A stretch of DNA of 64,000 nucleotides from an uncultured delta proteobacterium (lineage in GTDB: Bacteria; Desulfobacterota; Binatia; Binatales; Binataceae): contig CAVRVY010000003.1 of the NCBI GenBank assembly GCA_963724765.1, forward strand, positions 480,001 to 544,000, written 5' to 3'. Numbering within the stretch: position 1 is the first letter of the stretch; each line of letters begins with the position of its first letter. The translations under genes and the position numbers were made by a program. The notes under the pieces were generated by a model. It searched no databases. It had not been told where the DNA came from and saw only the letters and a program-made list of their open reading frames with translations. This document shows, piece after piece, positions 1 to 64,000 of the stretch.

Positions 1-398
1 CGATCGCCTGCTCAATCCTGGTCTTCAATATGTTCGCGGCCGCGATCCTCACCGCGGCCGCGCGTACCCGGGTCAAGCAATTTCTCAATCCGGAAGATGC
101 CCGAGTGTTGGGCGGCGCCGGCGTCAAGGAGGAGCATCCCGGCGTGCAACGGATGCTCCGGCTGCACCGCAACAACCTCGAGAACATCCTGCCCTTCTTC
201 ACTGTGGCGCTGATCTTCGTCCTGATGGGAGCCTCGGCTTTCGGGGCGCAGATGTATTTCTACACTTTCACCGGCGCGCGGATCGTCTACACGATCACTT
301 ACGCCGCGAAACTGCAGCCGTGGAGGACTGCGGCCTTCGCGCTCGGAGCACTCTGCATGGTCGGGATGCTGGTGCAGATTCTGATCGCCGCGCTCTGA
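1..398 (+). CDS. MAPEG family membrane protein (5' partial)
   Basis: RxHxNxLENxxPF and F..AR..YT..Y motifs; frame is open to the window edge upstream of ATG 30. Confidence 0.85.
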   Translation, partial: IACSILVFNMFAAAILTAAARTRVKQFLNPEDARVLGGAGVKEEHPGVQRMLRLHRNNLENILPFFTVALIFVLMGASAFGAQMYFYTFTGARIVYTITYAAKLQPWRTAAFALGALCMVGMLVQILIAAL

Positions 399-541
399 CG
401 CGTTGATACGGCGGGCGCCAGGAGGGCGGTTCACGCCTCCCCCAAAACAATTGGTGGAGGGAATTGGAGATCGAGGCCGGCGCGGCCGCTCGTGACGGGG
501 CGCGGCCGGTCGTGATAACCTTGCCCTACACGAGGTTGATC

Positions 542-2902
542 ATGGCGGATTCCAGCAACGGCTCTTCCAACGGTTCTTTGCAGAAAAAAGACTTCCGGGT
601 CATCGGCACCCGGCCTATCCGGCACGACGGGATCGAAAAGGTCACCGGGCGCGCCAAGTACGGCGCCGATTATTCATTCCCGGGGATGCTCTATGGTAAG
701 GTCCTGCGCAGCCCCCATGCCCACGCCCGACTGGTCGCGATTCGCACCGAGAAGGCCGCGGCGCTGCCCGGAGTGAAAGCGATAATCACCGGCGCCGACC
801 TTCCCGAAATTCCCGGCACCACCGCGATGATGGGCGAACTCGTAGTCAATACGCATTATCTCTCGCTCAACGTGATGGCGCGCGGCAAGGTACTGTACGA
901 CGGCCACGCAGTCGCCGCGGTCGCCGCCACCAGTCCGCATATCGCCGAGGAGGCGCTGCGCCTGATCGAGGTCGACTACGAACCGCTGCCCCCGGTGATG
1001 ACCGCCGAGGCCGCGATGAAGCCGGATGCGGCGATCCTGTTACCCGAGATTCGCCAGAAATTTATCGCCGGTCGCACCGATCCCGGATCGCCCGAGGGCC
1101 CCGACCAACCGACCAATGTCGCCGCGCATATCCAATTCCAGCGCGGCGACCTCGAAGCCGGCTTCCGCGCGGCCGACTATGTCGTCGAGCGCGAGTTCAA
1201 AACCGCCACCGTGCATCAGGGCTATATCGAGCCGCATAACGCCGTCGCGCTCTACAGTTCCGACGGCCACGCGACCATCTACTGCTCGACCCAGGGCACC
1301 TTCAACGTGCGCACGCTCACCGCCACCGTGCTCAAGATGTCCGAAGGCGAGATCAAGGTGGTACCAGCGGAGATCGGCGGCGGATTCGGCGGCAAGACCA
1401 CGATCTATCTCGAGCCGCTGGCCGTGCTGCTCGCGCAAAAAAGCGGGCGGCCGGTCAAGATGACGATGAACCGCGCCGAGGTGCTGCGCGCCAGCGGCCC
1501 GACTTCGGGCACCTGGATCAAGGGCAAGATGGGTGCGACGCGCGACGGCAAAATCACCGCCGCGCAGTTCTGGATGGCCTACGAGGCGGGCGCTTTTCCC
1601 GGCTCGCCGTTCGCGCCGGGCGCGATGTGCTGCACCGCCCCGTACGACATTCCCAACCTGCTCCTTGACTCGTACGACGTGGTGGTCAACCGGCCCAAGG
1701 TCGCGGCCTATCGCGCACCGGGATCGCCCAGCTCGGCCTTTGCCTGCGAATCGCTGGTCGACGAACTGGCGCTGCGCTGCGGAATCGATCCGCTCGAGAT
1801 CCGTATCTTAAATGGCGCCCACGAGGGCACTCCGCAACCCGCCGGGCCGCCGTACAAACGTATCGGTTTCATCGAAACTTGCGAGGCGATGAAAAACAGC
1901 GAGTACTACCGCTCGCGCCTGGAGGGCCCCAATCGCGGGCGCGGCGTCGCCGCCGGCTTCTGGTTCAACGGCGGACTGCAATCGGCGGCGGCGGTCAACC
2001 TGCACAACGACGGCACGCTGAGCGTGGTCACCGGCTCGGTCGATATTGGCGGCTCGCGCGCCGCGATGGCGATGATCGCGGCCGAGGTGCTCGGCGTCGA
2101 GGCCGAAGACGTGCGCCCGATCGTCGCCGACACCGACTCGATCGGCCATACCGACGTGACCGGCGGCAGCCGTATTACGCTCGCCACCGGGATGGCGGTC
2201 TACGAGGCGGCCGAGGACGTGGTGCGCCAGCTCAAGGAACGCGCCGCCAAGCTGTGGGACAAGAAGCCCGAAGAAGTCGAGTTCAATCACGGGCGCTTGA
2301 GCGCGATCGGCAACGGCGTCAAGCCGATGACGATCAAGGAGATCGTCCCAAAGCTCGGCCGTACCGGCGGACCGATAACCGGCCGCGCCACCCTCAACGC
2401 CGGCGCGGTGGGCGCGGTCGGCAACGCCTTCGCGGTCACCTGCGTCGACGTCGAAGTCGATCCGGATACCGGCAAGGTGAAAATTCTGCGCTGCGCCGTC
2501 GCCCAGGACGTCGGCCGCGCGATCCATCCGGCCTACGTCGAGGGGCAGTTGCAGGGCGCCACGGCCCAGGGAATCGGATGGGCGCTCAACGAGGAATACG
2601 TCTACGACGAACGCGGCATCATGCGTAACACGGGGCTACTGGATTACCGGATGCCGACCTGCCTGGATCTGCCGATGATCGAGACGATTATCGTCGAAGT
2701 CCCCAACCCCAGCCATCCGCTCGGCGTGCGCGGCGTGGGCGAAGTCTCGATCGTGTCGCCGATGGCTGCGGTCGCAAACGCTCTCTACCGCGCGGTCGGA
2801 GTACGGATGACCGAGTTGCCAATGTCGCCGCCGAAACTGCTCAAGGCGATGCTGCAGCATCAGCGGGCCGGCGAGGAATTACATACCGCGGCCGCCGACT
2901 AA
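542..2902 (+). CDS. Xanthine dehydrogenase/aldehyde oxidase family molybdopterin-binding large subunit
   Basis: KVTGRAKY, LRSPHAHA, IGGGFGGK, AYRAPG, VEGQLQG, GVGE motifs; ATG 542 follows a GAGGT SD. Confidence 0.93.
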   Translation: MADSSNGSSNGSLQKKDFRVIGTRPIRHDGIEKVTGRAKYGADYSFPGMLYGKVLRSPHAHARLVAIRTEKAAALPGVKAIITGADLPEIPGTTAMMGELVVNTHYLSLNVMARGKVLYDGHAVAAVAATSPHIAEEALRLIEVDYEPLPPVMTAEAAMKPDAAILLPEIRQKFIAGRTDPGSPEGPDQPTNVAAHIQFQRGDLEAGFRAADYVVEREFKTATVHQGYIEPHNAVALYSSDGHATIYCSTQGTFNVRTLTATVLKMSEGEIKVVPAEIGGGFGGKTTIYLEPLAVLLAQKSGRPVKMTMNRAEVLRASGPTSGTWIKGKMGATRDGKITAAQFWMAYEAGAFPGSPFAPGAMCCTAPYDIPNLLLDSYDVVVNRPKVAAYRAPGSPSSAFACESLVDELALRCGIDPLEIRILNGAHEGTPQPAGPPYKRIGFIETCEAMKNSEYYRSRLEGPNRGRGVAAGFWFNGGLQSAAAVNLHNDGTLSVVTGSVDIGGSRAAMAMIAAEVLGVEAEDVRPIVADTDSIGHTDVTGGSRITLATGMAVYEAAEDVVRQLKERAAKLWDKKPEEVEFNHGRLSAIGNGVKPMTIKEIVPKLGRTGGPITGRATLNAGAVGAVGNAFAVTCVDVEVDPDTGKVKILRCAVAQDVGRAIHPAYVEGQLQGATAQGIGWALNEEYVYDERGIMRNTGLLDYRMPTCLDLPMIETIIVEVPNPSHPLGVRGVGEVSIVSPMAAVANALYRAVGVRMTELPMSPPKLLKAMLQHQRAGEELHTAAAD

Positions 2903-3078
2903 TAGGGAATCGCGCCCCAATTTCGCTTCAGAGAGATCGTTAGCGCCTGCCACGATGGCTGGCATCACCGATACTCGTGCGCTGAGACTGTCAAAAGCGA
3001 CGCTAGTCAGTTTAGGCTGGTTTTGCAGCAATAGGGCGTGATCTGAAGTTTTTGCGCTTCATTCCATCATAGAACCTA

Positions 3079-3106
3079 TTGCAACTAATTATAACTGGCG
3101 TACAAT
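3079..3106 (+). promoter_or_regulatory. Sigma70-like promoter TTGCAA-16-TACAAT
   Basis: Near-consensus hexamers in an AT-rich patch, directly upstream of two hairpins. Confidence 0.6.
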
Positions 3107-3112
3107 GAGGTC

Positions 3113-3192
3113 GCTGGCCGGGGTTTGCCCCCCCTTTTCCCGGTTGGCTTGGGGCCGGACGGCGCAAGCCGTTCGGCCTCGACTACCTCTTT
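3113..3192 (+). ncRNA. Candidate sRNA: stem-loop with C7 loop plus GCAA-capped 13-bp hairpin
   Basis: 11-bp stem (3113-3123/3138-3148) with loop UUUGCCCCCCCUUU; 13-bp stem 3151-3180 with GNRA loop; G-U pairs favour the + strand. Confidence 0.55.
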
Positions 3193-3302
3193 GGCATGCC
3201 GCCCTCGCGATGTCTACGACGCGGGCGCTCAGGTTGCGCCGTCAGCGATAATTCGGAATTCCAAACTTCGCCGTACCAGGATTTCACGCGAGTGAACTGT
3301 GT

Positions 3303-3337
3303 AATTGACCGCGGGAATTGACTCGCGGGCAATTGAC
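3303..3337 (+). repeat. Three AATTGAC direct repeats upstream of the coxD-like gene
   Basis: AATTGAC at 3303, 3316 and 3331. Confidence 0.6.
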
Positions 3338-3414
3338 TACGTGGTCGCTGACCGCGATGCTTAGCTTCTCCATCGCGCAACCTGAACGATCGAACTCAAT
3401 GTCACGCAAGCAAG

Positions 3415-4287
3415 ATGAACGTCACGCCCGAATTCGTTAGCGAGGGCCTGCGGCGCGCGCGCTACATCACCAACGAGCGCGTGCAGACCGCGGTCTTTCT
3501 CGCGCTGGCGCTCGATAAGCCGCTGCTCATCGAAGGCCCTGCGGGTTCGGGCAAGACCGAAGTGGCGAAGGTGTTGGCGGAGATGCTCGGCGCCGAGCTT
3601 ATCCGGCTGCAATGCTACGAAGGACTCGACGAGGCCCGCGCGCTCTATGAATGGAACTATCAGAAACAGCTTCTGCGTCTGCAGGCCGATGAGCATCAGG
3701 GACTGCGCTGGGAAGACGTCTCCGAGCATCTGTTCTCGCGCGAGTACCTGCTCGAGCGCCCGCTGTTGCGTGCGATCTCTTCGCCGCGCAAAGTCGTCCT
3801 TCTGATCGACGAGATCGACAAGGCCGACGACGAGTTCGAGGCCTTCCTGCTCGAACTGCTTTCCGACTTCCAGGTCACGGTTCCTGAACTCGGCACGCTT
3901 CGCGCCCGCGAACATCCGGTCGTCGTGCTGACGTCCAACCGCGCGCGCGAACTCTCGGAAGCGCTGCGGCGGCGCTGCCTGCATCTGTTCATCGACTTCC
4001 CCGGCCTCGAACAGGAGCGGCGTATTATCGAACTCAAACTTCCGGAACTCGACGCGCAACTTGCCGCCGACGCCGCGCGCTTCGTCAATGCGCTGCGCAA
4101 GCTCGGGCTCAAGAAGCCGCCGTCGATCGCCGAGACGCTCGACTGGGCGCGCGCCTTGCTGCGCCTGGGCGTAACGCAACTCGACGCGTCCGCGATCCGT
4201 TCCGCGCTCGGCATGTTGCTCAAACACGAGGACGACCGCGCCAAAGTCGAAGCCAAAGCGGGCGCGCTCGCCGCGCGCCCGCGATGA
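3415..4287 (+). CDS. MoxR-family AAA+ ATPase (CoxD-like)
   Basis: GPAGSGKT Walker A, RLQCYEGLD, LLIDEIDK, LSEALRRRC. Confidence 0.92.
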   Translation: MNVTPEFVSEGLRRARYITNERVQTAVFLALALDKPLLIEGPAGSGKTEVAKVLAEMLGAELIRLQCYEGLDEARALYEWNYQKQLLRLQADEHQGLRWEDVSEHLFSREYLLERPLLRAISSPRKVVLLIDEIDKADDEFEAFLLELLSDFQVTVPELGTLRAREHPVVVLTSNRARELSEALRRRCLHLFIDFPGLEQERRIIELKLPELDAQLAADAARFVNALRKLGLKKPPSIAETLDWARALLRLGVTQLDASAIRSALGMLLKHEDDRAKVEAKAGALAARPR

Positions 4288-5600
4288 GCACGCTCAGCGC
4301 CGAGTTGCTGCGCTTCGTCGGCGAACTGCGCCTGGCCGAAGTGCCGGTGTCAGTGGCCGAGACGCTGGACGCGATGCGCGCGGTCGCGGCGGCCGGGCTC
4401 GCCGACCGCGCGCGCGTGCGCGAGGCGCTGGCGGCGGCGCTGATCAAGGACGAGGCCGACCGCGAGTCGTTCGACGAGGTATTCGCCCGCTTCTTCGGCC
4501 CGGGCACCGGGACGGCCCGCTTCGCGGGCCGTCCCGGTGCCCATCAGCGCCTCGCCGCGGCCGCCGGCGGTGGCCGCGGCGAAGCGGGAGCGTCGGCCCC
4601 GACGCGCGCCGAGCGCGCGCGGACCGACGCTCCGCCCCATGGCGGCGCGCCTGCGAGCGCGCCGCCGCAGCAGGCGAGGCCTGAGCCGGAGGAGGCGCGC
4701 GCGAAAGCGCCCGCCTCCTCCGGCAACGATGCTCCGCCGCGCCATCGCGCGGCGGAGTCCACTGTGGAGGGGGGCGGCGTCCCTAAGGACGCCGCCCCCC
4801 TCCACGCGCGCGCGATCCAGACCGACGCTGGCGGCGAAGCCGACGAGCCTGGAGGGGACGCACGCCATCAGGCTACGCTTCGCGACGCCCGCTGCGCACC
4901 ATTCGCGCTATACACCGAGCTCGACTATGAAGCCGCGCGCGATGCCCTGGCGCCGCTCGCACGCCGCTTTCGCCTGCGGCTGGGCCGTCGGCTTCACGCC
5001 GCGCCACGCGGCCGGGTCGATTTCCGGCGCACCATCCGCGCCTCCTTACAGCGCGGCGGAGCGTTGGCCGACCTGCACTTTCGCGCGCGGCGCCCGCGCC
5101 ATGCCGACCTTCTCATCCTGGCCGACGTTTCAGGCTCCGTACGCTACTGCTCGGCACTGATGCTAGAGCTGGTGGCGGGCGTCCTCGGACATTTCCGGCG
5201 CGTTCGCAGCTTCGTCTTCGTCGACCGTCTCGCCGAGGCTGAATTCTCCGGCGGCCACGTCGTTACCGAGCCGACGCTGGATCTCTACGCGCGATCGGAT
5301 TTCGGCCGGGTGCTAAGCGAACTGTGGGAGCGGCGCTCGGAACTGCTCTCACGGACAACCCTGATGGTGATACTGGGGGATGGGCGTAACAATCGACGGC
5401 CGGCGCGAGCCGACCTGCTTCGCGATTTGCGACGGCTGTGCCGGGCCGCCGTATGGCTGATTCCGGAGTCGGCCGAACGATGGGGCACTGGCGACAGCGC
5501 CATCCATCAGTACGCGCGCGAGGTTGACGCCCTCCATCGATGTGCCAACCTGAGCGAGCTTGAGCGTTCGCTCGAACGTTCGATCAGAACGGTTTTTTGA
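4284..5600 (+). CDS. VWA-domain protein (CoxE-like)
   Basis: DVSGS MIDAS, GDGRNN, WGTGDS; ATGA overlap with the ATPase; long Ala/Pro/Gly linker. Confidence 0.88.
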   Translation: MSTLSAELLRFVGELRLAEVPVSVAETLDAMRAVAAAGLADRARVREALAAALIKDEADRESFDEVFARFFGPGTGTARFAGRPGAHQRLAAAAGGGRGEAGASAPTRAERARTDAPPHGGAPASAPPQQARPEPEEARAKAPASSGNDAPPRHRAAESTVEGGGVPKDAAPLHARAIQTDAGGEADEPGGDARHQATLRDARCAPFALYTELDYEAARDALAPLARRFRLRLGRRLHAAPRGRVDFRRTIRASLQRGGALADLHFRARRPRHADLLILADVSGSVRYCSALMLELVAGVLGHFRRVRSFVFVDRLAEAEFSGGHVVTEPTLDLYARSDFGRVLSELWERRSELLSRTTLMVILGDGRNNRRPARADLLRDLRRLCRAAVWLIPESAERWGTGDSAIHQYAREVDALHRCANLSELERSLERSIRTVF

Positions 5601-5709
5601 CCTCAGAGGCTAAATTTGTGCCTTTTAACCGCTTAGTGGTTGACATGCGCGCTTAAGGGCGTAAAAATGCGCGTGCGGATGGGCTCTGACCTCTCAAAGA
5701 CATCTTTTC

Positions 5710-6537
5710 ATGAGTAAATTAACAATCTTACGTCTGCTTTTAGCATCCGTCGTCGCGCTTACGCTGTCTATTGCAAATCGTGCGATGGCGCAGGCGACGC
5801 CCGCCGGCTCGGTGACCTCGCTCACCGGCGACGTGCATGTCGAGCGCGGCGGAACCACTGTGCCGGCCACGCAGGGCATGGCGGTTGATGTGGGCGACCG
5901 GGTCGTCACCGGCGCCAACAGCCGCGCCAGTATAACGCTGACTGACAACAGCCGACTGGAGCTGGACGAATCGAGCTCTCTGGTTATCGACCAGCAGATG
6001 GTCGGAGCCCACACGCGCAACACCAAGCTGAGCCTGTTCACGGGATTGGTGCGTTCATTCGTATCGTACACGTCGTCGCCGACCCCGAATTTCGAGGTGC
6101 ATACGCCCAACGCGGTTGCCTCGGCGCGCGGCACCGAATACGACACGTCCACTAGCACCCAGGCGCCCGGCACCATGAGCGAGGAAGATCGCAAGAAGTA
6201 CAAGGATTGCCGCCGGTTCACCCAGGTGTCTGTGTATGAAGGCACAGTCGAGGTACTCAATACGACCAACCCTGGCGGCGGATCGGTGCAGGTACCTTCG
6301 GGTCACAGGACGTGGGTGGTATGCGGTCTGGCGCCCTTCCCGCCGAGCGAGATCGCCGCGGCCGGTGCGGCTGCTGGGGCGGCTGCCGGTGCGGGCGCGA
6401 CTACCGCCAGTCTGGGTGGGCTGTTCATCGGCGGCGCTATCGTAGCCGGCGGTACGGTGGGCGGACTGGCCGCCGGCGGGGCATTCGGTGGTGGCAACGG
6501 TCACGGGCACAAGAAGAGCAAGAGCCCGGACCAATAG
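5710..6537 (+). CDS. Secreted FecR-domain protein
   Basis: Signal peptide; GDRVVTG, FEVHTPNAVASARGT, VSVYEGTVEV; Gly/Ala-rich hydrophobic C-terminal tail. Confidence 0.85.
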   Translation: MSKLTILRLLLASVVALTLSIANRAMAQATPAGSVTSLTGDVHVERGGTTVPATQGMAVDVGDRVVTGANSRASITLTDNSRLELDESSSLVIDQQMVGAHTRNTKLSLFTGLVRSFVSYTSSPTPNFEVHTPNAVASARGTEYDTSTSTQAPGTMSEEDRKKYKDCRRFTQVSVYEGTVEVLNTTNPGGGSVQVPSGHRTWVVCGLAPFPPSEIAAAGAAAGAAAGAGATTASLGGLFIGGAIVAGGTVGGLAAGGAFGGGNGHGHKKSKSPDQ

Positions 6538-6726
6538 CCTGAGCCCCGTCGCTCCATACATCGTCCGAATCTACGCGCACGCGACTCTCCACACGCACAA
6601 CCCGTCATACGCACAACTGAGCGCGCACGCGGACCTGGTACGCGTGCACCTAGACTGTTGGGCAACGGTCATGCACGGTTGGTCGTGGATGGCGCAACGC
6701 GCTAAGCTCTGAGTCGTTCGCCCGCG

Positions 6727-8970
6727 ATGGCCACGACGACAAGTGTCAGAACGCGCCGCCACCGGCACGCATGGCGCCCGCTGCTCATCGGGATCATCGT
6801 TCTGATCGCGATCTTCATCTTCAACGGGCTCCATCCCGCCGTCTTCGAGTTGGCCGATCTGAAGGCCTCCGACCTCAGGATGTACGTGACGCGGCGGCCG
6901 CCGCTGACCGGTGCGGTAGTGATCGCGGCGATCGACGAGAAGAGCGTCGCCGAGCTGGGCCATTGGCCCTGGCCGCGCAGTGTCGAGGCGCGGCTGACCG
7001 ACGCGCTGCGCTACTACAAGGCCGCGGTAGTCGGTTACGACGTCCTATTCAGCGAACGCGACGAGGACGATGTCCAAGCCGAGCAGATAGCCGCGCGCCT
7101 GAAGCGTTTGGGGATTGGCGACGCCGCGGTCGAGCAGACCCTGGGTACTGGCAATGACCTCGCCTTCGCCAACGCCGTAAAGCAGGAGGGTTCGACTTTC
7201 CTCGGTTACGCCTTTGAAAGCCACTTCGATCTCAAGGACGCCCAACATGTCCTCTCCGTCCCGGTTCCGACCGGCTTCAAGACTGAACCGATCGCGCCGC
7301 CGCCGCTCGCTTACAATTTGGTACGCGAGTTGCCGGGCGCGGCGCCGGTTTTGATTGCGGCGCGCGCCTACCTGCCGCCGGTCGCGGTGCTCAACAGTGC
7401 GGCGCGCGGAATCGGCTACGTCGATATCGAAGCCGATTCCGACGGCGTGTTGCGCTCGGAGATCGCGGTTATTCGTTTCGGCAAGCGCTACTGCGTGCCG
7501 CTCTACCTGGCGCTAACCGCGGCTTATCTGAAGAACGCGCCGTTGGGATTGGTGGCTGGCTCCGAGGGCGTGCGCCAGATAACGCTCGGCGATGAAGAGA
7601 TTCCAGTGGACGAGATCGGACGAATGCTGATCGATTTCCGCGGGCCGCCCGGCACGTTTCCCGCCTACTCGATCTCCGACCTCATCGCCCATCGCGTGCC
7701 GCCCGCCGCCGTGGCAGGGAAAATCGTGCTGGTCGGGATGACCGCGCATGCGCTCGGCGACCGCAAGGTCACACCGACCGGCGGCGACTTTCCGGGCGTC
7801 GAGATTCACGCCAATGCGATCGACAATGTGCTGCGCGGCGACTTCGTCAGGCGTTCGCGCGTGGAAGGTACCGCCGAAGAGGAGGCGGAGGCGCTGGTGC
7901 TGGTGCTCGCGATCAGCCTGGCCGCGGCCTATCTCTCACCGCTATGGTCGGCGGGCGCCGCACTGTGGGTGATCTTCGGCTTTTCGGCCTATGCACAGTA
8001 TCGCCTGGTGGACGACGGCGTGCTGATCTACGTGGTTCTGCCCCTGGCCTCCGCGCTTCTCACCTACATGGTGCTGGCCACTTATCGTTACATGACCGAG
8101 GGCAGCGAGAAACGCTACATGCGCTCGGCCCTCGAGCACTATCTCAACCCGGACGTGGTTGAGTCAGTGGTCGACGATCCGGGTGGGTTGAGGCTTAGTG
8201 GAGAACGCCGGCATCTCGCGATCCTGTTTTCCGATATCGTCAACTTCACCTCACGCGCCGAGCGTTTCGAAGCCGAGCGGCTCGTGTCCCTGCTCAACGC
8301 CTACATGAACGAGATGTGCAAGATCATCCTCGATTCGAAGGGCACGCTGGACAAGCTGATGGGTGACGGGATCATGGCGTTTTGGGGTGCGCCGAAGGAA
8401 ATCGAGAATCCCGCGGGCGCTGCGATTGACTGCGCACTCAAGATGCTCGAAAAACTCGAGAGGCTGCGCCAGGACGACGAACGCTTCGCGGACGTCAGGA
8501 TCGGCATCGGGATTGCCACCGGCGACGCGATTGTAGGCAACCTCGGCAGCGAGCATCGCTTCGACTATTCGGCCGTCGGCGACACGGTCAATCTGGCCTC
8601 GCGCCTGGAAGGGCTGACGCGCCATTTCCAGGTCCGTCTGCTGGTCAACCGCCAGACCCTGGCCGAAGCCGCCGGCAACTACTGCGCGCGCGAGGTCGGG
8701 CTGGTCAAAGTCAAGGGCAAGGAGCAACTGGTGCCGATCGTCGACGTCGCCGGGCGCGCCGGCAACGGCATCGACCCCACCTTTTACGAACGCTTCAACC
8801 GCGCGCTCGAGCACATCCGCAACGGCGAGGCGACCGCCGCGAACATGATGCTCCAAGCGCTCAGCCGCGAAGCGCCCGACGACGCGCTGGTCAATCTCTA
8901 TCTCGAAAAGATCGTCGAGGCGACCGACGGCCAGCCGACCGAGATGGTCTTCGAGTTCGAAACCAAGTAG
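6727..8970 (+). CDS. CHASE2-domain class III adenylate/guanylate cyclase
   Basis: IDEKS..LGHWPWPR CHASE2 motif, three TM helices, FSDIVNFT, DKLMGDGIMA, GDTVNLASRLE. Confidence 0.93.
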   Translation: MATTTSVRTRRHRHAWRPLLIGIIVLIAIFIFNGLHPAVFELADLKASDLRMYVTRRPPLTGAVVIAAIDEKSVAELGHWPWPRSVEARLTDALRYYKAAVVGYDVLFSERDEDDVQAEQIAARLKRLGIGDAAVEQTLGTGNDLAFANAVKQEGSTFLGYAFESHFDLKDAQHVLSVPVPTGFKTEPIAPPPLAYNLVRELPGAAPVLIAARAYLPPVAVLNSAARGIGYVDIEADSDGVLRSEIAVIRFGKRYCVPLYLALTAAYLKNAPLGLVAGSEGVRQITLGDEEIPVDEIGRMLIDFRGPPGTFPAYSISDLIAHRVPPAAVAGKIVLVGMTAHALGDRKVTPTGGDFPGVEIHANAIDNVLRGDFVRRSRVEGTAEEEAEALVLVLAISLAAAYLSPLWSAGAALWVIFGFSAYAQYRLVDDGVLIYVVLPLASALLTYMVLATYRYMTEGSEKRYMRSALEHYLNPDVVESVVDDPGGLRLSGERRHLAILFSDIVNFTSRAERFEAERLVSLLNAYMNEMCKIILDSKGTLDKLMGDGIMAFWGAPKEIENPAGAAIDCALKMLEKLERLRQDDERFADVRIGIGIATGDAIVGNLGSEHRFDYSAVGDTVNLASRLEGLTRHFQVRLLVNRQTLAEAAGNYCAREVGLVKVKGKEQLVPIVDVAGRAGNGIDPTFYERFNRALEHIRNGEATAANMMLQALSREAPDDALVNLYLEKIVEATDGQPTEMVFEFETK

Positions 8971-8996
8971 CCCCGCGCGCGGCGGCCGCCGCAAAC

Positions 8997-9668
8997 TCAG
9001 AGCACGACGAAGTCCTGCGTGATGATGAACGGGAACGGATGCGTGGTGTCGATGAAGTTGGGCTCGTCGGCGCGCACCGCGCGGTACTCCGGCGTGGTCG
9101 CCGATTCGCGCATCGCGGCGGTCGAATCGAACCAGACCTCGGCCACGCCGTCGTACGGGGGCTGGCGGCCGTCGCGATAGGCGGCCGGCCGCACGTGACA
9201 CTGCACGTAGCGCCGAACCATCGGGATCTTCGCCCCGAGCGGACCGTGCACGCCGCTCCAGTGGTGCTGGAACGCCTCGACCGACATCCCGGGCTTGCGC
9301 GTGACGAACTCGACTAGGTGCACCATCGACGGATCGGGCGGCCCGTCCTTCTGCACCCGTTCGTCGGTGATGACGAAATCGATCTTCGCGAGGTCGATAA
9401 AATTCGGCTCGTCGGCGCGCACGGCCTTGTACTGCGCGGTCTGCACGCCCTCGCGCATCGCCGCGGTCGAATCGAACCACACTTCGGCCACGCCGTCGTA
9501 GGCGGGCTCGCCGTTGCGGTAGCCCGACGGAATCGTATGGCACTGAACGTAGCGCCGCAGCCCCGGCAGCTTGATGACTATCGCGGCGTGTTGCGTGCGC
9601 CAGTATTTTCCGAAGTCGTCGACGCTCATCCCGGGCTTGCGCTTGATGAACGTAATCGTTTTGACCAT
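8997..9668 (-). CDS. Tandem EthD-domain protein
   Basis: Two copies of RKPGMS..F..W...H...RRYVQCH...YDGVAEVWFDS...DEPNFID; GGAGG SD before ATG 9668. Confidence 0.85.
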   Translation of the reverse strand: MVKTITFIKRKPGMSVDDFGKYWRTQHAAIVIKLPGLRRYVQCHTIPSGYRNGEPAYDGVAEVWFDSTAAMREGVQTAQYKAVRADEPNFIDLAKIDFVITDERVQKDGPPDPSMVHLVEFVTRKPGMSVEAFQHHWSGVHGPLGAKIPMVRRYVQCHVRPAAYRDGRQPPYDGVAEVWFDSTAAMRESATTPEYRAVRADEPNFIDTTHPFPFIITQDFVVL

Positions 9669-9728
9669 GGGTGATGCCTCCGTGGGGGCTGCCGGCGTGC
9701 TGCGCACCTAACGGCTTGAGCGCCTCGC

Positions 9729-11228
9729 CTAGATATCGAATATCTCGCGCATCTTTGCCAGCAGCCAGCTCGAGCGGCCGCGCACACCGCCGTCGGCCTG
9801 ATGCCCGGCGTCGAGCAACTCGCGCCGCTGGCTCAGGCGCGCGGCGATGATCTCGCTCATCTGTGCGGCGGCATCGGGATGGCTCTTGAACAGCTCGGTG
9901 AAGCCGCTGCGGCTCATCTCGAGGACCTCGACGTCGGTGCGCGCCCGGATGGTGGCGTTGCGTGACTCGCCCGTCATCAGCGCCATCTCGCCGAAGAAGG
10001 CCGGGCGGGTCAGCTCATTGAGATGGACCGCGTTGCCGTCAGCGCCACTGGCGGTCACGTCGACCACGCCGCGACGGATGATGTAGAAGGCATCGCCGGT
10101 CTCGCCCTCGCGCACCAGCGCCTCGCCGGCGCCGAACTGGCGCACGCGGACCGCGCCGGCCAGGATTCCCATTTCGTCGTCGCTGAGCTCGCGCAGAAAA
10201 TCGACTCCGCGCAGTTCGGAGGCGACCTCGCGCAGCGCCTCGGATGCTTCCATCAGGCGTTCCTGGCTGAGCACCAGCGTACGCACGGGGAAGGGAATCT
10301 CGATCCCATGGCGGCGCAGCGCGTACCACAGCCCCGACACCACACGGGCGTGGATCTGTTCGCTGCGTCCGTAGTCGGCGAGCCAGTACTTGACGCGGTA
10401 GCGGATCGCACTTTCGCCGAATTCCCAGGGCAAAATCTCGGGCTCCGGATGGCGCAGCACGTCGGGCACGTCGCGCAGGACGTCCAGGATGACCTCGCGC
10501 ACCCGGTTGGGCGGCTCGCCGTAGCCGAGCCCGATCGAGACCTCCTCGGCCACCGCGTGGGTGCCGTAGTCGAACAGCAGATCCTTGGCCAACTGCGCGT
10601 TAGGGATATCGAGCCATTCGTTGGCGCGCGTCACGATCGTCGTCGCACGCCATCCCACGCCATTAACGCGCCCGACCTTGTCGGCCACGCGCACCCAGTC
10701 GCCAGGTTCGAAGGGCCGTGAGATTTGCAGCGTCAGTCCGCTGAAGATGTTACCCAGCGTTTCCTGCAGCGCGAAGCCGATCACGACGCCAAGCACGGCT
10801 GGAACCGCGAGCAGCGCGGTTACGTCGATCCTGAAAAACGTGCGCAACACGACCATCACCACCAGCGACCACAAGGTCAGCGTGAGCAGATCCCTGAAGA
10901 TGGTTGAGAAGTGCTCGCGTCCGCGATGGGTCGCGGCGTCGGCCAGTTCCAGCCCGATCCGGATTACGCCCCACAGGAACAGGACTACCGCGGCAGTATC
11001 GACCAGGTAGGCAAACCGGGCCCGGCCGAGCAGCGGAGTCGCGACGTCGACCACCAGTCCGACCCCAGCCATCGCGACCGGCCACGCCCGCAAGTTGCCC
11101 CGACGATGGCGCAACGCCAGCGCGTAGAGCAGCGCGGCGATCGCCACCGTTGATTCGAGAACCGTGCGCGTATCGACAGCCAGGCCGTCGATCCCGAGCA
11201 GGGACTGGAGCTGGGTCACGTGCGGCAT
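9729..11228 (-). CDS. MscS mechanosensitive channel with C-terminal cNMP-binding domain
   Basis: GFALQETLGNIFSG, PFEPGDW, GIEIPFP; FFGEMAL..RNATIRA cNMP motif. Confidence 0.92.
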   Translation of the reverse strand: MPHVTQLQSLLGIDGLAVDTRTVLESTVAIAALLYALALRHRRGNLRAWPVAMAGVGLVVDVATPLLGRARFAYLVDTAAVVLFLWGVIRIGLELADAATHRGREHFSTIFRDLLTLTLWSLVVMVVLRTFFRIDVTALLAVPAVLGVVIGFALQETLGNIFSGLTLQISRPFEPGDWVRVADKVGRVNGVGWRATTIVTRANEWLDIPNAQLAKDLLFDYGTHAVAEEVSIGLGYGEPPNRVREVILDVLRDVPDVLRHPEPEILPWEFGESAIRYRVKYWLADYGRSEQIHARVVSGLWYALRRHGIEIPFPVRTLVLSQERLMEASEALREVASELRGVDFLRELSDDEMGILAGAVRVRQFGAGEALVREGETGDAFYIIRRGVVDVTASGADGNAVHLNELTRPAFFGEMALMTGESRNATIRARTDVEVLEMSRSGFTELFKSHPDAAAQMSEIIAARLSQRRELLDAGHQADGGVRGRSSWLLAKMREIFDI

Positions 11229-11231
11229 CGG

Positions 11232-12404
11232 CTAGAGCCCGATTATCTCCGCCATCTCGCCGAGCAGTTGTTGCGCGTCGAAATATTCGCACGCGATCTC
11301 GCGCGCCGCTCGCGCATGGCGTGGATAGTCGGTGCTGACCGCGCGCAGCGCCTCGGCCGCCGCGGCTTCGTCGGCAAACCCGACCAGTCCGGCGGCGGCC
11401 GGGATGAACTTTTCAAACCCGGTGAATTGAGTTACCGCCGGCCGCCCGGCGGCGAGGTAGCAGGCCGTGCGGTCGCTGAACCATCCCGAACGCGTGCTGA
11501 CGTAGAGATCCTTGGCGACCGTGAACTCGCCGCGCGAAGCGCTGATGTAGCTGCGGTAGGTGTCGATATCGAGCGACATCGGAACCGCCGGCCGGAAGCT
11601 GAAGCCGCCCGCCAGCGCTTGTTCGTAATCGGAGCCCGAGTTCAGATCGGTTGCGAGTTCGATAGCCTCTCCAGCGCGCCGCGGAACGTCCAGCATTTTG
11701 CCAAAGTTGACGTGCTTCGACCAGTGGTAGGTTCGCCCGCCAAGCTCGACGTCATTGCCCTTGTTGCGCCAGGTGCCGACAGTCGTAAACGCCGCTGGCA
11801 TCGGTGAGGCGCTCTGCTCGGGCCACTCCTGGAGCAGCACCGGCGGCCGCGTCGGATGCCAGTGCAGGCCCGCCGTTGGCAGCAGGCAGTCGTCCTCGCC
11901 GATATTGGCGGCGTAGGTGAAATGCACGCGATGCGCATCGAGCATCCGCCTCGCGCTGTCGTCGCCCTGCGCATAGCGTACCTGGTAAACTCCGGGGTCG
12001 GTTTCGAGATAGACCAGGCATCGCGCGCGCCGATGCTCTTCGCGCGGATGGGTCGCGCCGCACAGATTGATCACCGCGTCGGCCTCCGCCAGCAGCCGCA
12101 GGCTCCGCTCGCGCCCCATCCCGACGTACTCGCCGCTGGTCACGTCGAGGAACGACCAGCGATCGCTAAAACCGAAACGCTCCAGCACCTGTCCGAGCAG
12201 CTTGAGATTGCGGCCGGCGTCGGGCGACACCGCGTCCGTAATCGGATCGTAAACCCACGCGCCGTGATCTTCGAGGTAGTAGACGTCGAGCCCCAGTTCC
12301 CGCAGCCCCACCAAGTGATGGATGAGCTGCCACATCACGCCCGCGAATGGGTAGCGCGCGGCCAAATGCAGCACTACGACTTTGCCCTGGTACTTTTTTT
12401 TCAT
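11232..12404 (-). CDS. Hypothetical protein, probable GT-B glycosyltransferase-like
   Basis: Long ORF in operon; C-terminal GWFSDRTACYLAAGRP resembles the GT1-like nucleotide-sugar-binding segment. Confidence 0.6.
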   Translation of the reverse strand: MKKKYQGKVVVLHLAARYPFAGVMWQLIHHLVGLRELGLDVYYLEDHGAWVYDPITDAVSPDAGRNLKLLGQVLERFGFSDRWSFLDVTSGEYVGMGRERSLRLLAEADAVINLCGATHPREEHRRARCLVYLETDPGVYQVRYAQGDDSARRMLDAHRVHFTYAANIGEDDCLLPTAGLHWHPTRPPVLLQEWPEQSASPMPAAFTTVGTWRNKGNDVELGGRTYHWSKHVNFGKMLDVPRRAGEAIELATDLNSGSDYEQALAGGFSFRPAVPMSLDIDTYRSYISASRGEFTVAKDLYVSTRSGWFSDRTACYLAAGRPAVTQFTGFEKFIPAAAGLVGFADEAAAAEALRAVSTDYPRHARAAREIACEYFDAQQLLGEMAEIIGL

Positions 12405-12482
12405 CGGGCGGGAGCGGAAATCCGCATCCCGATGCTCACAGCCTGCGCACGGGGGCGCCGCGATGCAAGCGCGCGCGCCATC

Positions 12483-13130
12483 TCAGCGCGAACCTGCGAT
12501 TTGCGCGATTTGGAGGAGATCGGCGCGCAAGCCCTGCAGCGCCGCCCGGCGCTGACTTAAGTTCGCCGCGTCCTGGTCGGAAAGCTCACCCAGGTAGCAT
12601 CCGCGATCCGGCAAAACGAGCACCGCGCGGTAGGGGAACCCCTTGCGCATCCGCGGCCACACGCGATCGGCGACAAGGCCCTCCAGGGCGGCCTCGCTCA
12701 CGCGCTCGTGGATTCGGCCGTGCTCGTTGTAGACGAGCGCGGTGGCCGCACGCAGACGCGCGCCGCGGCGCGACGGCTCAACGCTGGCCATCCGGCGAAT
12801 CACTTCGTCGGCGAGCGCGCGGTCGAGGTCTCCATGCGCGGCGGCGTCGCCGCCGGCAAGCCATCGATGCGACCGCACGCCGGGCTCGCCGCCAAGCGCG
12901 TCGACCACCAGCCCGCCGTCGTCGGCGATGGTCGGCAGATTGGCGCGCGCGAAATAGAAGCGCGCCTTGAGCAGCGCGTTCTCGATGAAGGTGGCGCCGG
13001 TTTCTTCCGGAGCATGGCCGTCAACGCCGGCCTCGCGCAGTGAAATCGGCGCGAGATCGTAGTCACGCAGGAGTAGCCGATACTCGTCGAGCTTGGCGGG
13101 ATTGGTGGTGGCAACCAGCAGTGGTTTCAT
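12483..13130 (-). CDS. rdgB: Non-canonical purine NTP pyrophosphatase (Ham1/RdgB family)
   Basis: ATTNPAK, EETGATFIENALLKA, ADDGGL..ALGGEPGVRS, SQR. Confidence 0.82.
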   Translation of the reverse strand: MKPLLVATTNPAKLDEYRLLLRDYDLAPISLREAGVDGHAPEETGATFIENALLKARFYFARANLPTIADDGGLVVDALGGEPGVRSHRWLAGGDAAAHGDLDRALADEVIRRMASVEPSRRGARLRAATALVYNEHGRIHERVSEAALEGLVADRVWPRMRKGFPYRAVLVLPDRGCYLGELSDQDAANLSQRRAALQGLRADLLQIAQIAGSR

Positions 13131-13161
13131 CGCGCCGCTGACTGATTCCTGACCTCGCAAG

Positions 13162-14349
13162 TCATTTCGCTTTAACCTCGTAAGTTATCTTGAGCGCCGC
13201 GCGCTCGCGATGCTCCTCGAGCGCGAGTTCGATCAAACGATCGATGAGCTGCGCAAGCGGCAGACCCGAAGCCTCCCATAGTTTCGGATACATGCTGATC
13301 GCGGTAAAGCCGGGGATGGTGTTGACTTCGTTGATATAGATTTCGCTGAGCGCGGGGCGGGCCAGGAAATCGACCCGCGCCATCCCGCGCAGCCCCAGCG
13401 CGCGAAACGCAGCGCAGGCAAGCTCGCGCAGGTGCTCGCTCTGGGCCGCGGTCAGCGCGGCGGGAATCTTGACCTCGGCGCCGTCGGGATCGACGTACTT
13501 CGATTCGTAGCTGTAGAACTCGTGGCGTCCCTTGATGACGATTTCGCCGGCGATCGACGCCTTCGGCCGTTCATTGCCGAGCACCGCGCATTCCAGCTCG
13601 CGTCCTACGCAGGCGGCCTCGATCAGCACCTTGCGGTCGTACGCAAAGGCGTCCTCGAGCGCCGCTGCGAGCGCGCTCTCGCTCTTGACCTTGCTAATGC
13701 CGACCGACGAGCCGAGCGCATTGGGCTTGACGAACAGCGGGTACTCCAGCGAGCGCGCGAGGTCGGCCACACGCCCGGGCTGCTCGCGCCATTGCCAGCG
13801 CTCGACCGCCGCGTAGCGCACGACCGGCAATCCGGCTTCGCGCAGCAGGCGTTTCTGGACGTCCTTATCCATCCCGACCGCGGAGCCGAGCACGCCCGCG
13901 CCAACGTAGGGAAGGCCCGCCAGCTCCAGCAGTCCCTGCACGGTGCCGTCCTCGCCATAGCTGCCATGCAGCACGGGAAAGACCACGTCGAGCGGACCGG
14001 GGAGTCCTTTTGCCGCACCTCGCCCTGCGCCTCGCGCCACGGCCGTTCCGGCGCCCTGGCCGTTGCCCGGCGCCTCGACCAGCGAGTTTCCGGCGGGATG
14101 CGGCAGCAGGCTGACCTCGACACCGCCGCCGGCGAGCGCCTCCAGGCGCGGCCCCGCCTCAGCCAGCATGCGCAACGCGTCGGCGCGCAAATACCAGCGG
14201 CCGTCGCGGCCGATCCCGATCGGCACCACTTCGTAACGCGCCGGATCCATCGCCGACATCACGGTCAACGCCGAGCGCAGCGAAATTTCGTGCTCGCTCG
14301 AGCGTCCACCGAACAGCACGCCGACCCGGATTTTCTTTGGCTCAGCCAT
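13162..14349 (-). CDS. ddl: D-alanine--D-alanine ligase
   Basis: FGGRSSEHEIS, LHGSYGEDG, GSSVG, YESKY, NEVNTIPG. Confidence 0.96.
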   Translation of the reverse strand: MAEPKKIRVGVLFGGRSSEHEISLRSALTVMSAMDPARYEVVPIGIGRDGRWYLRADALRMLAEAGPRLEALAGGGVEVSLLPHPAGNSLVEAPGNGQGAGTAVARGAGRGAAKGLPGPLDVVFPVLHGSYGEDGTVQGLLELAGLPYVGAGVLGSAVGMDKDVQKRLLREAGLPVVRYAAVERWQWREQPGRVADLARSLEYPLFVKPNALGSSVGISKVKSESALAAALEDAFAYDRKVLIEAACVGRELECAVLGNERPKASIAGEIVIKGRHEFYSYESKYVDPDGAEVKIPAALTAAQSEHLRELACAAFRALGLRGMARVDFLARPALSEIYINEVNTIPGFTAISMYPKLWEASGLPLAQLIDRLIELALEEHRERAALKITYEVKAK

Positions 14350-14496
14350 TTTTTTGAACCGTCCCACCCGCGCGGCCGCATCGAAGCGCCACGCTCGCGG
14401 CTCTCGATGCGGCCGCGCTCAAAAACGAATGCCTCCGTGTGTGATCGATGGCGTCGGCTGGCCCAATGCAAGCCCTTCGCGGACTCTACGCAAGCT

Positions 14497-15951
14497 CTAC
14501 GGACGATAGTTGGGCGCTTCCTTGGTCACGAAGACGTCGTGTACGTGGCTCTCGCGCTGGCCCGCGTCAGTGACCCGGATGAAGCGCGCGCGCCGGCGCA
14601 ATTCGGCGAGATTGGCCGAACCGATATAGCCCATCCCGGACTGCAGCCCGCCGACCAACTGTTCGATATTGGAGGCCAGCGGCCCGCGATGCGGCACGCG
14701 GCCCTCGATTCCCTCGGGCACCAGCTTGCTCTCCTCGACGTCGCTCTGGCCGTAACGATCGCGCACCCGCTCGCTCATCGCGTCCAGCGATCCCATCCCG
14801 CGATAGAGCTTGTAGGTCCGGCCCTGGTAGAGAATCGTTTCGCCGGGGCTCTCTTCGGTGCCCGCGAAGAGCGAGCCGATCATCACGGCCGCCGCGCCGG
14901 CCGCCAGCGCCTTCACGATGTCGCCCGAGAAGCGGATTCCGCCGTCGGCCACCAGTGGGATGCCGCGTGGCTCGGCGACCGAGATGCAATCCATAATCGC
15001 GGTTATCTGCGGCACGCCGACGCCCGAGATCACGCGCGTGGTGCAAATCGATCCGGGGCCCATCCCGACCCGCAGCGCGTCGGCGCCCGCGTCGATCAGG
15101 GCCTTGGCGCCCTCGGCGGTGGCGACGTTGCCGGCCACCACGTCGATCTCGGGATGGGCGAGCTTGGTCGCACGCAGCGCGTCGATCACGTTGCGCGAAT
15201 GGCCGTGCGCGGTGTCGATGCACAATACGTCGGCGCCGGCGCGCACCAGCGCGGCCGCGCGTTCTTCACGCTCGGGCCCCACGCCAATCGCGGCGCCGAC
15301 TCGCAGCCGGCCCATCTTGTCCTTGCTCGAATGCGGATGGCGCGTCGCCTTGTCCATGTCCTTGACCGTGATGAGGCCGCACAGGCGATGACGTTCGTCG
15401 ACCAGCGGAAGCTTTTCGATGCGATGGGCCTGAAGGATTTCCTTGGCGTGCTCGAGACTGATGCCGGGATGGGCGGTGATGACGTTAGTGGTCATCACTT
15501 CGCGCACCAGCTTCTCCATGCGCTTCTCGAAGCGCAGATCGCGGTTGGTGAGGATACCGACCAGGCGGCCGTCGGCCACGACCGGCAGGCCCGAGATGCC
15601 GTGGCGTTCCATGGTCGCGAACGCATCGGCGATCTTCTGTTCGGGATGGACCGTGACCGGATCGGCGATCATGCCGCTCTCATACTTCTTCACCGCGGCG
15701 ACCTCGGCGGCCTGGCCTTCGATGGAGAGGTTGCGATGAATGAAGCCGAGACCGCCCATCTGTGCGATCGCAATCGCGGTGCGCGATTCGGTCACCGTGT
15801 CCATCGGGCTCGAGACCAGCGGAATACGCAGATGGATGTTGGGAGTCAGCATCGTCGCGACGTCGCAGCTCGAGGGCAGCAGGTCGGAAGCCTGCGGCAG
15901 CAGCAGCACGTCGTCGAAGGTGAGTCCCTCGCGAAGCTCCGAATGGGGCAT
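14497..15951 (-). CDS. guaB: IMP dehydrogenase
   Basis: [11 protein letters not shown] pair, [28 protein letters not shown]. Confidence 0.98.
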
Positions 15952-15963
15952 TTGGGAGTCTCC

Positions 15964-16038
15964 TTATGAAAAAAAGCCCGCGGGTATCCGCGGGCCTTCA
16001 ACCATGTTTCTGGATGCTGCTATTTCGTGCAGCGCCAT
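15964..16038 (-). CDS. Candidate leaderless leader peptide MALHEIAASRNMVEGPRIPAGFFS
   Basis: ATG 5 nt after the -10 box; ORF spans the terminator; stop TAA overlaps the guaB SD (TAAGGAG). Confidence 0.5.
   Translation of the reverse strand: MALHEIAASRNMVEGPRIPAGFFS
15969..15995 (-). terminator. Intrinsic terminator inside the guaB leader
   Basis: GCCCGCGG-ATAC-CCGCGGGC followed by U7, ending about 18 nt before the guaB ATG. Confidence 0.85.
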
Positions 16039-16043
16039 ATCGC

Positions 16044-16072
16044 AATCTAACAAAATGGACCCGCCCGATCAA
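16044..16072 (-). promoter_or_regulatory. guaB promoter TTGATC-17-TAGATT (extended -10 TG)
   Basis: Near-consensus hexamers with 17-bp spacing. Confidence 0.7.
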
Positions 16073-16199
16073 TTCGACCAATTCGTCGACCGACTCGCAT
16101 GCGCCGGCCATAATCCTCGTCGGGACGCAAGGTTGTGGCGCGCTCGGGCATATGTTGGCCAAGCCGGTTCGCTGAGCAGTCAATCAGTCGAGCAAGCAC

Positions 16200-17120
16200 T
16201 CACCGTTCGTCGTTCGGTTCCTTCCACTCTTGCGGATAGAGCAGCAGCAGATCGCCGCCGAGGTTGCGCACCAAAAAGCGCTGGACCTCCGCCACCGCGC
16301 GCTCCAGTGCGCGGCCGCCGATAAGCCAATGGCCGCGGCCACGCACCACGCGAATTGTCGCACCGGCGCGCGCGGCGAAAGCGTTCATCTGATCGAGCGG
16401 CGCAAACGGATCGGAATCACCCGCCACGATCAGCCGCGGTACGGCGCGCCCCGTCTCGGCAAGCTTGGTCCGGCCGAACTTGATGCCGTAGAAATTGGTT
16501 GCGCCGCGCACGACTTCGAGCGCCGCGCATGCGTCGTCGGCCACCAGAGCCTTCGTTAGCGCTTCGCGCTGGAACGGCTCGGCGTCGGCCAGCAGCTGAA
16601 AGAGCACGGCGCCGCGCGGCGGCTTGAGTGCGCGGCCAAACAATCGCGCCGGCCAGTTCGCCGCGCCCGTCACCAGCGGCGATCGACACCCGGGAAGCAT
16701 CGGCGCCAGCGCGACCGCCGCCCTGACCTGCGGAAGCTCAGCCGCGTTGAGCGCTAGCAATCCGCCCAACCCATGACCGACGACGATTACGTCGCGCCCG
16801 AGCGCCGCTAAACCCTCGGCCAGTAGCGCGGCGAGACCGTCGAAGCCGGCCGCGCTCGGAACCGAACTCTTGCCAGTGCTCTTGCCCGCGCTTTTGCTCG
16901 CGCTCGAATTCGATGGGGGTGCGTCGATCCGCGCTGCTTGCGCCGCCGCGCGGAGATCGGGCGCATAGACCTCCCATCCGATACTCGCGAAATATCCGCG
17001 CGCGACCGCGAGATGGCGCGCGGTGGTGAAAAGCTCCGGCAGCAGGACCAGCGGCCAGGCGAACTTCAGCGGTTCGGGCCGCTCGCATTCGGCCGGGATT
17101 CGGCCAAGCCGCGTCTCCAT
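16200..17120 (-). CDS. Alpha/beta-hydrolase fold protein (nucleophile Ser apparently replaced by Gly)
   Basis: VGHGLGG in place of GHSxGG; AGDSD and GHW motifs. Confidence 0.7.
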   Translation of the reverse strand: METRLGRIPAECERPEPLKFAWPLVLLPELFTTARHLAVARGYFASIGWEVYAPDLRAAAQAARIDAPPSNSSASKSAGKSTGKSSVPSAAGFDGLAALLAEGLAALGRDVIVVGHGLGGLLALNAAELPQVRAAVALAPMLPGCRSPLVTGAANWPARLFGRALKPPRGAVLFQLLADAEPFQREALTKALVADDACAALEVVRGATNFYGIKFGRTKLAETGRAVPRLIVAGDSDPFAPLDQMNAFAARAGATIRVVRGRGHWLIGGRALERAVAEVQRFLVRNLGGDLLLLYPQEWKEPNDER

Positions 17121-17242
17121 CGCAACTACGTTGCGCCACGCGCATCGCGCGCCGCAAGCGATGCGCCGCGTCGTGGGTTCGCGTGAATTAGACCGCGCGA
17201 CGATTCGGCGTGCGACACTCCACGATGCGCCGGGCGATGGGT

Positions 17243-17288
17243 CACGACGCGGATGCGGAGCTTCGCACGACGCGGATGCGGAGCTTCG
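17243..17288. repeat. Perfect 23-nt tandem duplication
   Basis: cacgacgcggatgcggagcttcg x2. Confidence 0.9.
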
Positions 17289-17344
17289 AAAGACAGCGCG
17301 TTGATTAAGCGTCGCGCTCGCGAGCGAGCGCAGATGGCGCAGAG

Positions 17345-17374
17345 AAAAAGAGGGCCCCTTTTCAGGGGCCCTCT
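17345..17374 (-). terminator. Intrinsic terminator of the small basic ORF transcript
   Basis: AGAGGGCCCCT-GAAA-AGGGGCCCTCT followed by a U-tract on the - strand. Confidence 0.88.
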
Positions 17375-17465
17375 CGCGGTACGGGGTTATTACACCCCGG
17401 CTTATCGCAGCAGCATGCCCGGCATCTTGGCCAGCCCCCGGTTTCCCGGAGGGAAACTTACGTCG

Positions 17466-17561
17466 TTACTTCTTCTTTTTCTTGCCGGCTTTCTTTTTCA
17501 TATTCGTCTTTAACTTAGATTTGGATTTTGTAGCGGAACTTCTTTTCTTCTTCACTGGCAT
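17466..17561 (-). CDS. 31-aa Lys-rich small protein MPVKKKRSSATKSKSKLKTNMKKKAGKKKKK
   Basis: Perfect SD TAAGGAGGT 4 nt before ATG; own promoter and terminator; below the ORF-track cutoff. Confidence 0.8.
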   Translation of the reverse strand: MPVKKKRSSATKSKSKLKTNMKKKAGKKKKK

Positions 17562-17652
17562 AGACACCTCCTTAACAGTTGCTGCTGCCGGACAAGCTCC
17601 GAAACCTTTAAAGCCATCTGGCTGAGCCGTGATAGCCTCGCCTTCAGGCTGG

Positions 17653-17681
17653 ATTATAGAAACCTGTTATTCAAAAATCAA
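17653..17681 (-). promoter_or_regulatory. Sigma70 promoter TTGATT-17-TATAAT
   Basis: Consensus -10, near-consensus -35, AT-rich upstream element. Confidence 0.8.
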
Positions 17682-17816
17682 GCAGAACGCGAGTAGTTTA
17701 TAAAGAAATTTTAAAATCGGAAGAATCCTTGCCCCGCCTCATCTTTACCGGATTAAAATGGCGTTCAGTCATAAGCCCGCTTGAAGTTCGACGCAAGCCT
17801 TTTTACCATGCTGCTT

Positions 17817-18182
17817 GTGAGCCGGTTAAGCCTGTACCTGTGCCGCGAGTGGCTGACCCTGGTCCTGGTCGCCGCCTGCGCCTTGCTCGCGGTGGACTCT
17901 GTCGTCGGGCCGCTGGGCGTGCGGGACCTGGTGGTGCTGCGCGAGCGGCGCGCACAACTCGAAGGCGTGCACAAGGAATTACTCAAGTCCAACGCGGCGT
18001 TGAAGCTCAAGCTCGGCCGGCTGGGCAACGACGACCGCTATCTCGAACGCCGCATCCGCGAGCAACTCGGCTACGTGCGCCCAGACGAACTGGTCTATCG
18101 CTTTTCCACCGAGGCTTCTTCCGAAGGTTCTTCTGACGCTTCATCACGAGCTTCATCCCAGGCTTCATCGGACGATCATTAG
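17817..18182 (+). CDS. ftsB: Septum formation initiator FtsB/DivIC family
   Basis: Single TM, GxxG, coiled coil, ERRIREQLGYVRPDE; GTG 7 nt after TTGAAG-17-TACCAT (leaderless-like). Confidence 0.8.
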   Translation: MSRLSLYLCREWLTLVLVAACALLAVDSVVGPLGVRDLVVLRERRAQLEGVHKELLKSNAALKLKLGRLGNDDRYLERRIREQLGYVRPDELVYRFSTEASSEGSSDASSRASSQASSDDH

Positions 18183-18345
18183 GCCGAACGATCAGCGTTA
18201 AGAATTCTTTCGCCCGCCGACACTTTTGCATCCCGCCACGCGATCGCGCGTTTCGGATGAGGCAGGCGCGCAAGCACGGCGCGCTTGCTTGACTGCGAGG
18301 CCATCATGCGATTTCCTTCATCGCGCGCGCTCAAGACAGATCCCG

Positions 18346-19605
18346 ATGCCAACTTCGCATTCATCCAAGCCGGCGACGGCCGCCGCGGCGCCCGGCGGCG
18401 CGTCGCGCCTAATCCTGTTCGCGACCGTCTTCTTCGACCTGCTCGGCTTCGGCATCGTGATTCCATTTCTGCCGATGTACGCCGCGCGCATGGGTGTCGG
18501 CGCGGTTGGGATCGGGCTGGTGCTCTCGGCCTACTCGATAATGCAGTTCATCTTCGCGCCGCTGCTCGGGCGGCTCTCGGATCGGATCGGCCGGCGTCCG
18601 ATCATCATGCTGGGATTGTTCGGCTCCTCGCTGAGCTACCTGATCTATGGATTCACGACTTCATTCGCGGGCCTGCTGATCTCGCGCGCGGTTCACGGCG
18701 CGTGCGCGGCGACGATTTCGACCGCACAGGCCTACGTCGCTGACACTACCGAAGAATCAAAACGCGCGCACGCGATGGGGATGATCGGCGCGGCATTCGG
18801 ATTGGGCTTCGTGCTGGGGCCGGCAGTCGGTGGCCTGCTCGGCGCGATCAGCCTGCGCACGCCGGTGCTGTTCGCGGCGGCGTTGACCTTCGTCAATCTG
18901 ATCTTCGCTGCGGTCTGGCTGCCCGAATCGCGCGATCCGCACAAGACCGCGCGCGGCACGAGCGCCGGGCCGGGCGCGCGCGCAGAGGCGCACGAAGGAT
19001 CGCGCGCAGGATCGCGATGGTCGTTCGAGCTGCCACGCCTGCTCGGGCGCCATCGCGCGCTAGCGCCCTTGTTCGTAGTGGCCTTCCTCATCACCTTCGC
19101 GATCGCCGGGTTGGAGGCGACCTTCGCACTGACCGTGCCCGCGGTTTACGGCTACGCGGCGGCCGGAGTCGGCGGACTGTTGGCCTTCGCCGGCTTGGTG
19201 CAGGCGATCGCGCAGGGCTACCTGATCGGCAAACTGGCGCCGCGCACGGGCGAGGCTGCGCTGGCGGTGGCCGGTGCGGCGGCCCTTGCGATAGGTCTGG
19301 CGCCGTTGGGAAGCTGGTCCTCGCACGCCGCGCTTTACGGGATGCTGATCCTGATCGCGTCGGGTTACGGATTCGGCACCACTGCGGTCGCCACCCTGAT
19401 TTCGCGGCGCACAGGGCGCGAGTTACAGGGCGAAGCGCTGGGGATCAACCAGTCAGTACTCTCGCTGGCGCGCGTGATCGGCCCAATTGCGGGCGGGATG
19501 GCCTACCAGGCGATGGGGCCGGCGGCGCCGTATCTGGGCGGCGCGGCAGTGGCGATGGTGGCGATGGTGGTGGCGGCGCGTATGATCCATAGTCGAGCGG
19601 CCTGA
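18346..19605 (+). CDS. MFS transporter (TetA/DHA1-like)
   Basis: GRLSDRIGRRP motif A; GFVLGPAVGG motif C; 12 TM. Confidence 0.92.
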   Translation: MPTSHSSKPATAAAAPGGASRLILFATVFFDLLGFGIVIPFLPMYAARMGVGAVGIGLVLSAYSIMQFIFAPLLGRLSDRIGRRPIIMLGLFGSSLSYLIYGFTTSFAGLLISRAVHGACAATISTAQAYVADTTEESKRAHAMGMIGAAFGLGFVLGPAVGGLLGAISLRTPVLFAAALTFVNLIFAAVWLPESRDPHKTARGTSAGPGARAEAHEGSRAGSRWSFELPRLLGRHRALAPLFVVAFLITFAIAGLEATFALTVPAVYGYAAAGVGGLLAFAGLVQAIAQGYLIGKLAPRTGEAALAVAGAAALAIGLAPLGSWSSHAALYGMLILIASGYGFGTTAVATLISRRTGRELQGEALGINQSVLSLARVIGPIAGGMAYQAMGPAAPYLGGAAVAMVAMVVAARMIHSRAA

Positions 19606-19620
19606 GGAAGGAGCGGCGCG

Positions 19621-20058
19621 ATGGTCAATTGGGCGGCCCTCATCGGATGGGGAATCGTTTTTCATCTGTTCGGCGTGATCATTTGGATCGGCAGCTTGCT
19701 GGTGATCGCGTCGATGCTCTCGTTGGCTACCGAGGAGGTGGGCGCGGCACGCGAACGGCTCATCTTGGTTTCACGACGACTGTTCCAGATCGGATGCAAT
19801 CTCGGAGCGCTGGCCACGGTCTTTTTCGGGATCATCCTGATCTTGCTCGATCCGGCCGTTCTCATGGTGGGCTGGTTGCATGCGAAGCTGGTCCTGGTGC
19901 TCGTGCTGCTCTACCTCCACTACCGGCTCTACCGCCGCATCCTGAATCTCGAGAACGACCCTTCGGGCGCCTCCGCCCGCGAATTCAAGATGATTCACGG
20001 ATTGGTCAGCGTGCTGCTGCTCGCGATTCTCGCGCTCGCCGTGCTCAAGCCGTTCTAG
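19621..20058 (+). CDS. hemJ: Protoporphyrinogen oxidase HemJ / CopD-like membrane protein
   Basis: H...V..W motif, WLHAKL, C-terminal KPF. Confidence 0.7.
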   Translation: MVNWAALIGWGIVFHLFGVIIWIGSLLVIASMLSLATEEVGAARERLILVSRRLFQIGCNLGALATVFFGIILILLDPAVLMVGWLHAKLVLVLVLLYLHYRLYRRILNLENDPSGASAREFKMIHGLVSVLLLAILALAVLKPF

Positions 20059-20106
20059 TGCGGTGGTCTCAAGATACCCTGCGACCCCAGCCCGCGGGAA
20101 CCGCGC

Positions 20107-20134
20107 GAGATTCTTTATTTCGTTCAGGATGACA
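20107..20134 (-). repeat. Possible REP-like half element (TGTCATCCTGAACGAAATAAAGAATCTC)
   Basis: Resembles the TGTCATCCTGAGCGAAGCGAAGGATC-type intergenic repeat as I recall it; single copy here, between convergent genes. Confidence 0.3.
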
Positions 20135-20157
20135 GGACTGTAGCGGCGGAAGTTTTA

Positions 20158-20850
20158 TTAGCGGCGGAACTGCACGACGCGATTGCCGGCGACTTCCTGC
20201 ATGCCCGGAACGTGCATCGGAACTCTTCTGCCAATCCTGGGCACGATCGGAAAGGGATTGCGGAATTGCAGGGTTTGGCCGTCGAAAGTTTCGAAACTGA
20301 CCGCGGTCGCGACATTGACCGTCATCTCGAGCGCCACCCCTTCCAACACCATCGCTTGCGTCCAGGCCCGACTGCCGTCCACGCCTCTGACATAGTGCCA
20401 TTCGATCGGAGGGCCTACGCGAGTGAAAGTCTTATACAAAGCGCTAGTGTCGCGCGGCTTGAGCAGCGCGTAAGCCACGATGGCCTGGGCGCGTCGGAGG
20501 CCGGCCAGGATATATCCAGCATGGCGCACCAGCCGTGCCGCACCAGGCGCGAGCGCCCACAGTTCACCGCATTCGTATACGCTTTCGGGCGGTAGATGGG
20601 TCAGGTCTGGACGCGGATAGCTCTGCGGGAACATCGCCAGATTGTGGAACACAAATCCCGCGAGCATCTCGTCCGGATCGGGTCCTGCCTCATTATAAAG
20701 GGCGCAGACCTGACCGTAGTTAAGATGAATTTCTCCAACGAGTGATTGCGGCGCCTCGCAAAAACCCAGCCCTCTTCCGGCTCTTGCACGGGTCATTCGA
20801 TCGGCGAATTCACGCCGTTCGGATTGCGTTGTTAGGATCCGCAATTGCAA
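20158..20850 (-). CDS. Hypothetical protein, possible LuxI/FeeM-like GNAT acyltransferase
   Basis: 230-aa ORF with TTG start; LPPESVYECGELW and ALYKTFTRVGPPI patterns fit a GNAT strand/helix order. Confidence 0.55.
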   Translation of the reverse strand: MQLRILTTQSERREFADRMTRARAGRGLGFCEAPQSLVGEIHLNYGQVCALYNEAGPDPDEMLAGFVFHNLAMFPQSYPRPDLTHLPPESVYECGELWALAPGAARLVRHAGYILAGLRRAQAIVAYALLKPRDTSALYKTFTRVGPPIEWHYVRGVDGSRAWTQAMVLEGVALEMTVNVATAVSFETFDGQTLQFRNPFPIVPRIGRRVPMHVPGMQEVAGNRVVQFRR

Positions 20851-21055
20851 TGCATCACCTTGGGTTCATCCTGCGGCCAATATCTCTATCTTTGTGACTT
20901 ATCTTTTAGCCTAATGTTGCATGTTTGCAAAGAGCTTGATGCAGAACTGCCTGCTTTCAATCACCTAGAAACCCAATTTATCGCGAATTCACTCGATTTT
21001 CTTTGGGCACATTAATTGCGCGTAGAGCCAATCTGAGGGGTTCAGGAGCCCTATA

Positions 21056-23743
21056 ATGCGCCAACTCATTTCGGCAAGCTCTGAAGACCCCAATTCGGAG
21101 AGCTTCAGCTTTGATCTGAAGCCTACTTTGCCCGACGACGCCTGGGCGGTGCTGCTCACGCGCGTCGGCATCATTATCATCCTCGTCACGCAACCTCTGT
21201 TCATAGTCTCAGAACTCAGACTTGGCAACGCGCAAGAAGTCAATCCCTGGCTGCTCGCCGGTTTTCATCTCTTCAATTTTGCCGCCGCGTCCGCCGGGCT
21301 CGGCATAAGTTGGACGCGCGCGTTTCGCGAGCACTGGCGCTCGGCGGCTTTCTCGCTGTGCGCGATGCTTATCGTCAGCTCGACCGTGATGAGCATGGCG
21401 GCGGGCGGGCGTCACGAGGCGTTATTCGTCTCGTTGCTGCTCATCATGCTGGGCTCCGCGATGCTGGTGCCGTGGGAAGCACCGTGGCAGTTGGGGCTCG
21501 GCTTGCTCAGCGTATCCGCGCTGCTGGCCAACACGATGCTGGCCAGCCACGCGAACCTTAACGTCTTCTATCATTGGTTGGGCGTCATCACCGCGGCGTG
21601 CCTCTCGCAGTGCGCGACGAGCTTCGGTGTGCGTTACCGCGAGCGCACGCAGCAGTACAAGGCGCTGCGCGAACGCGACCTGCAACTCGGCGAAAGCGAG
21701 GAAAAATTCCGCCGCGTGTTCGAAACCAGCTCCGACGCGATCATCATCACCCGAACCAGGGACGGCCACGTCATCGACCTCAACCGCGAGTTCGTCGACC
21801 GCACCGGTTACACCCGCGAGGAAGTGCTCGGCCGCAGACCCTCGGACCTTGACCTGTGGGACGACCGCGAGCAGGCTAGGCTGCTGTCCGAAGCGATCAA
21901 GGCGACCGGCTTCGCGCGCAATGTCGAGGGCCGCTTCCGGATGCGCAACGGCGAGCCGGTCACGGCGCTGATTTCCTCGGTCAGGGCGATGATCAACGGT
22001 GAGGAGTGCGTGATAAGCGCCGTGCGCGACGTGACCGAGCTGCGCAAGGTCCACGAGGCATTGGTCGCCGCGCGCGAGGTTGCGCTGGCGGCTTCGGAAG
22101 CCAAGTCGCAATTCCTCTCCTGCATGTCGCACGAGATCCGCACTCCGCTCAACGTCATCCTCGGCTCGGCCGATCTGCTCACCGACACCCAACTCGGCCC
22201 CGAGCAGCGCCATTACGTCGATCGCGTGATCAACAACGGCTCCAACCTGCTCGAGCTTCTCAACAGCATCCTCGACCTCACCCGAGTCGAAAGCGGACAG
22301 CTCAGCCTCGAGCAGTCGCCCTTCAACGTCGCCGAGCTGACCGAGCGCGTCGCCGACACGCTCGCTCTGCGTACGCGCGAGACCCAGGTCGAACTGGTGA
22401 CCCGCTTCGCCCCCGATCTGCCGGTCACCCTGCTCGGCGATCCGCTGCGGCTCAACCAGGTGCTGACCAACCTCGTCGGCAACGCGCTCAAGTTCACCGA
22501 GCACGGCGAGGTCGTTGTCACCATCGAGCGCGACACGCAGAGCCGCGATCCCGGCGCGCTGCGCTTTTCGGTAAGCGACACCGGCATCGGCATCGAGCCC
22601 GAAAAGCTCACCTCGATTTTTTCGCCCTTCGCCCAGGCCGACTCCTCGACCACGCGCAAATACGGCGGCAGCGGGCTGGGACTCGCGATCGTCGAGCGCC
22701 TGGTGCAGTTAATGGGCGGCCGAGTATGGGTTCAAAGCGAAGTCGGCAAGGGCAGCACCTTTCACTTCACCGCCCGCTTTGGCGTGGCGCAGGGCGCAGG
22801 GGCGGCGCCGGCGCGGATCGACCTGGGCGGCGTGCGGGTGCTGATCATGGACCGCAACGCCACCTGCCGCGCTACCGCGCGCGAGATTTTCGAAACCCAT
22901 GGCGCCACCGTGATCGAGGCCGCCTCAACGGACGAGGCCACGGCGGCGGTCGAGCAGGCTACCCGCGCCGCCGAGCCGTTCGAACTCGTGTTCGCCGATT
23001 GCTCGCGCCCTGAGGCCGGCGGTTTCGAGCTCGCCCGGCGCATCGGCGCAAGCGCGGGCGCCACGGCCGGGCTCACGGTGGCAACCGTCAGTTCGTACGA
23101 TCTGTCGAAAGCCTTCGTCGGACTGCGTGAAGCCGGCCTCGAACACTACGTGGTCAAGCCGCTCAAGCGTGCCGACCTGCTGGCCGCGGCGGCGGACTTC
23201 GCAAAGCGCGCTCCGGCCGCAAAACCGTTGACCGGCGCAGCCGCCGGCGCGTTCGATCAGTCCGCGGCAACGCTGCCAGATAATCTCACGGCATCGACCG
23301 TGCAGGTGGCTCTGCCGATCGGCGCTGGTGAGCCTGCGGCGGCGCCCTGCCGAATTCTGCTGGCCGATGATTCAATCGACAACCGCCTGTTGATTCGCGC
23401 CTATCTCGGCAGGACCGGTTATGGACTCGACGAAGCCGAGAACGGCCAGGTCGCGGTCGACAAACTCCTAAGCGGCCGCTACGACCTCGTCCTGATGGAC
23501 ATCCAGATGCCGGTGATGGACGGTTTCACGGCCGTGCGGCGCATCCGGCAATGGGAGCACGAGCATGGCGCGCGCCGCACCCCAATCATCGCACTGACGG
23601 CGTCCACCTTCGACGAAACCGTACGCAAGGCGGTCGAGGCCGGATGCGACTCGCATCTGGGCAAGCCGCTCAAGCGCGCCACCCTGCTGCGCGTCATTCG
23701 CGAGACCGCGCTCGGCGACCGACACGCCTCCGCCGCGGCCTGA
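21056..23743 (+). CDS. Hybrid sensor histidine kinase (about 6 TM, PAS, HisKA, HATPase, 2 REC)
   Basis: MSHEIRTPLN, NLVGNALKFT, DTGIG, GGSGLGL, LMDIQMP. Confidence 0.95.
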   Translation: MRQLISASSEDPNSESFSFDLKPTLPDDAWAVLLTRVGIIIILVTQPLFIVSELRLGNAQEVNPWLLAGFHLFNFAAASAGLGISWTRAFREHWRSAAFSLCAMLIVSSTVMSMAAGGRHEALFVSLLLIMLGSAMLVPWEAPWQLGLGLLSVSALLANTMLASHANLNVFYHWLGVITAACLSQCATSFGVRYRERTQQYKALRERDLQLGESEEKFRRVFETSSDAIIITRTRDGHVIDLNREFVDRTGYTREEVLGRRPSDLDLWDDREQARLLSEAIKATGFARNVEGRFRMRNGEPVTALISSVRAMINGEECVISAVRDVTELRKVHEALVAAREVALAASEAKSQFLSCMSHEIRTPLNVILGSADLLTDTQLGPEQRHYVDRVINNGSNLLELLNSILDLTRVESGQLSLEQSPFNVAELTERVADTLALRTRETQVELVTRFAPDLPVTLLGDPLRLNQVLTNLVGNALKFTEHGEVVVTIERDTQSRDPGALRFSVSDTGIGIEPEKLTSIFSPFAQADSSTTRKYGGSGLGLAIVERLVQLMGGRVWVQSEVGKGSTFHFTARFGVAQGAGAAPARIDLGGVRVLIMDRNATCRATAREIFETHGATVIEAASTDEATAAVEQATRAAEPFELVFADCSRPEAGGFELARRIGASAGATAGLTVATVSSYDLSKAFVGLREAGLEHYVVKPLKRADLLAAAADFAKRAPAAKPLTGAAAGAFDQSAATLPDNLTASTVQVALPIGAGEPAAAPCRILLADDSIDNRLLIRAYLGRTGYGLDEAENGQVAVDKLLSGRYDLVLMDIQMPVMDGFTAVRRIRQWEHEHGARRTPIIALTASTFDETVRKAVEAGCDSHLGKPLKRATLLRVIRETALGDRHASAAA

Positions 23744-23764
23744 GCTTCGGGCCGTCCGGGGCGC

Positions 23765-24958
23765 TCAGGCGGCCGAGCCGTTGTAGGCGCGGTCGGCGGC
23801 GGCAAGCGATTTGCCGCGCGCGATCTCGAAGCCCATCGACTCCAGGATCGTCTCGAGCGCGCTCAGGATCAGCATCACGTTCTCGCGCTTGCACGACTCA
23901 CCCATCAGGCCGATGCGCCACACCTTGCCCTTGAGCGGCCCCAACCCGGCGCCGATCTCGATGTTGAACTTTTCCAGCAGTTGCGCACGCACCCTGGCCT
24001 CGTCGATCCCGGACGGCACCGCGACCGTGGTGAGCTGCGGCAGCCGGAAGCCCGGCTGCGCCGCGAGCCCCAGCCCCATCCCCTCGATTCCCGCCTGCAG
24101 CGCGGCTGCGTTGCCGCGATGGCGCCGAAAGCGCGCCTCGGACCCCTCCTCGACCATGATCCTGAGCGCCTCGTACAAGGCGTAGTTCATCGTGATCGGC
24201 GCGGTGTGATGATAGACGCGGTCGGGTCCCCAGTACTTCTCGATCAGCGAGAGGTCGAAGTACCACGAGGTGCACGGCGTCTTGCGCTTGCGTACGACTT
24301 CCATCGCCCGCGCGCTGAAGGTCACCGGTGACAGTCCCGGCGGTGCGCCGATACCTTTTTGCGTGCAACTGTAGCAGGCGTCGATCTGCCACGCGTCGAT
24401 CTCCAGCGGCACGCATCCGAGCGACGTCACTCCGTCGGCCGTCATCAGCGCGCCGTGCGCATGCGCCATCTTCGAGATCTCCTCGATCGGCTGATGGATC
24501 CCGGTCGAGGTTTCGGCGTGCACGATTGCGACCAGCTTGGGCGACTTGGCCGCCTTGAGCGCCTGCTCGATCCGCTCGGGCTCGACGATTCTGCCCCACT
24601 CGGCGTCGACCCGATGGATCCGCGCGCCGAGCCGCGTCGCGACTTCGACCATCCGCGCGCCGAACACGCCGGCCGTGCCGATCACCACCTCGTCGCCCGC
24701 CTCGACCAGGTTCGCCATCACGGTTTGCATCCCGGCCGAGCCCGTGCCGGAGACCGGGAAAGTGATCTCGTTGGCGGTGCTGAAAACTATCCTCAGCATC
24801 TTTTTGATGTCGTCCATCACCTTGACGAAGTCGGGATCGAGATGGCCGACCATCGGCGACAGCATCGCCTTCATTACCCGCGGATGAATGTTCGAGGGGC
24901 CCGGTCCAAGGAGCACGCGGGCGGACGGTTGCAACTCCGGAAACGAGGAACTTGGCAA
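23765..24958 (-). CDS. Alanine/serine--glyoxylate aminotransferase (class V PLP)
   Basis: LLGPGPS, SGTGSAGM, VHAETSTG, CTQKG, YHHTAP, WRIGLMG; TTG start after a purine-rich GGGAG SD. Confidence 0.92.
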   Translation of the reverse strand: MPSSSFPELQPSARVLLGPGPSNIHPRVMKAMLSPMVGHLDPDFVKVMDDIKKMLRIVFSTANEITFPVSGTGSAGMQTVMANLVEAGDEVVIGTAGVFGARMVEVATRLGARIHRVDAEWGRIVEPERIEQALKAAKSPKLVAIVHAETSTGIHQPIEEISKMAHAHGALMTADGVTSLGCVPLEIDAWQIDACYSCTQKGIGAPPGLSPVTFSARAMEVVRKRKTPCTSWYFDLSLIEKYWGPDRVYHHTAPITMNYALYEALRIMVEEGSEARFRRHRGNAAALQAGIEGMGLGLAAQPGFRLPQLTTVAVPSGIDEARVRAQLLEKFNIEIGAGLGPLKGKVWRIGLMGESCKRENVMLILSALETILESMGFEIARGKSLAAADRAYNGSAA

Positions 24959-25153
24959 AGGCGGTCTCCCTTTTAAGCGCCGGTTAGGTTGAGCGGCGCT
25001 CGGGAGCGCGGCCCGTCGCCGGCGGCGATTTTGCGCTGCGACCATTATTGACCGGACGGGCGCGCATGGCAAAAGCGCGCGCCGCGCGCGGCGGCCGCAG
25101 CGCGCCGCGCGTATCGGATCCGATTCAGCGCGATCATGCTACAGTAGCTGGCC

Positions 25154-26593
25154 GTGGAAAGCCTCGCCGCCGCCTCGCAACTCGCCGCGGAGCTGGCCGA
25201 AATCGTCGGCGCCGACGGAGTCGTCTCGCATCTGAGCGAACTCGCCGTCTACGAGTGCGACGGATGGACGATCGGCAAAAGCGCGCCCGACCTGCTGGTG
25301 CTGCCGCGAACCACCGCGCACGTAAGCGGCGTTCTGGCCGCGCTCGCGCGGCGCGCAGTGCCCTTCGTCCCGCGCGGCGCGGGCACCGGGTTGTCCGGCG
25401 GGTGCCTGCCGCTCAACGCGCCGGTGATGATATGCACGTCGCGCATGAACCATATCGTTGCCTGCGACCTCGCCAATCGGCGTATCGAGGTTGAAAGCGG
25501 CGTGGTCAATATCAACGTGACCAACGCGGTCAAGACGGCCGGCTACTTTTACGCGCCCGACCCTTCCTCGCAGGCCGCCTGCACCATCGGCGGCAACATC
25601 GCCGAGAACTCGGGCGGCCCGCATACGCTCAAGTACGGCGTCACCACCAACCACGTGCTGGGAGTCGAACTGGTGCTCGCGGGCGGCGAAGTCGTCGAGC
25701 TGGGCGGCGCGGCCGACGAGCGCCTGGGCTACGACCTGCTCGGCGCCGTGGTAGGCGCAGAGGGCACCGCGGGAATCGTGACGCGCGCGACGCTGAGGTT
25801 GCTCCGCGAACCGCAGGCGCATCGCACGATGCTCGGAATTTTCGCCGACGTCGAACGCGCAACCGCGGCGGTCAGCGCGATTATCGCCGCCGGAATAATT
25901 CCGGGCGCGATCGAAATGATGGACACGCTCATCATTCGCGCGGTCGAGGCGGCCTTCAAAGTCGGCTTTCCCGCCGACGCCGGCGCCGTGCTGATCGTCG
26001 AGATCGACGGGCTGGAGGTGGGGCTCAGCGAGCGCGCCGAGCGCATCGCGCGCATCGCCACCGAGGCCGGCGCGGTCGAGGTGAAACTGGCACGCGACGA
26101 GGCCGAGCGTGCGCTCCTATGGAAGGCGCGCAAGCGCGCTTTCGGCGCGGTCGGCCGGCTCGCGCCAAACTATGCCACCCAGGACGGCGTGGTGCCGCGC
26201 ACGCGGCTGCCCGACATTCTGCGCGTGATCACGATGCTCAGCCGCCACTACCAGCTCGCGATCGGCAACGTCTTCCATGCCGGCGACGGCAACATCCATC
26301 CGATCGTACTCTACGACGAGCGCGATCCCGACCAGGTGCGGCGTGCGATCGAAGTCGGCCGCGAAATTCTGAAGGCCTGCGTGGAGATGGGCGGCAGCCT
26401 GACCGGCGAGCACGGCATCGGGGTCGAGAAGCAGAATGAGATGCCGCTGCTGTTCGCGCCCGAGGATCTCATCGTGATGAGCGAGCTGCGCCGCGTGTTC
26501 GATCCTGCCGGACACGCCAACCCCAACAAGATCATTCCGCAACCCGGCGGCTGCGTCGAAGTTGCCGCGCCGCGCCGCCAGGCCCCGCTGTAG
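25154..26593 (+). CDS. glcD: Glycolate oxidase subunit GlcD
   Basis: PRGAGTGLSGG, APDPSSQ, FHAGDGNIHP, GEHGIG. Confidence 0.9.
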   Translation: MESLAAASQLAAELAEIVGADGVVSHLSELAVYECDGWTIGKSAPDLLVLPRTTAHVSGVLAALARRAVPFVPRGAGTGLSGGCLPLNAPVMICTSRMNHIVACDLANRRIEVESGVVNINVTNAVKTAGYFYAPDPSSQAACTIGGNIAENSGGPHTLKYGVTTNHVLGVELVLAGGEVVELGGAADERLGYDLLGAVVGAEGTAGIVTRATLRLLREPQAHRTMLGIFADVERATAAVSAIIAAGIIPGAIEMMDTLIIRAVEAAFKVGFPADAGAVLIVEIDGLEVGLSERAERIARIATEAGAVEVKLARDEAERALLWKARKRAFGAVGRLAPNYATQDGVVPRTRLPDILRVITMLSRHYQLAIGNVFHAGDGNIHPIVLYDERDPDQVRRAIEVGREILKACVEMGGSLTGEHGIGVEKQNEMPLLFAPEDLIVMSELRRVFDPAGHANPNKIIPQPGGCVEVAAPRRQAPL

Positions 26594-26596
26594 CCG

Positions 26597-27859
26597 ATGA
26601 GCGACACCCAGGCCGACAAGGTCGAAAATGCGATCCACCGGCTGCTGGGCGCCGAGCGCGTGCGCGCGCCGCGCGGGCGCGAAATCCTGGCCGCGCGGAT
26701 AATCGCCGAACCGCGCGACAGCGATGAGATCGCCGCGATCGTCCGCCAATGCGAAACCCACCGGATCACGCTCGCGCCGCTCGGCGCCGCGCGCACGCTC
26801 GGCGAAATCCGCCGCGCGCCCGCGATGCTCGGCGTCTCGCTCGCCCGCATGGACCGTATCGTTGCCTACGAGCCGGACGACATGACCGTGATCGCTGAGG
26901 CCGGGATGACGCTTGGCGCGCTCAACCAGCGCCTGGGAGAGCACGGACAGCGCCTGCCGCTCGACCCGCGCAGCCCCGATGCAACAACGCTCGGCGCGTT
27001 GATTGGGGCGTCGCAGGCCGGCCCGCTCAGGCTTTCCGAGGGCACGCCGCGCGACCTGCTGATCGGCGTGCGCTTCGTCGGTCACGCGGGACGCGCGGTG
27101 CACGGCGGCGGCAGGGTAGTCAAAAACGTCGCCGGCTATGATTTGATGAAAGTGATGACCGGATCGTTCGGGACGCTCGGAATAATCACGGAGGCTGCTT
27201 TCAAGCTGCGGCCGATTCCCGAGGGCTACACGACGGGTATCGCGCCGTTTGCGCGCGCGGCCGACGCTTTCGGCGCGGCGATGAAGCTTCATGACACGCT
27301 GCCGCTGGTTCACGTCGAGGTGCTGAGCCCCGCGTTTGCCGCGCGCTTCGGCCATCCGGGCGCTTTTCTGCTGATGGCCGCGATCGCCGGCAATGCCTCC
27401 GAGTTGGAGTATCAGCGTGGCCATTTCGGCGGGCTTGACGGCGTCGCGTTCAGCGAAGGTGCGCGCGCCGTCGAGACCTATGAGCAACTGCGCGATCTCG
27501 AATTTGCGCCCGCTGCGATCGCCGCCCAGCTCGCCACCGCGCCAGCCGAGCTCGGCCGATGCGTCGAGGGCCTGGGCGCCGAATTTCGTGCGCACGCGGG
27601 ATGCGGCGTCGCGCAGATTTTCATCGGCGGCGAGTTTGACTACCCCGCGCAGGCGCGGGAGACGCTTAACCGATGGCGCGGCGCGGCGCACGCCGCGCAT
27701 GGCCATCTGCGGCTGCTCGCGGCCGCGCCGGCGCTCCGATCGGAACTGGATTTTTTCGACGAACCGCCGGCCAGCGCGCTCAAGCTGATGCGCCGGCTCA
27801 AGACCGCGTTCGACCCGGCCGGAATTTTCAATCCCGGATGTTTCGTTGGGGGAATTTGA
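26597..27859 (+). CDS. glcE: Glycolate oxidase FAD subunit GlcE
   Basis: GGRVVKNVAGYDLMK, FDPAGIFNPG; operon position. Confidence 0.85.
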   Translation: MSDTQADKVENAIHRLLGAERVRAPRGREILAARIIAEPRDSDEIAAIVRQCETHRITLAPLGAARTLGEIRRAPAMLGVSLARMDRIVAYEPDDMTVIAEAGMTLGALNQRLGEHGQRLPLDPRSPDATTLGALIGASQAGPLRLSEGTPRDLLIGVRFVGHAGRAVHGGGRVVKNVAGYDLMKVMTGSFGTLGIITEAAFKLRPIPEGYTTGIAPFARAADAFGAAMKLHDTLPLVHVEVLSPAFAARFGHPGAFLLMAAIAGNASELEYQRGHFGGLDGVAFSEGARAVETYEQLRDLEFAPAAIAAQLATAPAELGRCVEGLGAEFRAHAGCGVAQIFIGGEFDYPAQARETLNRWRGAAHAAHGHLRLLAAAPALRSELDFFDEPPASALKLMRRLKTAFDPAGIFNPGCFVGGI

Positions 27860-29157
27860 TGGCGGACGCACAGACACCGGAACCGGTTGCGGCCGCGCGG
27901 CGCGGCCCGGTGCGCGACGTGGTCGAATACGATCTTCTGTTCGACTGCGTGCACTGCGGGCTTTGTCTGGAGTCCTGCCCGACCTACCTGCTGACCCGGG
28001 CCGAGATGGATTCGCCGCGCGGGCGAATCTACATGATGAAGTCGCTCGCCGAGGGGCGGATGACGCTCGATGACGAAGCCGTGCGCCATATCGACTTGTG
28101 CCTGGGATGTCGCGGATGCGAGACCGCGTGTCCCTCGGGCGTTCATTATGGGCGGCTCCTGGAGCGGACGCGCGACTACATCGATCGCAACCATCGGCGC
28201 GGATTTATCGACCGGCTGCGGCACGCGGCGGTCCGCTTCATCTTTCCGTATCCGCAGCGCCTCCGCGTGATGCTCTGGCCGCTGCGCGCCGCCGAGCGGC
28301 TCAAAATGCGCGGCCTGGTGCGCCGCCTCATGCCACGCGCGTTGCGCGAGTGGATCGACCTGGTGCCGGAAGAAAACCAGGCATCACCGGTCTATCCCGA
28401 GCCAACGTCGCCGAATTCCGCAGGCCCGGTCGCGGTAGTGCATCATGGATGCGTCGCCGAGGTGCTGACGCCCTCGGAGAATCGCAATACGGAGCGCGCG
28501 CTCGCGGCGGCCGGCTATCGCGTCGTGCAGCTCGCACCCACGGTCTGCTGCGGCGCGCTCGATCTGCACGACGGCAACCTGCCGCGCGGACTCGACTTCG
28601 CGCGCCGCAACGTGCGGGCGCTCAAACAATCGGGCGCCGAGGCGATCGTTTCGGCGGCCTCGGGATGCGCCGCGGCGATCGCGTCGTATGGCGAGTTATT
28701 GAAGGATGACCCGGAACTGGCCAGCGACGCGCGCGAGGTCTCGGAACGCGCAACCGACCTTAGCACCTTGATGCTCGCGCGCGGCGGCAAATCGGCGGGG
28801 CGGCTCGAATGTGCCGTTACGTATCATGATTCTTGTCATCTCGTGCACGGGATGGGTGTGCGCGAGGGGCCGCGCAAACTCCTCAGTTCGATCGCGGGCG
28901 TGCGCCTGGTCGAGATGGCGGAGTCCGATCTCTGCTGCGGGTCGGCCGGAAGCTACAACCTGCTCGAGTCCGCGATGGCGAATCAACTGGCGCGGCGCAA
29001 GGCCGACAATATCGAGGCGACCGGCGCCGACTACGTCGTGCTGGGCAATCCGGGCTGCGAATTCCAGATCGCGGCGGAGCTACGCCGGCGCGGTTCACGC
29101 ATCCGGGTTATGCACCTGGCAGATTTTCTCGCCCTGGCCGCGAGCTCCCGCGCGTAA
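27859..29157 (+). CDS. glcF: Glycolate oxidase Fe-S subunit GlcF
   Basis: CVHCGLCLESCP, CLGCRGCETACP, two CCG domains; TGATG overlap. Confidence 0.9.
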   Translation: MADAQTPEPVAAARRGPVRDVVEYDLLFDCVHCGLCLESCPTYLLTRAEMDSPRGRIYMMKSLAEGRMTLDDEAVRHIDLCLGCRGCETACPSGVHYGRLLERTRDYIDRNHRRGFIDRLRHAAVRFIFPYPQRLRVMLWPLRAAERLKMRGLVRRLMPRALREWIDLVPEENQASPVYPEPTSPNSAGPVAVVHHGCVAEVLTPSENRNTERALAAAGYRVVQLAPTVCCGALDLHDGNLPRGLDFARRNVRALKQSGAEAIVSAASGCAAAIASYGELLKDDPELASDAREVSERATDLSTLMLARGGKSAGRLECAVTYHDSCHLVHGMGVREGPRKLLSSIAGVRLVEMAESDLCCGSAGSYNLLESAMANQLARRKADNIEATGADYVVLGNPGCEFQIAAELRRRGSRIRVMHLADFLALAASSRA

Positions 29158-29304
29158 GCCGCACCGCTGCGTCACAACCGCGGCGCGAACCGCGGCCTCG
29201 CCGATGCTTGCGGCCTTACCAATACTGCCGACGAACTGCTGTTTGAAAAAGGCGTGAAGGGCGAGCCGTGCGTACAGCTCGCGCTGCGGGTGTTGTTACT
29301 GCTG

Positions 29305-29550
29305 CTACGACGGATCGAGATCGATAATCTGGCCGGGCTGCGGTCCGGGAACCATATCGGCGAGGTCGGCATCCTTATCCTTGGCCACTCCGGGCGGAGT
29401 CTGCCGTTCGGTGACGCGTTTGACCCGGCGCTGTTCCTTATCCTGTTGCTTCTGCCGACGAAGCTGTTCTCTGCGGCGTTTTTCCAACTGGTCGCCTCTC
29501 GGGGCCGACGGAGCCGACGCCCTGAGGCGGTCGACACCATCAGGCTCCAA
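29305..29550 (-). CDS. Small charged hypothetical protein (coiled coil plus D..VPGPQP)
   Basis: EKRRREQLRRQKQQDK and DLADMVPGPQP; lies downstream of the RRM gene; start uncertain. Confidence 0.55.
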   Translation of the reverse strand: MEPDGVDRLRASAPSAPRGDQLEKRRREQLRRQKQQDKEQRRVKRVTERQTPPGVAKDKDADLADMVPGPQPGQIIDLDPS

Positions 29551-29565
29551 TTATCTGCGTGCGCT

Positions 29566-29600
29566 AAAAACGACGGGGGCGGGGCTCGGCCCGCCCCCGT
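29566..29600 (-). terminator. Intrinsic terminator after the RRM gene
   Basis: ACGGGGGCGGG/CCCGCCCCCGT stem followed by a U-run. Confidence 0.75.
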
Positions 29601-29616
29601 TTCGATTCGACTGCTG

Positions 29617-29943
29617 TTACCAGCGATCGCGGCCGCGATTTCCACCGCCGCCGCCACCGCCCCGGTTGCCGCCGCCGCCACCGCCGAAGCTCGACTCACG
29701 AGGCTTGGCCTCGTTGACCTTGATGTTGCGGCCCTTCAGCTCAGTCTCGTTGAACTGCTGAATTGCCTTGGCCGCATCTTCCGCATTAGCCATCTCGACA
29801 AAACCGAAACCCTTTGACTGGCCCGAAAACTTGTCGGTGATGATCGCGACGCTCTGCACCTGTCCTACCTGAGAAAACAGCTGCTGCAGGTCGTCGTTGG
29901 ACACTGCGTAGGCCAGATTGCCTACGTACAATTTGCTGGGCAT
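29617..29943 (-). CDS. RRM RNA-binding protein with Gly-rich tail
   Basis: LYVGNL (RNP2), KGFGFVEM (RNP1), VNEAKPR. Confidence 0.95.
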   Translation of the reverse strand: MPSKLYVGNLAYAVSNDDLQQLFSQVGQVQSVAIITDKFSGQSKGFGFVEMANAEDAAKAIQQFNETELKGRNIKVNEAKPRESSFGGGGGGNRGGGGGGGNRGRDRW

Positions 29944-30132
29944 CATTGCCCTCCGTTGGTATTTGTCGGGAAGCTCTCGAACAGAGAACCCGGGCTCATT
30001 CCCGGGCGTTTGATAGGGAACACTCCGACCGTTACGTGAACTAGCCTATGCCTTTTCGTGGGGCAATGGAAGGGGTCTATATTAGTTCGGTACAGATAAT
30101 TATTTGCGTTTTACAGCGGAAGCACCGCAACC

Positions 30133-31314
30133 TTACGGGTCCCGCGTGACTACGATTCCGCTGCCACGCATCATCGGCGAGCCGTCGAGCGCGCATACCG
30201 CCGCCGCATCCGGCACTTGCCGGCGCTCGGCACGGTCGGTCACCTGGAACACCGCCTCGGCAATATGCCCCATTCCGTGCAACCGTCCCTCGCTCAGGCT
30301 GCCGCCGAAGGTATTCACCGGCATTTCGCCCTCCAGCGCGATACGGCCGTCCTGGATGAACGCGTAGGCTTCGCCTCGCTTGCAGAAGCCGGCCGCCTCC
30401 AGCCAGTAGAGCGCGGAGGGGGCGAAGCCGTCGTACAACTGCGCGGCGTCCATGTCAGCGGGGCCGAGTCCCGCCGCCGACCACAGCCTGTTTGCGAGCG
30501 ACTGCCCATTGGCGACGTAATCGTCGAGCGTATAGAAGAGCAGGCTTCGCCGGCTGGCGGTATTCTGGCCGTGGCCGGCGATGTAAGCCGGCGGACGGCG
30601 CAGGTCGCGCGCGCGTTCGGCGCGGGTCATCACCAGCGCGACGCAGCCCTCGACCGGCACGTCGCAATCGAACAGGCAAAACGGCTCGGCGATTGGCCGC
30701 GCGGCCATGTAATCCTCGCGGGTCATCGGCTTGGTGTAAAAGAATGCGCGCGGATTGAGGTTGGCGTTGCGCCGCGAGTTGACCGCGAGCGTACTCAGAT
30801 GCTCGCGAGTGGCACCGTACTGATGCATGTAGCGCCGCCACGCCATCGCATGCGACTGGATCACGCTGATGCATCCAAAGGGCGCGAGGAACTGCGCGTC
30901 GCCGGCGGCGCGCGCGCCGCTGAACGCTCCGTAGCTGCGCGGCTGATGCAGCGCACGCCAGATCAACACGTAGTCGCAAGCGCCGGCCAGCAGCGCGTGC
31001 ACGCCTTCGATTACCGGGGCCGCGATCATCCCGGTCTCGATCTGCGCGTACCATCGCACCTCGGGCGCGAGCGCCAGATGGTTGATAATCCAGGCGACGC
31101 TCACGATATCGACACCGTCGCGGGTGCCGGCGCCGAGAAACGGCGCTTCGGGATAGGTCGCAAGTCCGTCGATTTGTTGCGGGCTCAATCCGGCGTCGGC
31201 GATCGCTTCGCGGCAAGCGTCAAGCGCGAGCAATCCGAGCGGGCGTTTCGATTGACGCACCAGTTCCGAGTAGCCGATTCCGACGATCGCGGTCTTGCCC
31301 TTGCCCTGCCACAT
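30133..31314 (-). CDS. Thiolase-like (SCP2/lipid-transfer type) protein
   Basis: TAIVGIG, LYDGF, VNTFGGSLSEG; partner OB-fold gene upstream. Confidence 0.88.
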   Translation of the reverse strand: MWQGKGKTAIVGIGYSELVRQSKRPLGLLALDACREAIADAGLSPQQIDGLATYPEAPFLGAGTRDGVDIVSVAWIINHLALAPEVRWYAQIETGMIAAPVIEGVHALLAGACDYVLIWRALHQPRSYGAFSGARAAGDAQFLAPFGCISVIQSHAMAWRRYMHQYGATREHLSTLAVNSRRNANLNPRAFFYTKPMTREDYMAARPIAEPFCLFDCDVPVEGCVALVMTRAERARDLRRPPAYIAGHGQNTASRRSLLFYTLDDYVANGQSLANRLWSAAGLGPADMDAAQLYDGFAPSALYWLEAAGFCKRGEAYAFIQDGRIALEGEMPVNTFGGSLSEGRLHGMGHIAEAVFQVTDRAERRQVPDAAAVCALDGSPMMRGSGIVVTRDP

Positions 31315-31316
31315 CG

Positions 31317-31760
31317 TCACGCCCCCCCTGCGCTCAGACCGGCCTGAACTGGTCTGAACTGGGCGAGCGTCAGGCCGGGGCCGCGCTCCTCGAACCAGAC
31401 TTCGACGCGGCCGCCGATTCGGATTTTGCCAAGCTCCGCGTGCGGCAGATTGGAAACCATAAAGAGCATCGGCTGTTCCTGGAGTTCGACCACGATATTG
31501 ACGTACGGGACCTCGCCCTCGAAACCGGCGACGCTCGGCTGATGCATCACGGTGAAGGTGTAGATGGTGCCGCGGCCGGAAACCGGCGTGAACTCCAGGC
31601 GCTGCGAGGAGCAGCGGTCGCAACTCGGGCGCGGCGGATGGTTGTAGTAACCGCACTCGGCACATCGCTGCACCACGAGCCGGCGCTCTTTCGCCGCGTC
31701 CCACAACGGCTGCGAGAGTTCGTCGGCAACGGGAACCGGTTTTTCGTTAGTGATCGCCAC
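31317..31760 (-). CDS. DUF35/ChsH2-type Zn-ribbon OB-fold protein
   Basis: QRCAECG...PP..CDRC, SGRGTIYTFT; GTG 6 nt after TGcTATACA. Confidence 0.88.
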   Translation of the reverse strand: MAITNEKPVPVADELSQPLWDAAKERRLVVQRCAECGYYNHPPRPSCDRCSSQRLEFTPVSGRGTIYTFTVMHQPSVAGFEGEVPYVNIVVELQEQPMLFMVSNLPHAELGKIRIGGRVEVWFEERGPGLTLAQFRPVQAGLSAGGA

Positions 31761-31881
31761 GCATCGTGTATAGCAGTTTGAGGACGCGAGTGTCAGCGCG
31801 CGAATGTCAGTGGACTGTCGGCGGTAGACTTGCCCCATCGGCCTCGCATGCGCTCGGCGTGCACTTTTGCGGCTGCCCGCC

Positions 31882-32410
31882 GGTCCCAGCGGCAAAGCCT
31901 ACGGCCTCGACATGACCGACGAGATGCTCGCGCTGGCGCGCGAGAACCAGCGCAAGGCGGGCGCGCAAAACGTCGAGTTCCTCAAGGGCGAGATCGAAAA
32001 CATCCCGCTGCCCGACAATTCGGTCGACGTGATCATCTCGAACTGCGTTTGATCAACCTTTCGGGCGACAAGATCGGGGACTGGCGGAGGCGTTTCGCGT
32101 GCTGCGCCCCGGCGGGCGCTTCGCGGTCTCGGACGTGGTAGTGCGCGGCGAGGTCCCGGCTGCCATCCGCCGCAGCGTCGAGTTGTGGATCGGATGCGTC
32201 GCCGGAGCGCTGGAGGAATCCGAGTATCGGGCGAAATTGAGCGGCGCCGGGTTCGAGCAGGTCGAGGTCGAGCCGACCCGCATCTACCGCGCAGAGGACA
32301 CGATCGAGCTTTTCGCCCAGGCAAATCTCGACGTCGAAAAAGTCGCGCCGATGGTCGAGGGAAAATTCATGAGCGCCTTCGTCCGCGCGCGCAAGCCTTA
32401 CGCCAGATAG
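31882..32410 (+). pseudogene. arsM: Arsenite S-adenosylmethyltransferase remnant
   Basis: [55 protein letters not shown]; N-terminus missing; +2 (~32049) and -1 (~32072) frameshifts. Confidence 0.85.
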
Positions 32411-33477
32411 CCGGCGTGCTGCAGATATTCGGCGAGCAGCACGGCGCCGCGTCCGGCGCCCATCGCCGCGTTGTGCGTGACCAGCACGTACTTCACGCCG
32501 TTGGGCAGGACTTCATCGGCGCGAATCCGTCCGACTGAGGTCGTCATCCCGCGCTCGGCATCGCGGTCCAGCCGCGGCTGCGGGCGCATCGGGTCGCGAT
32601 GCACGGTTATCATGTGCCGCGGCGAGTTGGGTAACCCGAGCGCTGTAAACTCGCGCCCGAAAGTTTCGAACGCCTCGCTTACCGCGTCGAGACCGGCCGC
32701 CATCTTGAACGACACCGCGACCGTCTCCGTGTGGCCGTTTAGCACCGCGGCGCGCGTGCAGGTCGCGCTCACGCGAAGCGGCAGTTCCGCGATACCGCCC
32801 TCAGCCATGCGGCCGAGGATCTTGCGCGTCTCGATCATCACCCGCTCCTCTTCGCGCGGGATGAACGGGATGACGTTCTCCACGATGTCGAGTGCGGGCA
32901 GGTCGCGCCCGGCGCCCGAGATACCCTGCATCGTCGTCACCATCGTGGCCTCGACGCCGAAGCGCGCATCGAGCGCCTTCAGCGTGATCGCAAGGCCGGT
33001 CGCAGTGCAGTTGGGCAGCGTCGCGATATAGCCTTTCCATCCGCGCCGGCGGCGCTGCTCGTTCACGATCGCGAGATGGTCGAGGTTGACGCCCGGGATT
33101 ACCAGCGGCACGTCGGGCTCCATCCGATGCGGCCGGGCGGTGCTGATGGTGGGAACCTTGGCGGCGTAAATCGGCTCGAGCTCGCGCGCGGCCTCGGATT
33201 CGACGGCGGCAAAAACCACGCCGATCCCGCTAAGGGCGAGCGACTTCGCGTCCTGCACTTCGAGGCCGAGCGCGTCGGCCGGCGGCTCGCATCCGCCGAC
33301 GTACCATCGCCGCACGCCGCTTTGCGCGTCGGTTATCGCCTCGGCAAAGCTCTTTCCGGCAGAGCGCTCGGAGGCGGCCAACGCGGCGATTTCGAAATAC
33401 GGATGGCCATCGAGTGCGGCCAGCACCTGCTGGCCGGCAATTCCGGTGGCGCCAACGATTGCGGCTTTGATCTTCAT
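32398..33477 (-). CDS. asd: Aspartate-semialdehyde dehydrogenase (archaeal/fungal-type)
   Basis: GATGIAGQ, ASERSAGK, PNC, QGISGAG, RPQPRLDR, HN...GA. Confidence 0.88.
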   Translation of the reverse strand: MKIKAAIVGATGIAGQQVLAALDGHPYFEIAALAASERSAGKSFAEAITDAQSGVRRWYVGGCEPPADALGLEVQDAKSLALSGIGVVFAAVESEAARELEPIYAAKVPTISTARPHRMEPDVPLVIPGVNLDHLAIVNEQRRRRGWKGYIATLPNCTATGLAITLKALDARFGVEATMVTTMQGISGAGRDLPALDIVENVIPFIPREEERVMIETRKILGRMAEGGIAELPLRVSATCTRAAVLNGHTETVAVSFKMAAGLDAVSEAFETFGREFTALGLPNSPRHMITVHRDPMRPQPRLDRDAERGMTTSVGRIRADEVLPNGVKYVLVTHNAAMGAGRGAVLLAEYLQHAGYLA

Positions 33478-33584
33478 CTTAAGAGTCGAGTGCCTGAAAG
33501 TTTGGAGCTACAGATTATAGATGCCGGCCGAAGCGATCCATACGGCACGCGCGAATCGGGGAGAGGAAGGGCAGAATGGATCTT

Positions 33585-34235
33585 TCAGACTCGTTCGACC
33601 AGCCAGTCGCGGACCGTTTCGAGCAGTTCGTCGGCCGCCTCGGTAAAGCGATGGCCGACGCCGGGAAAAAGCTTGAGCGTCCGGGGCTCCTGCGCGCGTT
33701 CGTAAAGCCGCTCGGAGCATTCGTGCGGCAAAATCGTGTCAGCGGTGCCGTGCAGCAAGAGCAGCGGGCGCGGCGCGAGTTCGGCGACCGTGTGCGCGCC
33801 GAATAGCTGGCTCGAGACCGCGATCACCGTCGCCACCATCGGCGCGAGCGTGCCCGCGTTGATCGCGACCGCGCCGCCGAAGGAATGGCCGATGAGCGCG
33901 GCGCGTTCGTACTGCAGCGCCTTGAGAAACGTCAGCCCCGCCATCGTGTCGAGCATGCATTCGCCGAACTCGTTGGGCATCCGGTAGTTCAGCCGCATCA
34001 CGGTGATTCCGACCGGCGGCAACTCCACTCCCAGCCGCGCGTAGAGCATCCCGGGGCCGTCGAAACCACCGATCGCACCGCTGATGCAGAGCACCGCGCG
34101 GCCGGGCGCTTCAGCAGCGTGCACGATGAGCGAGATCTCGCCGCGCGTGGTTCTCAGCTTCAGGCTGCGCGCGCCGACGATTTCGTCGCCCGGCTCGACG
34201 CCGATAATATGCAGGCTGAGTTCGTCGTCGCTCAT
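33585..34235 (-). CDS. Alpha/beta hydrolase
   Basis: GHSFGG, HGTAD, GVGH. Confidence 0.85.
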   Translation of the reverse strand: MSDDELSLHIIGVEPGDEIVGARSLKLRTTRGEISLIVHAAEAPGRAVLCISGAIGGFDGPGMLYARLGVELPPVGITVMRLNYRMPNEFGECMLDTMAGLTFLKALQYERAALIGHSFGGAVAINAGTLAPMVATVIAVSSQLFGAHTVAELAPRPLLLLHGTADTILPHECSERLYERAQEPRTLKLFPGVGHRFTEAADELLETVRDWLVERV

Positions 34236-34262
34236 CGCGCCTCAGCGCGCCCCGCTTCAAGC

Positions 34263-35135
34263 TCACACATACAATGTCGCGAGGCGACGCAGCTCGGCCT
34301 GGTAATTCTCCGGCCGCAGCGCCGCCTCCAGCATCATGATGACGAAGCGATGCGCTCCAGCCCCGGCATACTGAGCCAGGCCGGCCTGCACGTCGGCGCG
34401 CTCGCCGCGCATCTCGCGCCGCATGATCGTGATGTCCATCCGATCGAAGTCGCTGCCGGCGGCGGCGCACTCAGCGCGCAGCTTGATGAGCTCATCCTTG
34501 AGCTGCGCTGGCGTAAGAAAAATCGGGCACCATCCGTCGCCCCATCGCGCGACCCAGCGGAGCGCGTTTTTGTCCTTGCTGCCGATTATAACCGGGGGGC
34601 CGCCTTTGCGCGCGGGTTTCGGATAGCATCGCACCGGCGGGAACTTGATGTAGCGGCCGTCGAACGAGGCCTCGTCCCTGGTCCACAGCTCGCGCATCGC
34701 GGCCACGTACTCGCGCGTCTGGGTCCATCGATGAGCAAAGTCCACGCCCAGGATTTCCGACTCCTCGCGCAGCCATCCCGCGCCGATGCCGAGGATCACG
34801 CGCCCGCCCGAGAAGCGGTCGAGCGTCGCCAGTTCATTGGCGGTCAGCAGCGGGTTGCGCTCGGGCACCAGCAGGACGCCGGTCGCCACCATCAGGCGCG
34901 TGGTGACGGCCGCCGCCATCGCCATCGCCACGAACGGATCGCACATGTGGTAGTAGATTTCCGGGATGCCGCCCTCGCCGGGACGCGTCTCGGGCAGTTG
35001 TGTTACGGTATGAACCGGCATCACCGAGTGATCCGGTATCCACAGCGACTCGAAGCCGAGCGCCTCGGCGGCGCGGGCCAAGTCGGCCGGATTGGCGCTG
35101 CGCTCATTGGGCGCGACCAGAAGTCCGATCTTCAT
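34263..35135 (-). CDS. LLM-class (putative F420-dependent) oxidoreductase
   Basis: GFESLWIPDH, ATLDRFSGGRVILGIGAGWLREE. Confidence 0.88.
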   Translation of the reverse strand: MKIGLLVAPNERSANPADLARAAEALGFESLWIPDHSVMPVHTVTQLPETRPGEGGIPEIYYHMCDPFVAMAMAAAVTTRLMVATGVLLVPERNPLLTANELATLDRFSGGRVILGIGAGWLREESEILGVDFAHRWTQTREYVAAMRELWTRDEASFDGRYIKFPPVRCYPKPARKGGPPVIIGSKDKNALRWVARWGDGWCPIFLTPAQLKDELIKLRAECAAAGSDFDRMDITIMRREMRGERADVQAGLAQYAGAGAHRFVIMMLEAALRPENYQAELRRLATLYV

Positions 35136-35240
35136 TATTACTCGACGGCCGTGGCTAAGTGCGGCGCCCTAACCTCCGGCCCCTTGCCTAAAGGAGAAAC
35201 CGTCGCATAACCCACGCGCTCGGGAGACTCCGCTGGGCAT

Positions 35241-35624
35241 CTACGACTTCTTCGGTGCGGTCACCTCCGTGAAAGCGCGGATCGCTTCGACCGCGCTCGG
35301 CACGCCGCTGTACTGCGAAAGTTGAAAGATCATTTCCTTAAGTTCGGTATGCGTGATGCCGAGGTTGAGCGCGCCGCGCATGTGAACCCTCAGCTCCGCG
35401 CCGCGCCCCAGCGCGATCAACGCCGCCATCGTGATCATCGAGCGTGTCTTGATCGGCAATCCCGGGCGGGCCCAGATGCCGCCGAACAGTTCGTCGTTGA
35501 GGAACTTGCCGAAGTCGGGATCGAAACCGCTTAGGAAGTCATTGCCCGCCTTGGCGCCCTTCTCGCCCCACAACTGGGTGCGTATCGCCATCCCTTTTTC
35601 ATGCTTGTCGTCGGCCATTTCCAT
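35241..35624 (-). CDS. Carboxymuconolactone decarboxylase family protein
   Basis: FGGIWARPGL..RSMIT, ELRVH, YSGVP. Confidence 0.88.
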   Translation of the reverse strand: MEMADDKHEKGMAIRTQLWGEKGAKAGNDFLSGFDPDFGKFLNDELFGGIWARPGLPIKTRSMITMAALIALGRGAELRVHMRGALNLGITHTELKEMIFQLSQYSGVPSAVEAIRAFTEVTAPKKS

Positions 35625-35715
35625 TTCTCCTTGGAATAGTAACTGAGAATAGCTACTGATGTGAACCAGTAACCGGTGCGAAACTGTATAATGCGCGCGG
35701 CCCGGTGCAGCGGTC

Positions 35716-36615
35716 TTATGACGAGCTGCGAACTTTAACTCCGGCGCGCTCTTCCTGGATCATGAACGTCGCCGACGAATCTTTCTCGCCCCAGCCCTTG
35801 TTCAGCGCCTCCAGGAAATCCTGCTCGGCAAGCGCCGCCATCGGCATCGGCACCTTGAGCTCGCGCGCAAGCTCGGTGGCGAGACCCAGGTCCTTATGCC
35901 CCAGCCTTAAGGCGAAAGTCGCGCGGTCGAAACCACCGCGAAAGACCATCTTGCCCACCGCCGCGTTGAGCACCATGCCCTGTCCATAAGCGCCGCCCTG
36001 CACCGCGCGCAGCAACGCTTCAGGCGACACGCCCGCCTTGACGCCCATCGTAAAGGCCTCGGCGATTAGTTGAGTCGAGCACATCGCAATCATGTTGTGG
36101 ACCAGTTTCGCGACCGAGCCGGCGCCGATGTCGCCGATGTAAGTCACCTTGTCGCCAATCGCGTCGAGCACTGGCTTGACCTCGTTGTAGTCGGCCTCAC
36201 TCCCGCCGACCATCACGGCCAGCGTCGCCTTGCGCGCCCCGACGATGCCGCCACTGACGGGCGCGTCGAGCATCCGGATGCCCCGGGCCTTCAGGCGCGC
36301 GTGGACCTGGCGCACCACCGTGGGCGAGTTGGTTGAGAGGTCGATATAAAGGCTGCCGGGCGCCATCGCGCCGATCAGTCCGCCCTCTCCCAGCACCACC
36401 GCCTCGACCTCCCTGGGCCCGGGCAGCGAAGTGAAGACGACCTCGGCTTCCTTTGCGGCGGCGGCCGAGCTTTCAGCCCATTTGGCGCCGGCGGCCAGAT
36501 GCGGTTCGGCGACCTGGCGGCGGACGTCGTTGACCGTCACCTGGTGGCCCGCCTTCATCAGGTTGAGCGCCATCGAACCGCCCATGTTGCCGAGTCCGAT
36601 AAATCCGATTCGCAT
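35716..36615 (-). CDS. 3-hydroxyisobutyrate dehydrogenase-family NAD(P)-dependent oxidoreductase
   Basis: GFIGLGNMG, DAPVSGG, KLVHN, KDL. Confidence 0.92.
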   Translation of the reverse strand: MRIGFIGLGNMGGSMALNLMKAGHQVTVNDVRRQVAEPHLAAGAKWAESSAAAAKEAEVVFTSLPGPREVEAVVLGEGGLIGAMAPGSLYIDLSTNSPTVVRQVHARLKARGIRMLDAPVSGGIVGARKATLAVMVGGSEADYNEVKPVLDAIGDKVTYIGDIGAGSVAKLVHNMIAMCSTQLIAEAFTMGVKAGVSPEALLRAVQGGAYGQGMVLNAAVGKMVFRGGFDRATFALRLGHKDLGLATELARELKVPMPMAALAEQDFLEALNKGWGEKDSSATFMIQEERAGVKVRSSS

Positions 36616-36740
36616 AACTACCTCACGTGCCGGAAAAAATTGCGGCGTGCGAGCCGCAGAAAGCTCCGGTAGTAAGCACTCTTAAAGCATCGCTGGCCAA
36701 ATCCCGCAAGGCAAAGCGATCGCAGGAGCGCCAGTCGCCA

Positions 36741-36796
36741 AACTGACCGACAACTAAGCGGCAAACTGGCCGACAACTGAACGACAACTGACCGAT
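36741..36796. repeat. Five 11-12-nt direct repeats (AACTGaccGAC)
   Basis: aactgaccgac, aactaagcggca, aactggccgac, aactgaacgac, aactgaccgat; 11 nt upstream of TTGACT (36808). Confidence 0.75.
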
Positions 36797-36850
36797 AGGT
36801 CCGGCGGTTGACTTTGCGCCGACGCTTGGATAACCGTAATGAGCCTGATG

Positions 36851-36962
36851 GCCTTATCCAGAGCGGCGGAGGGACTGGCCCGATGATGCCGCAGCAACCG
36901 GCCCACCAAGGGTGCTGGTGCTAACTCCAACGAAGCCCGAAATAGGCTTCGGTAGATAAGGC
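36851..36962 (+). promoter_or_regulatory. SAM-I (S-box) riboswitch
   Basis: CTTATCCAGAG..GGAGGGACTGGCCC.ATGA..CC.GCAACC..GGTGCTAACTCC..AGATAAG; P1 GCCTTATC/GATAAGGC. Confidence 0.95.
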
Positions 36963-36975
36963 GAGAGTACTCGTA

Positions 36976-37011
36976 CCCTCGTCCTTATCCGGGAGGAGGG
37001 TTTTTTGTTTT
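36976..37011 (+). terminator. SAM riboswitch expression-platform terminator
   Basis: CCCTC..TCC/GGA..GAGGG followed by a U-tract; contains CCTTATC, able to pair with the P1 3' strand (antiterminator). Confidence 0.85.
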
Positions 37012-37079
37012 ATTCCCCTCGCAGCGCCACCGGATGAAATGTCCCGGTTGAAACAACTGGGCCCGGGCGTGAGAACGAG

Positions 37080-47168: not shown

Positions 47169-47307
47169 CTTGAAACCGAGCTTACCGTTGATTTTAGTGT
47201 CTTACAATTCAATTTCTACTATGAGATGACAAATAGAGTTATAAGATTGTCAAAGCATAAATAGAGATAGCGCTGCGGAAATTTGTTCAACACTGCTACG
47301 TTTGGGA

Positions 47308-49212
47308 TTAATGAGCGGAATTAGCAGCAGGACTTTCGAAGCGGGCCAGGTAACGATTCTGGAATGACACCCAGGCCTCCAGGCGAAGGTGCGCCCGCTG
47401 CATCAGCGCCGCGTACGTACTGTCGGAGGCGAGGTTCCTGGTTTCGCCGGGATCGGTCACCACGTTGTAGAGTTGCGCGCGACCGCGTTGAAAATCGTAA
47501 ATGTATTTGAAATCGCCCTCGACCAATCCGAATGTAAAATTCCCGGTGCCTGCGAAAAGGTAGGCGCGCGCGGGCGGCTTAGCGCCGAGCAGGTCAGCGC
47601 CCTGCCAAGTGCCGGGAGCGTTGAAGCCCAGCAGCGCCAACAGAGTCGGCGCGATGTCTATCTGGCGGACGATACGCTTGACCGTCACTTCGTGCGGGAA
47701 GAGCGTCGGATTCACGATCAGCAACGGCACCTGCACTTCCTCGTTGTAGACGGTTCCGCCGTGGATCAGTTGGCCGTGCTCGCCGAACGCCTCGCCGTGA
47801 TCGCCGGTAATCACCAGCAGCGTGCGGTCCGCCAGCCCCATGCTCTGCAATGCCGCGGCGAGTTCTCCAACGATGGCGTCGGTTGCGTGCACCGCGTTGA
47901 GATAGCGATTTTGGTACGCGTCGCGGACGCCGTAGTCGCGATGCTCGGCCGCCAGGTACGGATGATGCGTATCCTGCGTCCAGATCGCTAAAAAGAATGG
48001 CCGCGAAGGATCGGCCTCAATCCAGCTCAGTGCCTGCGCCTTCAGATCAGCGTCGGCGGGCGCGTCATAGTCGCGCGCTTTGTCGATCACCTGACCGAAT
48101 CCGCGGCTGCGCACGAATTCGCCCTGGCGATCGAATACGAGCTGGCCCGAATGCATGAATGCGGTACGGTAGCCCTTGCTCGACAAAACCGCCGGCAGCC
48201 CCGGAATCGCCAGCGCCGGCGCGAGCTGGGTCAAACTCGGCCAGTCGTGATCCGGATAGACCGAGGCGAAGAGCGCTCCCAGGGCGGCCGAGGTCTCGGC
48301 CTCCGCCACGTAAGCCCGGTTGAAAACGAGCGCGTGGCGGGCTAACTCGACCAGGTTGGGCGTATCGTCAAACGGTGCTCCGTAGAGCCCAAGCCGACGC
48401 GCACCGACAGATTCCATCACCACCATCAGAACGTTAAGCGGTCCGTGCGACGCCGTCGCCTCGAACCCCGCGCCCACCAGCGGCCCCGCCCCGGACGCGG
48501 GACGCATCCCCGGGGGCTGAAAATCCGCGAGATAACCGGCAGGGATGGCGTCAGTCACTACCGGCGTGTGGAGTTCGAACGCCGACGACATCAGGGTCCA
48601 CTGCGGATTGAAGGACGCCAGTGAAAAGGGCACGTGACGAACGGCCCAGCTATGCGCGCCGACGAGAAAGATCGCGGTGAGCAGGAGGCCGGCGGCGGAG
48701 TGGAAGCCGTGGCGCAATCGTCGCACGGCGCCGGGCGCGAAACGCTCAAGACCCATCGCGATCAGCACGGTGTACACGGGGGCCATCGCCACCGCCGCTA
48801 TCAGGGCGGGTGTCGCGACCGCGTCAATCGACGATTGGATGCCGCGCAGGTTATCGGCGGCCGCGATCAGGCCAAAGGTCAGCGGCCTTCGGATGACGAG
48901 ATAGATGATGGTGCTCAGATAGGTATATAGCGCGAGCACCAGACAGATGGTCCATCCGGCGATCGCGACCAACCGCCGCGCCCGCGACCGTTTGGCGATA
49001 GCGAAGAGTCCGTAAAAGAGCCAGGCGATGGCCGCCAGCAGGAAAAGATCCTGGCAGGTCGCGAGCGGCAGCAGCGCGATCAATCGCCACGAGAGAAGCG
49101 TATGAAGACTTCTGAGCGGGGTGACTATCGTCACGATCGCGAGCGCGATGAAGCCGGCGAACAGGCATTCGGCGCTGTCGCCCCGCGGTCGCGCGGGCGC
49201 ATCAGCCAGCAT
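47308..49212 (-). CDS. Membrane-anchored sulfatase-superfamily (LtaS-like) protein, paralog
   Basis: About 5 TM; NVLMVVMES, AETS, THHPY, GDHGE. Confidence 0.85.
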   Translation of the reverse strand: MLADAPARPRGDSAECLFAGFIALAIVTIVTPLRSLHTLLSWRLIALLPLATCQDLFLLAAIAWLFYGLFAIAKRSRARRLVAIAGWTICLVLALYTYLSTIIYLVIRRPLTFGLIAAADNLRGIQSSIDAVATPALIAAVAMAPVYTVLIAMGLERFAPGAVRRLRHGFHSAAGLLLTAIFLVGAHSWAVRHVPFSLASFNPQWTLMSSAFELHTPVVTDAIPAGYLADFQPPGMRPASGAGPLVGAGFEATASHGPLNVLMVVMESVGARRLGLYGAPFDDTPNLVELARHALVFNRAYVAEAETSAALGALFASVYPDHDWPSLTQLAPALAIPGLPAVLSSKGYRTAFMHSGQLVFDRQGEFVRSRGFGQVIDKARDYDAPADADLKAQALSWIEADPSRPFFLAIWTQDTHHPYLAAEHRDYGVRDAYQNRYLNAVHATDAIVGELAAALQSMGLADRTLLVITGDHGEAFGEHGQLIHGGTVYNEEVQVPLLIVNPTLFPHEVTVKRIVRQIDIAPTLLALLGFNAPGTWQGADLLGAKPPARAYLFAGTGNFTFGLVEGDFKYIYDFQRGRAQLYNVVTDPGETRNLASDSTYAALMQRAHLRLEAWVSFQNRYLARFESPAANSAH

Positions 49213-49521
49213 CGGCGGCTCCCAGTGTGTTGAACCGGAAACCGATGGCGATGCGAAAGTGACGAGGAAGTTCAGCCTTCAATGCGATACTCACGAGCGG
49301 CAGGCGAATTCTATCGTCCCCCCCTTGGAGTAGCAGCCTAGTGGTTTCTACTGGTGATTCCAATGCGTACGACACGATTTGACGGCCGGCTTTCACGGGT
49401 CATCCGCGACGCACGAAAGCGCGACGACCGGACGCCGCCGACCGCTCAGGTGTGGGTGGCAACGGTCGACCGCGTCGGCGCGGGCGCGCAGGCGCGAGGC
49501 GCCGCACGAAGCGCATGTGCG

Positions 49522-51264
49522 CTAGCGGCGGCGCGGCATCACCGGCAGGCTTAAATATGAAGCGAAGCTGCGCTCGTGCATCACGCTCTGCAGCGCGGGG
49601 CGCATTTCGGCGTCGGTGAATAGCTCGTGCCCGGTGTTGGGATTGCGGTCGAAGCGCGGAAAATTCGACGAACTGATTTCCAGCCGAACGCGATGGCCGG
49701 CCTTGAACACGTTGGCGGTCGCCCATAGATCGATCTTGAACTCGTAGATCTTGCCCGCGACCATCAGCTTGGGTTCGCTCTGCGACTCGCGCACGCGCGC
49801 GCGAATAATTCCGTCGGTCAGATTGCGCGCGAAGCCGCACGGCCCGGCGTCGACCAGCTTGGCGGTGAAATCGGTGTCGGGCGCGGAGGACGACGCGTAC
49901 AGCGTCATCGTCACCGGCCCGATGACTTCGAGGTCCTCGCTAAGCGGCTCGCTCGAGTAGACCAGCACGTCGGCGCGATGCTCAACCAGGCTCTGGTCGA
50001 GCGCCCCACCCATCTGCGCGTTGGCGTAGCAGCAAAGCCCGCCGCCCGCGGTCGGCACCGGGTTGAGCGGATTGTAGATGAACGAATCCGGCGGCTCGTC
50101 GCCCGGCGCTTCGGTGGCGAGCGCGCCGTCGCCGTAGGCGCTGTTGGCTTTGCCGCGGCTGTGCAGGTAGTACCGGCGCATCTCGGCGCCCGGCGGAGGC
50201 CATTCCTTCTCGTCGCGCCATTCGTTGACGCCCATCACGAACAGCCGTACCGGCGCGTCCTTGTCGACGCCGTTGTCGACGCCCTTCAGCCAATGGTCGA
50301 ACCATCGCAGTTGCGTGCCGTCGTAGTCGATCGCCACCGGGCCGGAGCGAAATCCGTAATCGACCTGGCCCACCAGGCTCGAGAACGGGACCGCGTGATG
50401 CCACGGGCCGGCTAGCAGGCGCTGCCCGGCGCGAGCGGGCGCCGAGGCGCCGCGCGCGCGCATCCCGAGATAGTTGCGCAGCGTCCCGCCCATGAAGATG
50501 TCGTGCCATCCGCCGACGTTGAGCGCCGGCACGTCTATCCTGTCGTACTGCTCCTCGATACAGATCGCGCGCCAGTAGTCGTCGTAGTAAGGATGCGCGA
50601 GCCAATCGTAGAAGTACGGCGCGCCGATGCGGAAAAGTGGAAACTCGCTGAGCGGCGCGAACTCCATCCGCTCGCGCATCACGTCGATACTGCCCAGCAG
50701 CGCGTTCAACTCCTCGGCGGCCTTGGGATTGCCCGCGCGCTCGCGGATCAGGCGGCTCAGTCCGAGCGTGATCATCAGCCAGCTCACGCTGAAGAACAGC
50801 TCAAACGCGCCGCCCTGGTAAACCCATCCGTCGTGGTAGTCGCTCGCCGTGATCGACGGCACCATCGCCTTGAGGCTCGGCGGACGCTGCGTCGCGGCGA
50901 GCCATTGCGTCGCGCCCATGTATGACGCGCCGAAAGTGCCGACCTTGCCATCGGCCCATGGCTGACGTGCGATGAATTCGATCGTGTCGTAGCCGTCGCG
51001 CGCCTCGTCGACGAAGCATCGAAAGGTCCCCTGCGAGGCGAACAGCCCGCGGCAGTCCTGGACCACGACGTTGTAGCCCGCGCGCGCCGCGCGGACCACG
51101 TCGAGCGTGTTGAGTGTGATCGGCGGGAAGGACTTGTCGTACGGCGTGCGGTTGAGCAGCACCGGCAGCTTCTCGGATCCCTCGGGCCGGTAGAGGTCGG
51201 CCTTCAGCACGCATCCGTCACGCATCGGGATGTCGATGTCTTTATCGATGATGATTCTGGACAT
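49522..51264 (-). CDS. CocE/NonD family hydrolase
   Basis: MRDG..L.AD, RTPY, GASYMG, GWHD, GPWHH, SSSNFPRFDRN. Confidence 0.92.
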   Translation of the reverse strand: MSRIIIDKDIDIPMRDGCVLKADLYRPEGSEKLPVLLNRTPYDKSFPPITLNTLDVVRAARAGYNVVVQDCRGLFASQGTFRCFVDEARDGYDTIEFIARQPWADGKVGTFGASYMGATQWLAATQRPPSLKAMVPSITASDYHDGWVYQGGAFELFFSVSWLMITLGLSRLIRERAGNPKAAEELNALLGSIDVMRERMEFAPLSEFPLFRIGAPYFYDWLAHPYYDDYWRAICIEEQYDRIDVPALNVGGWHDIFMGGTLRNYLGMRARGASAPARAGQRLLAGPWHHAVPFSSLVGQVDYGFRSGPVAIDYDGTQLRWFDHWLKGVDNGVDKDAPVRLFVMGVNEWRDEKEWPPPGAEMRRYYLHSRGKANSAYGDGALATEAPGDEPPDSFIYNPLNPVPTAGGGLCCYANAQMGGALDQSLVEHRADVLVYSSEPLSEDLEVIGPVTMTLYASSSAPDTDFTAKLVDAGPCGFARNLTDGIIRARVRESQSEPKLMVAGKIYEFKIDLWATANVFKAGHRVRLEISSSNFPRFDRNPNTGHELFTDAEMRPALQSVMHERSFASYLSLPVMPRRR

Positions 51265-51475
51265 CAGATGGGCTCCCTTGTCCGCACGTGGGATCTTGGT
51301 CCCGCTGCGGCGCCGGTGCCGGCCGTTTGCGCTCGCGCGCGGCGCCGTTTAAGGTCGCTTGTAGTCCGACGACCCCGGGTCTTCAAGCAAAACCTGCCGC
51401 GCGGGCCTCGCGCGGGACATTCGTGAGCCGGACGCATGAGCCGGACGAAGATATAAGACGGGCAAAGAGGTTGCG

Positions 51476-51580
51476 ATGGCGACGGAACGACAGCGTGAAA
51501 TCAAGCGGCGGCGCAAGCGGCGCGAGAAGCGACTCAAGGCACTGACTCGCGAGGCGCGCAAGCATAAGAAAAAGCGTTAA
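51476..51580 (+). CDS. 34-aa Arg/Lys-rich small protein MATERQREIKRRRKRREKRLKALTREARKHKKKR
   Basis: AGAGGT SD 4 nt before ATG; below the ORF-track cutoff. Confidence 0.65.
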   Translation: MATERQREIKRRRKRREKRLKALTREARKHKKKR

Positions 51581-51632
51581 TACCAGAGAATCCGCTGGCA
51601 AGTGAACCGCCCGCAGCCCTCCGAAACACAGC

Positions 51633-51661
51633 TTGCACTATTTGAGCACCGGCTTTATAAT
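51633..51661 (+). promoter_or_regulatory. Sigma70 promoter TTGCAC-17-TATAAT upstream of prx
   Basis: Consensus -10 with 17-bp spacing. Confidence 0.7.
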
Positions 51662-51851
51662 AGAATAGTTAACGAGCCTGATTTGTCATTAATTAAATCA
51701 GTGCGCGGGCAGCGTGAATACCAGAAATAGATGAATTACTTGTGCGATGGCGCTACGCTCAGCCCGCTCGCAGGCCCTCGAGACACAGGCTTGCTTTTGA
51801 CCGGGCAGCGACGCGCGACGCACATTAAAATCCGAAAGCGAGGTAGCGGCT

Positions 51852-52493
<642 letters not shown>

Positions 52494-52701
52494 GCTTCGA
52501 GTCGCGGGCATAAGTTGCGCGACGCGCTCGATGCGGCCTCAAAGGACCCATCATTGTCTCGCAATCTGGCGCTTGATCTCGCAACGCCGCGCTTGCCTCG
52601 GCGGTGAGCGCGGCGTTACATTTAAATTAGATTGAACGTCCATCAATTCTGACTGCACTCGATCGCGCTCGATCCAATTTTCGAACGCGCAGCGCGGCCC
52701 G

Positions 52702-54204
52702 ATGGAGTACAAGGGCATAGAGGGTTCCCCTCAACCGCCAGTGATCGCCGCTGCCAGACCGCATCCGCTGGGCCCCGGCCGGTTGATCGTGATGTCCAAT
52801 CGCGCGCCGATTCGGGTTGTGCAGGAGGCGGGCCAACAGCGAATCGAGCCCACCGTAGGCGGCGTCGGCAGCACCTTTCTACGCCTGCTGGAGCATCAGG
52901 GCGGCCTGTGGATCGCATGGTCGGGCACACAGGCGAAGACCCCCGGACGGCTCATGATGCCGCCCGAGAGCGACCCGCCACGCTTCGAAATCGTGTTCTG
53001 CCCGCTGAACGAACGCGACGTCTCGCATTACTACTATGGGATGTGCAATCGGGGATTGTGGCCGTTGATGCATTTCATGACGGCGAGCTGTCACTTTAAC
53101 ACGCTGCACTGGCGCTACTACGAAGCGGTCAACCGCAATTTCGCCGAAATCGCCGCCAAGGAGGCCAGCGACGACGACGTGGTATGGGTGCAGGATTTCC
53201 ATCTTGCGCTGGTCCCGCGCCTGTTGCGCGAGCAGCGCCCACGCATCCCGATCGGGCTTTTCTGGCACGTCCCGTTTCCGCCCGAGCAGATTTTTCGCGT
53301 CTTTCCGTGGCGCTCGGAACTGCTCGAGGGGATGCTCGGCGCTGACCTGGTCGGCTTCCATACGCGATCCTACGTCATCCAGTTTCTCAACTGTTGCGAG
53401 CGCATTCTGGGTCTGCGTGTCGACCGCTCACGCGATGAGGTCGCAACCCATCGCGGGCCGGTGCGAGTCGGTGTCTTCCCGCTCGGCATCCCGGCCGACT
53501 ATTTCGCCGGGCTCGCCGCGAGCCCGCGCGTCCAGGATCGCTCCGAGCGCATCCGCCGCGCGCTGCGCACGCCGTACGTCGTGCTCGGCGTCGACCGGCT
53601 CGACTACACCAAGGGCATCCTGGAGCGCCTGCTCGGCTTCGAGCGTTTCCTCGAAGCCAACCCGGCCTACCATCGGCGCGTCACGCTGGTGTTGATCGCG
53701 GTGCCCTCGCGCACCAAGGTCGCCGACTACATGGCGCTCAAGCGCGAGCTGGACGAGCTGGTCGGCCGCATCATCGGCCACTTCTCTTCCGAGGGCTGGG
53801 TCCCGATTCGCTATCTCTATACGCAATTCGGCGCCGAGGACTTGGTCGCCTACTACCAGGCCGCCGATATCGCGCTGCTGACCCCGCTGCGCGATGGGAT
53901 GAACCTGGTCGCCAAGGAATACATCGCCGCGCATCTCTCCGATAACGGCGCGCTCATCCTGAGTGAGTTTGCCGGCGCGGCCGAGGAACTCACGCAGGCG
54001 CTGCTGGTCAATCCTTACGACATCGACGCGATCGCCGCGCGTATCAAGCAGGCACTCGAGATGAGTCCGGCCGAGCGCGCGGCCCGGATGCACGCGATGC
54101 GCACGCAGGTGCATCGCAACAACCTCGAGCACTGGTCGGGGCTCTTCCTCAATGCGCTGCTGCCGGAGCGGAACTTTGCCGCAGAGGCCTCGGCCGGCTC
54201 CTGA
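52702..54204 (+). CDS. otsA: Trehalose-6-phosphate synthase
   Basis: [38 protein letters not shown]. Confidence 0.92.
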
Positions 54205-54229
54205 GGCGCCGCCGCTTCTGCCGGCCGCG

Positions 54230-54997
54230 ATGCTCGAGCAACTCGCCGCCCGCAGCCCACTCCTGCTCTGTCTCGATTACGACGGCACCATCTCTGAACT
54301 GGTCAGCCGGCCTGCGATGGCGCGTCCGGTTGAGGGCGTAGTGGCGGCGCTCAAAGCGCTCGCGGCACTCGGCGAGCGTATCGCCGTCGCGATCGTCAGC
54401 GGCCGCCCGATCGCCGAATTGCGCCGGATGACTGGGCTTGGGCATGCGGTGATGTACGCCGGCGTACACGGACTCGAAATCGCCGGGCGCTCGCGTGCGG
54501 CCGGCGGGGATGAAATCCGCGTACCTGATGACGTGGCCCGATGCGTCCCGGAGCTGGATCGCGTGCGCGCATGGCTCACGCACAATGTCGCGCCCGAGGC
54601 CGGTTTCGAGGTCGAAGACAAGCGACTGTCGCTCGCCCTGCACTATCGCAACGCCGAACCCGCCGCGGCTGCCGCACTGCGCGCTCGCTTCGAGGAGTTC
54701 GTGCGAACGGGCGCGCCGCATCTGCGCGCCGCGCACAACAAGATGGTGGTCGAGGCGCTGCCCGCCGCGGCCTCCAAGGGCGAAGCGCTTCGCGCGCTCG
54801 GTCGCGAAGCCGGCGCCGCATTTGTGCCGGTTTATTTTGGCGACGACCGCACCGACGAGGACGCCTTCGCCGAAGTGCTTTCGCGCGGAGTCGGAGTGCT
54901 GGTGGGCGACGCGCGTCCTTCGCTCGCGCGCTGGCGGGTCGATAATCCCGCCGCCGTCGCACGCGTCTTGACCGCGCTCGCGAAGTCGCTCGCGTAG
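54230..54997 (+). CDS. otsB: Trehalose-6-phosphate phosphatase
   Basis: LDYDGT, SGR, HYR, SKG, GDDRTDEDAF. Confidence 0.9.
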   Translation: MLEQLAARSPLLLCLDYDGTISELVSRPAMARPVEGVVAALKALAALGERIAVAIVSGRPIAELRRMTGLGHAVMYAGVHGLEIAGRSRAAGGDEIRVPDDVARCVPELDRVRAWLTHNVAPEAGFEVEDKRLSLALHYRNAEPAAAAALRARFEEFVRTGAPHLRAAHNKMVVEALPAAASKGEALRALGREAGAAFVPVYFGDDRTDEDAFAEVLSRGVGVLVGDARPSLARWRVDNPAAVARVLTALAKSLA

Positions 54998-55191
54998 ATT
55001 TTTTGACCGCGCGTGTGACTGCGCTCGCGCAGTAAAATTGCTGATCTCAATTCTTCCATAAGTGTCTTGGAGCATCAGGTCAGAAGCGCGCGACCATTGG
55101 CTCCTCAGTAATCCGCACTCCGCGGCGCTTGCCTCTATCCGGCAGCGCTGCAAGAGTAGCGGGCACCGTTTATCAGAGGATCATTCAGCCG

Positions 55192-56355
55192 ATGCCCAAG
55201 ACGAAACTGTTTCCGGTAACCGTGGTCGGTTCGTGGACGCGCCAACCGTGGCTGGTCGCGGCGTTGCGTCAACGCCAGGCGGGCGAAATCACCGGCGCCG
55301 AATTTGACCTGGTAGCCGACGACGCCGTGCTCGCCGCGATCAAGTACCAGGAGGACGCCGGTGTCGATATCGTCGCCGACGGCGAGATGCGCCGCGACAA
55401 TTTCTATTCCTTCGTGGTCGACAAGCTCAACGGGATGCGCCTGATGAAGCTCTCGCAGTTGCTCGATTACGTGAAGGACCGCGCCGGTTTCGAGGAAATC
55501 CTGCGCGCGCTCGACGTCCCGGCGTTCGCGATCAAGAGCCCCATCGCGGTCGAGAAAATCAGCGAACGCGAGGGTCTGTGCGTCGACGAGGCCAAATTCC
55601 TCAAACAACATACCAAGCACGCGACCAAGATTCCGATCCCCGGCCCCTACCTGCTCACCCGCTCGAGCTGGTTCGAAGGGCTCTCCGACAAGGCCTATCC
55701 GACGCGCGAAGATCTCGCGCGCGACGTGGTAAAAATTCTGCGCCGCGAAATCATGCGGCTCAAGGAGCTGGGCATCGACTTCATCCAGCTCGACGAACCC
55801 TCGCTCTCGCAGGTGGTCTACGGCGACGAGGCCGAGCAGACCTTCATGTGCGCGGCGCTCGGCTCGCGCACCGATCCGACTCACGAGCTGGAATTCGCCG
55901 TGCGCCTGATGAACGAGACCGTCGAAGGAATCGACGGGGTGCATTTCGGCGTGCACGTCTGCCGCGGCAACTGGAGCCGCAAGGAGAACGTGCTGCTTGC
56001 GGGCAACTACGGTCCGCTGCTGCCGTGGCTGATGCGCATGAATGTTCATCAGCTGGTGCTCGAGATGGCCACGCCGCGGGCCGGCGAGATCGAGGTGTTC
56101 AAAGAATATCGCAACGAGAAGGAGCTGGGCCTGGGGGTCAGCAACCCGCGCACCGATGAGATCGAGTCGCCCGCGGAAATAGTGAAGCGGGTCAAGGAAG
56201 TGCTGCGCTACTTCGACCCCGACAAAATCTATCTCAATCCCGACTGCGGCTTCGGAACCTTCGCCGAGCGCTGCGTCAACAGCTCGCCGGTCGCGTTCCA
56301 CAAGCTGCAGGCGATCGCGGAAGCGGCCGAGATGCTGCGCAAGGAATGCGGCTGA
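55192..56355 (+). CDS. Single-barrel cobalamin-independent methionine synthase family (core MetE-like)
   Basis: VVGSW, DGEMRR, IQLDEP, HVCRGN (HxC), NPDCGF; no N-terminal barrel. Confidence 0.88.
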   Translation: MPKTKLFPVTVVGSWTRQPWLVAALRQRQAGEITGAEFDLVADDAVLAAIKYQEDAGVDIVADGEMRRDNFYSFVVDKLNGMRLMKLSQLLDYVKDRAGFEEILRALDVPAFAIKSPIAVEKISEREGLCVDEAKFLKQHTKHATKIPIPGPYLLTRSSWFEGLSDKAYPTREDLARDVVKILRREIMRLKELGIDFIQLDEPSLSQVVYGDEAEQTFMCAALGSRTDPTHELEFAVRLMNETVEGIDGVHFGVHVCRGNWSRKENVLLAGNYGPLLPWLMRMNVHQLVLEMATPRAGEIEVFKEYRNEKELGLGVSNPRTDEIESPAEIVKRVKEVLRYFDPDKIYLNPDCGFGTFAERCVNSSPVAFHKLQAIAEAAEMLRKECG

Positions 56356-56424
56356 ACAATCGGCCCCGGCAAATCGAATCCGGCCGCGAACCCAACGAGA
56401 AAATTACCGCAGGAGCTGATAAAT

Positions 56425-56958
56425 ATGGCAGACGAAAAGATGCTCAATGGCCTGCGTCCCGACAAAATCGTCGCGATCACCGATTCCATGCGCGACGATC
56501 CCGAAGTGCTCAAGGGCGTCACCGGGCCGTGGAAGTCGCGCGTGGTATGGCAGGGCGGCTTCCGCGCCAAGGCCTACATGCGCAAGCACGTGGTCGAGAT
56601 GGACGAGCCCGAGGGCCTCGACGCCACCGACGCCGCCGCCAGCGCGCACGAGCAGTTGCTCTCCGCGATGGGCAGTTGTCTAACGGTCGGCTTCGTACTT
56701 AACGCGACCAAACGCGGCGTGCGGATCCACGACCTCGAGGTCGCGCTGGAGGGCAACTTCGAGAACATCCTGAAGTGGGCCGGCCACAGCACCACCGGCA
56801 ATCCCGGCTATCCCTCGATCAAGGCCAAGCTGTTCGTGCGCGCCGACGCCGACGAAAAGACGCTCAAGGAACTGTGGCGGCTCGCCGTCGAAGGCTCGCC
56901 CGTCACCCAGACCATCGCGCGCCCGACCGAAATCATCACCGAGTTCGAGAAGGTCTGA
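56425..56958 (+). CDS. OsmC-family protein
   Basis: DEP..L...D, LL.A..SC, SPV; only one Cys. Confidence 0.8.
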   Translation: MADEKMLNGLRPDKIVAITDSMRDDPEVLKGVTGPWKSRVVWQGGFRAKAYMRKHVVEMDEPEGLDATDAAASAHEQLLSAMGSCLTVGFVLNATKRGVRIHDLEVALEGNFENILKWAGHSTTGNPGYPSIKAKLFVRADADEKTLKELWRLAVEGSPVTQTIARPTEIITEFEKV

Positions 56959-56990
56959 AGCGGGCGAAAATCCGGCCGATCGTAAAATCG

Positions 56991-57764
56991 ATGATACGGT
57001 TAGCGGGTGCGCAAGCGGTCGCCGAGCGAATTGGGAAAGCCGATTTCGTAATCGTCGACCCGCGCCGCCCGATGAAGTATCTCTCGGGCCATCTAAGCGG
57101 CGCGATCAATCTGCCCGTCTATCGCGCGTTCGGCGACAACGGCAGCCTGCTGGAGGCGGCGGCGCTTGCCGACTGGCTCGGGGCAGGCGGAGTCGGCGAG
57201 GGCGTCACTCCCGTGCTCTACGATTCGCCGCAGGGTCAGAACGCCGCGATGCTGGCCTGGATCATGGAGTATCTGGGCGCGCCGGAGATTTTCCTGCTCG
57301 ACGTTTTCTTCGAGCGCTGGAAGCGCGAGGAGCGCGAGGTCGCGTATCGCCCGGTCGAACCGGCAAAACGGCGCTTCATCCCGCGCCTGAACCAGCGGCT
57401 GCGCGCGACCCTCGACGAAGTGCGCGCCGACACCGCCGATCGCCTGGTCGATTTCCGCTCGCACGAAGAGTTCATCGGCGAGCGCGACCTCGACGGCCAT
57501 CCCGGCCATATTCCGAACGCGGTCAATCTCGTTTGGCGCGATCTGAACGGGACCGAGGATCGGCTGCTCGCTCCGCGCGAACAGCTCGAGCGCCAAATCG
57601 CGGCGGCCGGTATCGCGCACGGGCAGAAGGTCGTGGCCTATTGCCGCAGCGGGCCACGCGCCGCGCTCGGCTACCTGGCGCTCACGCAAGTGGGCTACAA
57701 TGCGCGGCTGTTCGACGGCTCGTTCGCCGAATGGGCCCGCGCCGGGATGCCGGTCGAGAAGTAG
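56991..57764 (+). CDS. Tandem rhodanese sulfurtransferase (SseA/CysA-like)
   Basis: GHLSGA, GHIPNA, YCRSG.RA, FDGSFAEW. Confidence 0.9.
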   Translation: MIRLAGAQAVAERIGKADFVIVDPRRPMKYLSGHLSGAINLPVYRAFGDNGSLLEAAALADWLGAGGVGEGVTPVLYDSPQGQNAAMLAWIMEYLGAPEIFLLDVFFERWKREEREVAYRPVEPAKRRFIPRLNQRLRATLDEVRADTADRLVDFRSHEEFIGERDLDGHPGHIPNAVNLVWRDLNGTEDRLLAPREQLERQIAAAGIAHGQKVVAYCRSGPRAALGYLALTQVGYNARLFDGSFAEWARAGMPVEK

Positions 57765-57788
57765 TTCGGCCGTTTCATCGATGTGCGG

Positions 57789-57968
57789 CTAGAACAGATG
57801 GATTATCCATAGCCCAGCCAGCAGCGAAACGACGCCGATCAGGCCGTTGCGCACAAGCCGTCCAAATTTCTCCTGTTCTTCTTCCGCGTGAGAGATTCTG
57901 TAGCCACAGCGCGAGCAGCGGTCGCGGTCAATTCGTCCTACTTTGCACCTTGGACAGAGAATCCTCAT
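57789..57968 (-). CDS. 59-aa Zn-ribbon protein with C-terminal TM helix
   Basis: MRILCPRCKVGRIDRDRCSRCGY...LIGVVSLLAGLWIIHLF; GGAGG SD 6 nt upstream; below the ORF-track cutoff. Confidence 0.75.
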   Translation of the reverse strand: MRILCPRCKVGRIDRDRCSRCGYRISHAEEEQEKFGRLVRNGLIGVVSLLAGLWIIHLF

Positions 57969-58434
57969 AGGCTGCCTCCGACGAAAGTCCTGTCGAAGTC
58001 TCGAGCCAGGCTCTGACCGGGCTCGGAAAATCCTGCTCTATGTCTGGTCCACTGACGCATCGCCTGAGAATTGATAACGATCAGTCGAACGGGGTTAAGC
58101 GTACAGGACTGCTGCGTTTGCGAGAATGAAATTGCGAATTCGTCAACTCGTTGCAAGAATTAACAAACACCAACGGCCGCTAGCCAAGGCATCGCTACGC
58201 AGAAAACTACTTGCATTCAGATCGCAAAGTATTCAATCACGTATTAAAAATGACTCAGGTGTGCGCCTTCTAGCGCTTATCATCATCAAAGCGGAGCCAG
58301 GATAGATTTCCGGCAGATGAAATTTTGATCCGGGTAATCATCTCCATAGCGGATTGGGCCGCAAGGTCGGCGCTCGTGGATCTCACTTTCCGGATGCGTT
58401 GACAAAGCAGCCATTCCACCGGAAGATCATCCTG

Positions 58435-58632
58435 ATGGCCAGAATTACCGTAGAAGATTGTCTGGAAAAGATTCCCAACCGCTTCGAACTCGTGCTGGGA
58501 GCCGCCAAGCGTGCCAAGCAACTACTCAAGGGTGCCCGCCCGCTGGTGGAAACTGACAACAAGGAAGTCGTCACGGCGCTTCGCGAGATCGCCGCGGGCA
58601 AGGTTTCGATCGAAAGGCCCGAAGAGGCCTGA
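58435..58632 (+). CDS. rpoZ: RNA polymerase omega subunit
   Basis: [32 protein letters not shown]. Confidence 0.96.
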
Positions 58633-58781
58633 TAGACGTCTGCATAGACCTCTGATAGAGGTCCTGACCGCCCCCTGATTCCTTGACCCGCCCAGGCGCT
58701 GTCGGACCGCGGGAACCGCGGGGCCTCAGCAGGCGATGGCGTCGCAGGCGCGGAAGTTCTGACCGTTCCGCGGAGCATCAG

Positions 58782-59969
58782 GTGGCGCGCAAACCATCCC
58801 GTCGCAAATCCACGGCCGATCACAAGGCCGATCCGATTCGAGTCGCCGCCCGTGCGACGCGCCGGCGCCGCACGGCTGCGGCGGCCGACGATGAAACGGC
58901 CCCGGTAGTCGAGGCCGAAATCGTCGAACCTAAAATCGTGAATCCCAAAATTGTCGACGATAATAGCCCGGGCGAAGCGGCGCCGCTGGCCGAGCTCGGT
59001 GAGATTGGCGAACTGCCCGAGGGATTCGCACGGGCCGGCGGTGGCGAGGCCGCCGTCGAGATCAGCGCCGAGGGTGGGCCCGAAGCGGCGCAGGACGCCG
59101 CTGAAGAGAGCGGCGGCGCGCTGGTCGCATTCGATCCGCTGGGCCGCTACCTTACCGAGATTCGGCGCTTTCCGCTGCTCAACCGCGAAGAAGAAATCGA
59201 AATCGCCAAGCGCTACGCGAAGCATCACGACCCGGCCGACGCCTATCGGCTGGTCACCGCCAATTTGCGCCTGGTGGTCAAAATCGCCAGCGAGTTCGCC
59301 CACGCCTCGCGCAACCTGCTCGACCTTATCCAGGAGGGCAACGTCGGCCTGATGGAGGCCGTGCGCAATTTCGACCCTTACCGCGGCATCCGCTTCCCGT
59401 CGTACGCGGTGTGGTGGGTGCGCGCCTACATCTACCGCTTCCTGATCAATAACTGGCGGCTGGTAAAGATCGGCACCACGCAGGCCCAGCGCAAACTCTT
59501 CTTCAACCTGCGCAAGGAGACCGAACGGCTGGAGGCCGAAGGCTTCACCGCGCAGCCGCTCCTGCTCGCCCAGCGCATGGGGGTCAAGGAAAGCGAAGTG
59601 CGCGAGATGCAGGAGCGAATGGCGCATAGCGAGGTCTCGCTCAACCAGCCGGTGCGCGAGGACGAGGCTGTCGAGTTGCTCGACGTGATTCCCGACAGCT
59701 CCGACACGCCCGAAGAGGCCGCCGCGCATGACGAATGGCGCACCTTCGCGCACGAAAAGATCGATCAGTTCGCGAGCACGCTCAAAGACAAGGAACTCGA
59801 GATCTTCCGGAGCCGGCTGCTCTCCGAAGATCCGCCTACCCTGCAGGAGGTCGGCGCCAGGTTCGGGATTAGCCGCGAGCGCGTACGCCAAATCGAGGCG
59901 CGGCTGAAAAAACGGCTCAAGCTCTTTCTCAAGTCACAGGCTTCCGATATCGAGCAGGCGGGGCCGTAG
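58782..59969 (+). CDS. rpoH: RpoH (sigma-32)-type sigma factor with long disordered N-terminus
   Basis: [21 protein letters not shown], RpoH box [19 protein letters not shown]; start uncertain. Confidence 0.85.
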
Positions 59970-60082
59970 TCAGGGGCCGTAGTCGCGCGCCCGGGCCAGA
60001 CACCCCCCGTTGCTCCATCGCAACGCGGACGCGATAATGGCGTTGGGAAAGGGGGAGTGGGCGGCGCAGGCGGCCAGGCTTT

Positions 60083-60814
60083 ATGCGAGAGCGAACGTGC
60101 GCCCTGGTGGTGGTGGGCAATGAAGTCCTGTCAGGAAAGACACAGGACTCCAATTCGTATTTCGCTGCCCGCCAGTTGCGCGCCGTCGGCGTCGCGCTGC
60201 AACGGATCACGGTCATCCCCGACGAAATTCCGCTCATCGCTGAAGAGGTCAATTATTGCGCACGGCGCTACGACGTCGTGCTGACCTCCGGCGGCGTCGG
60301 CCCGACCCACGACGACGTCACGATGGACGGCGTCGCCGCGGCCTTCGGCCGCAGGCTCGCGATGCATCCGGAGCTCGAGCGCCTTATCCGCACGCACTTC
60401 GCCGATCGCCTTACGGCCGCCGCGCTCAAGATGGCGGCTGTGCCCGAAGGCGCCGTGCTTAATTCGGCGGGCGACCTGCGCTTTCCGACTATCCAGCTCG
60501 AGAACGTCTACATCCTGCCGGGCATCCCGCAAATCTTCGAGGCCAAGCTGAGCGCGCTGCTAGGCCGCTTCGCGACCTATCCTTATTACATGCGTACGAT
60601 CTATACTTCGGCCGGCGAGGGCGCGATTGCGGAACATCTTAACCAATGTCTTGCGCGCTACCCCGATCTTCTGCTGGGCTCTTATCCACGGGTCGGGGAT
60701 CCGGATTACCGGGTGAAGCTGACGCTCGAATCCAAGGACCGCGATTATCTGGAGCGAGCCTTTGCGCATTTGATCAGTCTTTTGCCGGGTGAGGTGGTGG
60801 TGAGGACCGAATAG
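60083..60814 (+). CDS. CinA N-terminal-like molybdopterin-binding domain protein
   Basis: GNEVLSG...DSNS, SGGVGPTHDDVT, LPGIP, GSYP. Confidence 0.88.
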   Translation: MRERTCALVVVGNEVLSGKTQDSNSYFAARQLRAVGVALQRITVIPDEIPLIAEEVNYCARRYDVVLTSGGVGPTHDDVTMDGVAAAFGRRLAMHPELERLIRTHFADRLTAAALKMAAVPEGAVLNSAGDLRFPTIQLENVYILPGIPQIFEAKLSALLGRFATYPYYMRTIYTSAGEGAIAEHLNQCLARYPDLLLGSYPRVGDPDYRVKLTLESKDRDYLERAFAHLISLLPGEVVVRTE

Positions 60815-60855
60815 TTTTTCATTCAGTCTATGTGGGGGAGGAGGAGGAAAGGGTT

Positions 60856-61506
60856 ATGAAGAAAGTTACGTGTCTGTTGGTGATGTTGGCGGCGGCGGCA
60901 ATAGCGCTGCCCGCGATGGCCCAGAGCCCGAATAACATCGGACAGAACCCCAATAACGCCGTCGTCGGCTCGCAGCCCGGCCAGGCGCAGGTGCCGCAGC
61001 CGTCCGATGGCAATGTCAACTGGAAGGGCGTGGGAATCGGCGCCGGCACCGTGGCCGGCAATATTCTGTACGTGCCCGCCAAGCTGGCCTACGGAATTCT
61101 CGGCGGAATTACCGGCGGAGCAAGCTACCTGCTGACCGGCGGCAATACGCAAACCGCCAATACCATCTGGCGCAGCTCGCTCGGCGGTGACTACGTGCTC
61201 ACGCCCGACATGGTAGCCGGACAGAAGCCGGTTCATTTCAGCGGGCCGACCATGACGACGCCACCGCCCGCGCCATCCACGTCGACGGCGGCGTCGGCAG
61301 GGAGCTCGGCGATGAACTGGACGCCGACGCAGTCTGCATCGTCAGCCGGGACGAGTTCGGTCAGCAGCGCGCCCATCGCCGGGAGTTCGACGACGGGCTC
61401 CGCGATGGCTCAGCCGGCGGATCATGGCACGGGGCCGGTTAGCTCGGGCAGAGCCACGAACGGCGGGGTCGCCGCGCCGCCGCTGCCGGGCACCAGTATC
61501 GAATAG
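60856..61506 (+). CDS. Secreted/membrane hypothetical protein with Ser/Thr/Pro tail
   Basis: Signal peptide, NILYVPAKL..GGDYVLTP core, strong GGAGG SD. Confidence 0.7.
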   Translation: MKKVTCLLVMLAAAAIALPAMAQSPNNIGQNPNNAVVGSQPGQAQVPQPSDGNVNWKGVGIGAGTVAGNILYVPAKLAYGILGGITGGASYLLTGGNTQTANTIWRSSLGGDYVLTPDMVAGQKPVHFSGPTMTTPPPAPSTSTAASAGSSAMNWTPTQSASSAGTSSVSSAPIAGSSTTGSAMAQPADHGTGPVSSGRATNGGVAAPPLPGTSIE

Positions 61507-61634
61507 ACTGGCAGAGTCCTGCGGTTGACCTGAGGCGAATTCCGGCGCTCTCGCGATGCGGGAGGGACGCCGGGATTCGCGAAGTTGCTCCCGGCTTGAA
61601 TTAATTTAGGCGACTAAGAACAGAAATAGCCCAA

Positions 61635-61985
61635 ATGAAGCAGGCACGTTTTCTCTGGAAATCGACCTGAACCACCTGCCGCAACGCAAGAGGTTTCTTG
61701 CGTGACGAACTAAAGGTGGAACTCGACGAGCGCGACTACGCCAAAGCGCCGCTCGGCGCGGGAGAGCTGAAGGCTCTTTTCGCCGGACGCGACCCGCGCG
61801 ACTTCCTCAACCCGAAGAGTCCGGTTTTCAAGGCGATGGGGCTCAAGGACAGGAAATTGACAGCGGCCGAGGCGCTGGCGCTGATGGCGAAAGAACCGAA
61901 CCTGATCAAACGTCCGCTGATCGTCGCGGGCGGCGAAATCGTCGCCGGCTTCGACCGGGAGCGCTTGCGCGCGCTGCTATCGTAG
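61635..61985 (+). CDS. ArsC/Spx/YffB-family selenoprotein (UxxC)
   Basis: MKQARFLWKST-U(TGA 61668)-TTCRNAR continues in frame into an ArsC-like body with PNLIKRPL and GF; downstream hairpin. Confidence 0.85.
61684..61703 (+). promoter_or_regulatory. Bacterial SECIS-like hairpin
   Basis: ACGCAAGA-GGTT-TCTTGCGT; G-first loop 21 nt after the UGA. Confidence 0.75.
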
Positions 61986-62074
61986 GATTTTTCGCTCGCG
62001 GAATTTTGCGCGGAATTTTGTTTGACGGGACTCGCGGCGCGCGGACCGCGCCCCACTGTTTGGGCAGTGGGCCG

Positions 62075-63130
62075 CTACGCGCGTTCAGCTCGCTCGGCTT
62101 TATCGGCGCGCTCGGGCTTCTCGGGCTTTTCGGACTTGTCGGCTCTTTCAGACTTGTCGGCTCTTTCTAACTTGTCGGCGCGCTCGGCGCGAGCCTCACT
62201 GCGGCTGTTATTGCCTTCGCCCTTCTCGGCGCGCGTCCCCGGTGAATGAATCTTCGCCGTGGTCAGAACCTCGACGAATTTCCGCACCGCCGGCGAAAGC
62301 TCCCGTCCGCGCTTGTAGATAATGGCGAGCGGTCGGGTAAAGGTGCCCTCGGCAAATTCGAGCATCTTGAGCGAGCCCCGGGTAGTCTCGTGCTCGACCG
62401 TGGACAGCGGCACAATCGCCACGCCCTGTCCGATTTCGACCGCGCGCTTGATGGTCTCGATGTTGTCGAACTCCATCGTGTACTGGGGCTTAACGCCGTA
62501 TTCGCGCAAAATGCGGTCGGAAGCCTTGCGGGTGGCGATATCGCGTTCGTAGCCGACGAATTTCTGCCCAACCAGGTCGCTCACGCTGACCTTGTTATGC
62601 TTGGCCAAAGGGTCGTCGGGCGGGACCACCAGCACCAGTTCGTCATGCCGAAAGGCGATCGTAACGATCTGGCTGCGCTTGGCCGGGTAGGCGACCACGC
62701 CGAGATCGATTTTACCCTCGACTAGGTCCTCATAAATCTTGTTGGAGCGCAGGTACTCCAGATGCACGTTTACTTGTGGGTAAGTGCGCAGGAACTCGGT
62801 CAGGTATGGCGGTAACTCGTGCAATCCGACGCTATAGACCGTGCCGACCCGGATCGAACCCGCCACCACCGAACCGATTTCGCGCAGCCGGTTTTCCAAC
62901 TCCATAAATCGGCGCACGATTTCCTTGCTCGAGTTATAGAGTATCTGCCCGGCCGGAGTCGGTTTGACACCCGCGCGCGCCCGTTCTAACAATCGACACT
63001 CGTACTTCTCCTCCAGGCTGCGCACTTGCTGGCTGACCGCCGACTGGGTGACGAAGTTTTGCGAGGCGGCATAAGAAACGCTGCCGCTCTCGATGATGTC
63101 GCAGAAGACCTTAAGTGTCTCGATATGCAT
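62075..63130 (-). CDS. LysR-family regulator with repetitive charged C-terminal tail
   Basis: TQSAVSQQVRSLE HTH, substrate-binding domain; tail of ERADK repeats. Confidence 0.92.
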   Translation of the reverse strand: MHIETLKVFCDIIESGSVSYAASQNFVTQSAVSQQVRSLEEKYECRLLERARAGVKPTPAGQILYNSSKEIVRRFMELENRLREIGSVVAGSIRVGTVYSVGLHELPPYLTEFLRTYPQVNVHLEYLRSNKIYEDLVEGKIDLGVVAYPAKRSQIVTIAFRHDELVLVVPPDDPLAKHNKVSVSDLVGQKFVGYERDIATRKASDRILREYGVKPQYTMEFDNIETIKRAVEIGQGVAIVPLSTVEHETTRGSLKMLEFAEGTFTRPLAIIYKRGRELSPAVRKFVEVLTTAKIHSPGTRAEKGEGNNSRSEARAERADKLERADKSERADKSEKPEKPERADKAERAERA

Positions 63131-63247
63131 ACGAATTAGGTTCTTATATAAGGTTAATTGATACCTGGAGCGGAGGCAATATGGCCGCCGGCTGCCGCAA
63201 TTGACCCTCCAGTTACTGCCCCGGCATTTCTTCTCAGGAGTCACAAG

Positions 63248-64000
63248 ATGGCGGATTCATTAAAAGATTTGGATTTTTTTGACCTTGACGAGATGCTCGG
63301 CCATGAGGAACGGATGGTCCGCGATATGGTACGCCAGTTCGTCCAGCGCGAGGTCCTCCCGACTATTGAGCGCAACTTTGCCAGCGAAACTTTCCCCAAG
63401 GAGCTGGTGCCGCAGATGGCCGAGCTTGGATTTTTCGGCGCTAATCTCAAGGGTTACGGATGCGCCGGCATGAACAACATCGCCTACGGCCTGATCATGC
63501 AGGAACTCGAGGCCGGCGACTCGGGCTTGCGCTCGTTCGCTTCTGTGCAAAGCGCGCTCGCGATGTACTCGATTTACGCGTGGGGCTCGGAGGCGCAAAA
63601 ACGCCGCTACCTGCCCGAGATGGCCAAGGGCAAGCTTATCGGATGCTTCGGACTGACCGAGCCCGACCATGGCTCGGACCCCGGCGGGATGGAGACGCGG
63701 GCGCGGCGCGACGGCGACGGATGGGTGCTCAACGGGACCAAGCGCTGGATCACCAACGGCTCGATCGCCGACGTGGCGGTGGTCTACGCCAAGGTTCCCG
63801 AGGGCATCACCGGCTTCCTAGTCGAACGCGGCAAGCCCGGCTTCACCACTAGCGACATCCATGGCAAGTTCTCGATGCGCTCGTCGATAACTTCAGAACT
63901 GGTATTTGAGGATGTCCGGCTTGATGATTCCGCGCGACTACCCGAGGCGCGCGGCCTGCGCGCGCCGCTCTCCTGCCTGACGCAAGCGCGTTACGGAATT
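63248..64000 (+). CDS. gcdH: Acyl-CoA dehydrogenase, glutaryl-CoA dehydrogenase-like (3' partial)
   Basis: YGLIMQELEAGDSGLRS..SVQSAL, GCFGLTEPDHGSDPGGM, WITNG; AGGAG SD; runs off the window. Confidence 0.85.
   Translation, partial: MADSLKDLDFFDLDEMLGHEERMVRDMVRQFVQREVLPTIERNFASETFPKELVPQMAELGFFGANLKGYGCAGMNNIAYGLIMQELEAGDSGLRSFASVQSALAMYSIYAWGSEAQKRRYLPEMAKGKLIGCFGLTEPDHGSDPGGMETRARRDGDGWVLNGTKRWITNGSIADVAVVYAKVPEGITGFLVERGKPGFTTSDIHGKFSMRSSITSELVFEDVRLDDSARLPEARGLRAPLSCLTQARYGI

Follow-up and report, generated by a model that had tools for sequence, protein, structure and literature searches.

A conserved guaB leader in Binatia: a candidate ribosome-gated attenuator with possible sensing of the initiating nucleotide

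Introduction

How does RNA polymerase reach a gene that lies directly behind a terminator, and what might decide how often it does so? The guaB gene of an uncultured soil bacterium raises this question in a 64,000-nucleotide stretch of DNA (the whole stretch analyzed here, hereafter the window), in which a predicted intrinsic terminator ends just upstream of the guaB start codon. The product of guaB, IMP dehydrogenase, commits purine flux to GTP, and to our knowledge the ways in which guaB senses the guanine pool have been worked out for only a handful of model bacteria, where they involve repressors, riboswitches on neighboring genes, or (p)ppGpp. Among papers open without a subscription, we found no related one on leader-peptide attenuation at guaB, and none on a guaB leader under start-site control by the initiating nucleotide or by GTP. 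Among the matches listed for each topic in that literature, none described gating of a leaderless start codon by the choice of start site, and none of those on the Binatota concerned gene regulation. Here we describe, by comparing sequences, a leader whose promoter, start codon, mini-gene and stop signal probably let ribosomes, and perhaps let the balance of ATP and GTP, set the amount of guaB.

Results

A promoter, a short ORF and a terminator in front of guaB

On the minus strand upstream of guaB, the sequence reads TTGATC, 17 nt, TAGATT with a TG extension, 5 nt and then ATG (Table 1), so that the A, T and G of the ATG (16038–16036) are the 6th, 7th and 8th bases after the −10 element. The initial annotation had listed TTGATC-17-TAGATT, gcgat-ATGG, a 24-codon ORF, a hairpin followed by U7, and a stop codon within TAAGGAG; all of these were confirmed on that strand, and its placement of the A at the 6th and the G at the 8th base after the −10 was likewise borne out by the sequence. 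The candidate leader ORF translates as MALHEIAASRNMVEGPRIPAGFFS, runs through the terminator hairpin (GCCCGCGG-ATAC-CCGCGGGC, followed by T7 ending at 15969), and stops at a TAA (15966–15964) that lies within TAAGGAG, 12 nt before guaB. The leader was predicted to fold with −35.5 kcal/mol (z = −4.7), and none of 200 shuffled sequences folded as well. The unit from promoter to terminator is ~70 nt long. Because the T-run ends only 17 nt before guaB, whose ATG is at 15951, guaB must be transcribed through the predicted terminator.

Table 1. Positions of the features of the guaB leader in the window.
Feature	Positions	Strand	Basis or remark
−35 hexamer TTGATC	16067..16072	−	Sequence reading; followed by a 17-nt spacer
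Extended −10 TG-T-TAGATT	16044..16052	−	Sequence reading; −10 TAGATT at 16049–16044, TG at 16052–16051
Discriminator GCGAT, 5 nt	16039..16043	−	Bases vary freely, length fixed
Invariant Y-ATG-G	16035..16039	−	Candidate start sites A and G; candidate 5′-terminal start codon
Candidate leaderless leader ORF, 24 codons and TAA	15964..16038	−	Kept in relatives, peptide variable
5′ hairpin P1, GCUGC/GCAGC core	16011..16037	−	Predicted folds; specific to some clades
Intrinsic terminator, extended stem-loop and U7	15969..15999	−	Folding; predicted
TAAGGAG, guaB Shine-Dalgarno sequence overlapped by the stop of the leader ORF	15960..15966	−	Sequence reading
guaB (IMP dehydrogenase), 484 aa	14497..15951	−	TIGR01302, 630 bits against a cut-off of 481.5

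Promoters were assigned here and below by consensus matching only. A simple consensus scan missed both the guaB promoter (8 of 12 matches, with the cut at 9) and the terminator of the guaB leader. On the same strand and 3′ of guaB lie genes for a D-alanine–D-alanine ligase and an RdgB/HAM1 non-canonical purine NTP pyrophosphatase, which may share one operon with guaB (window 12483–15951, −, for the three genes together).

A five-nucleotide spacing and an ATG kept throughout Binatia

We collected the 5′ regions of guaB from 41 relatives, from 80 named records, and from 28 of 31 genomes of a sister order, and scanned the resulting 140 non-duplicate loci for TTGnnn, 16–18 nt, TAnnnn, 3–9 nt and ATG. 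An ATG stood at a spacing of 5 in 115 of the 140 loci and only at a spacing of 6 in three, and 22 had none; these loci come from kin and are not independent, such that the counts overstate the number of independent events. By their titles, the 22 loci without the motif belong to non-Binatia lineages (e.g., Dadabacteria, Bdellovibrionota and Desulfobacterales), and the close loci are from metagenome-assembled genomes of Candidatus Binataceae, Binatia or Binatota. All 41 of the relatives sampled had the ATG at a spacing of 5 (two of them judged by eye). The leader alignment that the initial annotation had named as a check found the distance from the −10 to ATGG to be fixed.

The start codon was invariably ATG in the 115 loci, the base before it was T or C in all guaB leaders inspected, and the extended −10, TGnTAnnnn, was kept in relatives. 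Outside the promoter, the terminator stem and the Shine-Dalgarno sequence, only Y-ATG-G was invariant, with the loops, the linker and the peptide all varying. With the spacing at 5 in so large a part of the loci, the feature is, to judge by its conservation, not a product of chance. Within the genomes compared, the element proves to be class-wide in Binatia and specific to guaB, and we are confident that a real, conserved regulatory leader precedes this gene. When the genome of the window was searched for units consisting of a promoter, a short ORF and a terminator, the guaB leader was the only one at a spacing of 5, and one unrelated match each was found at spacings of 4 and 7.

Six soil and rhizosphere metatranscriptome runs shared only 4–6% of words. 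Four of these runs gave contigs of relatives' guaB coding region (85–95% alike), none of them over 15958–16236; contigs of this kind cannot show starts.

A spacing of five is atypical among leaderless candidates

In the genome of the window, the first starts of ORFs of at least 100 aa that follow TGnTAnnnT were found at a spacing of 6 in 18 cases, 7 in seven cases and 5 in a single case. Taking a −35 element together with TAnnnT instead, 4, 16, 12, 7 and 13 starts were found at spacings of 5, 6, 7, 8 and 9, respectively. By these counts, leaderless candidates across the genome prefer a spacing of 6–7, and that of guaB is atypical. This preference agrees with the usage of start positions in E. 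coli, in which the 6th, 7th, 8th and 9th bases are used in 8, 55, 29 and 7% of cases (PMC5730371). GTG is common among the leaderless candidates, accounting for 8 of the 18 listed at a spacing of 6.

Two other genes with promoters of this kind served as controls. The spacing at rpoZ is 7 in the genus of the window and 7–10 in other genera, with class-level kin having a Shine-Dalgarno sequence in its place, and the spacing at xseA is 6 in the genus of the window and 7–9 elsewhere in the family. Because these spacings drift, the fixed spacing at guaB is not the default for such promoters. In the window itself rpoZ looks leaderless (TTGACA-17-GAAGAT-7 nt-ATG; 58409–58437, +), and its ATG at 58435 is the 8th base after GAAGAT, as the annotation had stated. 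The same statement about ftsB did not hold up, in that no convincing −10 precedes its likely start at 17808 at that distance. More generally, leaderless start codons here usually sit at the 7th or 8th base, and not at the 8th alone.

Two observations near ftsB stand apart from the guaB leader. An 8-codon ORF starting ATGGCG lies upstream of the likely ftsB start (window 17758–17784, +), and we saw no convincing promoter for it. On the other strand (window 17348–17681, −), a promoter close to consensus, TTGATT-17-TATAAT, with 10 of 12 positions matching, precedes a strong terminator (12-bp stem) by ~280 nt; an Rfam search of this region returned no family match (best BjrC68, 19.5 bits against 39), and it may hold a small RNA or a small-protein gene between a hydrolase gene and ftsB.

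Stop codons of the leader ORF fall at the terminator and the guaB start

The leader ORF was present in 79 unique leaders, and its peptide was not conserved, a combination (open frame, variable peptide) that the initial annotation had foreseen for relatives. A hairpin followed by a T-run was found in 70 of these leaders, with differing stem sequences, and changes within a genus fell in the hairpin loops and the linker. The stop codon of the ORF came after the terminator in 49 leaders, inside it in 2 and before it in 19, with the remaining 9 having no terminator; in 51 of the 79, then, the ORF reaches into the terminator or beyond it. In the 19 leaders with an earlier stop, this stop lay 4–15 nt 5′ of the terminator stem, and no stop lay further upstream in any of the 70 terminator-bearing leaders. 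A ribosome at the stop codon of such an ORF would cover only the base of the stem. Because the ORF stops before the terminator in 19 of the 79 leaders and 9 have no terminator at all, the predicted attenuator is not universal among them.

We rejected the openness of the frame as weak evidence for coding. The leaders are GC-rich, and open frames are therefore common in all frames: past the terminator, frames 0, 1 and 2 were open in 17, 13 and 14 of 18 clusters, respectively, such that frames 1 and 2 were open nearly as often as that of the ORF. The first stop codon fell within −22 to +20 of the guaB ATG in 15 of the 18 clusters in frame 0, as compared with 3 and 1 of 18 in the other two frames. 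Among the 79 unique leaders, the stop of the ORF was within −22 to −1 of the guaB ATG in 37 and within +1 to +20 in 17, often inside the Shine-Dalgarno sequence (TAAGGAG, TGAGGAG or TTAGGAGG) or as an ATGA overlap with guaB, which extends to relatives the overlap of stop and Shine-Dalgarno sequence first noted in the window. These positions look like the signature of a translated ORF, one that would deliver a ribosome first to the terminator and then to the start of guaB. We slightly favor the view that read-through of the terminator depends on translation of the leader ORF.

Other elements of known attenuators were sought in the leaders. No runs of regulatory codons were found in the leader peptides of the 79 unique leaders, and visual inspection of the predicted folds showed no alternative, antiterminator pairing of the ORF region with the terminator's 5′ arm. 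Hairpin P1 appeared in predicted folds from the window's own genus and from a Binatus-like clade; over the 79 leaders its folding was no better overall than that of shuffled sequences (mean −9.0 versus −8.1 kcal/mol), and we do not claim it as a conserved element. In three leaders from other Binataceae genera (L017, L055 and L058), the first hairpin after the ATG is followed by 6–9 U, so that a terminator-like element occurs twice in a row; the ORF of two of these leaders ends right after the first U-run.

The same start at a leaderless guaB and at gmk

In a sister order, that of genome G027 (families f4 and f12–f15), the ATG of this promoter type is the start codon of guaB itself; for example, TTGAAA-17-TATAAG-GCAAC-ATGG leads directly into the guaB reading frame. 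The spacing was 5 in 25 of 27 such loci and 6 in the other two. Most of them have an in-frame TAA inside the −10 element, which excludes upstream guaB starts in these loci. By its sequence, guaB is itself leaderless in this order, and it follows that the A at the 6th base must work as a start site there. In a few other lineages, a leader of ~31 nt has no terminator, and its ORF overlaps the guaB start.

When long ORFs were searched for TTGnnn-16..18-TAnnnn-5-ATG as their first start, only six were found in the genome, one of which was the gene for guanylate kinase, gmk (contig 4 of G000, 1347270–1347890; TIGR03263, 216 bits). Both guaB and gmk act in GTP synthesis, gmk being the next step of the GTP pathway. 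This link was found post hoc. The gmk gene of Binataceae had a spacing of 5 in 21 of 25 loci by pattern (20 with ATG, 1 with GTG) and in two more by eye, with the last two unclear; the base before its start codon is not always a pyrimidine, and the design includes no terminator. In 12 class-level relatives gmk follows an upstream gene and has no promoter of its own, which makes the gmk promoter of Binataceae a later, separate acquisition. Two other genes, guaA and purA, had neither such a leader nor a mirror-image design.

A model in which the choice of start site gates translation

The anatomy of the leader and its conservation we read directly; from them we infer, in the following model, where transcription starts, that the ORF is translated, that the terminator acts, and that nucleotides influence the outcome. 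A sigma-70 type promoter with an extended −10 would set the ATG exactly 5 nt downstream of the −10, and an RNA begun at the A would carry a 5′-terminal AUG open to leaderless translation. In Binataceae this AUG would open the short ORF without a conserved peptide, and the ribosome would be carried into, or right up to, the strong intrinsic terminator and block its hairpin. Transcription would continue, and the ribosome would finish at or near the ribosome-binding site of guaB, leading to translational coupling. Ahead of these steps, initiation at the 7th base, the modal position, would be disfavored, this base being a T, with the A at the 6th and the G at the 8th base on either side of it. RNA started with ATP would have the AUG, and RNA started with GTP would lack it; guaB expression would then go up when ATP is high relative to GTP and go down when GTP is high. 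A variant of this model dispenses with the G start: high ATP may simply be what initiation needs when it occurs one base 5′ of the modal position.

Several features are consistent with such an input. An A and a G, start bases for ATP and GTP, both lie within the 6th to 9th positions, and Y-ATG is invariant in the 115 loci; only the A start carries the AUG, and, reading from the sequence, RNAs from the alternative starts would differ in whether they can be translated. Because only Y-ATG-G is invariant beyond the promoter, the terminator stem and the Shine-Dalgarno sequence, a specific signal is most plausibly read at initiation, and the variability of the loops, the linker and the peptide leaves no room for an aptamer. 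A productive ATP-started RNA and an unproductive GTP-started one would be homeostatic for the GTP branch. The leaderless guaB of the sister order and the gmk design point the same way and lend indirect support, and a choice between starts would seem to fit both equally well. In E. coli, the start that is chosen varies with the amount of initiating substrate present (PMC5730371). YRY and YRR triplets direct the start site (PMC12641261); YAT and TGG, which flank the T at guaB, are such triplets.

Other observations speak against sensing. The A at the 6th base may be a normal start in the sister order, with no G alternative in use, and a spacing of 6 is tolerated there in two loci. The single GTG start at gmk speaks against an A-specific sensor. 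The non-pyrimidine bases before some gmk starts and the absence of the design at guaA and purA likewise count against the overall reading. We also considered capping of the A-started RNA with NAD, which does not fit, in that its preferred context has a purine at −1.

Taking these points together, we give nearly even credence to the overall reading, a cis-regulatory guaB leader that acts as a ribosome-gated attenuator with sensing of the initiating nucleotide as its likely input. That the input is nucleotide sensing at initiation we propose tentatively, at somewhat less than even confidence. We are more doubtful about the full form of the proposal, in which RNA polymerase itself would read the ratio of ATP to GTP at the guaB and gmk promoters of Binatia without a protein or an aptamer, with only the ATP-started RNA translatable, gating the translation of guaB directly in one order and acting through the leader ORF and terminator in Binataceae.

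Discussion

The guaB leader has counterparts among known attenuators. E. coli pyrBI is controlled by UTP-sensitive, ribosome-mediated attenuation, with a leader ORF that runs through an intrinsic terminator. The guaB leader resembles it in having a leader ORF through an intrinsic terminator just upstream of a gene for nucleotide biosynthesis, with a ribosome that would block the hairpin, and differs from it in that the ORF lacks a Shine-Dalgarno sequence and opens at the predicted 5′ end, in that no NTP-sensitive pause tract is evident, and in that the ORF can stop just before the hairpin, as in the 19 leaders described above. With leader-peptide attenuators more broadly (the trp, his, leu and pyrBI class) it shares a short ORF and an intrinsic terminator; its peptides are variable and have no runs of regulatory codons for a sensed amino acid. 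Another counterpart is found in the polycysteine ORFs of mycobacteria, in which a leaderless, short first cistron controls downstream genes and senses cysteine through its Cys codons (10.1101/834739). The guaB leader is likewise predicted to have a leaderless, short ORF as its first cistron, but one lacking both the regulatory codon runs and a conserved peptide.

A second set of counterparts responds to the initiating nucleotide. In promoters of the rrnB P1 type, a start off the modal position puts strain on the open complex and makes it responsive to the initiating NTP; the rrnB P1 start lies further downstream (at the 9th base), whereas the start proposed for guaB lies one base upstream of the modal position. 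At pyrC a longer RNA folds and hides the Shine-Dalgarno sequence, whereas at guaB it is the shorter RNA that would be unproductive, having no start codon at all. NTP-sensitive switching of start sites is named for pyrC and pyrD of E. coli and Salmonella (PMC5730371). The guaB promoter is like these two in having alternative start bases within the 6th to 9th positions and, as we propose, in sensing a nucleotide that is the end product of the regulated pathway and letting the start decide translatability; it is unlike them in that the effect would pass through a terminator in most lineages and in that its switching is proposed from sequence. Promoters initiated with ATP and with GTP are reported to respond oppositely to the GTP pool in Bacillus subtilis and Staphylococcus aureus (PMC3113569; PMC11953324). 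Those +1A and +1G promoters have a single start, the strength of which changes, whereas guaB would have two competing starts, with translatability as the read-out. The guaB leader would thus combine two known kinds of control, attenuation by a leader ORF and NTP-dependent selection of the start site, and a mechanism of this sort is plausible.

The same anatomy, including the link between the ORF and the terminator, would serve a ribosome-gated attenuator that senses no nucleotide at all: every RNA would start at the A, read-through would report how readily 70S ribosomes load on the 5′ AUG, guaB would follow general translational capacity or growth rate, and the unusual spacing would be left over from the history of this promoter. 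The leaderless guaB of the sister order, where the A works as a start site, is in keeping with this explanation, as is the control of downstream genes by leaderless short ORFs in mycobacteria (10.1101/834739). It leaves unexplained why the spacing at guaB stays at 5 when those at rpoZ and xseA drift, why GTG is absent at guaB, and why gmk of Binataceae separately gained a spacing of 5, and we consider it unlikely, while giving it appreciable weight. A further step away, the ATG might not be translated at all, with Y-ATG-G serving as a promoter start element or persisting as a relic of an ancestral leaderless guaB start, and the terminator acting as a constitutive partial stop or belonging to the upstream gene. 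In favor of this view, open frames are common in GC-rich leaders, the leader peptide varies, some of the ORFs stop short of the terminator, other leaders have no terminator, and E. coli uses the 8th base more than the 6th (PMC5730371), which here would yield RNA without the AUG. But a start element would not require all three bases of the ATG to be invariant in 115 loci; frame 0 has its stop near the guaB start in 15 of 18 clusters, as compared with 3 and 1 of 18 for the other frames; no stop precedes the terminator stem by more than 15 nt; and an essential gene that begins 17 nt behind a strong terminator calls for some means of read-through. An untranslated ATG strikes us as quite unlikely.

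Sensing could also occur after initiation. In an attenuator of the pyrBI type, low GTP would make the polymerase pause at G positions before the terminator, and the ribosome would catch up and block the hairpin, with no role for the choice of start. In 49 of 79 leaders the ORF extends through the terminator, as at pyrBI, and guaB belongs to the GTP pathway, but we saw by eye no conserved G-rich pause tract between the start of the ORF and the terminator, where the linker is rather A-rich and variable, and pausing would explain neither the fixed spacing nor the order with a leaderless guaB nor the gmk design without a terminator. We regard it as very unlikely. That the ~70-nt unit is a riboswitch, a leader bound by a protein of the PyrR or TRAP type, or a separate gene for a small RNA or small protein ending at the terminator seems highly improbable to us: its length would suit such a unit, and it gives weak, sub-threshold Rfam matches to leader and small-RNA families, but in the scan for known motifs that the initial annotation had suggested, no family in Rfam 15 reached its gathering score on the guaB leader (best OmrA-B, 25.2 bits with 40 needed, and Trp_leader, 23.2 bits with 41 needed), and the weak matches rest on the terminator hairpin. 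Moreover, only ~40 variable nt separate the ATG from the terminator, the loops, linker and peptide are not conserved, and the 5′ hairpin folds no better overall than shuffled sequences. The window does contain one Rfam family at threshold, and only one: a SAM riboswitch (RF00162) at 36851–36962 (+), which scores 94 bits (gathering score, 44.4).

An uncultured class thus keeps a five-base motif at a fixed and unusual distance from the −10 element, at two genes of the GTP pathway, and guaB occurs behind it in three architectures: as a leaderless gene, behind a short overlapping leader ORF, and behind a leader ORF with a terminator. Even if the choice of start is not the sensor, the guaB leader would still be a clear and widely conserved leaderless leader-ORF attenuator outside the Actinobacteria. 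If the proposal is true, Binatia would balance their purines at these genes without a protein or an aptamer, a means of control of which we found no description. With the choice of start as the sensor, nucleotide-dependent start selection and leaderless translation would be linked in a new way, in a compact element of ~100 nt that lends itself to in vitro assays with RNA polymerase from any bacterium.

What the first reader, a model, noticed from the sequence alone, without database searches (positions are those of the whole stretch)
17345..17681. Lys-rich microprotein ORF looped out of a long-range RNA helix
Seen (- strand): a self-contained ~300-nt unit with TTGATT-17-TATAAT, an ~85-nt leader, a perfect SD, a 31-aa ORF (16 Lys, no acidic residue), an ~90-nt trailer and a terminator. 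Leader GCUUGUC-CG-GCAGCAGCA (17597-17580) pairs with trailer UGCUGCUGC-GAUAAGC (17415-17400). This gives 16 bp with one G-U pair and a 2-nt bulge, enclosing 164 nt including SD and ORF. The trailer also has CCUCCGG-GAAA-CCGGGGG and GGGGU/ACCCC hairpins. Inference: an RNase III-type processing or stabilising stem, or a dual-function structured RNA whose basic peptide binds nucleic acid (protamine/histone-tail-like or ribosome-associated).
Basis: partly seen in the sequence, partly recalled or inferred. Interest (0 to 1): 0.75.

Follow-up and report, generated by a model that had tools for sequence, protein, structure and literature searches.

The report
Polylysine microprotein gene, self-pairing mRNA
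This is a real, single-copy gene for a tiny, almost all-lysine peptide, kept across several families of uncultured soil bacteria, whose short mRNA pairs its front end with its tail; what the peptide does is still unknown.

Summary
Window 17345-17681 (- strand) has a near-consensus promoter, an ~85-nt leader, a perfect SD, a 31-codon ORF (15 Lys + 1 Arg, not 16 Lys), a ~90-nt trailer and a strong terminator.

The unit is single-copy, so it is not a MITE. It lies divergent from ftsB. With family-specific peptide profiles it was found in 43 of 49 sampled genomes of its own family (f1), 13 of 25 of f9 (22 of 25 by DNA), 16 of 19 of f10, and sporadically in four other families. It was not found outside the class.

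The ORF is coding. Third-codon positions vary twice as much as first or second. Lys columns use only AAG/AAA. Length changes are whole codons.

The leader/trailer helix is supported by covariation: f1 has 95% of cells paired and 6 of 11 pairs with double changes. f9/f10 rebuild the helix with a different sequence (14 bp).

In f1 only, a second helix pairs the spacer and start codon with the trailer.

Best reading: a strongly transcribed microprotein mRNA closed by 5'/3'-UTR pairing, as in hbs and icaR. The peptide is probably a polyanion binder. Both functions are inferred, not shown.

The parts
17697..17716 (-). AT-rich box TTTTAAAATTTCTTTATAAA, about 15 nt upstream of the -35. Possibly a UP-like element, or part of the divergent ftsB promoter.
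   Evidence: Nearly invariant across f1 in the MAFFT alignment. f9, f10, f11 and f2 have an equivalent A/T run plus TTTCCAAAA at the same place. Its function is inferred.
17653..17681 (-). Sigma-70-type promoter TTGATT-17-TATAAT, followed by a GC-rich stretch after the -10.
   Evidence: 10 of 12 matches; the only site in 1 kb. Both hexamers and part of the spacer (ATAAC..GTTTC) are conserved in the 36 f1 loci. The start site near 17646 is inferred, not mapped.
17599..17649 (-). Structured 5' leader (stem-loops at the 5' end).
   Evidence: MFE fold. In other genera of the family a 5' hairpin is kept with different sequence, e.g. GGTGG/CCACC, GGATGG/CCATCC, GATGAAGG/CCTTCATC (read). This was not tested formally.
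17580..17597 (-). 5' arm of the closing helix, GCUUGUC-CG-GCAGCAGCA.
   Evidence: Consensus structure. Covariation.
17567..17573 (-). Shine-Dalgarno AAGGAGG. It stays mostly unpaired in an internal loop.
   Evidence: GGAGG is conserved in f1. Mean unpaired probability of positions -13..-6 is 0.71 in the full-length fold.
17555..17568 (-). 5' strand of the inner helix: last GG of the SD, the spacer, G of the AUG and the next 4 nt.
   Evidence: columns 100-115; same geometry in 33 of 36 f1 loci, about -20 kcal/mol, and 28 of 36 beat 95% of shuffled initiation regions; unpaired probability falls from 0.41 (nascent) to 0.22 (full length).
17466..17561 (-). ORF of 31 codons plus stop: MPVKKKRSSATKSKSKLKTNMKKKAGKKKKK.
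   Evidence: Summed entropy by codon position 1/2/3 is 17.0/18.7/37.2. Lys columns hold AAG 254, AAA 126 and no AAC/AAT. ORF lengths of 30-35 aa differ by whole codons.
17435..17453 (-). Trailer hairpin P4, CCCUCCGG-GAAA-CCGGGGG.
   Evidence: pairs at columns 264-269/281-286, with 3 to 9 sequences each keeping the pair through changes on both sides.
17421..17434 (-). 3' strand of the inner helix, CUGGC-CA-AGAUGCC.
   Evidence: GGCUGGC and GAUGCC are almost invariant in f1. One-sided consistent changes occur (G-U to A-U in 6 sequences, U-G to U-A in 2). U-A changes to C-G in L049/L050 (read).
17400..17415 (-). 3' arm of the closing helix, UGCUGCUGC-GAUAAGC.
17382..17399 (-). Hairpin P5, CGGGGU...ACCCCG, directly after the 3' arm.
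   Evidence: columns 327-332/346-351, with 7 and 9 compensatory sequences at two pairs. f9 and f10 have an equivalent hairpin (GGGCCC.../AGAGCCC...) at the same position.
17343..17375 (-). Intrinsic terminator: 12-bp stem, GAAA-type loop, U run.
   Evidence: The hairpin forms in 34 of 34 testable f1 loci even with the leader arm and ORF masked, so no antiterminator alternative is seen.

Best explanation
This is a monocistronic, strongly promoted gene for a 19-35 aa polycationic microprotein (31 aa here). Its ~300-nt mRNA is closed into a loop by base-pairing between its 5' leader and its 3' trailer.

Shown by computation. The ORF carries a protein-coding substitution pattern. The closing helix is kept by compensatory changes within family f1. 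Families f9, f10, f11 and f2 have an equivalent helix of different sequence at the orthologous locus (ftsB divergent upstream, an alpha/beta hydrolase downstream). In f1 a second helix pairs the SD-AUG spacer and start codon with the trailer, while the SD core stays open.

Inferred. The closing helix, the 5' hairpin and the terminator protect a very short mRNA, which few ribosomes can cover, from ribonucleases. This is what the 14-bp 5'/3'-UTR helix does for B. subtilis hbs mRNA. The f1-specific inner helix lowers or conditions initiation on the finished transcript, as the icaR 3'-UTR does. On that reading most translation would occur on the nascent RNA, or after the helix is opened or cut.

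The peptide is nearly pure K/A/S/P, like a histone H1 tail. It most likely acts as a soluble polycation on DNA, RNA, ribosomes or polyphosphate.
For: Gene reality.
- Single copy in the genome.
- By DNA: 16 of 16 same-genus genomes and 7 of 8 other f1 genera.
- By broad f1 profile: 43 of 49 f1 genomes, one match each.
- All 5 of 5 initially 'negative' f1 genomes tested hold a diverged copy beside ftsB.
- Codon-position entropy 17.0/18.7/37.2. Lys columns AAG 254, AAA 126, AAC/AAT 0. Lengths 30-35 aa in whole codons.
- SD GGAGG is conserved in the f1 loci.
- Only 4 hits among 1.84 billion representative proteins, all the same family.

Helix.
- Consensus folds.
- A1, 25 long-range pairs: 97.3% paired, 5 pairs with double changes, 1 of 500 shuffles reaches this; slid controls are 27-52% paired.
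- A3, outer helix: 95.3% paired, 6 of 11 pairs and 18 cells with double changes, 0 of 500 shuffles; slid controls 18-61%.
- f9: 14-bp helix, 95.4% paired, 4 pairs with double changes; slid controls 28-53%.
- f10 has the same helix. The f11 locus L115 carries three compensatory substitutions, GUGCCUGUG/CACAGGCAC (read directly).

Inner helix: 33 of 36 f1 loci. Start-region accessibility falls from 0.41 to 0.22.

Synteny: ftsB plus hydrolase in f9, hydrolase in f10.

Expression hint: contigs 80-95% alike in RNA libraries of 4 studies cover only 17371-17598, inside the unit.

Precedents: abstracts of PMC5737220 and PMC3868564.
Against: No experiment bears on the half-life, translation or binding of this RNA or peptide.

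The thermodynamic test is not discriminating: 67% of trailer-shuffled controls also loop the ORF out.

Much of the helix is invariant, so covariation rests on a modest number of events in related genomes. The tool's own note says related sequences can beat every shuffle without any structure.

The start-codon helix is absent or weak in 3 of 36 f1 loci (L040, L051, L053). It is not above chance in f9 (0 of 17) or f10 and others (0 of 13). Translational occlusion therefore cannot be the common function.

The metatranscriptome evidence is contigs only, from relatives. DNA carry-over cannot be excluded, and no RNA ends are mapped.

The peptide has no match in Pfam or NCBIfam. Its role is argued from composition alone.
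Confidence: 0.6

Rival explanations
1. The peptide is a lineage-specific small ribosomal protein or ribosome-associated factor (in the manner of bTHX, bS22 or bL37, names recalled). The conserved mRNA fold would then be its autoregulatory binding site.
For: The gene is tiny, very basic and single-copy, and occurs in nearly every genome of the family. It has a near-consensus promoter with AT-rich upstream DNA and a GC-rich stretch after the -10. That promoter layout is typical of growth-rate-controlled genes (recalled). The UTRs are structured and conserved.
Against: No NCBIfam or Pfam ribosomal model matches. What is conserved between families is mostly composition (K/A/S/P), with only a short SK..KKKA core. 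Ribosomal proteins with fixed rRNA contacts usually keep specific residues. The helix sequence differs between f1 and f9/f10, which does not fit one conserved protein-binding site.
Confidence: 0.15
2. This is a type I toxin-like mRNA. The full-length transcript would be kept translationally inert by a 5'-3' long-distance interaction and activated by 3' trimming, as in hok or aapA.
For: A small ORF lies inside a 5'-3' long-distance helix, with part of the initiation region occluded in f1. This architecture is described for aapA/IsoA and hok (PMC6733600, passages read).
Against: The peptide has no hydrophobic segment at all. The gene is single-copy at a fixed syntenic site across families, not patchy or multicopy. 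No promoter-like site lies on the opposite strand in 17000-18000. The SD core is open rather than sequestered. f9 and f10 show no occlusion of the initiation region.
Confidence: 0.04
3. The unit is a lysine-sensing leader peptide and attenuator. Ribosome stalling on the 15 Lys codons would control read-through of the terminator into the downstream alpha/beta hydrolase gene.
For: There is a run of one amino acid's codons, a terminator downstream, and a hydrolase gene in the same orientation kept in f1 (most genera), f9 and f10.
Against: The terminator hairpin forms in 34 of 34 testable loci even when the leader arm and ORF are masked, so there is no alternative antiterminator. The downstream gene is replaced by an FAD-type oxidoreductase in L049, L050 and L052 while the unit is unchanged. 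The hydrolase has no evident link to lysine. The peptide's non-Lys positions and N-terminus are conserved.
Confidence: 0.04
4. The unit is a non-coding or dual-function sRNA. Its (AAG)n loop would be displayed as a protein-binding platform (for example Hfq distal-face A-R-N repeats, motif recalled), and the ORF would be incidental.
For: About 95 nt of A-rich single strand is held in a closed loop by conserved helices. AAG/AAA repeats fit an A-R-N pattern.
Against: An A-R-N constraint would allow any third base, yet the 388 codons in Lys columns include no AAC or AAT. SD, ATG and stop are conserved, and all length changes are whole codons.
Confidence: 0.07
5. The long helix is mainly an RNase III processing site. 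Cleavage would trim both UTRs to release a short mature mRNA.
For: The outer helix (16 bp) and inner helix (13 bp) stack around an internal loop. icaR 5'/3' pairing creates an RNase III substrate (PMC3868564, abstract).
Against: Neither helix is a continuous ~20-bp duplex. f9 and f10 have only a 12-14-bp helix. No ends are mapped. Metatranscriptome contigs run across both arms without a break at them (records 6, 13, 7, 11), though contigs cannot show ends.
Confidence: 0.1

Closest known systems
B. subtilis hbs mRNA (14-bp 5'/3'-UTR interaction; Braun, Durand, Condon 2017, PMC5737220; abstract read)
   Same: It is a short, strongly expressed mRNA for a small basic nucleoid protein. [quoted passage not shown] Our helices are 16 bp (f1) and 14 bp (f9).
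   Different: The encoded protein is unrelated: HU is a ~90-aa folded protein, ours is a 19-35-aa low-complexity peptide. The organism and ribonuclease set differ. In f1 the trailer additionally pairs with the start-codon region. Nothing has been tested experimentally here.
S. aureus icaR mRNA (3'-UTR pairs with the SD region; Ruiz de los Mozos et al. 2013, PMC3868564; abstract read)
   Same: The 3'-UTR of an mRNA pairs with its own translation initiation region, a fold predicted to hinder initiation and to make a duplex.
   Different: In icaR the SD itself is paired through a UCCCC motif. Here the SD core stays open and the spacer and AUG are paired, and only in f1. RNase III cleavage is unknown. 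The ORF is ten times shorter.
Type I toxin mRNAs with a 5'-3' long-distance interaction (hok, aapA/IsoA; PMC6733600; passages read)
   Same: A tiny ORF is enclosed by pairing of the two mRNA ends, and the fold is conserved among relatives.
   Different: The peptide is not hydrophobic. No antisense partner is seen. The locus is single-copy, syntenic and vertically inherited. The SD is not sequestered.
Bacterial histone H1-like lysine-rich proteins (AlgP, Hc1/Hc2, DdbA; seen only in the search listing: PMC9239181, PMC2848022, PMC3643593)
   Same: K/A/P/S-rich low-complexity composition (KKKAPAKKKAAKKKK in f9). Such tails bind DNA or polyphosphate.
   Different: Those are proteins of 100-350 aa, with repeats or extra domains. 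This is a free-standing peptide the size of one tail. There is no detectable homology.

Membership tests
mRNAs regulated by pairing of their own 5' and 3' UTRs (hbs / icaR kind) | A helix between the leader and the 3' UTR of the same transcript, conserved among relatives. | tested here: met
   f1; f9. 95-97% of cells are paired against 18-61% in slid controls, and 4-6 pairs carry double changes.
mRNAs regulated by pairing of their own 5' and 3' UTRs (hbs / icaR kind) | The pairing covers the translation initiation region (icaR type). | tested here: inconclusive
   In f1 the spacer and AUG are paired in 33 of 36 loci while the SD core stays open. In f9 and f10 pairing is not above chance (0 of 17 and 0 of 13).
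mRNAs regulated by pairing of their own 5' and 3' UTRs (hbs / icaR kind) | The pairing changes mRNA stability, translation or RNase cleavage. | not testable with these tools
   This needs half-life, reporter and cleavage assays.
Type I toxin-antitoxin | A small hydrophobic, membrane-active toxin peptide. | tested here: not met
   The peptide has 15 Lys, 1 Arg and no hydrophobic stretch. All homologues are likewise.
Type I toxin-antitoxin | A cis-encoded antisense RNA. | tested here: inconclusive
   No promoter-like site lies on the + strand in 17000-18000. No strand-specific reads are available.
Type I toxin-antitoxin | Patchy or multicopy distribution. | tested here: not met
   One copy per genome at a fixed locus.
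Leader-peptide transcription attenuator | A terminator that competes with an alternative antiterminator fold set by ribosome position. | tested here: not met
   The terminator forms in 34 of 34 loci with the leader arm and ORF masked, and in 34 of 34 with the trailer alone.
Leader-peptide transcription attenuator | A downstream operon related to the sensed amino acid. | tested here: not met
   The downstream gene is an alpha/beta hydrolase, replaced by an oxidoreductase in some genera.
MITE / terminal inverted repeats | Many copies in the genome. | tested here: not met
   1 match in 5.4 Mb.
Any Rfam family | A score reaching the family threshold. | tested here: not met
   Nothing in 17345-17681, even at E <= 1. 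The whole window at gathering threshold gives only a SAM riboswitch elsewhere.
Known small ribosomal proteins / any Pfam or NCBIfam family | A profile match. | tested here: not met
   0 families at E <= 1 in both libraries.
Known small ribosomal proteins / any Pfam or NCBIfam family | Physical presence in ribosomes. | not testable with these tools
   This needs purified ribosomes from a member of the class.

The most novel reading that the evidence does not exclude
These uncultured soil and peat bacteria make, from a dedicated and very strong promoter, a free-standing 'histone-H1-tail' peptide of about 25-35 residues. It would be a bacterial protamine-like polycation that condenses or coats DNA, RNA, ribosomes or polyphosphate. 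Its own closed-loop mRNA displays ~95 nt of (AAG)n single strand between conserved helices. That mRNA would be the peptide's feedback target: excess peptide binds the RNA and locks the start-codon helix.
Probability: 0.25. Interest if true: 0.75.

Novelty: new variant of a known kind. Interest (0 to 1): 0.55.

Why it matters
Microproteins under 50 aa are mostly missed by annotation. This one is among the shortest and most extreme in composition. Even so, it is single-copy, kept in nearly every sampled genome of its family, and held at one locus across several families of an uncultured lineage, which argues for a housekeeping role.

Its mRNA gives a comparative, covariation-backed case of 5'/3'-UTR pairing in bacteria. 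That mechanism is so far documented by a few single-gene studies (hbs, icaR) and by type I toxins. Here two different helix sequences serve the same architecture at orthologous loci.

The locus offers a compact model of about 300 nt for testing how very short mRNAs are stabilised and translated. It also offers a candidate polycationic peptide for nucleoid, ribosome or polyphosphate biology.

Tried and rejected
MITE or inverted-repeat element: rejected, single copy. The repeat finder reported no inverted repeat of 14 nt or more without gaps, because the arms are interrupted by the 2-nt bulge.

Rfam: no family. Pfam and NCBIfam: no family for the peptide. ESM Atlas: it holds the identical sequence, and the best look-alikes are unnamed clusters at 0.83-0.87, below the level the tool calls a lead.

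Antisense ORF (window + strand 17482-17625, Phe-rich, 47 aa): rejected. The opposite strand of a poly-Lys ORF is always open. The open frame switches between close relatives (FFF frame in L001, LLL frame in L002) and has no conserved start.

Thermodynamic 'looping-out' as evidence: rejected as uninformative.

Lys attenuator: no antiterminator.

Initiation-region/trailer pairing as a universal feature: rejected, f1 only.

Peptide profiles are family-specific and insensitive. The f1 profile A2 found only 16 of 49 f1 genomes and 0 of 251 others, and 0 of 400 in the phylum sample. The f9 profile A6 found 0 of 49 f1 genomes. Absences outside f1, f9 and f10 are therefore weak. In 5 other-family genomes inspected beside ftsB, only G032 (f9) had the gene. 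G029 and G027 have enolase next to ftsB instead.

The search for related loci confirmed only 7 of 155 pattern hits. It served mainly to show that the record titles read 'uncultured delta proteobacterium' MAGs.

Metatranscriptome flanks without cover are not evidence of transcript ends.

Literature. No paper in the searched library holds any of four motif strings of the peptides. The search 'lysine-rich / small protein / ribosome-associated / bacteria' gave nothing relevant. The ScvA search gave one proteomics paper, not read. Supplementary files were not consulted.

L007's peptide differs in the middle through a -2/+2 pair of frame shifts in A runs, which I take as an assembly error. It was left out of the codon analysis (35 of 36 used).

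L036 (unpublished genome G234) was left out of all alignments.
Full report
1. What is there.

On the minus strand of window 17345-17681 the sequence shows the following:
- TTGATT-17-TATAAT at 17681-17653. This is the only promoter-like site within 1 kb.
- A leader of about 85 nt.
- SD AAGGAGG at 17573-17567.
- ATG at 17561.
- A 31-codon ORF, MPVKKKRSSATKSKSKLKTNMKKKAGKKKKK, with stop at 17468-17466.
- A trailer of about 90 nt with two hairpins.
- A 12-bp terminator stem at 17375-17348 followed by a T run.

The peptide has 15 Lys plus 1 Arg, not 16 Lys.

The MFE fold (-114 kcal/mol, z = -4.0) contains this helix and a second one. In the second, GGUGUCU..GCCAG (end of the SD, spacer, G of the AUG and the next 4 nt; 17568-17555) pairs with CUGGC..AGAUGCC of the trailer (17434-17421).

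No Rfam family matches, even at E <= 1. No Pfam or NCBIfam family matches the peptide.

The neighbours are a DivIC/FtsB gene (divergent, 17781-18182) and an alpha/beta hydrolase (downstream, 17120-16200).

2. Not a repeat, and conserved.

The 337-nt unit occurs once in the 5.4-Mb genome. By blastn it is 85-92% identical in 15 of the 16 genomes of the same genus (the sixteenth, G012, gives 81% over a partial match) and recognisable in 7 of 8 other genera of the family. It was not found in 16 genomes of other families.

All 24 loci keep an SD and a 30-32-codon Lys-rich ORF. In 23 of them the tail MKKKAGKKKKK is invariant. The exception is L007, with a -2/+2 frame disturbance in A runs, probably an assembly error.

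A profile of these peptides found only 16 of 49 family genomes. However, all 5 of 5 'negative' genomes that I inspected beside ftsB do carry a diverged copy, e.g. MPVKKKPGTKAAKSKPKLKSTMAKKKATKKPTKKK. A broader profile then found 43 of 49 family genomes, one match per genome, against 1 weak partial match in 251 genomes of other families.

Against 1.84 billion representative proteins the profile has 4 hits, all the same peptide with mis-called starts.

3. It is coding.

Over 35 distinct CDS (L007 left out):
- Summed column entropy is 17.0, 18.7 and 37.2 for codon positions 1, 2 and 3.
- In columns that are at least 90% Lys, the codons are AAG 254, AAA 126, AGA 3, ACC 3, GCA 2. AAC and AAT never occur. 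An RNA-level A-R-N constraint would allow them.
- ORF lengths (30 to 35 aa) differ by whole codons.

The Phe-rich ORF on the opposite strand (17482-17625) shares its wobble positions with the Lys ORF, so the entropy argument alone cannot exclude it. It is nevertheless not conserved: the open antisense frame switches between close relatives and has no conserved start. Promoter, SD and terminator all point to the minus strand.

4. The helix.

Thermodynamics is not enough. With only the trailer shuffled, 67% of 360 controls still give 10 or more pairs across the ORF, against 34 of 36 real sequences. Comparative data decide.
- RNAalifold on 24 and on 29 sequences returns the leader/trailer helix.
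- For the 25 long-range pairs on A1, 97.3% of cells pair, against 27-52% when partners are slid. Five pairs carry changes on both sides, matched by 1 of 500 shuffles.
- On the wider alignment A3, the 11 outer pairs are 95.3% paired (slid 18-61%). 6 of 11 pairs and 18 cells have double changes, matched by 0 of 500 shuffles. Examples: U-A to C-G in 8 sequences at one pair, and A-U to G-C in 5 at another.
- The trailer hairpins P4 and P5 also covary.
- The inner helix has the same geometry, about -20 kcal/mol, in 33 of 36 family loci. 28 of 36 beat 95% of shuffled initiation regions. Its changes are mostly one-sided and consistent. L049 and L050 show U-A to C-G.
- In partition-function folds the SD core stays open (0.71 unpaired). 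The spacer, AUG and next 4 nt drop from 0.41 unpaired on the nascent RNA to 0.22 on the full transcript.

5. Beyond the family.

Upstream of ftsB in a genome of another family (f9, G032) lies MAAKKKTVSKAKKKAPAKKKAAKKKK, with the same layout. By DNA, 22 of 25 f9 genomes match. Their peptides are 19-30 aa.

An f9 profile finds f9 13 of 25, f10 16 of 19, f2 1 of 8, f7 1 of 20, f11 1 of 17, f13 1 of 24 and f1 0 of 49. This shows how family-specific such short profiles are. It finds nothing in the roughly 386 genomes of other classes in the phylum sample.

Synteny is kept. ftsB is divergent and the alpha/beta hydrolase lies downstream in f9, and the hydrolase lies downstream in f10.

The f9 consensus fold has a 14-bp leader/trailer helix, UCUCGCCUGRGA with UCYCAGGCGAGA, around the SD and ORF. 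It is 95.4% paired (slid 28-53%), with 4 pairs carrying double changes. f10 has the same helix. The f11 locus has GUGCCUGUG/CACAGGCAC, three compensatory substitutions.

So the architecture is shared while the helix sequence differs from f1. That architecture is: strong promoter with an AT-rich upstream box, structured leader, strong SD, Lys-rich ORF, closing helix, small hairpin, terminator.

The pairing of the initiation region with the trailer is not shared. It is not above chance in 0 of 17 f9 loci and 0 of 13 f10 and other loci.

6. Expression.

Six metatranscriptome runs hold a few words of the stretch. Four of them, from four studies, were laid. Their contigs are 80-95% alike (so from relatives), 53-215 nt long, with word depth up to about 100. 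They cover only 17371-17598, inside the predicted transcript, and nothing in the flanks.

This is presence in RNA libraries. It is not proof of transcription, and it gives no RNA ends.

7. Mechanism.

The closest precedent is B. subtilis hbs mRNA. It is also a short, strongly translated message for a small basic nucleoid protein, and a 14-bp 5'/3'-UTR helix modulates RNase Y access (PMC5737220, abstract). I infer that the closing helix, the 5' hairpin and the terminator stabilise an mRNA too short to be shielded by ribosome traffic.

In f1 the extra helix resembles icaR, where 3'-UTR pairing with the initiation region blocks initiation and creates an RNase III substrate (PMC3868564, abstract). 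Here the SD is left open and the start codon is hidden. The finished RNA should therefore be translated less than the nascent one, or only after opening.

Rivals:
- The type I toxin long-distance interaction (PMC6733600, passages) is architecturally similar. It does not fit a non-hydrophobic peptide, a single-copy syntenic locus, the lack of an antisense promoter, or an open SD.
- A lysine attenuator is unlikely. The terminator forms in 34 of 34 loci whatever is masked, and the downstream gene is not constant.
- An r-protein role cannot be excluded, but what is conserved is composition rather than specific residues.

The peptide's K/A/S/P make-up is that of histone H1-like tails, as in AlgP, Hc2 and DdbA (listing only). 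From this I infer a soluble polycation acting on DNA, RNA or polyphosphate. That step is inference from composition only.

8. Novelty and verdict.

I found no family, name or paper for the peptide or the RNA. The kind of mechanism is known from a few single cases. This is a new, comparatively supported variant attached to an unannotated microprotein family of an uncultured lineage ('uncultured delta proteobacterium' MAGs by record titles).

Confidence is high (about 0.85-0.9) that this is a real coding gene with a conserved closing helix. It is moderate (about 0.5) for the stabilising or translation-tuning role, and lower (about 0.4-0.5) for the polyanion-binding role.

Noticed in passing
window 36851-36962 (+): SAM riboswitch (RF00162), 94 bits against a gathering score of 44.4. 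It is the only Rfam match at gathering threshold in the window.
   Followed up: no
window 17243-17288: A perfect tandem duplication of a 23-nt unit lies between the terminator of the microprotein gene and the hydrolase gene. It is absent from same-genus relatives, where this spacer is shorter.
   Followed up: partly
window 17751-17775 (between the AT box and the ftsB start): A sequence block, minus-strand CTTATGACTGAACGCCATTTTAATC, is conserved across f1 and recognisable in f9 (GAACGACATTCTAAGG). On the + strand it contains a TAAAAT/TAGAAT -10-like hexamer ahead of ftsB, so it may be the ftsB promoter or 5' UTR.
   Followed up: no
L074-L092 (family f9), trailer about 40-60 nt after the stop: An invariant 12-mer, GCUAGGCACGUA, sits in the 3' trailer of all 17 f9 loci. 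It has no covarying partner found and does not pair with the initiation region. Unexplained.
   Followed up: partly
L074-L133 (families f9, f10), first ~40 nt of the leader: The 5' leader is a G/U-rich run of GGUGG-like repeats (e.g. GGTGTGGTGGTGGGGTTGAGTGG). It could form a G-quadruplex or be a protein-binding tract. f1 has no equivalent.
   Followed up: no
L007 (G002), ORF: A 2-nt deletion and a 2-nt insertion in A-rich runs put the middle of the peptide in another frame (MPVKEKKFSYKIQTEVKDEYDQKKAGKKKKK). This is probably a homopolymer error of the assembly rather than biology.
   Followed up: partly
window 17482-17625 (+): A 47-codon Phe-rich ORF lies antisense to the Lys ORF. It is an expected by-product of AAG/AAA repeats and is not conserved in frame among relatives.
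   Followed up: yes
window 15969-16014 (-): A terminator-like hairpin after guaB gives weak sub-threshold Rfam hits (OmrA-B, Trp and Leu leaders, E 0.18-0.66). The hits are driven only by the stem and U run.
   Followed up: no
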